From positions 32,001 through 96,000 of IMG/VR virus record IMGVR_UViG_3300021256_000062: a stretch of 64,000 nt of DNA. The stretch is one strand, 5' to 3'. This document shows positions 1 through 64,000 of this stretch, piece after piece. Position 1 is the stretch's first letter. Every line of letters begins with the position of its first letter. Both the position numbers and the translations under genes were made by a program. This DNA is from a virus (lineage: Duplodnaviria; Caudoviricetes). Under the pieces are notes generated by a model that did not search any database, had not been told where the DNA came from, and saw nothing but the letters and a program-made list of their open reading frames with translations.

Positions 1-891
1 ATCAATCATATTTTTAGATAGGAAATAACTTTCATCTACATCCTTTTCTAATAAGTCTTTCAACTTATGTCTTAATGGAATTGGTTTAGGGAATTTATAT
101 GTATAATCTCCTAAAATTGAAATCATAAATACTCTTTCTCTATTTTGAGGAACTCCAAAATCTTTACCATTTAAAATCTTATAGAAATTAGAATATCCTA
201 ATTTTGTTAATTCATAACACCAAGCTTCAAATGATTTAAAGAATTTTTCAGAAATTAAAGGTGGAACATTCTCCATTAGTAAAATCTGTGGAAGATGTTC
301 TTTACCTAATTCATTACATTCTTTAAGGATTCTTTCAACTTGTGATAATAATCCACTTCTAGTACCCTCTCCTAATCCTGCCTGTTTACCGGCCAATGAA
401 AGGTCTTGACATGGGAAGCTATAAGTGAAAATATAATCATATTTATCAGTATCATTTATTTCTAATCCTTTACCTGTTACCCTTGAAATATCTACAAGAT
501 TATTTGCCCATTGAATGGAATTGTAAATTAATTGTAATTTCTCTAATTGCATTCTCTTTAATTGTTCTAATTTAGCAGGCTCATTGTAATTTGCAGATAC
601 TCCTAGTTCAAATAACTTTTGAGCAAGTTCATCCCTGGTCATTTCTCCACAATAATCCTTACCATAATTAGGTAACTCATCCTTATGTAATTCTGCATAT
701 GATATGATTGATGGAATAGCCCATTCACAAATCCTATGATGTGTTACTCTTTTTTTAAACTCTTCATCTCCTAAAAGATAGCGAAGTCCAAGGGCCTGAC
801 TGCCGTAACCCGCAAAACATTCGATAAGTTTTATGTCGCCATCAATATGATACTCATCATAAATCATATCAAATAAATTTAAATTTTTCAA
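1..891 (-). CDS. C5 cytosine DNA methyltransferase, M.SssI/M.MpeI-like (3' end outside window; absent from ORF track)
   Basis: Hand translation from TTG at 891 (GGAG RBS at 900-903) gives motif I IECFAGYGSQ, motif IV FTYSFPCQDLS, GTRSGLL, motif VI LLMENV and motif VIII QNRERVF. It has the long insertion after motif II seen in M.SssI. Frame is open to position 1. Confidence 0.92.
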   Translation of the reverse strand, partial: MKNLNLFDMIYDEYHIDGDIKLIECFAGYGSQALGLRYLLGDEEFKKRVTHHRICEWAIPSIISYAELHKDELPNYGKDYCGEMTRDELAQKLFELGVSANYNEPAKLEQLKRMQLEKLQLIYNSIQWANNLVDISRVTGKGLEINDTDKYDYIFTYSFPCQDLSLAGKQAGLGEGTRSGLLSQVERILKECNELGKEHLPQILLMENVPPLISEKFFKSFEAWCYELTKLGYSNFYKILNGKDFGVPQNRERVFMISILGDYTYKFPKPIPLRHKLKDLLEKDVDESYFLSKNMID

Positions 892-903
892 AATATCAAC
901 TCC

Positions 904-1812
904 TTAATCTTGTAATTCAGCTCCTACAGAACTTGGAGCGTCATCATCTTCTAGTGTAACTTGTAATGGTGTTGCACCATTTAAATTACAACAGTCATCT
1001 TTGTTAGGATTGAAATTATCTCTCCAATAAAGGTAATGTTCTAGTACATCTTCACATACTGATACATTTGGAATCTTAATCTTACTTAAAATTTCTTTCT
1101 TAACATCTAATGGTAAATGATTATATCCACCCTCTTTTAAAGTATGTTTAGAATAATCAATATCAAACCATTTCTTAATCCAAGTATTAACTCTTAAGAA
1201 TTCTACAATTGCTTTATTGATTCCCAAAGAGTTTAATTTATCAAAATCCATAAATTCTGGAATTAATGGACTTAATCTAATTGCAACATCAAATCCATTA
1301 TCTTGTAATTTTTTAATAGCTTCAATTCTCTTACTTGGTAATGATGCTTTCTCATAATCTAATTTAAGATATAACTCATCATCTAGTGTTGTTGTAGTAA
1401 TTTGAATATGTGCTAAATCTTTTCTCATAATTTGTAAATATTCATCATTTGCAACTATATGTGATTTAGTAACAATTAAATAATGAATATCATATTTATT
1501 TAATATTTTAATTGTTTCATATGTTACTCGGTGTTCAAGTTCACAAGGTTGGAAACAATCAGTCATACCACCAAGTCTTAATGTTGTTCCTTTAGGTAGT
1601 TTTTTGACCTTATTTTCAATTTTCTTTAGACTAGCAACACTTGGTTCATCTGGGTTCCAAAGTCCTCTAAAATCAAGTAAAGAACGTGCATAACAGTAAC
1701 TGCAGTTATGATAACATCCACATCCATAAGTATCTAGTCTAGTTGGGTAGTGACATTTATTTCCTTCCCCACCACCTACAGTTTTGAAAAAACTTTTAAA
1801 TTCCTTTGCCAT
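904..1812 (-). CDS. Radical SAM protein, spore photoproduct lyase-like
   Basis: CxxxCxxC motif (GCYHNCSYCYAR), GGMTDCFQP, TKS, RLSP, C-terminal DCC. Confidence 0.8.
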   Translation of the reverse strand: MAKEFKSFFKTVGGGEGNKCHYPTRLDTYGCGCYHNCSYCYARSLLDFRGLWNPDEPSVASLKKIENKVKKLPKGTTLRLGGMTDCFQPCELEHRVTYETIKILNKYDIHYLIVTKSHIVANDEYLQIMRKDLAHIQITTTTLDDELYLKLDYEKASLPSKRIEAIKKLQDNGFDVAIRLSPLIPEFMDFDKLNSLGINKAIVEFLRVNTWIKKWFDIDYSKHTLKEGGYNHLPLDVKKEILSKIKIPNVSVCEDVLEHYLYWRDNFNPNKDDCCNLNGATPLQVTLEDDDAPSSVGAELQD

Positions 1813-1822
1813 TTAATTCTCC

Positions 1823-2728
1823 TTATTTTAAAATATTACATATTACATAATCTATAATTTTATCACTGTCTAATAATCCAGCTTTTAATCTATAATCAAT
1901 TGTATTTAACAATTCATATATCTCAATCAGTTTTTCATTACTATATTTACCACAATTATATTTAATTGCCTTAAACTGATTTGCAGTTAATCCTAATTTC
2001 TCAGGAGTTGGATTGACACTCATTTGAATGTCTATTATATTCTTAAATTGTCTTAATAATAATGTGATTAGTCCTACAGGTTCTACATCAATTAAATCAA
2101 TAACTTTAAGAATTTGATTGACTGCATCATATTTCTTTTTAGTTATTGCATTTATTAAATCAAACACTGTAAAATTGCATAAATCCATATAACCATTTTC
2201 TTTATTGATTAATAGGAATATTCTCATTCTATCCTTTTCATCAAATACTGCAATTTTATCTATTTCATTTTCCAATCTCAATATGTTATATTTAGTAATC
2301 TCACATAACCACTTTATTGCTTTAGGGTCCATCCCTTTTAATCTTTCTTCTGCATACATAGTTATCTGCCAATCAGTTAATTTTGGAAATAAATAAATAT
2401 AATCAGTAAGATTATTTTCTATATCTTTTTTAATTTTCTTACATTTAATAATGCAATTCTCTAATCCATCCATATTGACAATATTATTTTCAAGCTCATC
2501 AACATCTACTACATTTAGATATGTTGTAGTGTCAAAAAATATATCATCCTTTAATGATAGTAACTTTTCAACACTATCAACATAATTCAATTCTAGATTA
2601 CAATTCTCACAAATTGCATTGATATATGTATTAACTAAAAAAGAGTTATCTTCATACTTAAATATCTTAAAACCATTGTCTAATTCTTTGTTTAAGATAT
2701 TCTCTTTTAATAACTCTAATGATTTCAT
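1823..2728 (-). CDS. holA: Clamp loader delta subunit (HolA-like)
   Basis: LENEIDKI, TVFDLINAI and IDYRLKAG patterns; next to dnaX and holB homologues. Confidence 0.7.
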   Translation of the reverse strand: MKSLELLKENILNKELDNGFKIFKYEDNSFLVNTYINAICENCNLELNYVDSVEKLLSLKDDIFFDTTTYLNVVDVDELENNIVNMDGLENCIIKCKKIKKDIENNLTDYIYLFPKLTDWQITMYAEERLKGMDPKAIKWLCEITKYNILRLENEIDKIAVFDEKDRMRIFLLINKENGYMDLCNFTVFDLINAITKKKYDAVNQILKVIDLIDVEPVGLITLLLRQFKNIIDIQMSVNPTPEKLGLTANQFKAIKYNCGKYSNEKLIEIYELLNTIDYRLKAGLLDSDKIIDYVICNILK

Positions 2729-3384
2729 TCATCCCACCCTATCTCTTTTTGGACATAATATAAATCTAATAATGATTTAAAACATTTAAAATATTTAGAT
2801 GCTTTGTCCATTGCAATTTCTTCTACTTGTAATTTTGATTCTGGCGATTTACCAGTATTTATAATTAATATTCGGTCAACCTTTAAATTATTTTCTCTGA
2901 CCAATTGTTCATAACTACTTACTTGAACTTTTTGTTCAGTATTAATTTGTTTACTTGTTTTGATATCTATTATAGTCCACTTTCCATCTACTTTACAATA
3001 TAAATCAAGGAATCCACCATATCTATATGTTTCACTTACTAATCTCTTTTCAATTTCAACATCTTCAATAGTATGTTGATTTTCCCATTCTAGATATCTA
3101 TAGAATGCATCTTCAGCTGTTTTCAAGTCATAATCATCATACTTTGAAATATCTACTTCAGTGTGTAATAAATGAGATTGAATGATTGTATGAATTAAAT
3201 CTCCAACACTTGCACTATGTGTGACATATTCAGTAACATCTACTCCCTTTTTACCTAAATTGTTTGCCCATTTAACTAGAAATGGTTTATCTAATAATTT
3301 TAATATTGTTGTAGCACCTGGAACTTTAGTACCATCTTTAAGTTTTAAGACTCTACTATCATCTTTCTTTTCTTTTTCTTCCAT
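2725..3384 (-). CDS. PD-(D/E)XK exonuclease (Cas4/lambda-exo-like)
   Basis: PGATTIL, GDLIH, YGGFLD, IIDIKTS, QVSSY. Start refined to the ATG overlapping the upstream TAA. Confidence 0.8.
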   Translation of the reverse strand: MEEKEKKDDSRVLKLKDGTKVPGATTILKLLDKPFLVKWANNLGKKGVDVTEYVTHSASVGDLIHTIIQSHLLHTEVDISKYDDYDLKTAEDAFYRYLEWENQHTIEDVEIEKRLVSETYRYGGFLDLYCKVDGKWTIIDIKTSKQINTEQKVQVSSYEQLVRENNLKVDRILIINTGKSPESKLQVEEIAMDKASKYFKCFKSLLDLYYVQKEIGWDE

Positions 3385-4181
3385 TAACTTATTCCTTTTG
3401 ATAATTTCCAAAGTTCTATTAAATAATTAGTTAATAAATCTTCTCTTTTAAATCTACTATCATTTAATCTAATTGCATATTTTTGAGTTAACATATAATA
3501 ACTGAAATAATTACTATTTGATATACATGAACATTTTAATTTATATAACATTAGTTTAAAGAATGTATTAACATTGAATTTTCCATATTGGTCTTTATAG
3601 TTAAATTGTGATGTTATTGATAACATATTTGAGAAATTAGCATCTTGTAATTTCAAAATTATAGTATCACATAATCTATCTAGTGATTGTAAATCTTCAT
3701 TTACAATATCATTCATTTGACCAGGTGTAGTACATATATTTAATAATATAGGTTTATTCTCATCAGATGCTAGTGTATATGCAATATCATCCATTAAGAA
3801 TTCTTTACTATATCTTTCAAACTGATATATTATACATCTATTTAATATTGTATTTAACACCAAATTTTTATTATTTACCAATACACATACAAATGTATAG
3901 GCATCATAATCTTCTAGGAATTTTAATAATATATTTTGGTCTTTAACTTCTTCTATATCTATAGTATATAATGTAGGTACTCTACTTACTTGTATTTCTG
4001 CAATTAAATCATTTGATATTGTTTCAGTTATATCTTGATACTCAAGCTCTTTCATTTCAGCAATATCTTTTGAAAATAGATGTTTACCACATCCATCATC
4101 TCCTAACAATATAAATGCATGTGGTAGAACTTTCATATTCATAAATGTATTAACTAATTTTTCTTGACCTCTTAATTGCAA
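3384..4181 (-). CDS. holB: Clamp loader delta-prime subunit (HolB-like)
   Basis: RGQE, PHAFILLGDDGCGK, QNILLKFLED, TILNRC. Confidence 0.75.
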   Translation of the reverse strand: MQLRGQEKLVNTFMNMKVLPHAFILLGDDGCGKHLFSKDIAEMKELEYQDITETISNDLIAEIQVSRVPTLYTIDIEEVKDQNILLKFLEDYDAYTFVCVLVNNKNLVLNTILNRCIIYQFERYSKEFLMDDIAYTLASDENKPILLNICTTPGQMNDIVNEDLQSLDRLCDTIILKLQDANFSNMLSITSQFNYKDQYGKFNVNTFFKLMLYKLKCSCISNSNYFSYYMLTQKYAIRLNDSRFKREDLLTNYLIELWKLSKGIS

Positions 4182-4186
4182 TTAAA

Positions 4187-4429
4187 TCAACTCCTATTGA
4201 ATAATAATATTATACCGGCAATTAAAAATATAATCAAGTATAATCCTAAAGTCAATGCAATTGGGAACCATAATGGGAACCATACCCAAAACCAAGTAAA
4301 TGATTCAGGAAATACATTTGTGACTTTTAAAATTAAGAATACTAACCAAGTAATAAATCCCATAGATTCTAAGCTAATACTTGCAACTACTGTTTTTGGA
4401 CTATTATCATATTCATTAATAGTATACAT
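4187..4429 (-). CDS. Small membrane protein
   Basis: Two hydrophobic helices, WFWVWFPLW motif. Confidence 0.7.
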   Translation of the reverse strand: MYTINEYDNSPKTVVASISLESMGFITWLVFLILKVTNVFPESFTWFWVWFPLWFPIALTLGLYLIIFLIAGIILLFNRS

Positions 4430-4430
4430 T

Positions 4431-5444
4431 TTAAACTCCTCTACACATTTTAATCATCATAACTTCAATAGTGGAGAATAGATTTGTATCATACTTGATT
4501 GCATTTTTGATTTCTAATATTCTATCTACAAATCTAGAGTAGTAAGTTTTACTATCTCCTTCTCCAACTGTATATATTAAATCTTCTTTGAATATTCCAG
4601 GGATTTTAATTGAATCTAAATCCCTAAATATACTATACTTAAATAAATCCAATGCAAAATCTAGGAAATGTTCAATGAATAATTTCAAATCATACCCCTT
4701 ATTATACAAGTCTTCTATTGTGGTAATTACTAAATTATCATTTCCATCTATTATTGCATTTGTTAAATCAAACATTATTTTATAGGAGAAATCTCCTAAT
4801 ACATCTAGTGTTGTTTCTATTTTAAAATCAGTTGAGTATGCAGCAACTTTATCTAATAAAGCAATTGCATCTCTCATTCCACCATTTGCTAACTTTGCAA
4901 TGTAATCAATTGATTCTTCATAATTAGTAAATTTTTCTTCTCTACAAATCATAAGTAATCTTTCTTTAATCTTATCAGTTGGAATTCTAGTAAGATTGAA
5001 TCTCATTACTCTATTTAATATTGTATTTGGTATCTTTTGTGGGTCAGTTGTACAAAAGATAAATATAGTATATTTTGGTGGTTCTTCTAGACATTTAAGA
5101 AATGCTTGCCAAGCTGCATTTGTAAGAACGTGACATTCATCTATAATTATTACTTTATATGTACTAATGTCTCTTTCACTTGCGTGGTCAACTATATTTC
5201 TTATTTTATCTACACCATTATTAGATGCAGCGTCTATTTCAATTGGATGTCCTTCTCCATTATTTATCATATTTGCCATTATTCTAGCGATAGTTGTTTT
5301 ACCACATCCTGAAGAACCTGTAAATAAATAAACATTCTTAAAAGTCTTTTCAACTATTTGTTTATTTAAACTTTCTACAATGTGTTCTTGAGAAACAACA
5401 TCACTAAATTCTTTTGGTCTATATTTAGTTGCTAATGTTTCCAT
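4431..5444 (-). CDS. dnaX: Clamp loader gamma/tau subunit
   Basis: LATKYRP, GSSGCGKTT, EIDAASNNGVD, IIDECH, LKCLEEPP, GGMRDA. Confidence 0.93.
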   Translation of the reverse strand: METLATKYRPKEFSDVVSQEHIVESLNKQIVEKTFKNVYLFTGSSGCGKTTIARIMANMINNGEGHPIEIDAASNNGVDKIRNIVDHASERDISTYKVIIIDECHVLTNAAWQAFLKCLEEPPKYTIFIFCTTDPQKIPNTILNRVMRFNLTRIPTDKIKERLLMICREEKFTNYEESIDYIAKLANGGMRDAIALLDKVAAYSTDFKIETTLDVLGDFSYKIMFDLTNAIIDGNDNLVITTIEDLYNKGYDLKLFIEHFLDFALDLFKYSIFRDLDSIKIPGIFKEDLIYTVGEGDSKTYYSRFVDRILEIKNAIKYDTNLFSTIEVMMIKMCRGV

Positions 5445-5461
5445 TTAATTTATCACCAACT

Positions 5462-5812
5462 TTATATCTTATTTATTACATCAATTTCATCCATTGGTAA
5501 CCAACCAAACCAATTTTCTACGAATGATGTGCAATTTAAATCATTAAATCCTATTCCTGATACTTTAATCATGTTACCCATAACTTGTGTTACTTCCACT
5601 TGATAGAATCTTCCTTTAGGTAATCTACCATTGTTCCAATTAATTAAATTACTATCTTGATTATAAATAGAATCATTCAATCTAATTAGGTAACATTTAT
5701 CAGTTTCCATATGTAATTTGTCATTCTTATTAATTTTATAGTGTTCTTCTTCAACTTTAACTAGGTTTGCATATTTTAATTTATTTAATTCTCTAGTTAA
5801 TCTTTCACTCAT
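5462..5812 (-). CDS. Hypothetical protein
   Basis: ORF coupled to upstream gene by ATGA overlap. Confidence 0.7.
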   Translation of the reverse strand: MSERLTRELNKLKYANLVKVEEEHYKINKNDKLHMETDKCYLIRLNDSIYNQDSNLINWNNGRLPKGRFYQVEVTQVMGNMIKVSGIGFNDLNCTSFVENWFGWLPMDEIDVINKI

Positions 5813-6018
5813 ATAGACTGTCTAATAGCCCTTATTTGTTTATCTACTTCATCATTAACTTCATTCCAAAGTTTTTCCTTTTCTTCTTCTAGATTAACAT
5901 TATCTGGATTATTAATAACTTTCTCCATTGTAAATTCAACCTTTGCTGAATTAAAGTTACCTAGATTTAAGGTAAATGATGATGTTGCGATAATCCTTGT
6001 AGTTTCAATATCTTTCAT
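5809..6018 (-). CDS. Hypothetical protein
   Basis: GGAG RBS and own promoter; TLNLGNFNSAKVE motif common in small phage proteins. Confidence 0.7.
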   Translation of the reverse strand: MKDIETTRIIATSSFTLNLGNFNSAKVEFTMEKVINNPDNVNLEEEKEKLWNEVNDEVDKQIRAIRQSI

Positions 6019-6038
6019 TTACATCACTCCTACTTAAA

Positions 6039-6067
6039 ATTATAACACTATTTAAATTATTTGTCAA
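6039..6067 (-). promoter_or_regulatory. Sigma70-type promoter
   Basis: TTGACA-17 nt-TATAAT with extended TG; the -35 overlaps the upstream TGA stop. Confidence 0.85.
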
Positions 6068-6420
6068 TTGTTTTCTTCCTCTAACTTTTCAACTAAGAAT
6101 TTCATTAACTTTTCATCTATAATAAAAAAGTTTTCTTGTTCAGGACCAAAGTTAAATGCTATACAATTTTCATCAGCTCTAACATTAAATGCATCAGCCC
6201 TATTTTTATCAATCCATTCCTTTTTAATTGAAAATGAATTTTTATCTTCCATACAAGTTTTGCACTCTATTAAGAGAGATGCATTAGGAACAACTACATC
6301 TCCCTTTCTATAAAGTCCTGCACCTGAGTTTGAATTCTTTTGACCATTTAATAACTTTGCAACATATGTTTCTTGTAAATCACTGAAATATCTTGTTGAT
6401 TGTTTATTTTTAGTATCCAA
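6064..6420 (-). CDS. Holliday junction resolvase (Hjc-like PD-(D/E)XK)
   Basis: QE..VAK, NSGAG..KGDV, LIECKT. Confidence 0.75.
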   Translation of the reverse strand: MDTKNKQSTRYFSDLQETYVAKLLNGQKNSNSGAGLYRKGDVVVPNASLLIECKTCMEDKNSFSIKKEWIDKNRADAFNVRADENCIAFNFGPEQENFFIIDEKLMKFLVEKLEEENN

Positions 6421-6422
6421 TA

Positions 6423-7592
6423 TTATTCACTCTCCATTTGTTCTTCTTTTAGATTAACTCCAAATTCTTCTTCAATGTTAATTCCTAACATCTTTTCAAA
6501 TGAAACAACATTTGGATTATCCTTAATTGCAATCAATTCATACACTTTATCATAAATAGTTCTCCAGAAGTCTACATTCTCTTCTAAATACTTTTTAACA
6601 TTAGATTCACCATTTATTTTGATTTCCTTACCCGTAGAATCAGTTATTGGTTGTCCAGTGTCTAAATTAATAAAATTATACCAACTATTATTAATTTTAT
6701 TTATGATTCCAAAATGAGTTGCAACTTCAATAGTATCCCATAATACATCAATACCTTTAGTATAGTGTAGATGACATCTTCCAAGTTTTCTATCCCACTT
6801 ACAGAATTTTGTCTTTAATACTGCCATTTCAATAACATGTCCTGCTGGGCTACCATCTGAACATTTTTCACCAGCTTCATTAAAGAATTCTCCACGTTTA
6901 AATCTTAATCTTAATGAACAAGCTCTCTTCCAAGCATTTCCACCTGCAGTTTTCTCTGGATTTCCAAACATACAGTTAGGGTCTAAATACAAACCATTAA
7001 TACCTATAAATGTAGTCTTGTATCTATTAATTAAACCTGTGCTTCTCTTAACAAAGTCTGAAATACATTTAGCAAGTGTACCCATATCTTTCTTTTCCAT
7101 ACCAGCATTACTTACTTGTTGTGGTGCAATGGCAACTAAAGAGTCGAATATTACTAATCCAATTTCTCCTGTTTTAATACCATTGATAACAATATCAAAT
7201 AATTGTTCAGCGGATTGACCGGCTGCCTTTACATATACTGTTCTGATTTCTTCATCATTCATATCATATCCTGATTTAATTGACCAAGTAGGGTCAGCTG
7301 TACCCTCGGCATCTATAAATAAGATATGTTTTCTTTCTTCTATTGGTTTCTTCTTTTCTTGTCTAATAAAACATCCTGCCATTAAGAATGCTGCAGTAGT
7401 TTTACCAGATGATTCTGGACCAACTAATTCAATAAAACAAGCTCTAGGGATTGAGTTATATACACAGAAATCCCAACTAGGAGTTCCTAGAGAGAATGTC
7501 TCTTTGAATCCATCTAATTTAACACCATACACAGCAAGATTATCCATCTTGTATGTTTTATTAATATCTTTTATAAAACTATCTAATGACAT
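6423..7592 (-). CDS. recA: RecA/UvsX recombinase
   Basis: IELVGPESSGKTT, FIDAE, VIFDSLVA, GGNAWK. Confidence 0.92.
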   Translation of the reverse strand: MSLDSFIKDINKTYKMDNLAVYGVKLDGFKETFSLGTPSWDFCVYNSIPRACFIELVGPESSGKTTAAFLMAGCFIRQEKKKPIEERKHILFIDAEGTADPTWSIKSGYDMNDEEIRTVYVKAAGQSAEQLFDIVINGIKTGEIGLVIFDSLVAIAPQQVSNAGMEKKDMGTLAKCISDFVKRSTGLINRYKTTFIGINGLYLDPNCMFGNPEKTAGGNAWKRACSLRLRFKRGEFFNEAGEKCSDGSPAGHVIEMAVLKTKFCKWDRKLGRCHLHYTKGIDVLWDTIEVATHFGIINKINNSWYNFINLDTGQPITDSTGKEIKINGESNVKKYLEENVDFWRTIYDKVYELIAIKDNPNVVSFEKMLGINIEEEFGVNLKEEQMESE

Positions 7593-8146
7593 TAGTTACT
7601 CCCTTCATTAAATGGGTTTACATAATCAGAATAATCTTTTTCATTCATTCTCTTTGAGATTATTTTAGATAATGTTTTTACCATTTCATTTGCACTTTCA
7701 ATTTTTGTTTTAATAATTCTAAAACTTCTAGCATATATTGCATTCACTATGCTATCATTCATAGATGCTGATTCTGCATATGCTCTATTTTCATCAACAG
7801 TTGTTTTCTTACCACTCGCAATATTTTGTATTTGATTATCAGAATATGCTTGGTTATATTTAATTTTTACATTTGCTTTAGATAAATCATCATATAGTCC
7901 TAAAAATTCTCCTTTAGAACCTAAAAAGTATATTGCATTTGTTAATTCTAGGAAATATTTCTCTAGTACTGCATCTGATACTAAATCTGCATTAATAACA
8001 TCTCTATTGATGTCTTTCATTATATCATCTAATACTTGAGTATATTCATTAACAATATCATCACTGATTGTTCTTATGTCATTTACATTTTCATCAATAT
8101 ACTTTTTTATATTTTTAATTTCATCTAAATTAATTGTAGTTTCCAT
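7592..8146 (-). CDS. Helical protein, possible UvsY-like recombination mediator
   Basis: All-helical, coupled to recA; function inferred from position. Confidence 0.45.
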   Translation of the reverse strand: METTINLDEIKNIKKYIDENVNDIRTISDDIVNEYTQVLDDIMKDINRDVINADLVSDAVLEKYFLELTNAIYFLGSKGEFLGLYDDLSKANVKIKYNQAYSDNQIQNIASGKKTTVDENRAYAESASMNDSIVNAIYARSFRIIKTKIESANEMVKTLSKIISKRMNEKDYSDYVNPFNEGSN

Positions 8147-8154
8147 TAGACCAC

Positions 8155-8625
8155 CTACTTTTCAATTTCTACGAACTTATTGAAATCACATTTCATAAAT
8201 GTTCTTAACTTTTCAGTTGAAATTATATAGAATTTATACTTATCTTCAAGAACATCTTTGATATTAATTGATTTCTTACCATCATTTTTCATCTGTTTAA
8301 TTGTTCTAACATTTACCCATATTACTACATCATGTTTACTGAACCATAATAATACTCCAGGATATGTTCCTAATTTATTATCATATTCTAGTAAATCTTC
8401 ATATTGTGTCAGCTTTGCAAAATTAAATGTGTTCTCCTTTGTTTCCTTACATTCAATCATAAATAATTTACTGAATGCAAATCCTAAATAATCACAAATA
8501 TTTCTAGACTGACCATAATATCTACTTTGTTGGTCTGGTAATCTAATAATTGTATTATCAGGGAGACTAGTTTCCCAATCTCCCTTTACTTTTGCTTCAA
8601 ATTTCTTACCTAAACTATATGCCAA
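8155..8625 (-). CDS. recU: RecU-like Holliday junction resolvase
   Basis: GKKFE, NICDY, IECKET, Q..L. Confidence 0.72.
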   Translation of the reverse strand: MAYSLGKKFEAKVKGDWETSLPDNTIIRLPDQQSRYYGQSRNICDYLGFAFSKLFMIECKETKENTFNFAKLTQYEDLLEYDNKLGTYPGVLLWFSKHDVVIWVNVRTIKQMKNDGKKSINIKDVLEDKYKFYIISTEKLRTFMKCDFNKFVEIEK

Positions 8626-8627
8626 GA

Positions 8628-9764
8628 TTATTCTCTCCTAGCTTCTGGAATCATATTTGTAATATTTCCACGAGATAATACAAATGATTGACCATTACCA
8701 AAGTTGAATAATAGAATATCTTCAGAACAATTATCAATAATTACTTTTAAATTATTAATATCAATGATTGCCTCATATCCATCAGTTACATTTGAATTTA
8801 AGATATCAATTTCTTCCTTATTTTCTTCTTTTGAATCATAGATGACTACTTTATCAGCACTGAACTTAAAAATACCAAAATCCTTTAAAGAATCATCTCT
8901 AGAGTTGTTAAATAATAATAATCTAGATAGTGCTTGTGATAATGCTAACTTGTCAATTGTAATTTGATGTGGATATGACATTTTTACTCTATCTCTAATT
9001 GCTTTAACTGGGAACTTACTTAATAAGCTTTCTTCAGTTGATGTGATAGATGTAATGATAATATCTTCATTTTCAAATCTTACTTTAGTTTGAATTAAAC
9101 CACTCTTAAGTTGGTCATATCCAATAGTAAACTTAACATTATCTCCTTCAAATAACTTAAATAACTTAACTAGTTTTTGATTTAATAATAATTTAATTGG
9201 CTGACTTAAACTAAAGTTATTTACACATGCACCTGTTGTAAATGTAATACATCCTTGTTCATCAATGTAAAATAACTTTTGAATTGGGTTAACAACCTCA
9301 TTTTTATTTAATTCCTTTAAGTTATAATTTAAGATACTTGATAAATAATCTACAGGAATAGTAAATTCAGATGTAGGATTATTAATTACAATTTCTTCTA
9401 ATTTTAATAAATCATTTCCTTCATAAATTAATGGGAACTTATAACTACCGTTTGCCTTTGCAATTAACATTGTTGATGTTACACTTAATTCAATTTGTTC
9501 AGTAGTTAATTTAGAAATTAAATTTAAGAATAATTTTGCATTAACAACTGCTCTAAAATTTTCATCTTGAATATCATTAATAGTTGCTCTTACATAATAA
9601 TCTTTGTTAGTAACATTTAAATATAATTTACCATCAGTAACTACTAGTTCTAGTTTGTCACCTACAGCTGTTTCATTAGGTGATGCATTCTTAACTGAAT
9701 CGTTATCTAATGCCCATAAAATTTTTGAAATAATCTTTTGTAATTTTTGTGTTTCTAGTATCAT
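8628..9764 (-). CDS. dnaN: Sliding clamp (beta-clamp-like)
   Basis: 378 aa with clamp-like patterns (LYLNVTN, AVVNAKLFLNLISKL, IDKLALSQALSRL); lies between polymerase and clamp loader genes. Confidence 0.75.
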   Translation of the reverse strand: MILETQKLQKIISKILWALDNDSVKNASPNETAVGDKLELVVTDGKLYLNVTNKDYYVRATINDIQDENFRAVVNAKLFLNLISKLTTEQIELSVTSTMLIAKANGSYKFPLIYEGNDLLKLEEIVINNPTSEFTIPVDYLSSILNYNLKELNKNEVVNPIQKLFYIDEQGCITFTTGACVNNFSLSQPIKLLLNQKLVKLFKLFEGDNVKFTIGYDQLKSGLIQTKVRFENEDIIITSITSTEESLLSKFPVKAIRDRVKMSYPHQITIDKLALSQALSRLLLFNNSRDDSLKDFGIFKFSADKVVIYDSKEENKEEIDILNSNVTDGYEAIIDINNLKVIIDNCSEDILLFNFGNGQSFVLSRGNITNMIPEARRE

Positions 9765-9778
9765 ATTTTTCCTTTCAT

Positions 9779-12634
9779 TTAATTACTTTTTAACATATTT
9801 AATAAATCTTTCTCTAATAATTCAGTATGTTCTAATTTTAATTGTTCAATTGCTTCTTCTCTAGACATTCCTGGTATTCCATTTTTATCATCACCATCTT
9901 CTAAATGTTCTAATTCATTTTGAATTTGAACTGATAATTCATCCCAATACCAATGGTCTACAATATAAGGGTCACAAGACATTGGAACATCAATATAAGG
10001 TTTTGCAGTGTCAATCATAACTTTTACTAACCTCTCAGCGGCTTTTTCAGCATTAACTTTTGGACAAGTACATAATATTTCATCATGAATTGGAACTAAC
10101 ATTCTTAATCCTAATTCATTTAATTCCTTATCATTATAAATATTTAACATTGCCATTTTAGTTAAGGTTGCAGCACCACCTTGAACAATACTATTTACTG
10201 ATTGTCTTTCAGCTCTTGCAATCTTATTTCCATTAGAAATTATTTCAAGTTCATCCTTTAATGCACTCTCTTTGATAGCTTCTATTTGTTTCCAACCTTT
10301 AGCATCTGCAATTGCCTTTTTATATTTATTTATTAGAGTATCATTATTTCTATTTTTACAAATTAATATTGGATTGAAATCACTATTATGTTTCTTATGT
10401 TCTTCAGTCCACTCAATTGAGTATTTAGGTAATGCAACATCTTCTAGATGTCTTCTTCTACCATACCAATCTTCTACATATAATACATCTCTAACCTTTT
10501 TATGTGTATCATCAATCCATTTTTTAACAGATGGGAATGACTTAAAGAATGTATCAATGATTTCTTGTGCTTCTTCTTTAGTCTTTCCAATTTGTTCTCC
10601 TACTGACCTTGCACCACGTCCATATAGTATGCCAAGCAAGATGCTTTTGGCCATTTTTCTTCTCTTCTTACCAGCTTTATTCTGATGAGTTTTATTTCCA
10701 CATATAACTTTTTGACCGTCTATTTCAATTTCAGTACCCTCAGGGTAGAATTCTAGACAATCTTCATATGGAACTCCAAATGATTGAGACGCAATAACTG
10801 AATAAAGGTCTTTTTTATCTATGTAAGCTTGTTTCATAACTGGGTCATTAGCATAATGAGCTGTTAATCTAGGTTCTTGTGCTGAGTAGTCACTACCTAC
10901 TAACATATAAGGTGTTCTAGATGTTATTGTACCATCACCATCAGTTACTAATTTATAATATTTTTTATTATTGTCAATTTCTAGTGTAATTGACTTTAAT
11001 TTACTACCATTCATTAACACATTATCAAATGATAAAGCACCTGCATCTACCCAACTACCATCATTTAATTGAATTTCATCTCCATAAGTGACAAAATAAC
11101 AATTATTTACTGATTCTAATGTATGTTCTACATTATCTGCACAGAATAATAAACGTAATTCATTATTTTTTGATGGAATTTGTTGTAAATTTGGATTACT
11201 TGAACTAAATCTACCTGTTACTACACCTTTTTCTTCCTTACCTGTTTGGTTAAAGTTACAATGAATCTTTCCAGTTACTGGATTTACTAGTTTTGGTAGT
11301 TTTTCAATGAAATCTGTTAATAATGTATGTATTGTTTTTCTTTCTAATAATAATTTTGCCAAAGTAAGACCATTTTCTTTATATTCCTCTAAAGTAAATT
11401 TATCAGTACTTCTTGGATTCTCTTCATCAATAGGTTGTAACTTTAATATATCATATAAAAGTATTGCTAACTGTGGTGGAGAATCATAATTAATAGGGTC
11501 TTCTAATATTTCAAGTTTAGATTTACCCAATTTATAGTAACCTTTATCATCTTTCAATGTATATCTAGGTTTACCTTTCTTATCTAATAAATTTTCCTTA
11601 TCAGTTTTATAAATCTTTGGTTTAGTATTGGCTTCTTTTGATAATTTCCAATCCATTATCTTTTGAGAATACTGTTGCATTTCTTCATCCAACTTTTGAT
11701 TGGCAATTTCAAACTTTTTAGTATATTTATCTAATAATCTTTGACCATATTCTTTATCAAATTTAATACCATCTAACTCCATTTCAGCAACAGGGATTAT
11801 CAAAGGCATTTCGACATTCATAAATAATCTATATGGTCCTGATTGACTAGGTTGTTCTAATATTGATTTTTGATATAAATATAATTTATATGTCATAAGT
11901 GCATCAGTAGCTGCATATAAAGCAAAATAGAATGGGTCAATTACTTCATATAAAATATTAGGGAACATTGAATCAATATCATAAATAGGGTGACTAGAAT
12001 CAACTTTATAATGATATTGCCACTTAAGACCTGCATTAATATCATTTTCATTAATCATTCTAGAACCTATCATTGTATCCCAATATATAGGTAATTCAAC
12101 ACCTAAATACATTTTAGTAAATTGATAATCGAATTTACCATTATGCATTACTACTTTAACTTTATTTTTAACTACTCTTTTAAGTTGTTCTGCACATAAC
12201 TCCTTTGATACTTGTTGTATCTTCTCTCCAGTTAAATAGTTAACATGTTCAATTGGAACATATGCTGGTTTATTAGACGGACTATATAAACATAGTCCAA
12301 CTATCTTACCAGTTATAGGGTCTAATGAGTTATTTGTTTCAGTATCATATGCAAGTATGCCATCTTTAATTACATTATCAAAATATTTAACTAGTTCTTC
12401 TTCTGTTGTAATTACTTGAGTTTCATTACTATGTCTACCTAAAATACGATAAACATATCTATATAAGATATTTAACTTATCTTTAAGTAGAACTTTATTA
12501 TTCTTCATTAATTTCTTAATGTCATCTTTAAGTTCTTCTTGTTCTGGGTTTGCAATCTTATCTAGTATTTCATCTACTTTAGTTTTCTTTTTAGGGATGA
12601 TGAATTCATCACCCCATAAGTTAACATCTTGCAT
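9779..12634 (-). CDS. polA: Family A DNA polymerase with 3'-5' exonuclease
   Basis: ExoI YDTET, ExoII HNGKFD, ExoIII YAATDA; TGRFSSSNPNLQQIP; motif A DYSAQEPR; motif B KSILLGILYG; motif C IHDE. Confidence 0.96.
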   Translation of the reverse strand: MQDVNLWGDEFIIPKKKTKVDEILDKIANPEQEELKDDIKKLMKNNKVLLKDKLNILYRYVYRILGRHSNETQVITTEEELVKYFDNVIKDGILAYDTETNNSLDPITGKIVGLCLYSPSNKPAYVPIEHVNYLTGEKIQQVSKELCAEQLKRVVKNKVKVVMHNGKFDYQFTKMYLGVELPIYWDTMIGSRMINENDINAGLKWQYHYKVDSSHPIYDIDSMFPNILYEVIDPFYFALYAATDALMTYKLYLYQKSILEQPSQSGPYRLFMNVEMPLIIPVAEMELDGIKFDKEYGQRLLDKYTKKFEIANQKLDEEMQQYSQKIMDWKLSKEANTKPKIYKTDKENLLDKKGKPRYTLKDDKGYYKLGKSKLEILEDPINYDSPPQLAILLYDILKLQPIDEENPRSTDKFTLEEYKENGLTLAKLLLERKTIHTLLTDFIEKLPKLVNPVTGKIHCNFNQTGKEEKGVVTGRFSSSNPNLQQIPSKNNELRLLFCADNVEHTLESVNNCYFVTYGDEIQLNDGSWVDAGALSFDNVLMNGSKLKSITLEIDNNKKYYKLVTDGDGTITSRTPYMLVGSDYSAQEPRLTAHYANDPVMKQAYIDKKDLYSVIASQSFGVPYEDCLEFYPEGTEIEIDGQKVICGNKTHQNKAGKKRRKMAKSILLGILYGRGARSVGEQIGKTKEEAQEIIDTFFKSFPSVKKWIDDTHKKVRDVLYVEDWYGRRRHLEDVALPKYSIEWTEEHKKHNSDFNPILICKNRNNDTLINKYKKAIADAKGWKQIEAIKESALKDELEIISNGNKIARAERQSVNSIVQGGAATLTKMAMLNIYNDKELNELGLRMLVPIHDEILCTCPKVNAEKAAERLVKVMIDTAKPYIDVPMSCDPYIVDHWYWDELSVQIQNELEHLEDGDDKNGIPGMSREEAIEQLKLEHTELLEKDLLNMLKSN

Positions 12635-12644
12635 TTAATTACTC

Positions 12645-13595
12645 CTAATAGAATTTTCTAGGTGTTCTTACTCCATCATTAGTAGGTTGTTGTCCTTGAC
12701 CTTGTGCAGGTTGACCATTTCCATTTGTCCAATTGTATGGTGGTTGTCCTTGTGGATTTCCTTGAGGTTGATATCCATGTGGATTTCCTTGAGTGTTTCC
12801 TTGTGGTTGTTGACCATAAGTTTGTTGTCCACCATATTGTGGTTGTTGATATTGACCTTGTGGTTGATATCCTTGTTGTGGGTTATATCCACCTTGTGGT
12901 GCATATCCATTTTGTGGGAATGGGTTTTGTTCAGCTTGTTGATATGTTGGTACATTTTGTACATTTTGTTGTGGAGCATTATTTGTTTGTGGGAATGCAC
13001 CTGTATTTTGGAACTGAACAATTTCATCATATGTTTTAACCATTAAGATTCCCTTTGTAACATCAAAGTTTTCAAATCCACTGAAATCAGCAGGATATGC
13101 TTGTTCATTGTAAATTTGAGCATTAACTGCTGAAATATCATATACAGTCTTATTATCTCCTGCAGCACCCATTCTCTTAATCTTATAAACTACATTAGTT
13201 CCATTATCTGCAAATCTTTCAGCAAGAGTTGCTAATAACTTACTTGGTCTTTCCCAAATTGTAGGTACTAATCTAATTTGACCTGATTGTGGGTCTTGGA
13301 AATATGCTAATGCCTTAATGTATGCTTTAGATGATGGATAACTTTTAGATGCACAAATTGGACACATATCAATTGGGTCCTTTGGATTTCTTAAACAAGC
13401 TAAGTTTCTCCACTTACCAGCTACACTAATCTTATGTACATCAAATAATTGGATATCATCTACTGAATTGTAAGGGAATCTTACATAAACAGTATCTCCA
13501 TCATTTTTTAAATAATTGCTTAAGAACTCAACTTGACTTCTATTGTGTTCTCTTTCATCTTGTGTTTTAATATACTCACTATAATTGTATGACAT
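12645..13595 (-). CDS. Single-stranded DNA-binding protein (gp32-like) with Q/G/P-rich tail
   Basis: LKNDGD..VRF, H..C..CPIC zinc ligands, KIKRMG...TVY; replication gene context. Confidence 0.75.
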   Translation of the reverse strand: MSYNYSEYIKTQDEREHNRSQVEFLSNYLKNDGDTVYVRFPYNSVDDIQLFDVHKISVAGKWRNLACLRNPKDPIDMCPICASKSYPSSKAYIKALAYFQDPQSGQIRLVPTIWERPSKLLATLAERFADNGTNVVYKIKRMGAAGDNKTVYDISAVNAQIYNEQAYPADFSGFENFDVTKGILMVKTYDEIVQFQNTGAFPQTNNAPQQNVQNVPTYQQAEQNPFPQNGYAPQGGYNPQQGYQPQGQYQQPQYGGQQTYGQQPQGNTQGNPHGYQPQGNPQGQPPYNWTNGNGQPAQGQGQQPTNDGVRTPRKFY

Positions 13596-13616
13596 ATTCT
13601 TTTCTTCTTTTCCTTT

Positions 13617-14567
13617 CTAATTTAAATAATTTCTAAAATATGTTATAAATTCATCTCTAGATAAATCATTGACATCTTTATCTGGTGGTAAATTCAATAT
13701 ATCTATGAAAACATCTTTTCTAATTTTAGATATAAATTTTGATACACCAGACTTTCCTGCATCATCCCCATCTAATGCAAGTACATAATATCTAACACCT
13801 GATTTATTTAGAATATCGGCTTGATAGTTTGTTAAACTACTACCAAACAATGCAATTGCTGGAATACCATATGTCCAACAAGTTAATGCATTTATTTGTG
13901 ATTCACACACTACTACTCTTTTAATATTTCTTAAATTGATGAAATTCATTAAGTATACAGGTTTTTCCACATCATGAGGAATATGAAACTCTTTTGTATT
14001 TACATTTCTACTTGTGTAGAACAAATAGTTACCTACTTCATCCCATACTGGAAATATTATACTTTCAGTTTTATCATCATATTTAATTTTAAAATCGTGA
14101 ATCACTTGTGGAGTAAGTTTTCTTTTTTGCATATAGGGATGCCAAGGTTGAAAACTCTCCAATATACTCTCATCAGCATAAACAATTGGAATATGCTGTG
14201 GTAGTTCTATTTTTGGTAAAAACCATTGTTGTTGATTTGTTTTAACTCCAAATTTCTTTATCAACCAATCTGTTGCAAATTGTTCATTTCTGTCGAAACA
14301 AGCTGCAATAAATTTAGGTAATCTTCCAGACTCTTTACAAGTAAAACAATTAAACGTTCCAAATTCCTTATCTCCTGTAGTCAAACTAATTACACCACAA
14401 GAGTTATTCCTTTCATGTCCTTCACTATGAAATGGACAAGGAACAGAAATATAACTACCTTTGTCTATTATACCATTTAATTTACCATTTGTCAACTCTT
14501 TTCTACATTCTTCTAAAATTTGCATTAATGGTGCTGAAATTAGATATCCATTTAAAATTAACTCCAA
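13617..14567 (-). CDS. dnaG: DNA primase
   Basis: CPFH..CFTC zinc finger; TOPRIM VCES..NALT, DGDDAG, KDVND. Confidence 0.92.
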   Translation of the reverse strand: MELILNGYLISAPLMQILEECRKELTNGKLNGIIDKGSYISVPCPFHSEGHERNNSCGVISLTTGDKEFGTFNCFTCKESGRLPKFIAACFDRNEQFATDWLIKKFGVKTNQQQWFLPKIELPQHIPIVYADESILESFQPWHPYMQKRKLTPQVIHDFKIKYDDKTESIIFPVWDEVGNYLFYTSRNVNTKEFHIPHDVEKPVYLMNFINLRNIKRVVVCESQINALTCWTYGIPAIALFGSSLTNYQADILNKSGVRYYVLALDGDDAGKSGVSKFISKIRKDVFIDILNLPPDKDVNDLSRDEFITYFRNYLN

Positions 14568-15868
14568 TTAAATACCTCACCCCCATTTGGTTGTTCAGTC
14601 TGTGATTGATTTACATCATATCTATGTTCATAATCAGTGTTATCTAGAGATTCTCCTTCTTCAGGAATATATTTAAATGTTCCTAGATTTAAATCAGTAT
14701 AGTAGGTTAATACTCTACCAACTTCTCCAGTATCTCTAGATTTTACTATTTGAACCTTGATAATATTTTTATCATTCTTATCTCTACTGATTCCCAGAAC
14801 AATTGTACTATCTTGACCAATTCTACTTGAGTTTTGAATTTGGTCTAATGATATTAATTCTGGGTCATCGTCATTTTTAGTTCTATTCATTTGAGATACA
14901 CATACAAATGGTATCTTCTTTAATGTTTGTAATATTCTTAAATCATATGAAATATTTGCAGCTTTCTCAAATGTTCCCTTTGCACCTCTTTCATCTTCAA
15001 GTAAAGAGTGTTGGTCAATGAATAATATATCTAAATTATATTTTTCAATGAATGCTCTTAATGCACTAACATTTGCAGGTCCACTAATATTGAAAGGAGT
15101 CAATACTTCAATATCTCCTTTTAATGTATCCTTAATATTATCAATATAATTTTTATAGTCAAGTTTAATATTTTCATTTCCATGCATTAAACTACCATTA
15201 GAAATATGACCAGCTAATGTATCAATTCTTAATGCTACTTTATCTACTGACATTTCTCCAGAATAGATACCCACATGTAATCCTTGTTCTGCAGCTTTTG
15301 TAGCAAAGAACAACATTAACCAAGTTTTACCAATACCACTTTTTGCAATAATAGTTGCTAATTCTTCTTGTCTATCCCATCCTAAAATTATTTTATCTAG
15401 TTCAGGAAGACCGGTCTTAACATAGTACTTACTGAAATTTTGTGTCTTATCAATGTATCTATCATATCTTGAAGTATCCTTTGTAATATTTACAGCTTCT
15501 AAACCTCTACTTACAGATAATTTCTCACTAGATTGTTTAAATACTTGTAAAGCCTCATCACTCTTATTTTGCATTATTAAGTTTCTAACAGTATTAAATG
15601 CATTTGCCATATCTCTAGTGTTCTTATCCCTAATTAATTCATTTAATAGATAAGAATCACCTTCTTCTACATTAATAACTTTAAAATCTGGGAATCTACT
15701 CAATAATGTTTCGTAATCAGGTGTTGTACCATACTGATTATAGTGATTCATTATGAAATTAAATTCCAATTTCAAGTCTGAGAAGAAATCTACATTTAAA
15801 TTATTTCTTGTAATCAATGAGATGTCTTTTGTTCTTACTACTTTATTTAATACTTGTAATTGAATCAT
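14558..15868 (-). CDS. dnaB: Replicative helicase
   Basis: AKSGIGKT, SGEMS, FIDQ, SQMNR, IGQDS, KSRD. Confidence 0.92.
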   Translation of the reverse strand: MIQLQVLNKVVRTKDISLITRNNLNVDFFSDLKLEFNFIMNHYNQYGTTPDYETLLSRFPDFKVINVEEGDSYLLNELIRDKNTRDMANAFNTVRNLIMQNKSDEALQVFKQSSEKLSVSRGLEAVNITKDTSRYDRYIDKTQNFSKYYVKTGLPELDKIILGWDRQEELATIIAKSGIGKTWLMLFFATKAAEQGLHVGIYSGEMSVDKVALRIDTLAGHISNGSLMHGNENIKLDYKNYIDNIKDTLKGDIEVLTPFNISGPANVSALRAFIEKYNLDILFIDQHSLLEDERGAKGTFEKAANISYDLRILQTLKKIPFVCVSQMNRTKNDDDPELISLDQIQNSSRIGQDSTIVLGISRDKNDKNIIKVQIVKSRDTGEVGRVLTYYTDLNLGTFKYIPEEGESLDNTDYEHRYDVNQSQTEQPNGGEVFNWS

Positions 15869-16545
15869 TATTCCACCTCAATCCCACGTTTATCTTTACC
15901 TTTAAGTTCTATTACACAACTTGAATAATTAAATATTCTAGAGTATAATCTATCCCCTAAAGATTTGCATAACTCTACACCACTTAAATTAGATGTATAG
16001 ATATTTGATTTTCCTTTAGCTAATCTGGTATCAATTATACTTAATAAGTGGGATATTTCAAATTCTGTTCCTAATTTTGTTCCAATATCATCCCAAATAA
16101 CTAAATCGCAATCTAACACATTTTCATTAATATGTTGAATGTACTCACTCTTTTCACTAATATTGGATTTTAATTCTAACAAGAACCTAGGAACACTGAT
16201 GAATAGTACTCTGCATTTTAATTCACTTTTAACCCATATTTTATTGAAATAAGATTCTGCCATTCTTAATGACCAAGATGTTTTACCACTTCCAGGAATA
16301 TATCCCCACAAGTATAAATTATCTCCGTCATTTACAAATTTCTCAATATTATTTTCTATAGATTTAAGTGCTTCAAATGCTTTCTCATCACTACCATCAT
16401 TATCAGTTCTTAAGTTAATATGTTTTCTATTGTTTAAAGGGATTAATGATTCTTCATACAATTTATTTAATTTAAAATATCTCATACAGAATGTATTGCA
16501 GTCTCGTTGATTACATTGTTTCTTTAACCAACAATTCTCATTCAT
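15868..16545 (-). CDS. dnaC: Helicase loader (DnaC/IstB-like ATPase)
   Basis: GYIPGSGKT, IWDDIG, IYTSN, RLYSRI, GKDKR. Confidence 0.85.
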   Translation of the reverse strand: MNENCWLKKQCNQRDCNTFCMRYFKLNKLYEESLIPLNNRKHINLRTDNDGSDEKAFEALKSIENNIEKFVNDGDNLYLWGYIPGSGKTSWSLRMAESYFNKIWVKSELKCRVLFISVPRFLLELKSNISEKSEYIQHINENVLDCDLVIWDDIGTKLGTEFEISHLLSIIDTRLAKGKSNIYTSNLSGVELCKSLGDRLYSRIFNYSSCVIELKGKDKRGIEVE

Positions 16546-16557
16546 TTATCATTCCCC

Positions 16558-17271
16558 CTAATAAATCTTATTTGACAATGAACTTGCAGTAGATTGTCCT
16601 TGTGGAACTTTGTTTGTTTTATTATCTTGTTCATATCTCTTTGCAACCCAATTAAAGTCCCTATAATTGAATGCTGTTCCTATTTCTACTAATTTTAAAG
16701 CTAATGGTAAATCTCCTTTAGTATATTGATTTAATTCAGTAATAAATAGATTTATAGATACACTATTAAGTACAGCTCCTTTAGTATCTAATATAGCATC
16801 AATCCATTTATACATTGCATTGTTTAAATCATTATTACCTGTGTTAACATATTTATATAAGTTTTGTGCAACATAATGCATTTTAGTTTTCTTATCAACT
16901 CTCTTATTTGCACTAACCTTATTTGTTATTTTTTCTATAGCTTTAAAATCATTTGTAGACACAATTGATATCACTAACTCAATATCAACCTTCAATAAAT
17001 CTGGATTATCAAAATCTCTAATAATTAGATTTATTCCCATTAACTTTTCATCAATCTTCAATTGTTCTTCAATAGTTAATGTCGTTTGTTCATACATATA
17101 ATTTCTATCTAATTTAATAAAATCATTATCATATAATTTATTTTTCTTTTGAGCCTTATCCATAATGTTAATGATTTGACTGACATATATAGATTCTTTT
17201 AATCCAATGATATGTGCCAATCTTTTATTAAAAGATATATAATTATCAGTTTTTAATAAGTCGAGAAACAT
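16558..17271 (-). CDS. Putative replication initiator (winged-helix N-terminus)
   Basis: FNKRLAHIIGL..SIY and TTLTIEEQ patterns; directly upstream of dnaC. Confidence 0.55.
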   Translation of the reverse strand: MFLDLLKTDNYISFNKRLAHIIGLKESIYVSQIINIMDKAQKKNKLYDNDFIKLDRNYMYEQTTLTIEEQLKIDEKLMGINLIIRDFDNPDLLKVDIELVISIVSTNDFKAIEKITNKVSANKRVDKKTKMHYVAQNLYKYVNTGNNDLNNAMYKWIDAILDTKGAVLNSVSINLFITELNQYTKGDLPLALKLVEIGTAFNYRDFNWVAKRYEQDNKTNKVPQGQSTASSLSNKIY

Positions 17272-18092
17272 ATGGCTTTCAACTCCTCATTGTTTCTTAA
17301 TTTTTCTAATGCATTCTTATAAAGTAATGAATTCCATGACTTTGAATAATATCTATATTTATATACATCATACTTAATATCTTTATTATCTGCATAGGTA
17401 TCTATAAAATAATTAACTTCATCATCAGTTAAATCTAATATACTTTTCATTACTTTTTTAGATTTACAAATTGCTTTTCCAATACCATCTTGATACACTT
17501 TTGTATACACATCACAATATGCAAGAGTATATACAACTAGTGCTTCATAAATGTTATTTTCTTTAATTAGATTCTTAATTAATTTATCAATATCTCTATA
17601 TTTACTAGTTGAATTATCAGCTAATAATGAATCACCATTCTCATCCACTAAAGAATCTAAACTATGAGATGTGAATACACCTGCACGTTTACCAGTATTG
17701 TAGTACTGAAAATATCTCTCTCTAGTACTATCTATAGCTCTATATACATATCCATTAATGAACTTATCCTCATCACCATCTTTAATGTATGTAAAGACAT
17801 CTGGTTTCATGAATGCTCGATATTTAAATACATCACTTAATGCTTCAAAGTATAAGTCTGCAACATCTTCCATAGTCCAATGTAACTTATTTACTAGGAA
17901 ATTGCATTCTCTATATAAAGTGGGTATCTCATGCCAATATCGTAATGCAAATGCACTGAAATAAGCATCTCTTAATATCTTATTATCTTCATTATCAATG
18001 TACCCTTTAGCTAATGAGTATTTAGACATTTTTCTCCAATTAGGTATTTTATCAGCATCTTTTTCAAACTCATTATGTAAAATATCTAACAT
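17253..18092 (-). CDS. Putative phage sigma-factor-like protein
   Basis: Region-2-like helices (EDVADL..EAL; YVYRAI..R) followed by KR and SLDSL; first gene after a sigma70 promoter. Confidence 0.5.
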   Translation of the reverse strand: MLDILHNEFEKDADKIPNWRKMSKYSLAKGYIDNEDNKILRDAYFSAFALRYWHEIPTLYRECNFLVNKLHWTMEDVADLYFEALSDVFKYRAFMKPDVFTYIKDGDEDKFINGYVYRAIDSTRERYFQYYNTGKRAGVFTSHSLDSLVDENGDSLLADNSTSKYRDIDKLIKNLIKENNIYEALVVYTLAYCDVYTKVYQDGIGKAICKSKKVMKSILDLTDDEVNYFIDTYADNKDIKYDVYKYRYYSKSWNSLLYKNALEKLRNNEELKAICFSTY

Positions 18093-18122
18093 AGTATACT
18101 CCTTTCAATAAACTTTAAATAT

Positions 18123-18151
18123 ATTATATACTATATTTTGAAAAAAGTCAA
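18123..18151 (-). promoter_or_regulatory. Sigma70-type promoter of replication operon
   Basis: TTGACT-17 nt-TATAAT, then AAAGGAG RBS. Confidence 0.8.
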
Positions 18152-18161
18152 CAATAATCTT

Positions 18162-18656
18162 TTATTCAGTTTTAAATAATACAATCTCTCCACTCTCTAA
18201 AGTACTCTTGACATCAATAACTCTTTGATTTGCAGAACCTCTAAATGGTAAAGTTGTATCTAATTTACTTAATTTAAATTCACCATCAACTATTATATCT
18301 ACATATTGGATAATTTCCAAATCCTTAATATCATCATAATCATATCCTGTATATAACCATATAGTTTTATTTGGTAATTTATTTTTTAAATATTTAACTA
18401 ATTTTAATATTTCATCTCTATTGGTAGGAAATAGTGGGTCTCCTCCTGAAAGAGTTAACCCATCAACATAATCCCTTGCTAATAGTGATTCTAATTCCTT
18501 TACAGTATCATCAGTGAAATCTTTACCTATATTTGAATCCCAAGATTCTGGATTTTGACAACCCTTGCAACGATGATTACATCCACTTACAAAAAGTGTT
18601 ACTCTTACTCCATTGCCATCTACAATATCACAATCTAATATACTTAAGTATTTCAT
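18162..18656 (-). CDS. nrdG: Anaerobic RNR activase
   Basis: GNGVRVTLFVSGCNHRCKGCQN, GGDPL, FRGSANQR. Confidence 0.96.
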   Translation of the reverse strand: MKYLSILDCDIVDGNGVRVTLFVSGCNHRCKGCQNPESWDSNIGKDFTDDTVKELESLLARDYVDGLTLSGGDPLFPTNRDEILKLVKYLKNKLPNKTIWLYTGYDYDDIKDLEIIQYVDIIVDGEFKLSKLDTTLPFRGSANQRVIDVKSTLESGEIVLFKTE

Positions 18657-18672
18657 ATCGCATAAACACCAC

Positions 18673-20871
18673 CTAATCTACTTTAACACCGGTGTGTTTA
18701 ACTCTATCTTCAGTTTCAGCTTGTTTTCCAATATTGAAAGCTTCTTTGTAATCACCTGTTAAATATCCAGTTACTCTTCTTAATCTCTTAATTTTATCAG
18801 AACCACATACTGGACAGAATTGACTAATAACTCCTTGATAACCACAATCTTTACATTGGTCTACAGGTACATTAATTGCAAAGTATGGAATATCCTTATC
18901 CATTGCATAATTAACAATCTTTTCTAATGCATCAATATTATTTACAGTATTACCATCTAATTCTACATAAGTAATACATCCTGCACTTGAATATCCTGTT
19001 AATTGTGATTCAATATCAATCTTTTCAAATGCTGTAACATGTTCCCATACTGGAGTATGCATTGAATTAGTGAAATACTTTCTATCACTTACATTTGGAA
19101 TTTCTCCATACTTATCTTTAAATTTATTCATTGCAGTATAACATAGGTTCTCAGCAGGAGTATAATATACACCAAAATTTAATTTATATTTTTGTTTAAA
19201 CTCTGCACATCTATCTTTGAATAGTTGTTCAATTCTCTTTGCCAATTCCATTCCTTTTGGATGACATTGATTAGTTCCTACTAATAATTCTAATGTTTCA
19301 GCTAATCCTAATTGACCAATTGCAAGTGTACCATGTTTTAATGCACTTCTAATTCCTTCTTCAGGATGATATCCTAACATTGTTCCATTCTCATACATAA
19401 ACTTAGCTGATTTAGGTGATTGTGAACAAATCCACTCAAATCTTTCTAATAACATATCTTTTGCTTCGTGAATTTTTGTGTCAAGTAATTTCATAAATTT
19501 CTCAACATCTCTATCAGCTTCCATCGCAAGTGTTGGTAGTATAATTGTGACCGGACAGATATTTCCCCTGCCATCCTTTGTTTGTGGGTTAGTTCCTGGT
19601 TCTGCATTAATATCAAAACCATTTGCAGTTCTGCAGCCCATTGTGCTAAATAGGGTTTTAGGGTCATTTCTATCATATCCTGCATTTCCTGACCAATCTA
19701 CATTTGCATAATTTGGATAAAGTCTTAATGATGTAGACTTTAATGCTAATCTATATAAATCATAGTTAGGAGTTCCTGGTTTATCATTTACACCTTTCAT
19801 ATATTGGAATATTCCACAAGGGAATATTGATGTTTGATGATTTGGACCAAGTCCTTCAATACTTACATTTAATAATTCTTCAATTACCATTCTACCCTCA
19901 GGTAATGTACAAGTTCCATAGTTGATACTTGTAAATGGTAACTGATTACCACTTCTTGATTGTAATGAATTTAGATTATGATATAATGCCTCAACTCCTT
20001 GATGACATTCTTTCCTTAACATATCTAAAGCATATTTATATACTTTCTTAATCTTTTTATATTTTCTATCATCAATAGGTAGTTCATTATTTAATTTTAA
20101 TCTATCAAATCTTTTATGTGTTAAATATTTTACACCATCTTTATAATGTTTATAGAATGATTTTCTAACATAAGGAACTAATGTCCAATCTAAGTGAGTA
20201 GCACTTACTCCACCAAATTGTTGTAAACTTTGTAATTGAAATATAACTGCCACTAATTGCATTGCCGTTGATAATGAGCCAGCTGGTCTGATATCAACTT
20301 GTCTTGTTTTAAATCCTTTGGCAAGTAAGTCATCAAATGGTATACTTAGACAATTGTGGTCACCAACAACATAGTGACCTAAATCATGAATGTATATTTC
20401 ATTATTTAAATGATTATTCTTAGCCATATCTGACATACAATAGTTTAATGCAAATTGTTTATTTACATATTCACTTGCTTCACCTATTCTACCACCAAAT
20501 GATTGTTCATCTAGATTTGCATTTTGATTTTGTACATTTTTTGCACCTAACTTACTTTCAACACCTTCCATTAATGTTGAATATGCATCTCTAATTTGTT
20601 TATGTTCTGTTCTATACTCAATGTACCTAGTTGCTAACTCGAAAGCACCTTTTTTCATCAATGCCAACTCAATTTGTGTTTGAATTGTTTCAACTGATTG
20701 TGCTCTACGTTTAGACTTACAATAAGCCTCAATATCTTTAGAAATATTATCAATATCACTCATTGATAATCTTTGATTACCACTAATCTCAAAATTTGCT
20801 AGTAGTATTGCATTTTTAATCTTATCAACATCAAATTCTACTTTACTACCGTCTCTTTTAATAACTTTCAT
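18673..20871 (-). CDS. nrdD: Class III anaerobic ribonucleotide reductase with ATP cone
   Basis: VIKRDG, HNCL, MGCR, TPAE, YFTNS, CxxC/CxxC, RVTGYL. Confidence 0.97.
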   Translation of the reverse strand: MKVIKRDGSKVEFDVDKIKNAILLANFEISGNQRLSMSDIDNISKDIEAYCKSKRRAQSVETIQTQIELALMKKGAFELATRYIEYRTEHKQIRDAYSTLMEGVESKLGAKNVQNQNANLDEQSFGGRIGEASEYVNKQFALNYCMSDMAKNNHLNNEIYIHDLGHYVVGDHNCLSIPFDDLLAKGFKTRQVDIRPAGSLSTAMQLVAVIFQLQSLQQFGGVSATHLDWTLVPYVRKSFYKHYKDGVKYLTHKRFDRLKLNNELPIDDRKYKKIKKVYKYALDMLRKECHQGVEALYHNLNSLQSRSGNQLPFTSINYGTCTLPEGRMVIEELLNVSIEGLGPNHQTSIFPCGIFQYMKGVNDKPGTPNYDLYRLALKSTSLRLYPNYANVDWSGNAGYDRNDPKTLFSTMGCRTANGFDINAEPGTNPQTKDGRGNICPVTIILPTLAMEADRDVEKFMKLLDTKIHEAKDMLLERFEWICSQSPKSAKFMYENGTMLGYHPEEGIRSALKHGTLAIGQLGLAETLELLVGTNQCHPKGMELAKRIEQLFKDRCAEFKQKYKLNFGVYYTPAENLCYTAMNKFKDKYGEIPNVSDRKYFTNSMHTPVWEHVTAFEKIDIESQLTGYSSAGCITYVELDGNTVNNIDALEKIVNYAMDKDIPYFAINVPVDQCKDCGYQGVISQFCPVCGSDKIKRLRRVTGYLTGDYKEAFNIGKQAETEDRVKHTGVKVD

Positions 20872-20908
20872 ATTTACTACTCTCTCTTTCTATCTTGATT
20901 TAAATGTG

Positions 20909-20922
20909 TATATAATTTAGCT
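20909..20922 (-). promoter_or_regulatory. Putative phage-specific promoter AGCTAAATTATATA
   Basis: Identical 14-mer also upstream of the tail sheath gene (52829-52842). Confidence 0.55.
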
Positions 20923-20939
20923 CAAGATAATTTTAGAAT

Positions 20940-20973
20940 AAAAAAGTAAAACTATCAATTTGTCTTACTTTTT
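20940..20973 (-). terminator. Intrinsic terminator
   Basis: AGTAAGAC-loop-GTTTTACT followed by a T run. Confidence 0.55.
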
Positions 20974-21279
20974 ATTAGTTTTATTTTTGGCCATAAACTT
21001 TTTAAATTTTTCATATTCAATTTTTCTTTGTTCTTCCAAAACATCTGGAAGAGGTCCCTCATTAACTAACCACTCTAGAGGGACATCATAACAATATATC
21101 TTACTGTTAAATATAATATTGCACTTTTCTCTAACTTTAGTTCCATCAAATGAATATAAATCAGTATAATTTCTATCGGCTACAAAGTATATGTAACATT
21201 TTCCAGGATTTACTTTACAAGTGTCAACTAAAACTGATTTTGTGCAATATTTCATCTGCCATATTGGATAAGCTTTCAA
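20965..21279 (-). CDS. Hypothetical protein
   Basis: ORF with AGGTG RBS. Confidence 0.65.
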   Translation of the reverse strand: MKAYPIWQMKYCTKSVLVDTCKVNPGKCYIYFVADRNYTDLYSFDGTKVREKCNIIFNSKIYCYDVPLEWLVNEGPLPDVLEEQRKIEYEKFKKFMAKNKTNKK

Positions 21280-21320
21280 CTATATCACCTACTTAACTTT
21301 TTTATGTTTATAAAATGACC

Positions 21321-21542
21321 CTATTGAACATCCATAGAATCATTATCACCTTCAATATCTGAATAATCACCAACACTTAAACTATCATCAATAAATTTCA
21401 AAGCCATATTTATTACAAAATCTTCTAATATTTTTAAAGCTGTTTGTTGGTCTATTCCATCAGCAGGTGTTACTACTGCTTTATTTCCGTCATCATCTTC
21501 TATTATTGTAAGCATCAATAGTTCTTTCATTAGTCTGTCCAC
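21321..21542 (-). CDS. Hypothetical acidic protein
   Basis: In-operon ORF. Confidence 0.55.
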   Translation of the reverse strand: MDRLMKELLMLTIIEDDDGNKAVVTPADGIDQQTALKILEDFVINMALKFIDDSLSVGDYSDIEGDNDSMDVQ

Positions 21543-22174
21543 TTCACACTCTTAATATACTTATTTAAGATATTACCTGCATTGTAATTATTTCCTAAAA
21601 CATATTTAGTGATTGCAGCCATAATACCTTTTTCTAAATCCCATTCATCTCCTTTTAAACAAGTTACTTTAGTTGTTTCACCTGTTTGCCATTTAACTAC
21701 AACTGTTTTTTTCTTCTCATTTGCATAAATGTTTGAAATCTTTGGAGTTAATATATGTGCAGATTCTCTCTTATTAGTATCCTCATCAAATAACTCTTGT
21801 AAAAAACTTTCTACTCTACTATCCATTTTATTCATTTTTTGTTCTCCTAATCTTTCTAATTTTTTAAATACTATTGTTACAGAATCAGTTACTCTACTAA
21901 CTGGTTTAATGTGTACTGATTCTGGACAAGATAATCTAAATTTATACATACCAATTTTCATTTCAGCATTAAAATATTTTACTTCAGCATTAAGATATAG
22001 TGCTGATTTAAAAACACTTTTACTCCTATTGTTTGGTACCATAAATGATATTGTCACTGTTTCTTGGTCAAATAACTCACTTGTAGTTTTGTATTCATCC
22101 ACGAAAAAATATCTATCTTTAAAATATAAATCATCTAATCCATCAAATTTAACTATATAGTCATAAGCTGACAT
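21530..22174 (-). CDS. Hypothetical protein
   Basis: C-terminal TVVVKW..G..TKVTC..D.WDLEKG motif common in phage proteins. Confidence 0.7.
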   Translation of the reverse strand: MSAYDYIVKFDGLDDLYFKDRYFFVDEYKTTSELFDQETVTISFMVPNNRSKSVFKSALYLNAEVKYFNAEMKIGMYKFRLSCPESVHIKPVSRVTDSVTIVFKKLERLGEQKMNKMDSRVESFLQELFDEDTNKRESAHILTPKISNIYANEKKKTVVVKWQTGETTKVTCLKGDEWDLEKGIMAAITKYVLGNNYNAGNILNKYIKSVKWTD

Positions 22175-22191
22175 TTTTAATTCCCTCCATT

Positions 22192-23877
22192 TTACAAATC
22201 TTGAATATATTTAGCTAATCTTTGCATAGCCTTGTCATTCTCTATTTTATCATCAACAATATAATCAGATAATGCTTGTTTAAAATTAACCAATTCCCAA
22301 ACTACATTATCAATTGTTCCATTACATATTAAGTTATAAATAAAAACAGTTCTATCACTACCTATTCTATGTACTCTATCACATGCTTGATTGAAATCAC
22401 TACTTGTCCAAGGAGTATCAATGAATATAAGGTATCTTGCCTTATTTAAAGTAACGCCTGTTCCTAATTTTTGATATGTTGCAATCAGTAACTTACAATC
22501 ATCATTATTTTGAAAATCATATTTACCCTTTTCAAAATCAGATAATTTAGTATCTCCTGTAAGTACTATAGGATTATATTCCTTAAGTAAGTGACTCAAT
22601 TGGTCTACAACGTCTTTAAACCCTGTAAAAATGACCAATTTTTCATTTTTAACTCCAACTAAATCATTTACCATCTCCACACATCTATCCACCTTAATTG
22701 ACCTAATTTCTTGTGATGTCATTATTTGTGGACAAGATGTTGCTTGTCTTAATCTAACTATTTTACCTAATAAGTTTTTATTAGATAAAGATACTAAATC
22801 TACTGATTCTTTTACTCCACTCACAACATCCTTATAAAATTTTGATTGTTTATCATCCATAGATAGGAATTGTGGGATTATTAATTTCTCTGGTAAATCT
22901 AGTACATCAGTTTTAAGTCTTCTTAATGAACAAGAATCTAGTTGTTCTTTTAAGGTGTCTAAATTTCTAAATCCATCATATGCTCCAATATTACTATTAT
23001 ATTGACAATAATATTTCTTAAACATCTCTATGGATTTATCTTGAGCTTGACCTATAAATACAAATGGTGCATATAAATCTAATGGATTATTAACTACAAT
23101 AGTACCTGACATTGCAACTTTATAAGGTGCCTTTAATTGTATCAAGTTCTTACCCTGAAGAGAACCTACATCCTTACACCTATGTGCTTCATCTACTACA
23201 ATCATTCCAATATTATTTTCAGATGTATTGAATGCTGCAACAAAGTCATCACTTCTAATTGTAGTTAAAGTTGTAATGATGAAAAACTCATCTATTTTAT
23301 TCTTTAACTGTACTGCTCTTTCAGTAACTGATTTATATTTAATGTTGCCATTTCTAGTCAATGACTCTCCTAATATCATACAACTTAAATCAGAAAATTT
23401 TTCAATCTCATTTTTCCAATTTGACCTTAATGAATCAATTCCACATATAATCATACAATGTTCAATTTTACCTTGTCTATGCAACTCCTCCGCTAGATAT
23501 ATAGCTGATAAAGTTTTACCTAATCCCATATCATCTAACAATAACCACTTATCATGATTACATCCAAAGTTAATTGCGTCTACTTGGTGGTCAAACAACT
23601 TATACTTAAAACTATCCTTATTTACATATAATATAGGTTTAGTATTTGGTTCTTTATAACCGAATATCTCAATATCTTCAATATCACTCAATTTATCTAT
23701 CAGTACATTGACATTTTTAAGAGGGACCTCATATACCTTATTTGCTTTATCATAATAATATGGGTCAACATTCTCTTTGATTATTTCACCAACCTCTTTA
23801 TTAAAAGGTTTAATTTTGAGAAATAAAGAAGTTATTCCAGGTATTTTTTGTGGTTTATCTTCCTTAATATTTATCAT
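22192..23877 (-). CDS. SNF2-family helicase
   Basis: DDMGLGKT, DEAH, SGT, GTGVTL, QACDRVHRIG. Confidence 0.93.
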   Translation of the reverse strand: MINIKEDKPQKIPGITSLFLKIKPFNKEVGEIIKENVDPYYYDKANKVYEVPLKNVNVLIDKLSDIEDIEIFGYKEPNTKPILYVNKDSFKYKLFDHQVDAINFGCNHDKWLLLDDMGLGKTLSAIYLAEELHRQGKIEHCMIICGIDSLRSNWKNEIEKFSDLSCMILGESLTRNGNIKYKSVTERAVQLKNKIDEFFIITTLTTIRSDDFVAAFNTSENNIGMIVVDEAHRCKDVGSLQGKNLIQLKAPYKVAMSGTIVVNNPLDLYAPFVFIGQAQDKSIEMFKKYYCQYNSNIGAYDGFRNLDTLKEQLDSCSLRRLKTDVLDLPEKLIIPQFLSMDDKQSKFYKDVVSGVKESVDLVSLSNKNLLGKIVRLRQATSCPQIMTSQEIRSIKVDRCVEMVNDLVGVKNEKLVIFTGFKDVVDQLSHLLKEYNPIVLTGDTKLSDFEKGKYDFQNNDDCKLLIATYQKLGTGVTLNKARYLIFIDTPWTSSDFNQACDRVHRIGSDRTVFIYNLICNGTIDNVVWELVNFKQALSDYIVDDKIENDKAMQRLAKYIQDL

Positions 23878-23879
23878 AA

Positions 23880-24188
23880 TTAATTTTCTACTAAATTGAT
23901 TCTATCCTTATATATTTTTGATACATATGTATCTTCATATGATTTTGTTGATAATATTTCAGTTTCAAATTTAATATCTGCTTTAACTCTAAATGTAGTA
24001 TTGCATTTATCACAAGTATATTCTTCTACTAAATCTTGTTCAGTTCCTTGAAATAATTCTACTTGACCATCTTCATTTCTAATTATGTTATTAGGTCTAC
24101 CTAATAAATAATCGGGATGGTAAATCTCTTGAATTGCATATTGACATTTACAATTTGGACATTCTATAAATTTACTCATATTATTCAT
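23880..24188 (-). CDS. Zinc-ribbon protein
   Basis: CPNC...CDKC. Confidence 0.7.
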   Translation of the reverse strand: MNNMSKFIECPNCKCQYAIQEIYHPDYLLGRPNNIIRNEDGQVELFQGTEQDLVEEYTCDKCNTTFRVKADIKFETEILSTKSYEDTYVSKIYKDRINLVEN

Positions 24189-24378
24189 TTTCTCCTATTC
24201 TAGACATATTTTTAAAATTGATATCAACAATCTTACCTTCAGGTATAACTACTACAGCTTTACCATCATGAGTATAACCGGTGATATGAGAGTATGGAGT
24301 GCCAGAGACAACTCCATCAGGCATATCATACTCAACATCAATTTCAATTTCAACTTTAAACTTTTGTGTTACTTTCAT
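24181..24378 (-). CDS. Hypothetical protein
   Basis: GGAG RBS, in operon. Confidence 0.65.
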   Translation of the reverse strand: MKVTQKFKVEIEIDVEYDMPDGVVSGTPYSHITGYTHDGKAVVVIPEGKIVDINFKNMSRIGENE

Positions 24379-24390
24379 AATTACATCTCC

Positions 24391-25467
24391 TTATACTAAT
24401 TTTCCACGAGTAACGACTGTTTGTTTCTCATCTTTATATATTTTAAGGTCTTTAATAGTTGCCTTAATTTTCATTCCATTTTCAACTAATTGTTCAGTTT
24501 TCCAAATAACAACATTATTTGAATCAGTTAATATTCTATATGTAAATACAACACTATCATTATAATGTGAATAATGATACTCATTTGCATCTGCCCATAA
24601 TACCTTAACTGATTTAACTGTCAATTCAATTTTATCTCCAATTTTACCTAGGTATTCATTAGTTATATTCTTGCTTCCTAAATATAACATTGCATTATTC
24701 ATATAAGATAATAATAATCTCCAATGTTTATATTCAATGTATTCAAGACCTAAAACTACTTTAACATTGTGACAATATTCACAATCATTATACCAATCAG
24801 TATTAACAACATTTAATATAGTGTTAACTTCATCTTCTAATGATTTCATATATTTAAAATCATCATAACCCTTAAATGGGTCATTAGAATCTTTCTTATA
24901 TCCATTCTTCATTAGAATTTGATAGAATATATTTGCAACATATTCTAAAGGTTGATATTTACATTGAGTAGATTTTATAAAGTCTAAAAACTCTTCAAAA
25001 TCATTAGATAATAATTTACTTAAATCAGATACCATCTCAACAATCTTTAATGTGTCAACTCCAGTATATTCATTTAAACAACTCTTACCTACTTGTCTAT
25101 AGTTATGAGTGTTACTATCTAATAATAAGAATGTATTAGCTCTAGTTCTTAATTTATTACAATGTTCACAATTAGGTTTACAAGTTCTATAATATTTAGG
25201 AACTACATAATCCATATTAATTTGTCTAATGATATTTCCATTTGGAGTATGTTCAAGTTCAGCTACTATTTCATAGTCTCCAACCTTATAATTAATTTCT
25301 AATTCAATACCAATTGTATAGTAAGGATATTTAATACCATCTAATACTATACACTCTTGTTTAATATCATTCTCATCATATGAAAACTTAACATCAGTTT
25401 TCTTTGATAATCTTTTAACTAATTTTATTAACTTTTCTAAATTGAATCTAGGAATATAATATTTCAT
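24391..25467 (-). CDS. Early protein with zinc site and C-terminal OB-fold-like domain
   Basis: CEHC..R, QVGKSCL; C-terminal YLGKIGDK..KATIK..QTVVTR; own promoter. Confidence 0.7.
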   Translation of the reverse strand: MKYYIPRFNLEKLIKLVKRLSKKTDVKFSYDENDIKQECIVLDGIKYPYYTIGIELEINYKVGDYEIVAELEHTPNGNIIRQINMDYVVPKYYRTCKPNCEHCNKLRTRANTFLLLDSNTHNYRQVGKSCLNEYTGVDTLKIVEMVSDLSKLLSNDFEEFLDFIKSTQCKYQPLEYVANIFYQILMKNGYKKDSNDPFKGYDDFKYMKSLEDEVNTILNVVNTDWYNDCEYCHNVKVVLGLEYIEYKHWRLLLSYMNNAMLYLGSKNITNEYLGKIGDKIELTVKSVKVLWADANEYHYSHYNDSVVFTYRILTDSNNVVIWKTEQLVENGMKIKATIKDLKIYKDEKQTVVTRGKLV

Positions 25468-25496
25468 ATAAATACCTCCAACCTTAATCTATATAT

Positions 25497-25525
25497 AGTA
25501 TATCATCTAAATATAATAATGTCAA
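25497..25525 (-). promoter_or_regulatory. Sigma70-type promoter
   Basis: TTGACA-17 nt-TATACT, then GGAGG RBS. Confidence 0.82.
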
Positions 25526-25546
25526 TAGTATTTATATTTAATTTAT

Positions 25547-25882
25547 CTAAAATGTTAAATTTTTTATATTTTCTAATACTGATAATCTTAAATCATGATA
25601 ATATGTCATACATAAATCAGTATACTCTACTACATAATTGGATAATTTTGTTTTACAAAACTCAACATCAAGTTTAGTTGAGTACATCTTAACAAATCCA
25701 TTCTTTGTAGGATAGAAATCATCCCAAAATATATCAGCTTTAAAAATATAACAAAACTTACCATTACATTTATATCTATAAGAATCTCTTAATTCGATGC
25801 AATTTAATTGGTTAACATCTACCTTATCTAATGTATAATTGGTTGTGGTATACTCTATTATATTTATTTTATTGTGTTTCAA
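25547..25882 (-). CDS. Hypothetical protein
   Basis: In-operon ORF. Confidence 0.55.
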   Translation of the reverse strand: MKHNKINIIEYTTTNYTLDKVDVNQLNCIELRDSYRYKCNGKFCYIFKADIFWDDFYPTKNGFVKMYSTKLDVEFCKTKLSNYVVEYTDLCMTYYHDLRLSVLENIKNLTF

Positions 25883-26357
25883 TTTTTATCGCATCCTTTA
25901 CCTCTTGTGCAATACTTATGTAGTATTGTCTAATTTCCATTAATACTTTACCTAATAAATTTTGACCTGTACCATCTTTACCAATTCCCCAAATATAATC
26001 AAAAGGAGAATCCTCCACTATTATCCCAGATGTACATATCAAAATATCTCTCAAATCTTTATTATAATAATATTTAGCCATATTTACATCAAACATTATA
26101 TGTTCTCTATATTCTGACCATATTGTGTCATCATAATTCTTCACAAGTCTACCTAATTTCTTAATCTTTCTAGGGTCAGTTTCATTTAAAATCTTTAAGG
26201 CTGTATCCCAATCATTAAAAGTTACCGCCTTTGCCCACATAAATGCTTGTTCAGAACAATTAAATTTTCTACCTGCATAAGTAAAAGTACAAGGATAGAA
26301 ATTACTGAAGCATCCATAAGGTCCATTAGTACCCCAAAATTTAATTACATTATCCAT
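25869..26357 (-). CDS. NADAR (YbiA-like) ADP-ribosyl hydrolase
   Basis: FSNFY, SEQAFMWAKA, KKLGR.V, EDSPFD.IWGIG, GQNLLGKVLMEIR. Confidence 0.92.
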   Translation of the reverse strand: MDNVIKFWGTNGPYGCFSNFYPCTFTYAGRKFNCSEQAFMWAKAVTFNDWDTALKILNETDPRKIKKLGRLVKNYDDTIWSEYREHIMFDVNMAKYYYNKDLRDILICTSGIIVEDSPFDYIWGIGKDGTGQNLLGKVLMEIRQYYISIAQEVKDAIKIETQ

Positions 26358-26359
26358 AA

Positions 26360-26686
26360 TTATCTACCTTTCAATGCATCCATTATTTTATTATAAATAT
26401 CAATCTCTTTAACTTCAGTTACATTATTTATCATTCGTGAGAAATAGATTATGAAATTATCTCTTCCTAAAACATCTTCAAGTTCTTCTTTTAATGATGC
26501 TGCAATCTTAAACATTGTTTCCTTTGGAACATTTGCATCAATTCCTATTAAATATTTATTTCCAGGAACTAACTTAATAGATTCCATTGCAAGTGGCATT
26601 AATTTCTTAAGTTGTTTTTCCTTAATTTCTTTTCTTCTTTGTTCTCTTCTTCTAACCTTTTTAAATTTTGTGGTTATCTTATTCAT
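26360..26686 (-). CDS. Hypothetical protein
   Basis: In-operon ORF. Confidence 0.6.
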   Translation of the reverse strand: MNKITTKFKKVRRREQRRKEIKEKQLKKLMPLAMESIKLVPGNKYLIGIDANVPKETMFKIAASLKEELEDVLGRDNFIIYFSRMINNVTEVKEIDIYNKIMDALKGR

Positions 26687-27177
26687 TATTCTACTGTAAC
26701 CTCCAAGTCAATTTTAACAATTTCTTCTTTATCCTTTAATAAACTTAAATCATAATGACTATTAATGAATTCTTCAGCTAATTTATCATTTATTGCATTA
26801 CCTAATCTACAATAAATTAATTCCCATTCATCTTCATTAAAAAATGTTCCTAATAAAGTATTACATCTATCTCTAAAATATTCATGAATATAATTATCAT
26901 AAGTGTTTGAATATTGTGTTCTACAGCAAGCTCTACTTAACCAAGCCAATATTTTCTTTTTCAAGTCCATTTCATTATTGCAATCTTCAAGTCTAAACCA
27001 CTCATTGACAAATACTGGTTTATTACTTTTTCGATGCAATACCATCAATTCATCCCAATTTAAATTGTCACTTGGAAACCAATTTAGTAATACTATAAAC
27101 TCATTGTTTTCATTAATAAAACTTTCCTCAAAGACTGAAATCATTCTTTTAAGAAATTTATTTTCTAAATCAATCAT
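26686..27177 (-). CDS. Hypothetical protein
   Basis: SFIN..NE, K.LAWLSR, LGT.F....ELIY.RLGN pattern of a conserved phage family. Confidence 0.7.
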   Translation of the reverse strand: MIDLENKFLKRMISVFEESFINENNEFIVLLNWFPSDNLNWDELMVLHRKSNKPVFVNEWFRLEDCNNEMDLKKKILAWLSRACCRTQYSNTYDNYIHEYFRDRCNTLLGTFFNEDEWELIYCRLGNAINDKLAEEFINSHYDLSLLKDKEEIVKIDLEVTVE

Positions 27178-27430
27178 TTTCTTCTACCTCTATTTCTTGG
27201 TCTAAATCAACACTATCTTTAAAATTATTAACTATTTCTTTATTAGTATTCTCATCTTCTACACATCTAGGGAAATAAGGCTCTCCTGCATAACACCTAA
27301 TTCCTTTAGGACATTCTATGGTGTCACCATCTTTTGTTTCAAATGATTCATAAGGACAATATTTACATATATTATCACCAAGAATGTTTAATATTTCATC
27401 ATCATTTAAATCTCTAATTTTCTTTTTCAT
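27170..27430 (-). CDS. Hypothetical Cys-rich protein
   Basis: CKYCP..C..C..C. Confidence 0.6.
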   Translation of the reverse strand: MKKKIRDLNDDEILNILGDNICKYCPYESFETKDGDTIECPKGIRCYAGEPYFPRCVEDENTNKEIVNNFKDSVDLDQEIEVEEND

Positions 27431-27445
27431 CTATTTCCGTCTCTT

Positions 27446-27715
27446 TCAATCTTCTAAACCTATGTGGAATAAAAAATAAAATAATTTATAAGTCCAAAAT
27501 AATAAATTCCATAAAGGACATAAAATAACACCAAGTATAAATATAATAATCCCACCTGCTAAGTTTACATTGAATACTTCTGCTAATTCTGATGGACTTT
27601 CAGCGAATCCAAATCCTTGTAATCTACCACGTATCATCATGAATACCCAAGAAATATTTAAAATAATGTAGCATGCTAAAGGAATAATCCACCAATATTT
27701 TAAAAAATCATTCAT
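27446..27715 (-). CDS. Small membrane protein
   Basis: Two hydrophobic segments. Confidence 0.65.
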   Translation of the reverse strand: MNDFLKYWWIIPLACYIILNISWVFMMIRGRLQGFGFAESPSELAEVFNVNLAGGIIIFILGVILCPLWNLLFWTYKLFYFLFHIGLED

Positions 27716-27757
27716 TTTCTATTTCCATCTCGCAAACCATTTTTGTTCTTATGTATT

Positions 27758-27976
27758 TTACCATATTTCTACTTTCCCTTTATTATTCATAACTACTGCA
27801 TAACCACAAATATCTTCTATTGAATAAGGTTTGTTTAATTCCAGTCCTTTAGGCTTATCATCAAATGTTTTGATAATTTCAGTTGTGCCATCTTCGTAAA
27901 AGAATACTAATCTGTAATAATATTCTTCATTTGCTAAATCATAATCTTCTTCTATCTTAAATTGTAATGGTTTCAT
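27758..27976 (-). CDS. Hypothetical protein
   Basis: In-operon ORF. Confidence 0.6.
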   Translation of the reverse strand: MKPLQFKIEEDYDLANEEYYYRLVFFYEDGTTEIIKTFDDKPKGLELNKPYSIEDICGYAVVMNNKGKVEIW

Positions 27977-27978
27977 TT

Positions 27979-28440
27979 TTATTCACTCCTATCTTCTTTC
28001 AAAAACCAAGTCTTTTTATAATCTTTTAGTCTTAAATCATAACCAAAACTCCACCTATCAACAAATAAAAATTCAGGTTTTTTCCCATCTATTGCATAAG
28101 GATTAATTATGTAGTTATTTGATTTTGAATGAAACTTAAAACTATTATCATATTCACTACGAACATTCATTTTCTCAATATAAATCTTTGGTGCTTGTAG
28201 CACTTTAAAAATAAAATCTAACGGACATCCTAGTTGCTTTGATAATTCTTCATAAGTTGTTGCCATTTCAAGCAACTTATCTAATTCTTTTAAATCTTTA
28301 ACACGGTATGATTGTAATAAATCTTCTAGTTCACCTAGTTTGTTTACTATTTGTCCTTCACCAATATAACAATAGCCTTTTTCATCTAGTTTATATTCAT
28401 AACGATTTAAGTCTTTTCTAAATTCAGTTAATCTATCCAT
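27979..28440 (-). CDS. Hypothetical protein (C-terminus DYKKTWFLKEDRSE)
   Basis: In-operon ORF; C-terminal motif shared with neighbour. Confidence 0.7.
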   Translation of the reverse strand: MDRLTEFRKDLNRYEYKLDEKGYCYIGEGQIVNKLGELEDLLQSYRVKDLKELDKLLEMATTYEELSKQLGCPLDFIFKVLQAPKIYIEKMNVRSEYDNSFKFHSKSNNYIINPYAIDGKKPEFLFVDRWSFGYDLRLKDYKKTWFLKEDRSE

Positions 28441-28441
28441 A

Positions 28442-28660
28442 CTATTCGTTTTTATCCTCTCTCAACCACCATGTTTTCTTATAATCACTCTCATAAAATC
28501 TTGTTCTACCTAATGAATATCCAACAGTGATACTTCTCAAACAGAATTCTTTTCTTATAGTATCATAATCAATTACAAAATCTTCATTTCTCCATATGTT
28601 ATAACCATCGAAGAAGCCATCTTTCTTTGCCATAAGCAATTCTATAGGAAATTCTTTCAT
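28442..28660 (-). CDS. Hypothetical protein (C-terminus DYKKTWWLREDKNE)
   Basis: In-operon ORF; C-terminal motif shared with neighbour. Confidence 0.65.
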   Translation of the reverse strand: MKEFPIELLMAKKDGFFDGYNIWRNEDFVIDYDTIRKEFCLRSITVGYSLGRTRFYESDYKKTWWLREDKNE

Positions 28661-28662
28661 CT

Positions 28663-28938
28663 CTATTCACTCTCATCACTTAAATGTCTATTAGGTTCAT
28701 TCCAATCCCAATAAAGAGAATCTTGGCCATTAATACAGTTTCTAATAAAATCACTAACCTTTTCAGCTACATAACTATCCTTATCTAATTTAATGAATTC
28801 TCCATCTTCATTAAAAACACTAATTCTTAAGTTAACCTTATTACTTGTATCTCTTTCTGCAGTATTAGTCATTACAGCTGTATCACATTTAACTCTGTAT
28901 TTATTGCCATTTATATTTAATTCAAAACCTTGTTTCAT
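28663..28938 (-). CDS. Hypothetical protein
   Basis: Start refined to ATG at 28938. Confidence 0.6.
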   Translation of the reverse strand: MKQGFELNINGNKYRVKCDTAVMTNTAERDTSNKVNLRISVFNEDGEFIKLDKDSYVAEKVSDFIRNCINGQDSLYWDWNEPNRHLSDESE

Positions 28939-28939
28939 A

Positions 28940-29053
28940 TTATTCACACTTATCCTTATTCTTTCTTAAATGATAATCTACTATAAAATTAATAGATAAT
29001 AATGGTATTACAAAAGCTAATATTCAAATTATTAATTCAACAAAAAACTTCAT
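28940..29053 (-). pseudogene. Small single-TM ORF interrupted by in-frame TGA
   Basis: Reads MKFFVELII(TGA)ILAFVIPLLSINFIVDYHLRKNKDKCE-TAA and ends 1 nt before the next ATG. Confidence 0.5.
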
Positions 29054-29092
29054 CTCTATCCAACTCTTCTTTTAACTTGTTTTGTCTATACA

Positions 29093-29761
29093 TTATTCAA
29101 CCACCTCTAAATGTAGATTGTTAAAGAATTGTCTATAATGATATATAAAATCATCATCGCTAGATATTGAATAAATGATAAGGTCATCATTTTTTAAAAT
29201 TCCAACATATTCGTACCCACTACAACTATTGTATTCTCTTATTATAAAATATACTACTGTATAATCCTCATCATTTAATTTTACTTTCATTCTTTGCTCA
29301 ACATCAGTAAACTTTAAATCTTCCCATTTTAAATACTTTTTAGATTTACAAATAGAATCAATACTGCCAAAATTCTTATCCTTCATTTTTTCCTTGAGTT
29401 CAGATATTTTCTTTTTACCTTCTTCTGATTTTGCCCAAGAACCATCAAAACCACTTTCATCTACGTTAATTACTCTAACTTGAGATAATTTTTCTTGCAG
29501 CATAAAAGTCTCTCTTAATAGACTCGCAAGTTTAATTAAATCATCTCTATTTCTAAAATGAGCAATGATTTTACTCTTGGGAATATGATGTCTTGTAGAC
29601 CAATATTCCTCAGGTAATCCTTCATAAACATCTAATATTAATTCATCTTCTGTTTCTGCATAACCTACATATTGATAAATAGAATCAGTAGTTAATAAAT
29701 AACCACATTCACCCATAAGTCCATTGAAATAATTTATAACGTCTGATTTTTTAGATTTCAT
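29093..29761 (-). CDS. Hypothetical protein
   Basis: GGAGG RBS; KYLKWEDL..FFNNLHLEVVE C-terminal module. Confidence 0.7.
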   Translation of the reverse strand: MKSKKSDVINYFNGLMGECGYLLTTDSIYQYVGYAETEDELILDVYEGLPEEYWSTRHHIPKSKIIAHFRNRDDLIKLASLLRETFMLQEKLSQVRVINVDESGFDGSWAKSEEGKKKISELKEKMKDKNFGSIDSICKSKKYLKWEDLKFTDVEQRMKVKLNDEDYTVVYFIIREYNSCSGYEYVGILKNDDLIIYSISSDDDFIYHYRQFFNNLHLEVVE

Positions 29762-29773
29762 CTTTTATTCCTC

Positions 29774-30280
29774 CTAATATACTTTTGGTAACTCAAATAA
29801 TACCTCTTCACAATCTAATCTATGAACCATCTCTTTTAAGAATCTAAATTCTTCTTCTGTTAGGGATTGTCTATAATAAGGTATTTTTGAATTATAAGCT
29901 TCAGCTGTTGCATTAGGTCTAATCTCATTAACATCTACATTTTTCAAGATTATTAATTCAAATGCCTTATCCTTTAGATGCTTCTCTTGTGCTTTTAGTA
30001 AGGCTTGTTTGATAGTATCATTTCTAGTTTCTAAAACACTTCTAATAATCTCTGGATTATGCTCTTCACAATAAGCTAAAGCTAAATCATATATTGTTTC
30101 ATATTTTTTCAACGCTTCACTAGGGTTTGCATTGTCTATGGATTCTAAACGTTTAAGGGCTTGTCTTACAATGTCGTTGCATTCTCTAACCTTAATATTT
30201 GTTTCTTTTGTAAATTCGCTAAAAAGTGCTTCGTTAACGATAAATTGTAATGCTTCTAAATATTCTTTACTCATAATCAT
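29774..30280 (-). CDS. Hypothetical protein
   Basis: SKEYLEAL..IKQALLKAQE..LTEEEF pattern. Confidence 0.7.
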   Translation of the reverse strand: MIMSKEYLEALQFIVNEALFSEFTKETNIKVRECNDIVRQALKRLESIDNANPSEALKKYETIYDLALAYCEEHNPEIIRSVLETRNDTIKQALLKAQEKHLKDKAFELIILKNVDVNEIRPNATAEAYNSKIPYYRQSLTEEEFRFLKEMVHRLDCEEVLFELPKVY

Positions 30281-30303
30281 TTACCTATAATTTAATTAAA
30301 CTT

Positions 30304-30918
30304 TTATTTGTTGTCTTTTAAAAATGGTATTGCATCCGATTTAATAATCCAACTTGTTCCAAAAAAGAACAATGCAATAGCTTCTACTATCCAAGTTAGA
30401 TTATAAATATAAACACCAGGAATAAAATTTAATAACATCAGTAAGAATGATGCTATCATTCCAACACCACATACTCTATAAATAATATTCTTAATTTTCT
30501 TTTGTTTAGTTATTTCTCCACTTGATTTAGTAAATAAGAAGAAACTCATAAAAGCCAATGTTCCAAAGAAACCTATGGCACTAATATTATGGAATATTCC
30601 ACTAATGTCTCCATCTAAATGAAATATTCCTGTAGGGATGTTATTATTAGACATAGGGAATAAACATATTAATATACCAAATATACCAGCTATTGTTGCA
30701 GTAATGTCATCTATTTTCTCATACCCTTTATAGTTTATTAATAATATACCTGCACTACCTAGTACAACCATAAATGTACCTACTGCAAATAAGCTATAAT
30801 ATGTTATAGATACTGATTGTGGCCAAGATAAAGTAATTAATGCCACTAACCAAGGTAATAACATACCTAATATTCCAATCATTATTCTCATTCTTTTAGT
30901 ATCAACAGTTACATTCAT
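30304..30918 (-). CDS. Multi-pass membrane protein
   Basis: About 6 TM helices; SITYY, FHNISA..FF, EAIAL..FG.SW. Confidence 0.75.
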   Translation of the reverse strand: MNVTVDTKRMRIMIGILGMLLPWLVALITLSWPQSVSITYYSLFAVGTFMVVLGSAGILLINYKGYEKIDDITATIAGIFGILICLFPMSNNNIPTGIFHLDGDISGIFHNISAIGFFGTLAFMSFFLFTKSSGEITKQKKIKNIIYRVCGVGMIASFLLMLLNFIPGVYIYNLTWIVEAIALFFFGTSWIIKSDAIPFLKDNK

Positions 30919-30930
30919 TCTCTATTACCT

Positions 30931-31221
30931 CTACCATAAATAGTCATCAATCTTGAATCCTACAACAACTGCTCCAATTCCTATAATAAGATAACTTGTA
31001 ACATTAACAACTAAACACCAAACGAATTTAATTTCAGTATTTACTTGATTAAGTAAATGTACATCTTCTTTATAGAATCCAAATGTACTCATTTGTGCAT
31101 TAAACTCATTTAACCACATATTATAATTTAAACTATAACAATAAGTACTGAACCATATATTTAATGCAAGTAAACCAATTACCACAATTCCTAAAATAAT
31201 ATACGCTATAACTTTTTTCAT
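30931..31221 (-). CDS. Membrane protein (2 TM)
   Basis: Start refined to MKKVIA after GGAGG. Confidence 0.65.
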   Translation of the reverse strand: MKKVIAYIILGIVVIGLLALNIWFSTYCYSLNYNMWLNEFNAQMSTFGFYKEDVHLLNQVNTEIKFVWCLVVNVTSYLIIGIGAVVVGFKIDDYLW

Positions 31222-31222
31222 T

Positions 31223-31474
31223 TTAATTACCTCCATATCTATAAGGTTCATATTCATATCCATTTGCCTTACGAACATAAACATCATAATCAACTTCTTT
31301 ATCTAATTTTATTTGTCTATTGACCTCTGCATTACATTTAGGACAATTATGAATACCACTTGTCATCATCATATTTCCATATAAAGTATGATTACCACAA
31401 TGAGGACAAATACAAACACAATCCATTTCATTTTCAGCTTCTTTAATTACTTTAATTCTTCCAATATGTTTCAT
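31223..31474 (-). CDS. Zinc-ribbon protein
   Basis: CPHC..CPKC; start refined after AAGGAG. Confidence 0.65.
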   Translation of the reverse strand: MKHIGRIKVIKEAENEMDCVCICPHCGNHTLYGNMMMTSGIHNCPKCNAEVNRQIKLDKEVDYDVYVRKANGYEYEPYRYGGN

Positions 31475-31497
31475 ATAATATTCTCCTTTACTTATCA

Positions 31498-32319
31498 TTA
31501 TACTTTAGGGACTTGGTTTTGTGAGTTATTTACCTTACGCTCTTCAATATACTTTTCAGCTTCTTCTTTTGTTGCAAAAATTCTATATTCAGGGATATCT
31601 TCAATATTTCCAGTATCTTTAAAATTAATGTATATACATCTTGGACTATAGTTAGAGTAATAACTAGAAAGCTTAAGTTCTTTAGTTTTTGTTTCTCTAT
31701 TTTTATCTTCTGCATAAGCTTCTAAAGTAAAAGCCATTGAAGAGATAATTCCTTCTTTAATAGAATATTCCGTATGACTAGTATTTCCAATATCATAGTT
31801 TCTATTTTCTGGATTGCATACAGGACATCCAGCAACATATTGAATTCCTTCAACTTCTACAAATAGCTTACCTTTACCATTACATTTTGGACAAGCACCA
31901 TCTTTTATTTGTTTCCAATTAACTACATAAACTTTTTGACCAGGTTTAAAAGAAAGTAAACCTAATTGTTTTAGGTATTCCATACCACAATCAGCCTTAT
32001 AATCATTTAGTTCTGCTTTAGCTTCATCAGCTTCTTTTTGTATAGCCCTTAATGCTTTCTTACGTTTCCACATTCTTTCACTAAGTTTATCTAATTTTTT
32101 CTGTTTTAAATAAACTTGTCTAATTAAATTTTTAAAGCCTTCTGTAAACATACCCCTAGCACTATTTAAATACTCTTCTAATAGACCATTAAGACTATCA
32201 ACATTATAACAGCCTTCTTCATCATATTCCCCAAGTTCAACTTCACTATCAGATATATAATCACTGAATACATCATCATGAGATGATTCAAATAATTCAT
32301 CTAAATCAAATCTTGCCAT
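31498..32319 (-). CDS. Hypothetical protein with coiled coil and DnaJ-type zinc motif
   Basis: CPKCNGKG..CPVC. Confidence 0.7.
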   Translation of the reverse strand: MARFDLDELFESSHDDVFSDYISDSEVELGEYDEEGCYNVDSLNGLLEEYLNSARGMFTEGFKNLIRQVYLKQKKLDKLSERMWKRKKALRAIQKEADEAKAELNDYKADCGMEYLKQLGLLSFKPGQKVYVVNWKQIKDGACPKCNGKGKLFVEVEGIQYVAGCPVCNPENRNYDIGNTSHTEYSIKEGIISSMAFTLEAYAEDKNRETKTKELKLSSYYSNYSPRCIYINFKDTGNIEDIPEYRIFATKEEAEKYIEERKVNNSQNQVPKV

Positions 32320-32509
32320 CTTGTTCTCCTTTTATTTCATCTACATTTACATTTTGTAATACTTCATCTATTTTTCCACATTGTGGACATCCAATTAAAT
32401 ATTTATTAAAGAAATGACTACAATCATTTACAAGAAATGCAAATACACACTCACATTTAGAGCAAGTGTGTATATACGAATATTTACCAGGTTTTAAAAT
32501 GCTTCTCAT
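32306..32509 (-). CDS. Zinc-ribbon protein
   Basis: CSKCEC..CPQCG. Confidence 0.65.
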   Translation of the reverse strand: MRSILKPGKYSYIHTCSKCECVFAFLVNDCSHFFNKYLIGCPQCGKIDEVLQNVNVDEIKGEQDGKI

Positions 32510-32512
32510 ACT

Positions 32513-32800
32513 TTAAGAAACCTCATTATTCGTAACATTACTATAAATTAACTCTCCGATATCATCCATATATTCACTAAAGTCTTTATCCATTAAATGT
32601 AATATACATCTGAACATTGACCTTAAATCATATTGGTTATCTTCAATGATATATTCCCCACTCTCAATTAATGATTCAACTCTATCAAAATTAAGGTCTG
32701 CCATCAATATCAGTGGAAATAACATTGGATTAGCTGTTTCAATAAACTCATTAAATTCCTTACGTAAATTTACAATATCTTCTCTAGTAATATTCTTCAT
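32513..32800 (-). CDS. Hypothetical protein
   Basis: In-operon ORF. Confidence 0.6.
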   Translation of the reverse strand: MKNITREDIVNLRKEFNEFIETANPMLFPLILMADLNFDRVESLIESGEYIIEDNQYDLRSMFRCILHLMDKDFSEYMDDIGELIYSNVTNNEVS

Positions 32801-32806
32801 TTTATC

Positions 32807-33028
32807 TTATCTCCTATTTAAACTAGTTTGTGCATAACTAACTTCAAATGAACCCGCTACAAAGTCATCAGCCTCTAATTTGTATTCTCTCTTTAAGGCA
32901 TCAAGACCATCAATGATATTTTCAATACTTCCTTTTTTACAATGAGACCAATAATTAATTTCTTTCTTCTCACCATTAACTAATAAACAACTAATTGTAT
33001 ATAATCTTTGTCCTCTCATAAAGTCCAC
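32807..33028 (-). CDS. Hypothetical protein
   Basis: In-operon ORF. Confidence 0.6.
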   Translation of the reverse strand: MDFMRGQRLYTISCLLVNGEKKEINYWSHCKKGSIENIIDGLDALKREYKLEADDFVAGSFEVSYAQTSLNRR

Positions 33029-33031
33029 CTC

Positions 33032-33238
33032 TTACTTATTTTGAATTTTCTTTAGTTCATTAACATCATTTAAATCACTTACATATCCAACAACAAGAAT
33101 TCTTCCATCAGTAGCCCTTACTGTCACACAAGCAACATTCTCTTCAGAATCTATACTGATGATACATTCAGTTTTAAAACAATTAATTTCCTTATAACAA
33201 TTAAATGCTAAATTTAATGCTTTATCTTTTGTAAACAT
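33032..33238 (-). CDS. Hypothetical protein
   Basis: GGAGGGG RBS. Confidence 0.62.
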   Translation of the reverse strand: MFTKDKALNLAFNCYKEINCFKTECIISIDSEENVACVTVRATDGRILVVGYVSDLNDVNELKKIQNK

Positions 33239-33248
33239 ATTACCCCTC

Positions 33249-33398
33249 CTATAAGTTTTTCAATAATTGATTTTTAGTTCTTTCACTAATCAATTTGTAA
33301 TGAAAAAGATATTCAATAAAATCTTTCTTATCTTGATTACTATTAAAAACTTTAAAACACATAATACATTCAACATCCATGACTGATAAATATTTCAT
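33249..33398 (-). CDS. Small hypothetical protein
   Basis: Start refined to MKYLSV after GGAGG. Confidence 0.55.
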   Translation of the reverse strand: MKYLSVMDVECIMCFKVFNSNQDKKDFIEYLFHYKLISERTKNQLLKNL

Positions 33399-33399
33399 A

Positions 33400-33609
33400 T
33401 TACTTTTCCTCCTTAAATACCTTAAATAAATAAGTGCAACAAACACTCCAAGTTTGTTTATCATATATTTTAACATTATCTACATATAATTTAAATCTAT
33501 TTTGACCTCTTACAACTAACATTCCTGTATGAGTTCCAATATTAAAAGTATATGTATTGTTACAATATTTAATATTAGTGCATTGTGCATACTTTAAATC
33601 ACATAACAT
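33400..33609 (-). CDS. Hypothetical protein
   Basis: GGAGG RBS. Confidence 0.6.
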   Translation of the reverse strand: MLCDLKYAQCTNIKYCNNTYTFNIGTHTGMLVVRGQNRFKLYVDNVKIYDKQTWSVCCTYLFKVFKEEK

Positions 33610-33621
33610 ATTAAATACCTC

Positions 33622-33759
33622 CTATAATGTATCAATATATCTTTTTGCTTGAGCAACATCATTAAACTGATGATTTAACTCTTTAACAAATGTTGGAACA
33701 AACATTCCATTTTTACTAAAATCTAATACTAATGTATAACCTTTATATTTTGTAATCAT
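33622..33759 (-). CDS. Small early protein (45 aa, not in ORF track)
   Basis: MITKYKGYTLVL...AKRYIDTL; GAGGTG RBS; first gene after promoter. Confidence 0.6.
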   Translation of the reverse strand: MITKYKGYTLVLDFSKNGMFVPTFVKELNHQFNDVAQAKRYIDTL

Positions 33760-33786
33760 ACCAAACACCTCACCTTTGATGATTAT

Positions 33787-33815
33787 ATTATACATTTAAA
33801 AAATTAATTTGTCAA
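33787..33815 (-). promoter_or_regulatory. Sigma70-type early promoter
   Basis: TTGACA-17 nt-TATAAT. Confidence 0.85.
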
Positions 33816-33816
33816 T

Positions 33817-33848
33817 AAAAAAAGTAGCATATTTTTCATATACTACTA
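33817..33848 (-). terminator. Intrinsic terminator ending the structural operon
   Basis: AGTAGTATAT-GAAAA-ATATGCTACT followed by a T run. Confidence 0.75.
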
Positions 33849-33856
33849 ATTTTTTT

Positions 33857-34315
33857 TTAAATATCTTTAGTTTCTCCGAATCTCTTCAGTTTTTTAGCTG
33901 ATTCATATTTATCTTTAATAGTATCCCCATCTAGTTTTACTAAACCATGTTCAGCAAGTCTAGGTATTGATGTTTCTACATTTTCAAAGTATGTACTCAT
34001 TATTGGGAATAGATGCTTAGGACCTTTTGCATTTTGTAAATCTTGTTGATAGGATGCTAATTCATTATTCATTAAATTAATTTGGTGTGAATATACCTTT
34101 ATATTTACAAAATCTTCATCTGTTGGATTTTTCTTTTCTATTATTTTATCTATTTTATTTTGATATTCCTTAATTAATTCATTATATTTATTTATAATAT
34201 CAGTTGGCTTTGGACTACTTTTTACTAATTCTCGGTCTAGAATTGTATTATACACATCATATTCATTATTATCTTTTATTAAGATATATCTATTTTTATC
34301 ATTTAATAATGCCAT
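33857..34315 (-). CDS. Hypothetical protein at end of tail operon
   Basis: Last ORF before terminator. Confidence 0.65.
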   Translation of the reverse strand: MALLNDKNRYILIKDNNEYDVYNTILDRELVKSSPKPTDIINKYNELIKEYQNKIDKIIEKKNPTDEDFVNIKVYSHQINLMNNELASYQQDLQNAKGPKHLFPIMSTYFENVETSIPRLAEHGLVKLDGDTIKDKYESAKKLKRFGETKDI

Positions 34316-34329
34316 ATTTATTACCCCTT

Positions 34330-35520
34330 TTAATAATACAATCTAATAAATCCATCTCCACCATCACCGGATGCAGAACTTTGATAACCTGCCACTATGT
34401 CATAAATTTCTCCAGCACCACCACCTCCGGAACCAAAAGTACCGGCAACTCCAGCTCCACCAACACTACCCTTACCTCCAGAACCACCATTAGCTAAATA
34501 AGATGCAGCTCCACCACCTCCACCTTGTGATGAACCTTTTGTTCCTCCTGCTTTTTGACCAAATTCTTGATAGTATGGAGATATATCAGTAGATGAGTTT
34601 ATTAATTTATTTTTAAATGACTCTGTAGATGTTCCATTAGATGGGTCATATTCTGTACCTCCCCAGTATTCACCACCGTTACCACCAGACACACCATATT
34701 TAGAAAATAACACATTTGGTGCTGATACTCCAGTACTAGGAACTCCACCACGTCCCCCTTGAGCTAGAGTACTTGATGAATCTGTACCACTTTCACCATT
34801 ATCACCACAACCAGCAATCAATACTGAACTACTACCATTTTTAGTAATAGTTGTTGATGTTGGGTCAGTTAAAGTATATATGTAATGTGTTACAGGGATA
34901 AATCCTTGTTCTGTCCAAACATACTCAATCCAAGATGATGTTGTACATTTACCACCTTTTCCTATATTGAGTGTATATGTAGCATTATTTTCTAAATCCA
35001 TAACTATACCAACAAATGCACCTGAACCTCCACCCCCACCTCTGTTAGACCTATGTGGGCTGACACCTGTATTTGAATATGATATTCCACCTGCACCACC
35101 AGCTCCCATTGCCACAACAACTATCTTTTTAGGGATTACATTATCATCAAAATCAGATGGATAGTAAACTGTTGAACCTATGGTTAAAGTATCATTAGTT
35201 CTAACAATTGTAGTATTTTCAGTTATATCATTTCCTATTTGATTATATTTAGGAAATGTTCCCGATAATATTCCAGTTGCAACTGCGGTATCAAAATGTC
35301 CAGTAGGACTAAAGGTTGTTGTCCAATATGGGAATGAGAATTGTTGATTTGATATACCCATAATTGGAGGTAGATAATTAGTAGTCTTAACTAATTTTGT
35401 TGATGATATATTTTGATACTTTGGCCAAATATACTCAACATCAACAGGATTATCTAAAAAACTATATTTGGTATGCCAAGTAGGTAAAAATGAACCATTT
35501 ATAAAATATTTATCCCACAT
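34330..35520 (-). CDS. Glycine-rich tail fibre/receptor-binding protein
   Basis: GAGGAGG, GGGGGSGA, terminal GGDGFIRLYY glycine-rich domain. Confidence 0.7.
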   Translation of the reverse strand: MWDKYFINGSFLPTWHTKYSFLDNPVDVEYIWPKYQNISSTKLVKTTNYLPPIMGISNQQFSFPYWTTTFSPTGHFDTAVATGILSGTFPKYNQIGNDITENTTIVRTNDTLTIGSTVYYPSDFDDNVIPKKIVVVAMGAGGAGGISYSNTGVSPHRSNRGGGGGSGAFVGIVMDLENNATYTLNIGKGGKCTTSSWIEYVWTEQGFIPVTHYIYTLTDPTSTTITKNGSSSVLIAGCGDNGESGTDSSSTLAQGGRGGVPSTGVSAPNVLFSKYGVSGGNGGEYWGGTEYDPSNGTSTESFKNKLINSSTDISPYYQEFGQKAGGTKGSSQGGGGGAASYLANGGSGGKGSVGGAGVAGTFGSGGGGAGEIYDIVAGYQSSASGDGGDGFIRLYY

Positions 35521-35541
35521 AATCTATACCACCTTTCATCC

Positions 35542-37305
35542 TTAATTAATTAATTTATTTAATTCAACTTGTTGTTTATCAACTATTGTCTTTAATTGTT
35601 TAATTTCTTCTATTAATAAATAAACTAATTTATTTTCTTGAATAGATAAGTATCCATCCTTATTTTCATACACTAATTCTGGATATAATTGTTGTAAATC
35701 TTGTGCTAAACAACCAATTTGATTTTTAGCACCATCAATATAATCAAATCTCTTAATTGGTAAATCTAATATTGATTTAGTATATTTAAATGGACTGATG
35801 TTTTCTTTCAATCTTTGGTCAGATGTAGCATAAAAATTAACTGCAGTAACGCGACCTGCACATCCAATTTCATTTGCACTTAAATGATATGTGCTGATAT
35901 GTCCACCATGAATACCAGTATAACCTTCACTTGAAGTATATCCTACTTTTGTTATCTCAATCTTACCTTTTGAAATAGATAATAAATTATATTGTGGATT
36001 TTGAGTATTGCCCATAGATGTTAACTCATTATCTATTATTAGATTATTAAATTTTGCATTACCTGAATTATTAATATAATAATTAGTATTAGATGTACCT
36101 AAATATAATGTGCTACCTAGTCTTTTGTTAGCAGTGATTGTTTGAACAACATCTGAAAATAATACTCTATGTAAATTTAATTTTACATCATCCGTATCCG
36201 TATCTTTACCTATTACAACCCCATTTACTGCAGGTGTATTTATTCCACTACTTTTGATAGTAGTTCTTTCATATTCAGTTGCACCATTTGATTTTGTAAA
36301 AGTTAAGATATACTGATTATTAACACCAATATCTAGTTTAACATCTGACTCCAAATCACCATTTTTATGATAATTCAATGATGAGTTTTCAAAATAAATT
36401 GTATTATCTTCTCCAGATATAGTATTATCTCTTGCAGATAATGCTAGGAAAGGTTTTATAGAATTACCTGTATAAAATTCTACTTTTGAACTTTTAAATT
36501 GTTTGTAACAAGTTATAGTTTGGTCAGTGTCAATCATTTCAACTGTTCCAGATTGTTTAATATATGCCACAATTTCAGATGAACCAGTTTCTTTATTATT
36601 TAATCTAATAAATTTATTAGAATCCTTATCAATATTTAAATCATTAATTCCACTTGTATGTATATCAATAGAATCTAAACTACTTACTTTCGCATATGGA
36701 GTTATCAACTTAGCTGTTATTACTTTAGTGTTATCAATAACATCTAATGCAGATTTCTTAACTCCAGCATTAGTATGTCCACCATAAATATCATCTAAAT
36801 CTAATTTGAATTTACTATATTTTGGAATACTACCATCTTTAGAAAGACATAATGTGTAATACTCATCATCTGATGTTTGAATTTCAGGTATTGAATTAGA
36901 AATATATAATGCAATAAAATTAATATCACTATTATCTAAATAATCTAAATTTCTAGTATTGTATGTACTTGCATCATAAGGATATAATTCCCACATATTT
37001 ACATAATCAGTTTCACCTGTTATAGCTGTTTTAGATAATCTTATTGTTGCATACATATCTCCACTAGGTGTGAAATTCTTAACTTGGAAGAAATATCCAT
37101 GTATAAAAAATTCAATAACATTTTGTGAATAACTAACAATGAAACTTCCCTTATTTTGAGTAACTAATCTACTTACAATATTAGTTAAATTAAATTCGGT
37201 ATTTAATTTTGATTCTGGATTTACTGATATATCTACTCCACCATCATTATATTGTCTATAACCACTTGGGTACATATAAACATTTTCACTTTTAAAATAA
37301 CTCAT
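35542..37305 (-). CDS. Tail fibre with C-terminal intramolecular chaperone (peptidase S74)
   Basis: ATSDQRLKENI, IGCLAQDLQ..YPELV, terminal coiled coil. Confidence 0.85.
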   Translation of the reverse strand: MSYFKSENVYMYPSGYRQYNDGGVDISVNPESKLNTEFNLTNIVSRLVTQNKGSFIVSYSQNVIEFFIHGYFFQVKNFTPSGDMYATIRLSKTAITGETDYVNMWELYPYDASTYNTRNLDYLDNSDINFIALYISNSIPEIQTSDDEYYTLCLSKDGSIPKYSKFKLDLDDIYGGHTNAGVKKSALDVIDNTKVITAKLITPYAKVSSLDSIDIHTSGINDLNIDKDSNKFIRLNNKETGSSEIVAYIKQSGTVEMIDTDQTITCYKQFKSSKVEFYTGNSIKPFLALSARDNTISGEDNTIYFENSSLNYHKNGDLESDVKLDIGVNNQYILTFTKSNGATEYERTTIKSSGINTPAVNGVVIGKDTDTDDVKLNLHRVLFSDVVQTITANKRLGSTLYLGTSNTNYYINNSGNAKFNNLIIDNELTSMGNTQNPQYNLLSISKGKIEITKVGYTSSEGYTGIHGGHISTYHLSANEIGCAGRVTAVNFYATSDQRLKENISPFKYTKSILDLPIKRFDYIDGAKNQIGCLAQDLQQLYPELVYENKDGYLSIQENKLVYLLIEEIKQLKTIVDKQQVELNKLIN

Positions 37306-37317
37306 ATACTAATCTCC

Positions 37318-37773
37318 TTACACTCCACTTGGATTACTAAATGACATTTCCCAAGTAATTATCACTGATGAATCTTCTGGATTACCACCCATTGTAATTA
37401 TATCAGTTAAGTTTACAATTGCCATAGGGTCAACATAGTTATTTTGATTAAATAACTCAATTGCTTTAACTGATTTATTAGCACCTATAACTACTCCAGG
37501 AATTGTTGCACTGAAATAAGCAACATAGTTATCATTCTTTAATTTAGTAAATCTATCTGAAATAGGAACTAATGTACTAGTAGTATCATCAGTATATACT
37601 ACTCTTATATAATTAGGTGCATTTAATTTATCATAATAAGTAAGTGTTAAACAGTTGCATAAGAAATACCACAATACATTAGTACCTCTATTGTGATATT
37701 TCATATTTTTAACTGCAATACCTTTATAATTAACTGTTATATTAACATTACTCTTTAATTTAATTGAACCCAT
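37318..37773 (-). CDS. Baseplate/tail-fibre attachment protein
   Basis: HN.GT..L, AIELF, IITWEM pattern; position. Confidence 0.55.
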   Translation of the reverse strand: MGSIKLKSNVNITVNYKGIAVKNMKYHNRGTNVLWYFLCNCLTLTYYDKLNAPNYIRVVYTDDTTSTLVPISDRFTKLKNDNYVAYFSATIPGVVIGANKSVKAIELFNQNNYVDPMAIVNLTDIITMGGNPEDSSVIITWEMSFSNPSGV

Positions 37774-37787
37774 AATATAACACTCCT

Positions 37788-38492
37788 TTAATTATTAGAT
37801 GATATTTCATCATCATTAGGTGGTATAGAACCACTATTAACAATAACAGTAGTATGTGTTTTATTATCACTATTTGGTTTAAATACTTGACCAAATAAAC
37901 TACTACTATTTTTCTTATGTGTCTTATATGCAACAGCATTAAAGTCGTAAATATCTTGTTCAACATTAGTTGTAATAGTATTTACATAATAAATATTATA
38001 TATAAAACCAGCTGGTAATATATATTCAAATAAATCTTCAATTAATACTGTATCTTTTACATCTGATGGTAGATATAACTCTAAATATTGATATTCATTT
38101 CCATTATCATCAAGTTCAGATGTTCTAAATGATTTAATTAGTGTACCTATCTTTAGATTATATTCACTCTTAATATTTTGACTTTTAAATAGAATATCTA
38201 TGCAATATTCAATTGCAGCTTTAGTACCTTTAATTTTCATAATGGTTTTAAATACTGATGCCAATATTAATAGATTTGTATTTGGATAATCATGTTCACC
38301 ATAAAATCCTAATGAATATAATATCAAATTAATCATATCCAATAATGTATCATTTGACACGTTATTGTTATTAACCAAATTAGAATTCATAAGTAAATAA
38401 TTATACAATACTTCATTTACTCTACCTAATAATTGAAAATCTCTAGAATTTTCATAATAGGCCTCTGGTATACTTTTGTGAACTTTAATCAT
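37788..38492 (-). CDS. Baseplate wedge protein (gpI/gp7-like)
   Basis: PEAYY.SRDFQ, KGTKAAIE, YILPAG. Confidence 0.7.
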   Translation of the reverse strand: MIKVHKSIPEAYYENSRDFQLLGRVNEVLYNYLLMNSNLVNNNNVSNDTLLDMINLILYSLGFYGEHDYPNTNLLILASVFKTIMKIKGTKAAIEYCIDILFKSQNIKSEYNLKIGTLIKSFRTSELDDNGNEYQYLELYLPSDVKDTVLIEDLFEYILPAGFIYNIYYVNTITTNVEQDIYDFNAVAYKTHKKNSSSLFGQVFKPNSDNKTHTTVIVNSGSIPPNDDEISSNN

Positions 38493-38503
38493 AGATATAC
38501 CTC

Positions 38504-41500
38504 CTAACTTCTAGATGATTTTACAACATCAATAGAACTATTATCAAAATCTAATTCTGCAAGTGTGAATCTATTTACAACATTATTAATATCCCACATT
38601 ATTGATGGGTCTCTGAAATTGTTAGTATCAATTACTTTGTCATTTGGAACATCATACATATAATAGAAATTCTTATTAGTACTTAACATACTTGATATTA
38701 AATTCATAAATGGTGCTTTTTCATCTTCAGATAAATTAAACTTATCATTTATTCCTTCTTTAACTTTAATTGGATATATAGTTAAATTTGATGTAGAATC
38801 ACTTGCAACAACTATTCTAATATATGCATTTTGATTTATTGTTGAAATATCCAATGTATTAACACCATCTTGAAGACTTGATGTTAAAGTTGAATCATTT
38901 AAATTTTGATATGTAAATCCATTTAAGGTTATACTTTCATTATTTACTGTGTTCTTATTATACAACATAGTTACTAAACTATTTTTATTTACTACCATTG
39001 GCATAGGTATAACTAAGTCAATTGTTTGTGTTCTATAATTTTCTAAATTAATGTAAATGTTGCCATCATTATTAATTTGTAATGGTTCACCTGCACTTAA
39101 ATAGTAATTTTTTCCACTTTGTATAGATGTATCAGTTGAACTTACCATAACTCCTGAATTATCTAATTCATACCAACCTAATGATTGTGGATTCTTTGAA
39201 ATTAATGTTGCAACAACTTCAAAGTAATTTTTATTTGAATCATATGGTTCAGTAGTTATTTTAGTATAAGTATCAGTTTCATCTGTATGTAAGTATAATC
39301 CATCAGTGACCATTTGTGCATAAGTACTAGATGTTACACTAGATGTTACATTTGCAACTTGTAACTTATAGTAATTGTGGTTTTCCACTGTAAATTCAGT
39401 TGCAAGATAATAATTATCACCGGTCTTTCTATACCAACCCATAACATTTGGATTTGGTTGAACACCAATAACTGGTTCTTGATATTTAAATAAATAACCA
39501 TTTAAAGTTAATAAACTAGTATCTACAATAAGTGGTGTATTACCAGAACGTTGAATGTATACATTTAACATTAATTGGTCTTCAGTAACATCTATTGATT
39601 GAGAGTTACCATAGTTTATAGTTAATGTTTCAGTAAATTTACCAGTTTCACAAACTATTTCTTGTGGTAATATTGGTCCACAATTAATATCTAATCTAGT
39701 TCTAATTTTCCAATTTTCATCTGCAACATTATTTTCTAATGTTGTCCATTTATTTTCTCCATAAATTTTATAGATGAATTTACTTTCCACATCTTTCAAT
39801 GTAGATGTTAAATCTTCACTTGGTTCATTTTCAAATGTGAAAGTATCACCACTTGTTAATGTTAGTATATTTTGTTCATCTACTTGAACAAAATCATTTA
39901 TTTTAAATACTATCTCTCTCCATTGAACTGCAGCATATGTCGATAAGTTTGTGTTGTCTAATTCACTTAATGATATTAATTTAGACTTATCTAATGTCCA
40001 CACAGTATCAGTCATATTTGTAACAAGTTTAGTTCCTGCACCAAATATTTCTACTTGACTCATTGAATCATCTGCATATATTAGATATTCATTTTCAGTT
40101 AGAATTGTAGTCATCTTACCATCAAGGTCAATATCATTAACATTGAATAAACTATTATCAACATTATCCATATACCAATACATCTTAATAATCTTAGCTT
40201 GAGCATTAGTTTTATTTTCAAGCTTTGTAGTTATCTTATTTAAGAATGCAATTTCTTCAGATGTACTTAAAGTATTGTATCTAACATCTCCAACTAAAAT
40301 TGTAGTTCTCTCACCATAGTATAAATCAAAATTAGGTTTGATAATTACATATTCTAATTTTTCAGTAGACAATACTTGAGTACCACTCATTGTTATTTTT
40401 GTCCATGTTGGACCAGTATAACTATAAATATATGTTAAATTTAATCCATCTGAATTTGTAGCATTTAGTTTTAATGTTTCATCAGTAGATAATTTATAAG
40501 TAGTATTCTTACTAATAAATACTTTACTTGAATCAGTTGAAGTTAGTAAGTAATTTACACCAGCCACTGCAGTATTACTAATTGCAAAACTTGGTGAGAA
40601 TAATTGAACAACTTGATTATCTTTTAAAGTGAATCCATTAGCACCTGTTACAGCTGATTTATCAATAACTAATTGTGAATCTATACTTGTAATATTATTA
40701 AACTCATTAGTTTTTATTTGTCCAAAACTATAATCAAAATCTTCATCATATTCAAATATATTAACTTTACCTGCTAATATATTCTTTGCAAGTAATACTA
40801 AATAATCAGTTGAACCATCTACAAATACTTCTTTTTCATCTTCATCTGCATACATAACTTTAGTTGTTATTTTAGGTTCATCTAATGACACACTCTTAAT
40901 TAATGGGTTAGCATTCTTAATTGTATCTAATATTAAATCATATGATAACTCTTGACCATAGTTAACTTTTCTTGAATTGAAATTTTCAAATAAAGCTTGT
41001 TTAACTTGTTTAATTAATTGTTCTCTTTCAGCATTATTTACTTTTCTTGTTGTTGTCAATTTAACATCTAATCCATAGTAATTCTTATATAAGAATCTAT
41101 GTGTACTACCTTCAGGTTTAATATAAGTATGGTCAATTGATTGCGAATTTTCAAATACTGCAGGGATTGTTGCCATATCTTGAGATGGAGTAAAACTCAT
41201 CTTATATAAATCTTCAGTGTTAATATTATTAACATAATTAAGTGGATATAATACTAAATCAAATGGATTGATTACAACTCCTGTTTCAGAACTTGCGGGA
41301 TATGAATATTCTAATTTAGGTCCACTACCTGTTAATGTAATAATAGGAATTGAATAGTTTATATCTATTCTTCTATCAGTTACTTGAGCATTACCTACTA
41401 TAGGATATCCATTACTATCTAAATAATTAAATAAGTAGTTTGCAAAATCTCTACAATTAATTAATGTATTAAATGTACCAATAGTTTTTTTAAAGTTGAA

Positions 41501-42472
41501 ATATGCTTCATCTATATTTTCAGGGTCTAGTCCATTAGTTGCTGCAGCTGAGTTCAATACTATCAATAATTTAGTATTAGTATTTTCATCTTGAACTATA
41601 ACAGATTCATCACTATTTTCATAAGTTAAATTACTTTCAGCTGGTTGATACAATTTATTTAGTTTTCTTGCAGGTACATTTCCATTATAGCCTGATGTAA
41701 CTACATATTTAACATTTAAACCATTACTGATTAATTCAACAATATTACTTGGAAATTGAATATATGGTAATTCTTTATTTGAGTCATAACCAAATTTATA
41801 TATTAACTTATTCGGTGAGTATAAATTTAAATTATCTACTTTAGTCCATTGAGTCCAGTTATCCGGTTCATCTACAGTTTTAATGTATATTTGATTTTCA
41901 GCTACATATTTTGTAGGGAAGAATAATCTATTATTACTATCTAAGTTATTTAATTGTATATCTGAATTTCCATTAATTAATAAATCAGTAAAAGTACCTT
42001 CACATATTTTTCCAGAAAAGGCATAATTTGGTTCATTAATAGTTACACTATCAATTAATGAATATATGATTTCATTATTATCATCTGTAAATTGTGTGGT
42101 AAATTTATCAAATTTAATTGGTTTAGTTTTACTTACATCCCCATTATATTGAATAGAAATATTTGTTGTGGCACTTCTATAATATTTCATATTGTAACCT
42201 TGTGTTTCAACAATATCTCTAAAAGCTGACTCTTGAGTAGCACTAGGAATATGTGCTTGTAATGCACCTTGGTCACAGTTATAATTAATTTTATCTCCCA
42301 TAAATCCTAGTAATTTAAGTAATGCTACTAGAGGGTCAGATTCATTTGTACTATTTGGGTCCCATCTACTTGTTAATGTATTAACTAATTCAGTTATTTC
42401 TGGATATAGTTTTTGGAAATCCTTATTAGTATATGATATATTACTAATTTGTAATTCTTTATCTGAATACAT
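38504..42472 (-). CDS. Baseplate wedge protein (gp6/gpJ-like) with long C-terminal extension
   Basis: SYTNKDF, ESDP, GYNGNV, NGLDPE..DE, RDF. Confidence 0.82.
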   Translation of the reverse strand: MYSDKELQISNISYTNKDFQKLYPEITELVNTLTSRWDPNSTNESDPLVALLKLLGFMGDKINYNCDQGALQAHIPSATQESAFRDIVETQGYNMKYYRSATTNISIQYNGDVSKTKPIKFDKFTTQFTDDNNEIIYSLIDSVTINEPNYAFSGKICEGTFTDLLINGNSDIQLNNLDSNNRLFFPTKYVAENQIYIKTVDEPDNWTQWTKVDNLNLYSPNKLIYKFGYDSNKELPYIQFPSNIVELISNGLNVKYVVTSGYNGNVPARKLNKLYQPAESNLTYENSDESVIVQDENTNTKLLIVLNSAAATNGLDPENIDEAYFNFKKTIGTFNTLINCRDFANYLFNYLDSNGYPIVGNAQVTDRRIDINYSIPIITLTGSGPKLEYSYPASSETGVVINPFDLVLYPLNYVNNINTEDLYKMSFTPSQDMATIPAVFENSQSIDHTYIKPEGSTHRFLYKNYYGLDVKLTTTRKVNNAEREQLIKQVKQALFENFNSRKVNYGQELSYDLILDTIKNANPLIKSVSLDEPKITTKVMYADEDEKEVFVDGSTDYLVLLAKNILAGKVNIFEYDEDFDYSFGQIKTNEFNNITSIDSQLVIDKSAVTGANGFTLKDNQVVQLFSPSFAISNTAVAGVNYLLTSTDSSKVFISKNTTYKLSTDETLKLNATNSDGLNLTYIYSYTGPTWTKITMSGTQVLSTEKLEYVIIKPNFDLYYGERTTILVGDVRYNTLSTSEEIAFLNKITTKLENKTNAQAKIIKMYWYMDNVDNSLFNVNDIDLDGKMTTILTENEYLIYADDSMSQVEIFGAGTKLVTNMTDTVWTLDKSKLISLSELDNTNLSTYAAVQWREIVFKINDFVQVDEQNILTLTSGDTFTFENEPSEDLTSTLKDVESKFIYKIYGENKWTTLENNVADENWKIRTRLDINCGPILPQEIVCETGKFTETLTINYGNSQSIDVTEDQLMLNVYIQRSGNTPLIVDTSLLTLNGYLFKYQEPVIGVQPNPNVMGWYRKTGDNYYLATEFTVENHNYYKLQVANVTSSVTSSTYAQMVTDGLYLHTDETDTYTKITTEPYDSNKNYFEVVATLISKNPQSLGWYELDNSGVMVSSTDTSIQSGKNYYLSAGEPLQINNDGNIYINLENYRTQTIDLVIPMPMVVNKNSLVTMLYNKNTVNNESITLNGFTYQNLNDSTLTSSLQDGVNTLDISTINQNAYIRIVVASDSTSNLTIYPIKVKEGINDKFNLSEDEKAPFMNLISSMLSTNKNFYYMYDVPNDKVIDTNNFRDPSIMWDINNVVNRFTLAELDFDNSSIDVVKSSRS

Positions 42473-42475
42473 ATC

Positions 42476-42850
42476 CTAGTCCTCCTGTTGGAAAATTACT
42501 AAACTGTAATTTTCTTGTGAATAATCTACTACATAAGTAGCTTTAATATTTGCAACTAATTTTCCTTTAGTTGTTTGAATGACATCTATGTCTTTCCTAT
42601 TAACAATTAATTGTGGCATAAATGTTTTAATTTGAGAATAAATCTCATCTATAATAATATCTTTAAGTACATTATTATTGGGTTCAAATATATATCTCTT
42701 TAGTCGTATTCCAAAATAAGGGTCTCCTAAAAACTGACCTTTTTCCGAACCTAATAAGATTTTCAAATTACTTAAAGTTGCTTCTTTATCAGTTATAATA
42801 TTTGATGATGTTTTATTTTTAAATATTTTTGGGAATCCAATTGATTTCAT
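42476..42850 (-). CDS. Baseplate gp25-like sheath initiator
   Basis: LLGSEKG..GDPYFG..L..YIFEP, FMPQL. Confidence 0.85.
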   Translation of the reverse strand: MKSIGFPKIFKNKTSSNIITDKEATLSNLKILLGSEKGQFLGDPYFGIRLKRYIFEPNNNVLKDIIIDEIYSQIKTFMPQLIVNRKDIDVIQTTKGKLVANIKATYVVDYSQENYSLVIFQQED

Positions 42851-42863
42851 AATTAAACCTCAC

Positions 42864-43862
42864 TTAAAATATCTCTACTACAGTATCTACAAGATAAGAA
42901 TCACTAACTAATCCGGTAAATATACGTGGATTACCATCTTCATTTAGTGAACTTATAACAACTTTAAGTTCATCTGCATTTGTGCCATAAACACCTATTA
43001 TATAAGATTCACAATATCCCCATGAAAAATCAACATCATGTTCTGAAAAGTCTACAACCACATCAGTAATAAAAGAAAATGAATCATCTTCATATCTACC
43101 TGCTGCTGTAAGACAATTATTTACTCCATTATGACCTCTAGAATATAGCACTTGTGCGATATCCGCACTATTCTCAAAAGCTTCGCCATTATTACTTAAT
43201 AATCTAAATGTCAAGATTTCACCCATACTTGATGCATCTGCATTATTAGCTAGAACAAAATTATGTTCATATAAATGTTTTTCATTTAATAGTAATTCCA
43301 CATGGGCTTCTGTAGGGAATCTAGCATCTGCTTGCTCTCTAGTATAGAAATTTCCATAAACATCACTTATAGTAGCAAACTTATCATCTGATTCTTCTTT
43401 AGTATAAGCATCTGTAGTTCCACCACTCTCATCAATCTTATATCTATTATTAGCTACATCTCTAAATAGTCTTTCGATTTCATCCCCACTAATGTCTCCA
43501 ATTGTAGTATTTTTAGGTAATTTTGCATTATGAGTAACTCTTAAATCTTGCACAATATCATTTGTTCTAGATTCAGTTTCACCATTACCTAAATATAATT
43601 TACCTAGAATTATTGGTTTTGATTTATCATTATCTTCAAAACTAACAAATACTATATCCCCAACATTATAACTATTTAAATGTTCAGGTTGATAACATAA
43701 TGTTGCTTCGATACTTGAAGGGGATAGTTTAGAATCTTTAGATTGACCAGCTGATAAGAATATAGGTATAAATACTTCATATATATTATCATATTTCTCA
43801 ACACCATTTTCAGTTATCCATTTACCTGTAGGTATTTTTGTAATCTTTCCTTTTGTAATCAT
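42864..43862 (-). CDS. Baseplate spike (gpV/gp5 OB-fold N-terminus)
   Basis: VGDIVFVSFEDND.SKPIILGKL; YTKEESD/YTREQAD trimer repeats. Confidence 0.7.
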   Translation of the reverse strand: MITKGKITKIPTGKWITENGVEKYDNIYEVFIPIFLSAGQSKDSKLSPSSIEATLCYQPEHLNSYNVGDIVFVSFEDNDKSKPIILGKLYLGNGETESRTNDIVQDLRVTHNAKLPKNTTIGDISGDEIERLFRDVANNRYKIDESGGTTDAYTKEESDDKFATISDVYGNFYTREQADARFPTEAHVELLLNEKHLYEHNFVLANNADASSMGEILTFRLLSNNGEAFENSADIAQVLYSRGHNGVNNCLTAAGRYEDDSFSFITDVVVDFSEHDVDFSWGYCESYIIGVYGTNADELKVVISSLNEDGNPRIFTGLVSDSYLVDTVVEIF

Positions 43863-43882
43863 AAACTAACCTCTCATATATT

Positions 43883-43894
43883 TATTATACAATA
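43883..43894 (-). promoter_or_regulatory. Putative phage promoter TATTGTATAATA
   Basis: Identical 12-mer at 50629-50640; both intergenic; no TTGACA -35. Confidence 0.45.
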
Positions 43895-43904
43895 ATATTA
43901 TATA

Positions 43905-45197
43905 TTATTGCTGTGAATTATCCCCACCGACTCTAGTTAATGATAAACTCGTCTTAAATCCTTGTTCACTGATATTATCTATTTGTTGGGTTAAAATATA
44001 TAATCCACTAGAGTTATGTTTTTTACCATAAAAATATACATTTAATCTAACATAACTCATTAATAATGCAGGTCTTAATAATCCTTTTAATGTAAGGTTT
44101 ACTTTAATTGGATATTGAGTCACTTTAGTCCACCAAGTCTTATCTTGTTCTTGTGTGGTAAATGTAGGGTTCTTACTTGAAATCATTGGAGAGTATACTT
44201 GTTCAAGATTACCATCATTATCAATTCTTTGAACATAATAACTCTGATTTAATTTAGCTTGGTAATCGTATAGTATTGAGAAATTTTCATTATTTTCAAT
44301 GTTAAATTGTGTCACTATATTTTGAGATGGGAATCCTATATCAATTACATATGTATCTATAGGGTCATCATTTTTATTATTTCTAACTATTTCAAAATAA
44401 GGTCCATCAAAAATAAATTCACTATTCTCATCACTTCTATTATAATTACTAGTACTATCAATTATATTTAATGTATATATTGAACCTTGTTGTATTGAAT
44501 TAGGATTAATATCTGATGGTTTCATACAATTTACTAAATAAGATAAATAATCTAATGGAGATGTATTTTCGTGCAATTCTAAATCTACAACTCTATCTCC
44601 ACCAGGAATTAAATTATAAGATTCTACTAAATCTCTATTTTTCATTCCTGTAAAAATTTCTAACATCCCAAAATCACCATATAGTAATTCTTTTATAACA
44701 TTACTTGGTTTATCTCTAGTTGCTCTAAATGTATAGGCACCAGATGTAGCCAAGAATGCACTACTTACAGCACTAACTGTATATTGTATTACTGATGATT
44801 GAATTTGAAAATCTTGTTTAATATCAGTAATAACTGCTTGTTCTTCTCTATAAATAAAAGATGGTACTGATAAGTCACCATAACTAAATACTATTGTACG
44901 TGTTTTACTTACTGAACTAAATACTTTATCAAAAAAATTAGGGTCATCAGTTTCCGTAATAGGATATACTAACACTAGTGTATATGTATTAACCTTACCA
45001 TTTATCTTCTTAACTTGTAATGATTTAACATAGTTAGGATATTGTACCTTATTAGATACCTTATATTGGTTATCAGTTTGATATTTAGATTTTGCATATA
45101 CACCAAAAGTATAATCGCCAATTGTCACTTTTACAAAAGGAACTTCAACTCTACTTTGACTTGATAATAATGATAAATTACTTGGCATAAATATCAC
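43905..45197 (-). CDS. Baseplate hub (gp27/gpD-like)
   Basis: C-terminal LTLKG..SGLYI..DNIS..GFKTSLSLTR; position. Confidence 0.7.
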   Translation of the reverse strand: MIFMPSNLSLLSSQSRVEVPFVKVTIGDYTFGVYAKSKYQTDNQYKVSNKVQYPNYVKSLQVKKINGKVNTYTLVLVYPITETDDPNFFDKVFSSVSKTRTIVFSYGDLSVPSFIYREEQAVITDIKQDFQIQSSVIQYTVSAVSSAFLATSGAYTFRATRDKPSNVIKELLYGDFGMLEIFTGMKNRDLVESYNLIPGGDRVVDLELHENTSPLDYLSYLVNCMKPSDINPNSIQQGSIYTLNIIDSTSNYNRSDENSEFIFDGPYFEIVRNNKNDDPIDTYVIDIGFPSQNIVTQFNIENNENFSILYDYQAKLNQSYYVQRIDNDGNLEQVYSPMISSKNPTFTTQEQDKTWWTKVTQYPIKVNLTLKGLLRPALLMSYVRLNVYFYGKKHNSSGLYILTQQIDNISEQGFKTSLSLTRVGGDNSQQ

Positions 45198-45522
45198 CTG
45201 TATAGTAAATATATGAAATTGATGGAATTTTAATTGTTTTAAATTTGTCAGTAAGTTTCATAAATGGGTCAATTATTCTATTGAAATCTGCAATAATCCA
45301 ATAATAGTCAGGACGACCATAATAGAATAGTGCAAGTGAATCTAATGTATCACTTGGCACTAATGTATGTAAAGTATATGAACTATTGTCACTTAATGGT
45401 TTACATAGACCATATACATATTTTTTATTTAAGGTATCATAATAAAATGATACTGATTCATATCTTGATAATGCAGGATAGTCTTTTGTTTGTTTATCTA
45501 TATATGTATTCATAATTAACAC
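45178..45522 (-). CDS. LysM-like baseplate protein (gp53/gpX-like)
   Basis: DTLDSLALFYYGRPDYYWIIADFN. Confidence 0.82.
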   Translation of the reverse strand: MLIMNTYIDKQTKDYPALSRYESVSFYYDTLNKKYVYGLCKPLSDNSSYTLHTLVPSDTLDSLALFYYGRPDYYWIIADFNRIIDPFMKLTDKFKTIKIPSISYIYYTGDIYAK

Positions 45523-46122
45523 CTACCCTTCAAATGTTACACCATTTCTAAATGCTCTAGATATACCTCTAAATGAACCTAATTCCATTACAGTATCTGC
45601 GTCATATGGGTCAACCTCATAAACTGTAAATCCAATAGTAACTAATGCATATTGTCCATTACTTAACATTGGTGGTGCATAGGCTACAGTTACTCCACCA
45701 ATAACAACACCTTTAATAAATATATCTTCTCCTGCACCAATTCTAATTGCAACCATAGGTGGTATAACTGATTTAGATGCTTCAACATATCTAGGTAATG
45801 CAATTGCTTGAATTTTTCTAATCAATGCATTTACATAATCTTCACCTACTTCTAATGTAGCATTACTTAAACCATTTGCATTTACTGAATCAAGTAAATC
45901 TCTATGTAACTCGAATTGAAATGTCATAGAACGTGGTCCTGAATTTGAATATGAGAAGACTGGTGCTGAACGAGATAGAGCTGTTGTTTGTTGGAAATTA
46001 GATTGTAATGTATCTGTAATACTTTCTGGATATGTAGGTAAAAATATTACCTCATCAGTATGATACATATAAATATAATTTCCTGTTTTAATTAACTCTT
46101 TTTTTCTTTCATTATCTGCCAT
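45523..46122 (-). CDS. Tail tube initiator (gp48/gp54-like)
   Basis: LP.YPESITD, SRSAP...YSNSGPR, PRY..PP. Confidence 0.7.
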   Translation of the reverse strand: MADNERKKELIKTGNYIYMYHTDEVIFLPTYPESITDTLQSNFQQTTALSRSAPVFSYSNSGPRSMTFQFELHRDLLDSVNANGLSNATLEVGEDYVNALIRKIQAIALPRYVEASKSVIPPMVAIRIGAGEDIFIKGVVIGGVTVAYAPPMLSNGQYALVTIGFTVYEVDPYDADTVMELGSFRGISRAFRNGVTFEG

Positions 46123-46123
46123 A

Positions 46124-47398
46124 CTAGTACTCCTTTATAGAATCATTCGTAGTTTCAATAATTAATTTTTCTTCTACATCCTTATCAACATATCCAAATG
46201 TATCACTACGTTTATCTAATACACCTTTTTTAATAGCATTTAAATATATAAGTAATCTTAATTTAGGAGTATACTCTCTATATGGGGTATATGTACTAAT
46301 AATTCCTTGTTCTAATAAACTATCTTGTACTCTATCAATATTTGATATTATTTCATCATTAGGAGTTATTACATTGTCAGTTAAGTATTCCATTAATCTA
46401 TCGGCAAAAGGATGTTGTTTAGAGTCATTCTTTTGTAATAACTGACTATCACTTGTAAAATAATTATTACTTATATTATCATTATTTAAATTTGAATAAT
46501 TAACTAATAAATTTCTATATTTAGATGGATAATAATTATATCCTTTATCTCCTAATACGTTATTCATATATCTTTTAGAAATTGTTACTTTAGTTTTTTC
46601 ATCCACTGTAGGTTCATCTGATATTTCAGTAACTACTAGTGATGATTCATTTAAAAATGGTATTTTAATAATTAATTTAAGTTCACTTTCTCTACTGAAC
46701 AATTCAGCTGGTATATGACTTAAATCAGTTAAATTATATAATTTATCATAAATTACACAATTACTAAATCTTAATCCATTAAATTTTGCATAGGTATCTT
46801 GATAAAAATATTTTAATTTATCATCTCCACCAATTATAATTTTATTAACTTGGTTATCATTCTCATATATTGTTGCAACTACTTCAATGTCAAATGAACA
46901 ATCAATGGCTATTGCATATTTCTTCCAAAATTTAACAGGTACTACACATAATTTATATGCACCATTTGTACTATCAAATACATTATCGAATGCAATAAAT
47001 TTTTTAGCATATTCTCCACTAAAACAATTATACATTGACATTAAATCTAAATTCTCATAATCTCTTACAAATCTTAAGTAATCTCCAAGTTCTTTATGTG
47101 TAATATAATCATATTGATTACTTTTAATAGGTAAGGTATGTGTAATATTCAACATTGGTCTATTCTTGTCAAATACATCACAAAATATAAAATCATCTGG
47201 ATTATAACCAAAATCATCAAAAAATTTAGTATTCTTTGCAATTACTACATTTGTCTTATAGATATATGTCATTCCTTTATAGATAAATAATCTATCATGG
47301 TCTCTTATAACCTTACATTTAGGGAGATTAAATGATTTTAATAATTGTTTAATTTGACCAACAAATATATTATTGAAATTATATTCTAGCATAATCAT
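46124..47398 (-). CDS. Hypothetical virion protein
   Basis: Between tape measure and baseplate genes. Confidence 0.65.
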   Translation of the reverse strand: MIMLEYNFNNIFVGQIKQLLKSFNLPKCKVIRDHDRLFIYKGMTYIYKTNVVIAKNTKFFDDFGYNPDDFIFCDVFDKNRPMLNITHTLPIKSNQYDYITHKELGDYLRFVRDYENLDLMSMYNCFSGEYAKKFIAFDNVFDSTNGAYKLCVVPVKFWKKYAIAIDCSFDIEVVATIYENDNQVNKIIIGGDDKLKYFYQDTYAKFNGLRFSNCVIYDKLYNLTDLSHIPAELFSRESELKLIIKIPFLNESSLVVTEISDEPTVDEKTKVTISKRYMNNVLGDKGYNYYPSKYRNLLVNYSNLNNDNISNNYFTSDSQLLQKNDSKQHPFADRLMEYLTDNVITPNDEIISNIDRVQDSLLEQGIISTYTPYREYTPKLRLLIYLNAIKKGVLDKRSDTFGYVDKDVEEKLIIETTNDSIKEY

Positions 47399-47410
47399 TC
47401 ATCTCCTATT

Positions 47411-49468
47411 CTATGTAAGTCCAGGTGTTCCACCTGTAGTATAGAAAGGTTCTTCCATTCTAACAGTTAATGTTTCACCTAATCTATCTAATATTTTATT
47501 TAAAGTAATATCTATTGAGTTAATCTTATCTGCAATTTCAGTCTTCATATCTACATCTGAACTTGCCATAATTTCTCCTTTAGATTTACTTTCACTTTCC
47601 ATTTGTTCATTTGCACTTTGTTTTGCTGATGCTAATGAACTCTCATAGAATGCACTACCACTAGATTGTCCCATAACTGTAGATTTAGAAGTTTGCATTC
47701 CACTTTGAACTGGTTTTACCTCTCCTAGTGTTGTTGTGGCAATATCTCTATTTATTCCTAATGTACTTAATGTTCTACTGAAATCAACAGTATTACCTAC
47801 ACCACTAATAATATCTCCAATCATACCAAGTGAACCAACACCCATAATTCCTAATTTCATCAAGTTCTCAACTGTAGTATTTAAATCTAAACCAGTACCC
47901 ATACCAAATATTGCAGGGATATTAATACCACCAGTATATTCTTGAATCATATCAGTTATTCTCCAAAGTGCAGATGTAACTGGATTATCTGCAATATTAG
48001 AGAACATTGAGAATTGAGCATTTTCAATAACAGTGTTAATTGCATCTGCCATTGCTGTTCTAGATGTCACTTGTCTCATTTGATATTCCAATTCACCTAT
48101 AGTATTACCATAGGTCATATTAGATTTATATATTTCATCTATTGCTTTTCTATTTAAATTTAAAGCTGCAGTTAAATCTGATACACTGACACCAAATGTT
48201 GATGCATACTGATTCTTAACAACTTGATTTGTTGAACTACCAATTTCTTGTAAATATTCAACAATTGATTTTAATAATTTATTAGTTTCATCAGTATTAA
48301 TTTGTCTAGTTAACATATCTGCATATGATAACCCAGCTCTACTTGCAGCCATAACAATTAAACTTTGAACTGATGAACTTTCAAGTCCACTTACATCACC
48401 TGTTGCAAGATATCCCAATGCTGATGCTAAATTACCTACAGTAGTTGAACTCAATCCTACTGATGATAGTGAACCTAACCATTTTTGGATTTGATACTCA
48501 AATTCAACACCTCTTTGAACATCTAATTGTGATGTAGCATCTACGATTGCTGTAGTTACATCATCAAATGAATCACTTAAGTATTCAGTATTTTGGAACA
48601 TACCATTTAAAAATCTAGTTAAGTATGCTTCCATACCTAATCTACTTGCAGTGGAGTCGGCTTGTTGTAATCTTACTATTCTCATTAAACTTGCATTTGC
48701 AGCATCAAATGTTGTTGCTACCTTATCACTTACAGTTTGTAAGAATGCTCTTTGTTCCAAATTAAATGCTATACCACTTTCTACTAAACTATTTAAATTC
48801 TCTAATAATGTTTGAGTTTTTAAATATGGAGTTATACCAACATTTCTTAATAATGAATTTTGTATTGAACTAAATCCACTACCTGAACCTTGTAATCTAG
48901 TATTAATTGCTGTTTGATATTTAGAGAATGTCTCTGCAACTTGTTTATATAAACCATCTGCAGCCGACATTGCTTTATTGAAATTCTCATTCATTCTCTT
49001 GGCACGAGACTCTGATGAAAATTGGTCTTTAATCATGGCAGCGGAAGTCTTTGCCCACGCTTTAGTGGCACTCATAGTTCCATCAGCCACCATTTGGTCT
49101 AATTGGTCTCTATAAGCTTGTAAATCTTCTTCTCTTTCTTTACGTTCTTCTTCTAATCTTTTCTTTCTATCTTTAGCAATTGTCTTATCTAAATTTTGAG
49201 CATCCTTAAGTGCTCTTTTAGCTTCATCTTTTTGCTCTTGTTCATATTGCTTTCTCTTATAATCAGCTAATTTCTTAACTAATGCAGCTTGTTCTTTAGA
49301 GTCTATAGTTAATGATTCATGTTGTAATAATCTTTTATACTTGGCAATTTCTTCTTCCATTGCCTTTTGTTTATCACGTTGTTCCTTTAAGTAGGCATCT
49401 TCAGCTGTTTGTCTTGTATTAACTTGACCTATATTAGGATTATTATTATCTTTTAAAGCCATAGACAA
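47411..49468 (-). CDS. Tape measure protein
   Basis: Helical, Ala/Ser/Gln-rich; follows the chaperone genes. Confidence 0.72.
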   Translation of the reverse strand: MSMALKDNNNPNIGQVNTRQTAEDAYLKEQRDKQKAMEEEIAKYKRLLQHESLTIDSKEQAALVKKLADYKRKQYEQEQKDEAKRALKDAQNLDKTIAKDRKKRLEEERKEREEDLQAYRDQLDQMVADGTMSATKAWAKTSAAMIKDQFSSESRAKRMNENFNKAMSAADGLYKQVAETFSKYQTAINTRLQGSGSGFSSIQNSLLRNVGITPYLKTQTLLENLNSLVESGIAFNLEQRAFLQTVSDKVATTFDAANASLMRIVRLQQADSTASRLGMEAYLTRFLNGMFQNTEYLSDSFDDVTTAIVDATSQLDVQRGVEFEYQIQKWLGSLSSVGLSSTTVGNLASALGYLATGDVSGLESSSVQSLIVMAASRAGLSYADMLTRQINTDETNKLLKSIVEYLQEIGSSTNQVVKNQYASTFGVSVSDLTAALNLNRKAIDEIYKSNMTYGNTIGELEYQMRQVTSRTAMADAINTVIENAQFSMFSNIADNPVTSALWRITDMIQEYTGGINIPAIFGMGTGLDLNTTVENLMKLGIMGVGSLGMIGDIISGVGNTVDFSRTLSTLGINRDIATTTLGEVKPVQSGMQTSKSTVMGQSSGSAFYESSLASAKQSANEQMESESKSKGEIMASSDVDMKTEIADKINSIDITLNKILDRLGETLTVRMEEPFYTTGGTPGLT

Positions 49469-49473
49469 TCCTC

Positions 49474-49717
49474 CTACTTTCTATTTTGTCTTTTTTGTTC
49501 TAATTCTCTTCTTTGTTCTTCATATTTTTCTTGAATCTTTTGTGCTTCTTCCACCAAGAAACTTAATATATAGTTTCTTTCAGTAGGAGACATTTTCAAC
49601 ACATCCTCATATGATGTATGTATATGTTTTGAAATTAAATAACAATCTTGAACTAAACTCTTATATAAAATTGGTCCTAATGGATTACCCTTTTCATCAT
49701 AGAGTTGGCCAAAAAAA
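49474..49717 (-). CDS. Tail assembly chaperone C-terminal extension (probably via frameshift)
   Basis: No clear RBS/start; SY.DVLKMSPTER motif; overlaps upstream gene at a T7 run. Confidence 0.65.
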
Positions 49718-50443
49718 TTCAGATGTGGGGCGAAAGGTACTTGTGTAGTCTTTTTGACAACGTGGATTTCCACATTGAGTTACAACTACAGTATCTAGTC
49801 CTATCATACTATTTATTTTTTCAGCTGCATCAAAAATAACTTTTGCATCCATCACTGGTAATTTTTGTACAAAATTTTCAAGTCTAATTGGGTCTAAAAC
49901 CTCACCATCTACTTCTTCAATTAAAGCCTCTAATGTTAACTCAAAAGTTGGGTCAATTGAATTAGGGTCTTTCTTAAGTCTTGCATTCTTTTGTTTATTA
50001 ATGTTTTCTAACATTGCAGGTGTTTGATATCTTAATGTTATAGTCTTTCCTGTTCTAGGTAATTCAACGGTAAACATTGATTTCATTTTAGGGTCATATT
50101 CATTGACATCTAAATCTTCTAGATTAAATACTTGTTCTTCAATCTCATTACAATAAGGACATCTAGTTGTCATTTTATATTCGGTACCATATGATACTAT
50201 TCTTAATTTATGCATCATAAACTGATAATCACCTAAACATAAATCTTTAACTGGGATTCCCAAGTCAGTTAATAAACAATCTTCTATTATTTCACACATT
50301 GTTAAATAAGGAGTCTTTGTTGGAGATAATCTTTTCATCTCTTCAATTGTAGTCATACTTCTTAATGTGAATTCAGGATTTACTTTCTTATCATAAATTA
50401 ATCCCTTTGATGGTAATGTAAAACTTTCTTGTATTGTATTCAT
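49697..50443 (-). CDS. Tail/baseplate assembly chaperone (T4 gp26-like)
   Basis: LPSKG..Y, RSMT..EE, LRIVSYG, CPYC, LP.TG, terminal EFFWP. Confidence 0.8.
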   Translation of the reverse strand: MNTIQESFTLPSKGLIYDKKVNPEFTLRSMTTIEEMKRLSPTKTPYLTMCEIIEDCLLTDLGIPVKDLCLGDYQFMMHKLRIVSYGTEYKMTTRCPYCNEIEEQVFNLEDLDVNEYDPKMKSMFTVELPRTGKTITLRYQTPAMLENINKQKNARLKKDPNSIDPTFELTLEALIEEVDGEVLDPIRLENFVQKLPVMDAKVIFDAAEKINSMIGLDTVVVTQCGNPRCQKDYTSTFRPTSEFFWPTL

Positions 50444-50464
50444 ACTAATTTCCTTTCTAATTGA

Positions 50465-50632
50465 TGTAAAATTGCCTTAATTTTAATTTTTATATGAAAT
50501 ACTTATAACTTATGGCAAATTATATAAAAACTAATTATACGACAAATTTTACTATAATATAACAAAAATATCATAGAATATTATACCATATGATTATTTG
50601 TCATAGTTCATATGTACATACTCTATGATATT
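50465..50632 (-). other. Structured intergenic region (two long hairpins)
   Basis: ATATCATAGAGTAT/ATATTCTATGATAT and GTAAAATT/AATTTTAC inverted repeats. Confidence 0.5.
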
Positions 50633-50648
50633 ATACAATATTTCTATA

Positions 50649-51281
50649 TTAAGATTGTGAAACAAACTCTACTGATTCCATATCATCTGGTAAATGAGGG
50701 ATTGCTCTATCATATTCGATTGTTGCTGTAATTTCTCTCTTACCATCATCATCAGATGAGAATTCATTTTCATCTAATTTTGAAATCCATACACCATACA
50801 TATCCCAATATCTAATCATTCTATGGTCTGGAGTATATTCAATTAATTTTGCTTGAATCTTATAATCTTCTGCTCTACCTACTGATTCATCTTCAACGTG
50901 TGCAGCAAGTCCTCTCCATGCTTGTAAAATTCCTTTAGTATTTGCACCAATATAATCGTTAAATTTAAATGAACCAGAATCATAAGTAATTGCACCTGCA
51001 AATTTTACAGTACCATTACCTCTTTTAACTTCAATTACATTTTGAGTAAAATTAGGAACTGAAGCTGAACTTACTGATAATCTAATTACTTCTTGTGCAA
51101 TATCTGCTTTAAATTGTTCATAGTCAGACGCATTTGCTCTTTCAGCACCTAAAGCAATTAATGTATCAGTGAAGATAGGCATAAACACAAAGTTATTACT
51201 TCTTGCAGGAGTATATAACTCAGGATGCATTGCAATATGATATGTTCCTAAAATATCTGTTGATTTATTTTTACTTGGCAT
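50649..51281 (-). CDS. Tail tube protein (gp19-like)
   Basis: RSNNF, VP.F....IEV.RGN..VKFAG, WDMYGVW, ATIEYD. Confidence 0.85.
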   Translation of the reverse strand: MPSKNKSTDILGTYHIAMHPELYTPARSNNFVFMPIFTDTLIALGAERANASDYEQFKADIAQEVIRLSVSSASVPNFTQNVIEVKRGNGTVKFAGAITYDSGSFKFNDYIGANTKGILQAWRGLAAHVEDESVGRAEDYKIQAKLIEYTPDHRMIRYWDMYGVWISKLDENEFSSDDDGKREITATIEYDRAIPHLPDDMESVEFVSQS

Positions 51282-51299
51282 ATTATTCTATCCCCTTTC

Positions 51300-52799
51300 C
51301 TATTCTTCAGTGACAGTGAATGAGTCAACTAATTCTACTAATAAATTAAATTTTTCAACTGCTTCAATTGGAATAATACTAATTACGGCTGCAAGTGTAG
51401 CCTTAACTGCAGTATCCACTTTAATCATCTTATAATCTTTAATTCCTTGATTAGTTTTCATAACGTCTAATAGTTGTTGAATTTGTGACTTAAAGTTGAA
51501 CCATAATCTATCACTATTTTGTTCAAACATATAAGCTTTAGAGCTTCTATATAATTGTTTCTTTAAGTCAATTACAAGTTGTCTAATATTTAAGAATGAA
51601 CTTGCAATTAATCCTTGAGATAAAGCATTATCCCATAATGTTCTATTACCCCAAATTAAGATTCCATATGGATTAACTGTTGTGATAGGGTTAACAGCAA
51701 CACCTGTATCTGGAGTTAATAGATTTGCTTTCTTCTCACCATAATTATAAATAGGTGTTCCTTTAATTGTACCTCTTAATCTACCTGCAGTCGCATACCA
51801 AGTAGGATTATCTTCAACTGAATTAATAAATGCATCTAGATAAGCAACTGATGCTGGTAATGTAATATCACTACCACTTATTGGATATTTACACCAAGGA
51901 CTAAACATTGCAGCATATTTAGATGTAACTAATTGTGCAGACGCTAGTACACTACCTACATCTGTCAAGTCATAAGGATGGTCTAATAATAATAGACAAT
52001 CTCCTCTTTCAGCTACTATTGTTTGTAATTTACTAATTGCAGCTGATACTGTTCCACCTGCAATATAATATACACGTCCTGCAGATGCAGTTTGACTATC
52101 ATCTAATACATATTGGCCATTTTGATTTTGATAGAAGAATTTTCCAGCTTCATACTCAACTTTAACATAGTATTCTCTATCTGCATTAAATTCACCATTG
52201 TCTAACACCCACGCTGGAGTTGTTATATCATAATAATAATATTTTGATGGTTGATATGATAATACATCAACATTTGCAGCTACATAGTAGCATTCAAATG
52301 CATGACTTAAATCTTCAGTATATCCTGCAGGTGAACCTGTAACATTAGTAAATGTTTTAATATTTGTATAATTTGGATTAGGTGCAGTTATATATCCACC
52401 TAATGTTAAGAATCTAACATCATATAATCCTTTATCATCTAAATCATCATAAAATGACTCTTGACTTAAAGCTTCCTTTAAACCATCATAACTTGTATAA
52501 GGCCCACCATTATTAGATGGTGATTTATATAATACTTTAAATCCACTATTCAATAAGAATTTTGCAGTAAGATATCCAGGGTCTCTTGTTATATTATTTG
52601 TACTAAATGGTGCTTCACCATCACTATATACTGGACATTCACCAAAATTCTCAACTAATTCATCCGCATTATTAAGTAATACGAATTTATCTAAATTAGA
52701 ATTTAATCTACTTCCACCTGGAACAAATACTACATAATCTTGTTCAGCTGATAAACCTGCAGAAGTATTGTCTCTTTCTCTAATATCAATAACAGGCAT
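51300..52799 (-). CDS. Tail sheath protein
   Basis: YAAMFSPW, WYATAG..RG, VNPI, IWGNRT, LNIRQL, FEQN. Confidence 0.92.
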   Translation of the reverse strand: MPVIDIRERDNTSAGLSAEQDYVVFVPGGSRLNSNLDKFVLLNNADELVENFGECPVYSDGEAPFSTNNITRDPGYLTAKFLLNSGFKVLYKSPSNNGGPYTSYDGLKEALSQESFYDDLDDKGLYDVRFLTLGGYITAPNPNYTNIKTFTNVTGSPAGYTEDLSHAFECYYVAANVDVLSYQPSKYYYYDITTPAWVLDNGEFNADREYYVKVEYEAGKFFYQNQNGQYVLDDSQTASAGRVYYIAGGTVSAAISKLQTIVAERGDCLLLLDHPYDLTDVGSVLASAQLVTSKYAAMFSPWCKYPISGSDITLPASVAYLDAFINSVEDNPTWYATAGRLRGTIKGTPIYNYGEKKANLLTPDTGVAVNPITTVNPYGILIWGNRTLWDNALSQGLIASSFLNIRQLVIDLKKQLYRSSKAYMFEQNSDRLWFNFKSQIQQLLDVMKTNQGIKDYKMIKVDTAVKATLAAVISIIPIEAVEKFNLLVELVDSFTVTEE

Positions 52800-52828
52800 A
52801 ATTGTTCTCCTTTTTATTATTTTTTATC

Positions 52829-52842
52829 TATATAATTTAGCT
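52829..52842 (-). promoter_or_regulatory. Putative phage-specific promoter AGCTAAATTATATA
   Basis: Identical to 20909-20922; about 30 nt upstream of sheath ATG. Confidence 0.55.
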
Positions 52843-53440
52843 AGTCTTTTAATTCAATATTTGAATTTTCTTCATCAATACTAACATTGTTTTTATATGG
52901 TAATGAGAAGAAATAAGCATCATCTACTACAAATCTAATTGTCCACCTTGTAAATTGGTCAGGTGCCAATCTTAATGGTATATCGGATGTATCTTCTATT
53001 GTAGGTAATACTCGAATATTACTCCAATGTTCATATTGAATATTATTATAAGGTAAAATTACCTTTACTGTAGGGAAATTTTGTAATTGGAACACAAAGT
53101 TCCTTAAGTATTCATCTCCCTCATTAAAATATCTAGTGTATATATCTATTTGATAAGATATAGTCATTGGTATTGCATCAATTTGTAATGATTTATCATG
53201 AGTGGCAGCTAGCATCATACCATCATATGACATTACTTTTTTATGTGTATATTGTAACTCAATTTCGGGATTTCTAGTTATAGTAATTAAAGGTAGTGTT
53301 ATAGGAGTATCTTTAGTCTCATCTGCCTTTATTTGAAATAATCTTTCAGTTTCATCTGGAGATAACACCTTTAATGACTCATCCTTAATCCAACTTTTAA
53401 TTTTAGCCACAATTGCTTCATCATATAATCTAATAGACAT
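52841..53440 (-). CDS. Tail terminator (gp15-like)
   Basis: LPLITITR, IP..ISYQIDIYTR; upstream of sheath. Confidence 0.7.
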   Translation of the reverse strand: MSIRLYDEAIVAKIKSWIKDESLKVLSPDETERLFQIKADETKDTPITLPLITITRNPEIELQYTHKKVMSYDGMMLAATHDKSLQIDAIPMTISYQIDIYTRYFNEGDEYLRNFVFQLQNFPTVKVILPYNNIQYEHWSNIRVLPTIEDTSDIPLRLAPDQFTRWTIRFVVDDAYFFSLPYKNNVSIDEENSNIELKD

Positions 53441-53442
53441 AT

Positions 53443-53841
53443 TTAAACCATCCTATTCCTTAATTTATATAATTGGTAATAACTATATCCTTGATTTATT
53501 ATATCGTTAAACCATTTTGAAATTGTATATGTTCCTTTTACATCTAAATTACCAAACTCAATTAAATTAATTAACTCCGATATTTTATGACCACCATATC
53601 GTGCATTAGAATTTAAATCTAATAAATAATAATGTTTTGTTATAGTGACATATGAGTGGTTAAGTGCATATATTAATATGTCATATGTATAAGTTGGTTT
53701 TCCAAATAATCTGGTTAAATACTTATCCATTTTAACATATTTATAATTCATTCTATCTGAATTCCACTTAACTTTTAAAATGTATGGAACAAAATTTATA
53801 AAATATCCATCTGAGTAATTATCATAAATTTTTAATTGCAT
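53443..53841 (-). CDS. Hypothetical virion-associated protein
   Basis: LIEFGN motif; neck region. Confidence 0.6.
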   Translation of the reverse strand: MQLKIYDNYSDGYFINFVPYILKVKWNSDRMNYKYVKMDKYLTRLFGKPTYTYDILIYALNHSYVTITKHYYLLDLNSNARYGGHKISELINLIEFGNLDVKGTYTISKWFNDIINQGYSYYQLYKLRNRMV

Positions 53842-53842
53842 A

Positions 53843-54703
53843 TTATAAATCCTTTATTTGGTTTAAATATGTCTTTAAATCTTTTAATAATTCTTTATCT
53901 CCACTTATTTTACTTAATAAATTATCTAATTTATCTTTATCTTGAATTTCTTCCTTATTGTCTTTCTTAATATTTCTAGATAATAATGAAACATTCTTTC
54001 TAATTTCTTGTTCAGTTCTCATTAATTTATTAATTTTATTTGGAGTTGGTTTTGCACCATCATAATATAATACAAGATTAACCAATTCTCTATAACTAGG
54101 TTTAGATGAATCTACAAATTGATGTCCAACACTATCACCTGAAAATGTAATTAATCTAGGAGTTCCATCTTGATTTTCAACATCTTGATATTCACTAACT
54201 AATCTTCTACTTTCATAATCATCAGTTAAGTATGCCCAAACATCAATTACATAATCTTGTTTTCTCTCATTATCATCATAGAATTCTGAGTCCTCTAAAA
54301 CACTTGCCCTAGTTCCATCCATTAAAGATTTATTAGTTAGTACATTATTAGAGTATTTATTGTTTATTATTGCCAACTCATTATAAGTGGGCTTTATGTT
54401 AACTCTATTTAAATACTCTAAATAATTAATGAAAGGATTACTATTTTTATTTAATGTTTTAAATGCTGACACCCAATTACCAATTAAATTCATAGAAGAT
54501 TCATCATCTACAAGATATGATAAATTTTTAAGATTATTTATAATGTAATAAGAAACTACTTTATTAATATCTTCTGGAGCACCTGTAATTGCTTTTTGTA
54601 ATGCACCTTCATAATCATTTCTTTGTACTAAATCATAAATATCAGTACTTGTAAATTCTTGTTCAGTAGGAAGACTTGCTTCAGTTAAAATCAATTTATT
54701 CAT
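53843..54703 (-). CDS. Hypothetical protein, possible internal head protein
   Basis: N-terminus MNKLILTE-A resembles a cleaved capsid-targeting peptide. Confidence 0.6.
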   Translation of the reverse strand: MNKLILTEASLPTEQEFTSTDIYDLVQRNDYEGALQKAITGAPEDINKVVSYYIINNLKNLSYLVDDESSMNLIGNWVSAFKTLNKNSNPFINYLEYLNRVNIKPTYNELAIINNKYSNNVLTNKSLMDGTRASVLEDSEFYDDNERKQDYVIDVWAYLTDDYESRRLVSEYQDVENQDGTPRLITFSGDSVGHQFVDSSKPSYRELVNLVLYYDGAKPTPNKINKLMRTEQEIRKNVSLLSRNIKKDNKEEIQDKDKLDNLLSKISGDKELLKDLKTYLNQIKDL

Positions 54704-55218
54704 TATGTATCTTCCTCCACTAATAAATTAAATGTATCTTGTGAATGAGATAATTGACTTCTGTCAAAATTATCTATATATTCAGGAACTATCTTACATG
54801 CAACTGAAGCTGGGTAAATCATTATTCCACTGATATCTACTACTCTAAATACTCTTCCCTTTGTATTATCAAATCCACTTGGAACAATGAATAATGCTCC
54901 TTGTTGCAAATTCTCTAAATCATATGGAACGTGTATAACTGAAGCATCTTCTTGTCTTTCAGAATTCCATCCTAATAATTTAGTAGTCTTTTGTGTAGGG
55001 TGTTCTTCAAAGATACATCCTACAACTTTAGGAGAACTGTAACTAGATATCAATTCTCCTTGTGTAGTATATTGTTTATTTTGATTAATAGGAGTTTTGT
55101 ATAAACAATTTACTCCCATTAATCTAACCATTTCTTTGAACCATTGTCTATGTAACTTAATATCAGGAGTTAATAATTTCCCATAACTATCTCTTGATGT
55201 GATATAATTTTCATCCAT
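54703..55218 (-). CDS. Head closure/neck protein (gp14-like)
   Basis: FKEMVRLMG...Y; position between head and tail genes. Confidence 0.6.
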   Translation of the reverse strand: MDENYITSRDSYGKLLTPDIKLHRQWFKEMVRLMGVNCLYKTPINQNKQYTTQGELISSYSSPKVVGCIFEEHPTQKTTKLLGWNSERQEDASVIHVPYDLENLQQGALFIVPSGFDNTKGRVFRVVDISGIMIYPASVACKIVPEYIDNFDRSQLSHSQDTFNLLVEEDT

Positions 55219-55244
55219 ACTACTAACCCCTTTCTAAAATCAAA

Positions 55245-58200
55245 TTATTTTCTTCTATTAGAAACTTTACCACGAATATTTCTAGAATTTCCATCTACTT
55301 TAACTTTATAATCAAAGTTTAAACTTTCTGATAATAGTTTTTTATTTTCAACTGTACAGTTTAATGTGAATGCTTTTTTATTCTTAGCAAATGTTTCATT
55401 AATACCTTTGTATTGTAATTTATTTTCTTTTTGAGATGACTTTTCAAATAAGAATTTAGTTTCTTTTGTTTTTCCATTCTTATATGTTAATAATCCTTCA
55501 AGAATTAAATTACCTTTTTCTGATTTACAATTAGATAATTTGAAATCTTTTACATTTTCATAAACTGAAATACAATATTTATTAACTAGATTTTCAAATA
55601 ATGATTCATCAACATCATCATAAGTATCAGTAGGTTCTAACTCAGATAAGATTTCATAAACTAAATCTGGATTACCTTTTACGAAATTGAAGAATGCATC
55701 TTCTTCAGCTTGTTGTTCTTTAGTACCTCTTGGTAAATCTTCATATCCATCAGTACTTATTGTAATATCTCCAGATTGAACTCTATCTTTAAAGTCATCA
55801 TAAAGAGTATCTTCTAAATCAATGTAACTATATAATTTACCTTTGTATGCAACTTCAGGGTCTGCCCACTCACCATGCCAAATAAATTCAACTTCAGGAA
55901 CACCATAGAATAAATCAGCTTCTACTTCTCCTGTTTCTTGGTTATAATGAGCTTCTAAAAATTTAGATTTCTTTTTAGGAGTTTTATCATCACATCCTTC
56001 AGTTTTACAAGATTCTTTCTTAACACCATAATCAGCTAAAATTTGTTTAGCATTGTCGGCTTTGAATCCATTTTGTTTTAACCAATCTTTAATATGTCTT
56101 AAAGTTGTTTGTGAGTAAGTACCATAAATTACAGGTTTACCATCTTTAATTTCACCAACTAAAGTATCATATGAGAATAATTGATTCTTATCATTATTAT
56201 CTCCTGTATTTACTTGTGCTTTACCATAGAAAGATTTTCTACTATCATATTGTGGTTCTAATCCATAAATAGGTGCTTCAGTTAAACTTTCATTAGTATT
56301 ATCTTGTTCACCATTATCTCCTTTTAAGATTAATTCACAAATATGACCAATATCATTACCAAAATCAAATAATACTTCATCCCAAGTTTCATTTGTTAAA
56401 TCTGCAGGTGATGATACATATTCTTCTAATACTTCCCATTGGTCTGCAATATATGTTAATGCTGAGTCAACTTCTTCAGTTACTACATCATATATAGCAT
56501 TTTCATAGTCTCTAGTTTTTAAATCTTCAAAATCAATTCTATTTAATATTTCGGCAACAATATCTAGGAAATCGAAATTTACTGAATAATCAAAATATTT
56601 ACCAATTATATCTTTATATGGAGATTTTTGTATATCACCTTTAGCTTCTTTTAATTGTTTTGTAAAATTAGGATTTTCAAATCCATATGATTTTAATTCT
56701 TCAACTAATTTTGATTTATCTTCTAAGCTTAATGATTCTTTAATTCTCTTTGAGATTTCAATAAGTTTTTCATCAATAGGTCTTGCCTTTGCAATTTTAA
56801 TTGATTCATTCTTATTTACACCAACTCCATTTTTAACAAGTAAGTCTCTAATTACTGTTGGGTCGGCACCATATACTTCAAATCCATCATACTCCCAACC
56901 TTCGAAATCATCTACAAATCTAGAACTTTCTAGTACACCTAGTACTTCTTCATATTCAGGTTGAGAACTTGTTGTAATAATTGTATTTGCACTTACCTTA
57001 ATTGATTCATTTAATTTATCTTTAGATTCACTAATTGCTTTAGTTACTCTTCTAATAAATCTTTCCTTAATTAATTTCTTTTTAGATTCAGTTAGTGCTT
57101 TAACTTGTTTTTTAGATTCATTGATTTGTTTACCATTTTTCTTTAAAGATTCATCTAAGTCCCATTCAATATTAGTAATTGTAACAGTTCCATCTTTATC
57201 TTCAATATCTAAACCGTTAACTAAATATCCATAAGAATCTGATAAATAATCAGTAACAACATCATTTAAATCATCAGTTTCGGGGTCATAATTTAATTCT
57301 TCATAAGTAACTGTTTCTTCAGTAGGTAATCCTAAATCCTCTAATTTATCTTCATATGATGGTTCTTTTTCATTATAGTAATCTTCAACATCTTGAATCA
57401 TATCTTGGAATAAGTCATCATACATATCAGCTACCACTTGTTGGTCATCAATTACACCATAATGAACACCTAAATCTACAATATCACTTGTGTAGATTAA
57501 TCCATCATCAATTGCACCATTTACAGCATCACTAGGTTCATAACCATCATCTACCCAAGATTTTGCTCTATCAATTAAACTATTTAATACATCATAGAAC
57601 CCCTCTTTTAGTTGTTGAGATTCTTTTAAATTTTCTTTCAATGGTTCAAGATTTCCACTCATTAGTGCTTTAAAATCTTCTTTACTTCCAACTCTATACC
57701 AACAAGGTGCATTTACCGTAGTATTTATATCGTGAACTAATAAGTAATCTTGATTTTCACCATCAGTAAAATACTCAAAATTACCATCATTATATTCTGG
57801 ACCTTGATATTTGTCAAAACCATCCATATCTTTGTAAGAAACTTTATTTCCAGTATATTTACGAATTAGATTTGCAAGATATTTTTTCCAATTAATACCT
57901 TGTTCATCATCTTCCCACTCACCAGTTTCTCTTAATGATTTGTTTTCTTTTAATGGTTCTTCAATAACACTTACTTCTCCAAATAAAACATCTCTTGTTT
58001 CATCATTATCATATTCAGGATGTGCTTTAACATAATCATCAATGAATTCTAATGCAGTTTGAGCATTTCCATCATATACATAGCCTACTTTTTTCTTATA
58101 TTCTTCCCAAGCATTTTGAAAGTCTGCTAATTCGCCATAAGATAAATCTTCTTTAACTGATTTCCCACAACCTTCATCCATATTTCTATTGTGTCTCTCA

Positions 58201-58907
58201 GCTCTAGTTAAGTTTCTTTCTTTTAAATTGTCTTCTTTTTTACTCCCATCGCAAGATTCTTCTTTTGGAGTTACATTAAAAGATTTTCTAACGGCTTTAC
58301 CTACAGTCCCATCTAGACCATATTCTTCTTTTAAATTAGTGGGGATATCTTCTTTTGCATTTTTCATTTTAAAAGATTCTTTTAAAATTTTTCTTGCTTT
58401 TGCTTTTTTAGATAATCCTTCATCTACCTTTTTATCATCTTCATCGGGTTCATCTTCTGAGTCATCATCAGATTCATCGTCATCTAACCAATCAGTTAAA
58501 TCATCTAAATCATCTTCTTCAGTATCAGTTTCTCCACCATAAGGTGCGACTTTACCTTTAACTTCGAATCCATCTTTTTGTTGACAATGTGGACAAGGTT
58601 CACCTACATTAAATAATGTAGGTTCATCTTCACTTTGTTCAACCTCATCTTCATCTTTATAATGAATTGTATGACAAGTAGGGCAGTATAGAAGAAGAGA
58701 ACCTACATAAGTATCTCTTAAATCTTCTTCATCTTCTGCATCTATGTCAACTACCATTTCAATGTCAGATACATCATCAATATCTTCCATTCTTTCTTTT
58801 GCTTTCTTGGCGTCATCTTTGTCGCCTAAATTAAATTTATTTTTCTTTTTGTTTTCTTTGTCATCTAATAAATCTAATTCTTGAAATGCTTCAATTAAAT
58901 ATGACAT
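55245..58907 (-). CDS. Giant acidic modular protein (putative protease-processed head polyprotein)
   Basis: 1220 aa; N-terminal CPTC/CPHC domain; many LKE/ESL/LNES linkers between unrelated domains. Confidence 0.75.
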   Translation of the reverse strand: MSYLIEAFQELDLLDDKENKKKNKFNLGDKDDAKKAKERMEDIDDVSDIEMVVDIDAEDEEDLRDTYVGSLLLYCPTCHTIHYKDEDEVEQSEDEPTLFNVGEPCPHCQQKDGFEVKGKVAPYGGETDTEEDDLDDLTDWLDDDESDDDSEDEPDEDDKKVDEGLSKKAKARKILKESFKMKNAKEDIPTNLKEEYGLDGTVGKAVRKSFNVTPKEESCDGSKKEDNLKERNLTRAERHNRNMDEGCGKSVKEDLSYGELADFQNAWEEYKKKVGYVYDGNAQTALEFIDDYVKAHPEYDNDETRDVLFGEVSVIEEPLKENKSLRETGEWEDDEQGINWKKYLANLIRKYTGNKVSYKDMDGFDKYQGPEYNDGNFEYFTDGENQDYLLVHDINTTVNAPCWYRVGSKEDFKALMSGNLEPLKENLKESQQLKEGFYDVLNSLIDRAKSWVDDGYEPSDAVNGAIDDGLIYTSDIVDLGVHYGVIDDQQVVADMYDDLFQDMIQDVEDYYNEKEPSYEDKLEDLGLPTEETVTYEELNYDPETDDLNDVVTDYLSDSYGYLVNGLDIEDKDGTVTITNIEWDLDESLKKNGKQINESKKQVKALTESKKKLIKERFIRRVTKAISESKDKLNESIKVSANTIITTSSQPEYEEVLGVLESSRFVDDFEGWEYDGFEVYGADPTVIRDLLVKNGVGVNKNESIKIAKARPIDEKLIEISKRIKESLSLEDKSKLVEELKSYGFENPNFTKQLKEAKGDIQKSPYKDIIGKYFDYSVNFDFLDIVAEILNRIDFEDLKTRDYENAIYDVVTEEVDSALTYIADQWEVLEEYVSSPADLTNETWDEVLFDFGNDIGHICELILKGDNGEQDNTNESLTEAPIYGLEPQYDSRKSFYGKAQVNTGDNNDKNQLFSYDTLVGEIKDGKPVIYGTYSQTTLRHIKDWLKQNGFKADNAKQILADYGVKKESCKTEGCDDKTPKKKSKFLEAHYNQETGEVEADLFYGVPEVEFIWHGEWADPEVAYKGKLYSYIDLEDTLYDDFKDRVQSGDITISTDGYEDLPRGTKEQQAEEDAFFNFVKGNPDLVYEILSELEPTDTYDDVDESLFENLVNKYCISVYENVKDFKLSNCKSEKGNLILEGLLTYKNGKTKETKFLFEKSSQKENKLQYKGINETFAKNKKAFTLNCTVENKKLLSESLNFDYKVKVDGNSRNIRGKVSNRRK

Positions 58908-58926
58908 ATTCTAATCTCTCCTTCTA

Positions 58927-61900
58927 TTACTTTTTAATACTATCATCTAAATAACTCATTATTGAACCATATTCTTTTAATGATTCATCTTCTGGATATG
59001 AACCATATAAAACTGATTCATCTTCATCTACAACCTCAGCTGATACAGCATATCCCTTATCAACTAACCAATCACAAACATCTTTTGCTTCATCTAAATC
59101 GGAATATTCACCATAATAATCAGCAATACCCTGGTCTCTTAAAACATCATCTGCCCAATATTTAATTGAGTATTGTGCATCAGAATCATCACTTTCATTT
59201 ATATTTTCTTGAGCTTTTCTTCTCTTTATTTTCATTCTATATTTATTAGCTGGTTTTGTTTCTTTAGAAACCATAACTTTCTTTGCTAATTCATTAGAAT
59301 TTTTAATGTTCTCTTCTTTATCATCAGTTAGTTTGATTTCATCTATATCATCCCAACCATATCCCCAATTTCCTTGTAGAACTTTATATTTATCTTTTTT
59401 CTCAAATAAATTTTCAAATAATTCTTCATCAGTTAATACATCATCAACTAATTCATCTGGATGAACTATATAATAAATTAATGTTATATATGCATTTAAA
59501 TTTTCTTCATCATTTAATTTAACTAATTCATCTAAAATTTCTTCATAAGAATGGTTGTGGTGTAATAATGAATATAAATTATCATATTTTGAATCTGTTT
59601 GACTCAACTCATATGTTTCTTCTTCAAGTGGTCTTAAGATATAGTCATCATAGTACATTGGGTCTAATCTATCCACTGCGCCTACTAAATCTAACTCATC
59701 ATCTTCAATATCACCTAAATTAGCACCTTGATTGTCTCTTAATTTATATACTTCTTCTCCATCTTCATTTTGTGTCTTATAGATTGTAAAATCGAAAGAA
59801 TCAAAGAATTCTGAAGCTGTTAATTTATCAGGTTTATTTGAGTATTTAGCAACTCTCTCATTTAAGTTCTCATCAGTTCTAGGTGCGATGTATTCTAAAT
59901 GACCATAACCTGCATCTTCAGTCTCTTTAAGAGTTTCAAATGGTCCATCTATTTCTTTACCACTACTGTCATCAACAATGTACCAAGCACCATCTTGTTT
60001 TACTCTAATCCAATCTTTTTTGCTTTCCTTTAAGTTTAATTTAACTGGGTAATTACTTTCATACTCTGCAATTAAATCTTTAACTTTTTGGTCATTTAGA
60101 TTTGCTTTCTTTAATGTTTTTACATAATCTGGTGCAGCAACTGTGTGTTGACCATTATGTACATAAGCATCAAAGTTACCTTTTCTATCTCCTATTGATT
60201 TAAATACAATGATTGGTTCACCATCTTCTTCATAATAAATTTTAGCATTTAATTTTTGTACATCTTCTTTTAAGTTTTCATCAATGTATTCTTTACCAGT
60301 ATCTAATAAACATTGCAATCTATCTATTTCTGCTTCAACCTTTTTTGATGCACTACTATCCCCGTGATATTGTTTTTGTAATTTTGAATATTTGTCCACT
60401 AATCGTTGTATTTCATCTTTGATTTTGATTTTACCTTCTTTAAGACTTTCATCAAAATAATCTAAATTATCTGGATTTGCTAAAAAAGTATTATCATAGT
60501 AACCATTATATTTTCTTGGTTTATCTCTCTTGATAGTGAATACTTCTAAGTTACCTTGATAATCTCTATCAACAATGCTTCCTACATCACCAATGTTTCT
60601 TTCACCACCTTTAGACCAACCATCATTATTTACATATTTAACTCTGTCGCCTACTGAAAATACTCTATGAGGTTTTCTATCTTTTATTGGTGCATCTTCT
60701 TTTAAGTTTTCATCTAATGTACCATCATATAACGTTTCAGTATAATCTAATAAACCATTTTCATAATGAACTCTATTGATTATAATATCTCCACCATATT
60801 CATCACTTAATTCTTCAATGATTTCTTCATCTGTTGTGCCGTCAAAATACTCTCCCTCGCCCTCATCGAAATATTTAATAGTTTCACCATTACCATCAAC
60901 TACCTCAATTTGAGTATAACTATCATCCAAATTTAAACTTTCATTAGTTAACTTTGATTTAATTTTAAATCTTTCAAGTTCACTATCTTCATCATATACA
61001 TCAAATTTAGTATTAAATAGTTTTACCATCTCATTAAAGTCTTCTGGGAAAGTACTTATTGAACATTCATTTGAACTAACTAACCCAGTAACTTTAACAT
61101 CTTTATTATTTTCTTTTGCAAATTTCTTTGCATCATTAATTAGATTTTGTGTATCATCTAAAGTTTCTTTTACATTTTTATTCTTAACTAAATAAGTAAT
61201 GTCACTTACTTGTTCAACTCTATCTTTATATTTCTTGAACATTCTATCTTGTTCTTCTTTAGTTTTTGCAACATATGGATTTGAACCATCCTCAAATTTA
61301 AATTGAATCCATTTTTCATTTATAGATTCATTAACACTTCTGACTCTACTAAATTGAGAGTCAGCTGCATTAATTAATTCTTCTTCAGTTGCGTCCATTC
61401 CTAAAGTTTTAGCAAGTTTAACAAGTTCTCCTGGAGTTCCCTTAACTAGGTAATTTCCTCTAACTTTATCATATTCTAAACCTAAATCTTTTAATTGATT
61501 TTCATCAATTTCATTATTTAGTACAAAGAATCCTAATTTATTTGATTTATTTTCCTTTAATGATTCATCAGTATCATCATTCTCAGATTCATTGTCATTT
61601 CCTAAATTTCTACCAAATACTTGGAAATTAACTGCATATGGACTTCTACCATGTTTAGCATCAAATACAAATTCACCATCAGGATATTTAGCAAGTAAGT
61701 CTTTTAATATTTTATCAGGACTATCAACTCTACCATATAATCCATTTTCAAAATTGTCTCCAACTACTTCAAATCCTTTAGATTCGAAATCACTTTGGTC
61801 AAGACAAGTATTTGCTCTTCTTGGATTATTAATTAGATTATCTAAATAATCGTCTGGATTTTGTTTAATACAAGCCTCACAGTAAATACCATCATTATCT

Positions 61901-63999
61901 ACAATACCATAATCATCAGGATTACTTGAACCAAAATCAATTAATTCTCCACAACCATAACAAGCTGTAAACATATCTGAGAATCCCCATTTATCATCAA
62001 GGATTTCATCTAATTTTCTAGTATCAGTATCACTCTTTGGTTCATAATCAGGTGCTAAGAATTTTTGTAATTCAATTGCTTCATCCCAACTATCCACAAT
62101 GAAGAATGGTTCTTCATCATCATATGCTACATTTAAATTAGGGAATGCATCTAATACTTTAGAATAAGTTTCTCCATCTAAACTTTCTTTAACATTTTTC
62201 TTCTTTGATGTAAATAGTTTTGATTTATCAATAACTGATTCTTTAAAACAATTTCTACATGCTTTTTTATTAGTTGATTCATTTAATTTAAAGAATGGGT
62301 CAAATAAATCTTTACTAATCTTTTTATATGTTTGTTCAGTTAAATTATCTTCCATTAAATCTTTAGCCTTTTTAACTACCTTAGCTAAGTCATCAAATTC
62401 ATCATAAATTGTATCATCTTCAATATCAATTACTTCTTGTAATTTATCATTCATTTCATATAATGATTTATTTAAAGTACCTCTAATGAAATCACCAGCT
62501 TCTCCTTCAGTCATTGTTTCAGGAGTACCATCATATTCAGCTAAGTCAGTAACTACAATTCCTCTTGCAGATGTCCAATTACTTATCTTATCTTGAATAC
62601 TTTGTAATTTTTGTCTAATATTATTTTCAGATGTATTATTTACATTTTCAGTTACTTGTTTTGCACATTCTTCTACAACTTTATATTGACTCTTATCTTT
62701 ATTTGATGTGTACTTTGTTAAGTAGTCAATGATTTGATTTGCATCATTGAATTTACTATAATCTTGAACCATATTTGCATTTCTTACTTGTGCATCATAA
62801 TTAGATTTTGGAGTTCCCTTATATTTACCATTCTCTTTATAGATTACATAAGTTACCTTATCATCTAGGGATTCTCTTTTTGATTTTCTAACTTTTACTT
62901 TATCTTCAGGTTTAATTTCAATTTCATCTAATTCAGTTCCAGCTGTTGCAATTGCTTTTTGACCTGCATATTTAACTTTTCTATCTTGTCTAATTTTATT
63001 TAGAAGTTCTTTATTTGTTTTATAATTATTACTTGAGAATTTGTATTCATCATTTACATAAACATCTCTTTTTGCAAATGCTTCTTCAACATCTTCTTCA
63101 TCATATTTATATTGTTTGTCATAATCTCTTTCCCAAACAACACCTTCATCATATTCATCAATTACATCTTCAGACTCAAAGTCACTCACTAATGCAAATT
63201 GCAATTGTCTATGTGTTACTGAAATTCCCCTATTCTTCTTAGCGTCTGCAATTGCTTCTTCTTTAGTTTCAAAGTATTCTTCAGTTCCATCATCATATTC
63301 TACAATATATTCATCTTGCCAATCTTCTCCGGTAACTGCAAGGTCAATATCATTAATAACTCTTTCATTTTGAATTGTGATAGTAAATGTATTAGTGTCA
63401 CATCCATATGGGTCTTTTTCAACATCATTATAATCACCGCTGATTTCTCCTGTAAATGTTGAATGTGACCATCCACCACCTAATCCACAATCAAATTCAA
63501 ACTCATTATAATATTTAACTATTTGTTCAGGACTTTCTCCTTTAAATTCACTTTCCCAATAAGTAAAATTTAATTCAATTGTAGCTGGGATTGCAGCACC
63601 ATCTACTATATCTCTTCCATAATAATAAGAACTAGCACTTACATTTTCAATATCACAATTTGCAGTGGCAGTTACTGTAATTTCATTTTCTCCATATTTA
63701 TTTGTTTCTGATTTAGTATCTAATATTTTAATATCTCTTAAACTAGAAACTGAACCTTTAACACTATATCCTGCACCAGGACCTTCTCTTAATGGTTTTT
63801 TACTTTCCACTAATTTACCACCACATACTGTATTACAAATAGATTCAACTAATTTGTTTATTTCATTTGATTTATTAATCATTACTTTAATTGTATCTCT
63901 ATTTAATTTAGATGTCCAACTTTTATCATCATCACATGCATTTAATGATTCTACAATTGCATCAACTTTATCATTAATATTTAATGAGTATTTAACTTC
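58927..63999 (-). CDS. Giant acidic modular protein (putative head polyprotein), 5' end outside window
   Basis: Frame stays open upstream of the track ATG (63882) to the window edge (..EVKYSLNINDKVDAIVESLNACDDDKSWTSKLNRDTIKV-M), so >1690 aa; repeated DESLKE/DENLKE linkers. Confidence 0.8.
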   Translation of the reverse strand, partial: EVKYSLNINDKVDAIVESLNACDDDKSWTSKLNRDTIKVMINKSNEINKLVESICNTVCGGKLVESKKPLREGPGAGYSVKGSVSSLRDIKILDTKSETNKYGENEITVTATANCDIENVSASSYYYGRDIVDGAAIPATIELNFTYWESEFKGESPEQIVKYYNEFEFDCGLGGGWSHSTFTGEISGDYNDVEKDPYGCDTNTFTITIQNERVINDIDLAVTGEDWQDEYIVEYDDGTEEYFETKEEAIADAKKNRGISVTHRQLQFALVSDFESEDVIDEYDEGVVWERDYDKQYKYDEEDVEEAFAKRDVYVNDEYKFSSNNYKTNKELLNKIRQDRKVKYAGQKAIATAGTELDEIEIKPEDKVKVRKSKRESLDDKVTYVIYKENGKYKGTPKSNYDAQVRNANMVQDYSKFNDANQIIDYLTKYTSNKDKSQYKVVEECAKQVTENVNNTSENNIRQKLQSIQDKISNWTSARGIVVTDLAEYDGTPETMTEGEAGDFIRGTLNKSLYEMNDKLQEVIDIEDDTIYDEFDDLAKVVKKAKDLMEDNLTEQTYKKISKDLFDPFFKLNESTNKKACRNCFKESVIDKSKLFTSKKKNVKESLDGETYSKVLDAFPNLNVAYDDEEPFFIVDSWDEAIELQKFLAPDYEPKSDTDTRKLDEILDDKWGFSDMFTACYGCGELIDFGSSNPDDYGIVDNDGIYCEACIKQNPDDYLDNLINNPRRANTCLDQSDFESKGFEVVGDNFENGLYGRVDSPDKILKDLLAKYPDGEFVFDAKHGRSPYAVNFQVFGRNLGNDNESENDDTDESLKENKSNKLGFFVLNNEIDENQLKDLGLEYDKVRGNYLVKGTPGELVKLAKTLGMDATEEELINAADSQFSRVRSVNESINEKWIQFKFEDGSNPYVAKTKEEQDRMFKKYKDRVEQVSDITYLVKNKNVKETLDDTQNLINDAKKFAKENNKDVKVTGLVSSNECSISTFPEDFNEMVKLFNTKFDVYDEDSELERFKIKSKLTNESLNLDDSYTQIEVVDGNGETIKYFDEGEGEYFDGTTDEEIIEELSDEYGGDIIINRVHYENGLLDYTETLYDGTLDENLKEDAPIKDRKPHRVFSVGDRVKYVNNDGWSKGGERNIGDVGSIVDRDYQGNLEVFTIKRDKPRKYNGYYDNTFLANPDNLDYFDESLKEGKIKIKDEIQRLVDKYSKLQKQYHGDSSASKKVEAEIDRLQCLLDTGKEYIDENLKEDVQKLNAKIYYEEDGEPIIVFKSIGDRKGNFDAYVHNGQHTVAAPDYVKTLKKANLNDQKVKDLIAEYESNYPVKLNLKESKKDWIRVKQDGAWYIVDDSSGKEIDGPFETLKETEDAGYGHLEYIAPRTDENLNERVAKYSNKPDKLTASEFFDSFDFTIYKTQNEDGEEVYKLRDNQGANLGDIEDDELDLVGAVDRLDPMYYDDYILRPLEEETYELSQTDSKYDNLYSLLHHNHSYEEILDELVKLNDEENLNAYITLIYYIVHPDELVDDVLTDEELFENLFEKKDKYKVLQGNWGYGWDDIDEIKLTDDKEENIKNSNELAKKVMVSKETKPANKYRMKIKRRKAQENINESDDSDAQYSIKYWADDVLRDQGIADYYGEYSDLDEAKDVCDWLVDKGYAVSAEVVDEDESVLYGSYPEDESLKEYGSIMSYLDDSIKK
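60261..60714. repeat. Exact 22-bp direct repeat encoding the DENLKED linker
   Basis: catcttcttttaagttttcatc at 60261-60282 and 60693-60714. Confidence 0.85.
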
Positions 64000-64000
64000 T

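Follow-up and report, generated by a model that had tools for sequence, protein, structure and literature searches.

Two adjacent giant genes on the minus strand of an uncultured 159-kb phage each encode a chain of modules, and we favour with moderate confidence the interpretation that the two products are head-cargo polyproteins cut by the prohead protease of the phage. Since the linkers fit the cutting rule of its T4-type capsid protease, the phage probably loads these chains into the capsid, where they would be divided into separate small proteins. The genes lie at one end of the window, a stretch of 64,000 nucleotides (positions 32,001 to 96,000 of the IMG/VR record IMGVR_UViG_3300021256_000062), and their features are collected in Table 1. 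About 25–30 unrelated small modules are strung into the two giants, and a third gene of this kind is located outside the window. The proposed system therefore includes the two genes of the original prediction and is wider than the coordinates given there, since the larger gene also crosses the window edge. Its open reading frame opens at 64080 and starts at the ATG at 64050, 9 nt downstream of an AAGGAG Shine-Dalgarno sequence; the ATG at 63882, previously taken as the start, is internal. The smaller gene is preceded by the Shine-Dalgarno sequence GAAGGAG. The expectation of roughly 15–20 effectors per gene suits the larger gene, with about 16 linker-bounded segments, and is too high for the smaller one, with about 8–10.

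Table 1. Features of the polyprotein region (window coordinates unless stated otherwise; linker sites are given as seven-residue windows; a slash marks a candidate cleavage position).
Feature	Position	Strand	Description
Larger polyprotein gene	58927..64000, past the window edge to ATG 64050	-	1707 aa; P0003
Smaller polyprotein gene	55245..58907	-	1220 aa; P0001; DUF8033-containing type
Third giant polyprotein ORF	genome 111187-115269, outside the window		1360 aa; E[SN][LI]xE six times
Larger-type N-terminal conserved domain	63826..64000, on to 64050	-	first 14 residues end L-T-E/S-L-K-E
GPGAGY...SASSYYYGR...GGGWSH module	63118..63774	-	most widely shared module of the family
CxxC...CxxC module	61564..62184	-	~200 aa, between VKESL and DESLKE
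YVHNGQH module	60028..60276	-	between IDENLKE and NLKES
QGANLGDIE module	59413..59868	-	~150 aa, between DENLNE and FENLFE
Smaller-type N-terminal zinc-ribbon domain (CPTCH...CPHC)	58539..58907	-	four Cys seen
RKSFYGKA...YSQTTLRH module	56025..56270	-	phrog_4264; directly after TNESLTE
HGEWADPE module	55614..55985	-	ends at VDESLFE
Smaller-type C-terminal conserved domain	55263..55604	-	starts at DESLFE; 46–60% identity to C-termini of P0008-P0016, P0031
LTESLKE, larger protein	63997-64017	-	motif
VKESLDG, larger protein	62173-62193	-	motif
TDESLKE, larger protein	61552-61572	-	motif
VNESINE, larger protein	61315-61335	-	motif
TNESLNL, larger protein	60928-60948	-	motif
LDENLKE, larger protein	60697-60717	-	motif
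FDESLKE, larger protein	60436-60456	-	motif
IDENLKE, larger protein	60265-60285	-	motif
TDENLNE, larger protein	59857-59877	-	motif
LFENLFE, larger protein	59401-59421	-	motif
AQENINE, larger protein	59194-59214	-	motif
EDESLKE, larger protein	58972-58992	-	motif
LKENLKE, smaller protein	57621-57641	-	motif
LDESLKK, smaller protein	57138-57158	-	motif
LNESIKV, smaller protein	56994-57014	-	motif
IKESLSL, smaller protein	56724-56744	-	motif
TNESLTE, smaller protein	56277-56297	-	motif
VDESLFE, smaller protein	55593-55613	-	motif

As predicted, the giant genes adjoin neck genes: a T4 gp13-like adaptor gene is located immediately upstream, and the sheath and tube genes follow downstream. This order, with two to three polyprotein genes of varying number and size between the gp13-like gene and the sheath gene, is conserved in three relatives, and the polyprotein genes are late genes of the neck/tail operon. 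A neighbouring 979-aa protein in the same head-gene region contains an ART-PolyVal domain and is comparable to T4 Alt. Both this protein and the conserved gene order favour the cargo interpretation. No RNA was found in the polyprotein region with Rfam.

In both giant proteins the modules are separated by the linker [hydrophobic]-[D/N]-E-[S/N]-L-[K/N]-E with its two nested hydrophobic-x-Glu sites. All motifs listed in the original prediction are present in the translations, and they exceed what composition predicts in both proteins: the larger has 10 copies of E[SN][LI]xE (0.33 expected from shuffled sequences; none of 200 shuffles reached 10) and the smaller has three (0.23 expected). Elsewhere in the genome, apart from the third giant, a single 611-aa ORF has two copies, and none of the other 191 ORFs has more than one. 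The wider pattern [LIVFMT]xE[SN][LIVM] is concentrated in the three giants, with 14, 9, and 10 copies, and in the protease, with 7 (0.6–1.4 expected in each; 0 of 300 shuffles), and stays near expectation in the remaining proteins of the 195-ORF set, an observation that supports the cargo interpretation. The consensus of 131 sites of the family reads [FLVTY]-[DN]-E-[SN]-L-[KN]-E and is preceded by a stretch of acidic residues; 97 of these sites have one of the five commonest P3 residues (F, L, V, T, or Y). The codons at these sites vary synonymously (Ser as AGT, TCA, or TCT; Leu as TTA, CTT, or TTG), and DNA repeats at the linker-coding sites span only ~28 nt with 75–93% identity. Because of this codon variation and the short, imperfect repeats, selection seems to act on the linker peptide and not on the DNA, which points to the peptide as the conserved element. 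Some copies of the motif are not linkers but parts of the conserved terminal domains, among them IVESLNA and LVESICN in the N-terminal region of the larger protein and LSESLNF in the C-terminal region of the smaller one, which weighs against the cargo interpretation.

A prohead protease is encoded by the same phage, as had been anticipated. It belongs to the T4 gp21-type Peptidase_S77 family (PF03420; E 2.5e-17, 63.4 bits, cut-off 27) and also matches the head maturation proteases of phrog_207, and the capsid protein is a member of the Gp23 family (PF07068; E 9e-17). In this 510-aa protein (genome 123912-125444) the protease domain, residues 1–180, is fused to a scaffold-like coiled-coil tail that itself carries VKESL, LRESL, VKESM, LTESL, LNESV, and LNESL. 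This enrichment is kept in the proteases of four relatives (41–54% identity), with 4–5 sites each versus 0.6 expected, and among these four a motif site is conserved at the protease/scaffold junction. In T4, gp21 cleaves behind L/I-x-E and breaks its scaffold down to fragments (PMC9026906). The linkers fit this rule, which is known for the T4 enzyme and would have to hold for the present S77 enzyme as well, a point against the cargo interpretation. The likely propeptide site of the capsid protein, YLTE/T, is likewise of the hydrophobic-x-E type; that it lacks the S-L following in the linkers counts against the interpretation. In silico the original interpretation is supported in part, as regards the module chains, the linkers fitting L/I-x-E, and the prohead protease.

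The modules are genuine units: 101 of 109 small homologues are confined to a single linker-bounded segment, and in the two modules modelled with AF2 (CxxC and GPGAGY) compact domains are flanked by disordered linkers outside the folds. At least three modules (CxxC, QGANLGDIE, and RKSFYGKA) have stand-alone homologues, as had been suggested; one such homologue is located on a contig of 1.9 kb, which offered no informative context. Relatives share modules in altered order and in the other gene type. Of the 736 internal HSP ends at 70% identity or more, 233 are located within 10 aa of a site, versus 89 ± 9 for random positions. This enrichment at the linkers becomes clear when the entire family and matches of high identity are considered, and it is not significant for the proteins of the present genome alone (P about 0.12–0.14); that only 32% of the breakpoints fall at strict motif sites argues against the cargo interpretation. 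A full-length MAFFT alignment of the shuffled relatives misaligned the modules and was left out of the folding.

The CxxC module has more than 90 stand-alone homologues with a median length of 209 aa, aligning within its segment. Its AF2 model (70 sequences; pLDDT 93.7) is one compact domain covering segment residues 4–192, with a low-confidence acidic tail ahead of the linker, and the fold corresponds to the whole of an uncharacterised protein of Bacillus phage vB_BcoS-136 (207 aa, TM 0.70) and also to whole uncharacterised proteins of Mycobacterium phage DrLupo and Rhodococcus phage ChewyVIII. The GPGAGY module is present in P0004-P0016, P0028, and P0030 and in two copies in P0027, and in relatives it resides in the other, DUF8033-type polyprotein; in its model (pLDDT 80.9) disorder at the LVESKKPLREG junction and past residue 321 (numbered in a 1717-codon ORF) flanks the folded core. 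Stand-alone homologues of the QGANLGDIE module (P0040, P0072, and P0092; 122–147 aa) align over 94–99% of their length and wholly within the segment. Copies of the YVHNGQH module in P0004, P0018-P0022, and P0029 are 65–79% identical and occupy other positions in the chain. The RKSFYGKA module matches phrog_4264 (E 5.7e-25, residues 880–961 of the 1220-aa protein) and, more weakly, phrog_5643. In tblastn searches it matched 102 phage records, mostly of Herelleviridae, and its counterpart in Enterococcus phage EF24C is a stand-alone 81-aa ORF within an array of small ORFs. The HGEWADPE module is 81% identical to a module of P0019, a homologue of the larger type, so that modules move between the two gene types.

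The termini are conserved within each type. The N-terminus of the larger protein shares 40–58% identity with P0004-P0007, P0018-P0022, P0025, and P0032, and most of the larger-type N-termini compared retain hydrophobic-x-E-[SN]-L at residues 12–16; by analogy with T4, this N-terminal peptide might be a capsid-targeting propeptide. The smaller protein starts with MSYLIE/A, and its zinc-ribbon domain shares ~46% identity over residues 1–123 with P0008-P0014. DUF8033 (PF26096), the Pfam family that corresponds to the RKSFYGKA module and after which this type is named, was assigned through precomputed Pfam matches on homologues only and is absent from the direct Pfam scan of the giants.

Searches of Pfam and PHROGs by sequence, and of the PDB by sequence and, for the two modelled modules, by fold, connected none of the modules with a known function, and this lack of a recognised effector function speaks against the cargo interpretation. 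For both giants, Pfam yielded no family at E <= 0.1 except one chance-level match (and nothing useful for seven relatives), PHROGs yielded only the two families named above, with only a function-unknown family for the stand-alone homologues, and sequence searches of the PDB gave no match. Fold searches of the PDB with the two models (Foldseek, VIA-align wide) returned nothing above Z 4.5; rows for anti-Cas9 and AcrIF9 folds (Z 4.1–4.5) were within noise and were discarded. The ESM Atlas gave sub-threshold leads only. No match was obtained by tblastn with the larger protein against cultured phages or with the CxxC module against plasmids, and an IMG/VR scan with either giant retrieved no close relatives. 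A role of the giants as tail fibre or decoration proteins was rejected, as they are strongly acidic chains of zinc-ribbon or cytoplasmic-type small modules and have no fibre-like repeats.

According to the proposed mechanism, the conserved terminal domains would bring the chains into the prohead core; the larger type carries the short N-terminal peptide, which ends in L-x-E/S and resembles the capsid-targeting sequence of T4. During head maturation the S77 protease with its scaffold-like coiled coil would then cleave after the junction Glu, and the released modules of 50–250 aa would remain in the head, exit with the DNA at infection, and act in the host ahead of phage gene expression. That the modules serve counter-defence or the takeover of the host is a guess based on the analogy to T4 IPI and Alt, the strongly acidic nature of most modules, and their rapid shuffling between related phages. 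Whether an uncultured gut/rumen clade with T4-like heads carries in-frame, rapidly swappable cassettes, many of them plain small genes elsewhere among phages, between head-protease sites behind one targeting domain, cuts them in the capsid, and injects them before transcription is to our mind an even call.

Several features recall T4's IPI, IPII, and IPIII internal proteins and its Alt: the protease family is the same (PF03420; MEROPS S77), the capsid is of the Gp23 type, candidate hydrophobic-x-Glu sites are present, such a site closes a short N-terminal peptide, as in the capsid-targeting sequence, and an ART protein is encoded in the head-gene region. In T4, however, the cargo is encoded by separate genes with their own targeting peptides and loses terminal propeptides only, whereas here 8–16 unrelated modules share one reading frame with predicted internal cuts. 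Moreover, the DNA-associated internal proteins of T4 are basic, whereas most modules here are strongly acidic (pI ~4–5), a point against the cargo interpretation. When T4 ejects its DNA, the cargo goes along; IPI blocks a restriction enzyme (PMC9026906). In phiKZ, 201phi2-1, and SPN3US, many head-internal proteins, of the inner body and of the ejected set, are cut after Glu at a short motif by gp21-related proteases (gp175, gp245) and ejected into the host (PMC9026906; PMC10052503). The motif there is S/A-x-E and not hydrophobic-x-E, which disagrees with the P3 residues found here at 97 of the 131 sites. Its substrates are individual proteins from which mainly propeptides are removed; cassette chains with shuffled order have not been described.

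A further precedent is provided by the polyvalent proteins, which have been likened to RNA-virus polyproteins (Iyer, Burroughs, Anand, de Souza, Aravind 2017; PMC5512222). Like these, the giants are large multi-domain proteins encoded among virion genes, with many disparate domains per polypeptide, a mosaic of fast-evolving domains, and predicted delivery with the DNA. Polyvalent proteins are, however, defined by recognisable enzymatic domains and processed, where at all, by embedded peptidases such as MPTase, whereas the present chains consist of small uncharacterised modules with a regular junction motif fitting a separately encoded head protease. None of the signature domains (MPTase, ART, helicase, methylase, LPD families) was detected by Pfam in the two giants, ART-PolyVal being restricted to the separate neighbouring gene. 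The system is not wholly new: we found no published description of such proposed cargo polyproteins in tailed phages, but the idea of capsid-delivered multi-domain proteins likened to polyproteins had already been published (PMC5512222).

Polyvalent proteins are often delivered whole (PMC5512222), and the linkers are hydrophilic with acidic runs ahead of them, so the giants could be multi-domain proteins that are packaged or otherwise associated with the virion and remain in one piece, as the N4 virion RNA polymerase does, the motif being a favoured flexible linker inherited with the cassettes. We consider this unlikely, because a plain spacer would neither retain two nested hydrophobic-x-Glu sites over 131 junctions despite synonymous codon change nor reappear in the scaffold tail of the protease in five phages. 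That the motif is common to the giants and this scaffold-like tail would also suit an auxiliary scaffold or core filler, which builds or sizes the prohead and is then degraded by the protease into pieces without a role in the host; the core proteins gp22, gp67, and gp68 of T4 are cut to fragments that mostly leave the head, and the giants have conserved terminal domains and variable middles. This explanation is quite improbable, as compact folded modules of 50–250 aa are too large to escape as peptides, homologues of the modules occur in other phages as small non-structural proteins that stand alone, and rapid cassette turnover is unexpected for a scaffold.

Enrichment of the breakpoints between relatives at the linkers, together with ~28-nt repeats of which two are 93% identical, might indicate that the linker works mainly at the level of the DNA, as a recombination signal in the exchange of cassettes, and has no role as a peptide. 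We give this very little credence, since the sites draw on both Ser codon families and on three Leu codons, the short repeats reach just 75–93% identity, and the protease tail, which exchanges no cassettes, contains the peptide too; use of the linkers in recombination could be a side benefit of cleavage sites rather than an alternative to them. Finally, it is their context that places the giants in the head, and they could instead be late polyproteins that are never packaged and are cut in the cytoplasm by another protease, host-encoded or embedded. This appears highly improbable as well: neither Pfam nor PHROGs revealed a peptidase domain inside the two giants, in four phages the genes have the gp13-like neck gene on one side and the tail genes on the other, and the motif fits the family rule of the head protease.

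If the giants are indeed packaged and cut, a single gene with a single targeting signal would be enough for the delivery of at least a dozen ready-made proteins, and the linkers would serve both for cutting and as the seams of cassette swapping between phages. Small phage proteins without assigned function would gain a context, the first moments of infection, and a defined list of candidates would be available for counter-defence screens. The capsid-targeting system of T4 is already used for loading foreign proteins into heads, an approach that a natural multi-cargo linker would extend.

Both giant ORFs of the original prediction are real, and its central observation, chains of modules joined by a recurrent linker motif, is confirmed: all motifs listed were found in the two proteins, at frequencies far above those in shuffled sequences. 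The larger ORF opens at 64080, beyond the window, and starting from an ATG at 64050, which is preceded by AAGGAG 9 nt upstream, yields the 1707-aa protein P0003 of the public collection (residue numbers below refer to the 1717-codon ORF; subtract 10 for P0003). A third polyprotein of 1360 aa is encoded by a gene flanked by the head genes on one side and the ART-PolyVal gene on the other, and its modules are 81–83% identical to modules in relatives of the larger gene. The 1717-aa protein contains the strict motif E[SN][LI]xE 10 times, the 1220-aa protein 3 times, and the 1360-aa protein 6 times, whereas shuffled sequences yield 0.33, 0.23, and 0.23 copies, respectively; of the remaining ORFs, one of 611 aa has two copies and none of the other 191 has more than one. 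The extended motif [LIVFMT]xE[SN][LIVM] is present 14, 9, and 10 times in these giants and 7 times in the head maturation protease, against an expectation of 0.6–1.4. Counts this high were not attained in any shuffle, and the remaining proteome is near expectation. The consensus of 131 sites, drawn from this phage and related ones, has an acidic run leading into [F/L/V/T/Y]-[D/N]-E-[S/N]-L-[K/N]-E-[D/S/A/N], which contains two nested hydrophobic-x-Glu sites. The codons of the linker sites vary synonymously, with both serine codon families in use, and DNA repeats at these sites span only approximately 28 nt with 75–93% identity. Therefore, the peptide is the conserved object at the linkers.

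Four lines of evidence identify the linker-bounded segments as real modules. A phmmer search with residues 518–1717 of the larger ORF against 1.8 billion representatives retrieved 468 matches. When the small homologs (≤300 aa, n = 109) from this search and from word-based searches were re-aligned, 101 were confined to a single linker-bounded segment. The CxxC segment (633–839) accounted for 91 small homologs (median length 209 aa), and segment 1405–1556 for four, three of which (122–147 aa) were covered over 94–99% of their length. AlphaFold2 modeled the CxxC segment, using 70 homologs, as one compact domain (pLDDT 93.7, pTM 0.84) comprising residues 4–192 of the 206-aa segment, with low confidence for the acidic stretch ahead of DESLKE. 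This fold matches an entire uncharacterized protein of Bacillus phage vB_BcoS-136 (207 aa, TM 0.70) and equals whole uncharacterized proteins of Mycobacterium phage DrLupo and Rhodococcus phage ChewyVIII. The model of the GPGAGY module (17 sequences; pLDDT 80.9) is disordered exactly at its junctions. For the RKSFYGKA module, phrog_4264 was matched with E 5.7e-25; Enterococcus phage EF24C encodes this module on its own, as an 81-aa ORF, and about 100 other records, mostly of Herelleviridae, contain it. The literature searched contained no mention of the corresponding DUF8033.

Metagenomic relatives (25 long and 46 shorter proteins) are also chains with the same linkers, but differ in module content and order. 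Modules cross from one gene type to the other: P0008, a DUF8033-type protein, contains the GPGAGY module, and P0019 shares the HGEWADPE module with P0001. High-identity matches often start and stop exactly at linkers, for example 1212–1272 (93%) and 522–631 of the 1360-aa protein (81%). In a set of 60 proteins from the family, 233 of the 736 internal match ends (≥70% identity) lay within 10 aa of a site vs. 89 ± 9 for random positions, a count in which the ends are non-independent and two thirds lie away from strict sites. Weaker junctions (KESCK, LKEG, VKETL) are clearly present. In three related contigs the gp13-like gene is likewise followed by polyprotein genes, then by small ORFs, and then by sheath and tube; the polyprotein genes vary in number and size (806 + 1350 + 973, 1012 + 383 + 1154, and 636 + 766 aa).

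The source is a single contig of 158,917 bp with 28% G+C, of which the window covers bases 32001–96000, and 195 of its 203 called ORFs are on the minus strand. The phage is of the myovirus type with a T4-like head, and very distant from known cultured phages, whose sheath proteins are at most 29% identical to its own. The four small ORFs following the giant genes had no PHROG match, and their copies in relatives no precomputed Pfam match; their order is kept in relatives, and they presumably encode neck or tail-completion proteins.

Features in order of transcription
Feature	Window	Genome (analyzed stretch)	Strand	Length	Remarks
Large terminase, portal
Head maturation protease–coiled coil fusion		123912–125444 (L002:9912–11444)	minus	510 aa	phrog_207
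Major capsid protein
Third polyprotein	79187–83269 (equivalent; outside)	111187–115269 (L003:1187–5269)	minus	1360 aa	6 strict, 10 extended motifs
ART-PolyVal protein	outside	107703–110642 (L001:13703–16642)	minus	979 aa	nucleotidyltransferase; PF18760, E 1e-13
Ro60-like protein					DUF2828/DUF7788
27 tRNAs, tmRNA (adjoining Ro60-like gene)	outside	about 97.8–103.5 kb (L001:3876–9524)			ARAGORN; tag ATLNNAPRAYAFA
gp13-like head-tail adaptor					PF26809 in relatives; directly before giant genes
Larger giant gene	58927–64050 (extends beyond window)		minus	1707 aa	P0003
Smaller giant gene	55245–58907		minus	1220 aa	P0001
Four small ORFs	52841–55218			171, 286, 132, 199 aa
Tail sheath, tube, baseplate hub

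The prohead protease whose presence had been anticipated is encoded in this genome. The 510-aa protein belongs to Peptidase_S77, the family of T4 gp21, with a score above the curated cut-off (PF03420, E 2.5e-17), and continues into a fused coiled coil of about 330 residues, so that one gene seems to supply gp21-like and gp22-like (scaffold) functions. The capsid protein is a Gp23-family member. T4 gp21 cleaves after the Glu of L/I-x-E, thereby fragmenting scaffold proteins and trimming internal proteins and Alt, while the phiKZ enzyme recognizes S/A-x-E (PMC9026906). The coiled-coil tail is crowded with motifs (VKESL, LRESL, VKESM, LTESL, LNESV, LNESL). In four IMG/VR relatives (41–54% identical) the fusion, the motif enrichment (4–5 sites vs. 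0.6 expected), and a site where the protease meets the coiled coil (near residues 169–183) are retained. The inference that the linkers are cleavage sites of the head protease draws its strongest support from the same extended motif marking both the junctions of the giants and the one protein that such a protease should digest. The first 48 residues of the capsid protein contain the hydrophobic-x-E candidates ILE|N and LTE|T without a subsequent S-L.

The polyprotein termini are conserved and the middles variable. An N-terminal domain of some 75 residues is common to the larger-type proteins, and a conserved hydrophobic-x-E-[S/N]-L closes its first approximately 14 residues. The smaller-type proteins have in common a zinc ribbon at the N-terminus (residues 1–123, starting MSYLIE|A) and a C-terminal domain beginning at DESLFE. 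This pattern would fit termini that serve in targeting or anchoring and middles that are exchangeable cargo. In T4, capsid targeting is mediated by N-terminal peptides of 7–19 residues ending at a gp21 site. Pfam, PHROGs, and PDB, the latter searched by sequence and by fold, gave no usable function for the modules, and the label "effector" in the original prediction stands by analogy only. Most segments are strongly acidic (pI 4.0–5.2) and a few basic; the acidic ones would be compatible with DNA-mimic-like inhibitors. The 766-aa second polyprotein of a more distant relative (contig of P0183; ENA ERZ1029111, 149,870 bp) has a faint precomputed match to ArdA (PF07275), which is the family's only, and tentative, sign of a known anti-restriction module.

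The module-chain architecture and the reading of linkers as predicted protease sites are well supported in silico; packaging in the head, cleavage, and delivery are putative steps. Two kinds of system are closest. The T4 internal proteins and Alt are alike in protease family, predicted site rule, and a putative targeting peptide, and T4 ejects this cargo with its DNA. Here, however, many unrelated putative cargo units are concatenated in one frame, and the segments are mostly acidic whereas T4 internal proteins are basic. Polyvalent proteins, the other kind, are mosaic, multi-domain proteins encoded among virion genes, for which delivery together with the DNA is predicted; they have been explicitly likened to viral polyproteins, with release via embedded peptidases (Iyer et al., 2017). 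In contrast, the giants lack a signature domain and an embedded peptidase, and their regular junction motifs fit a separately encoded head protease. The 979-aa protein is an ADP-ribosyltransferase of the classical polyvalent type that can be compared with T4 Alt, and contains only one linker-like motif. Full-text literature searches on polyproteins together with prohead proteases or ejection proteins yielded no account of chains with such junctions.

In a close relative, the homologous polyprotein gene (L004:4077–8129; jgi 3300028805 Ga0247608_10012569) contains five in-frame TGA codons corresponding to Trp, of which codon 264 aligns to the conserved W of VTGEDW. Therefore, this relative reads TGA as Trp. 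In the present genome TGA is the stop codon of 19 of 195 ORFs, and none occurs within the giant genes.
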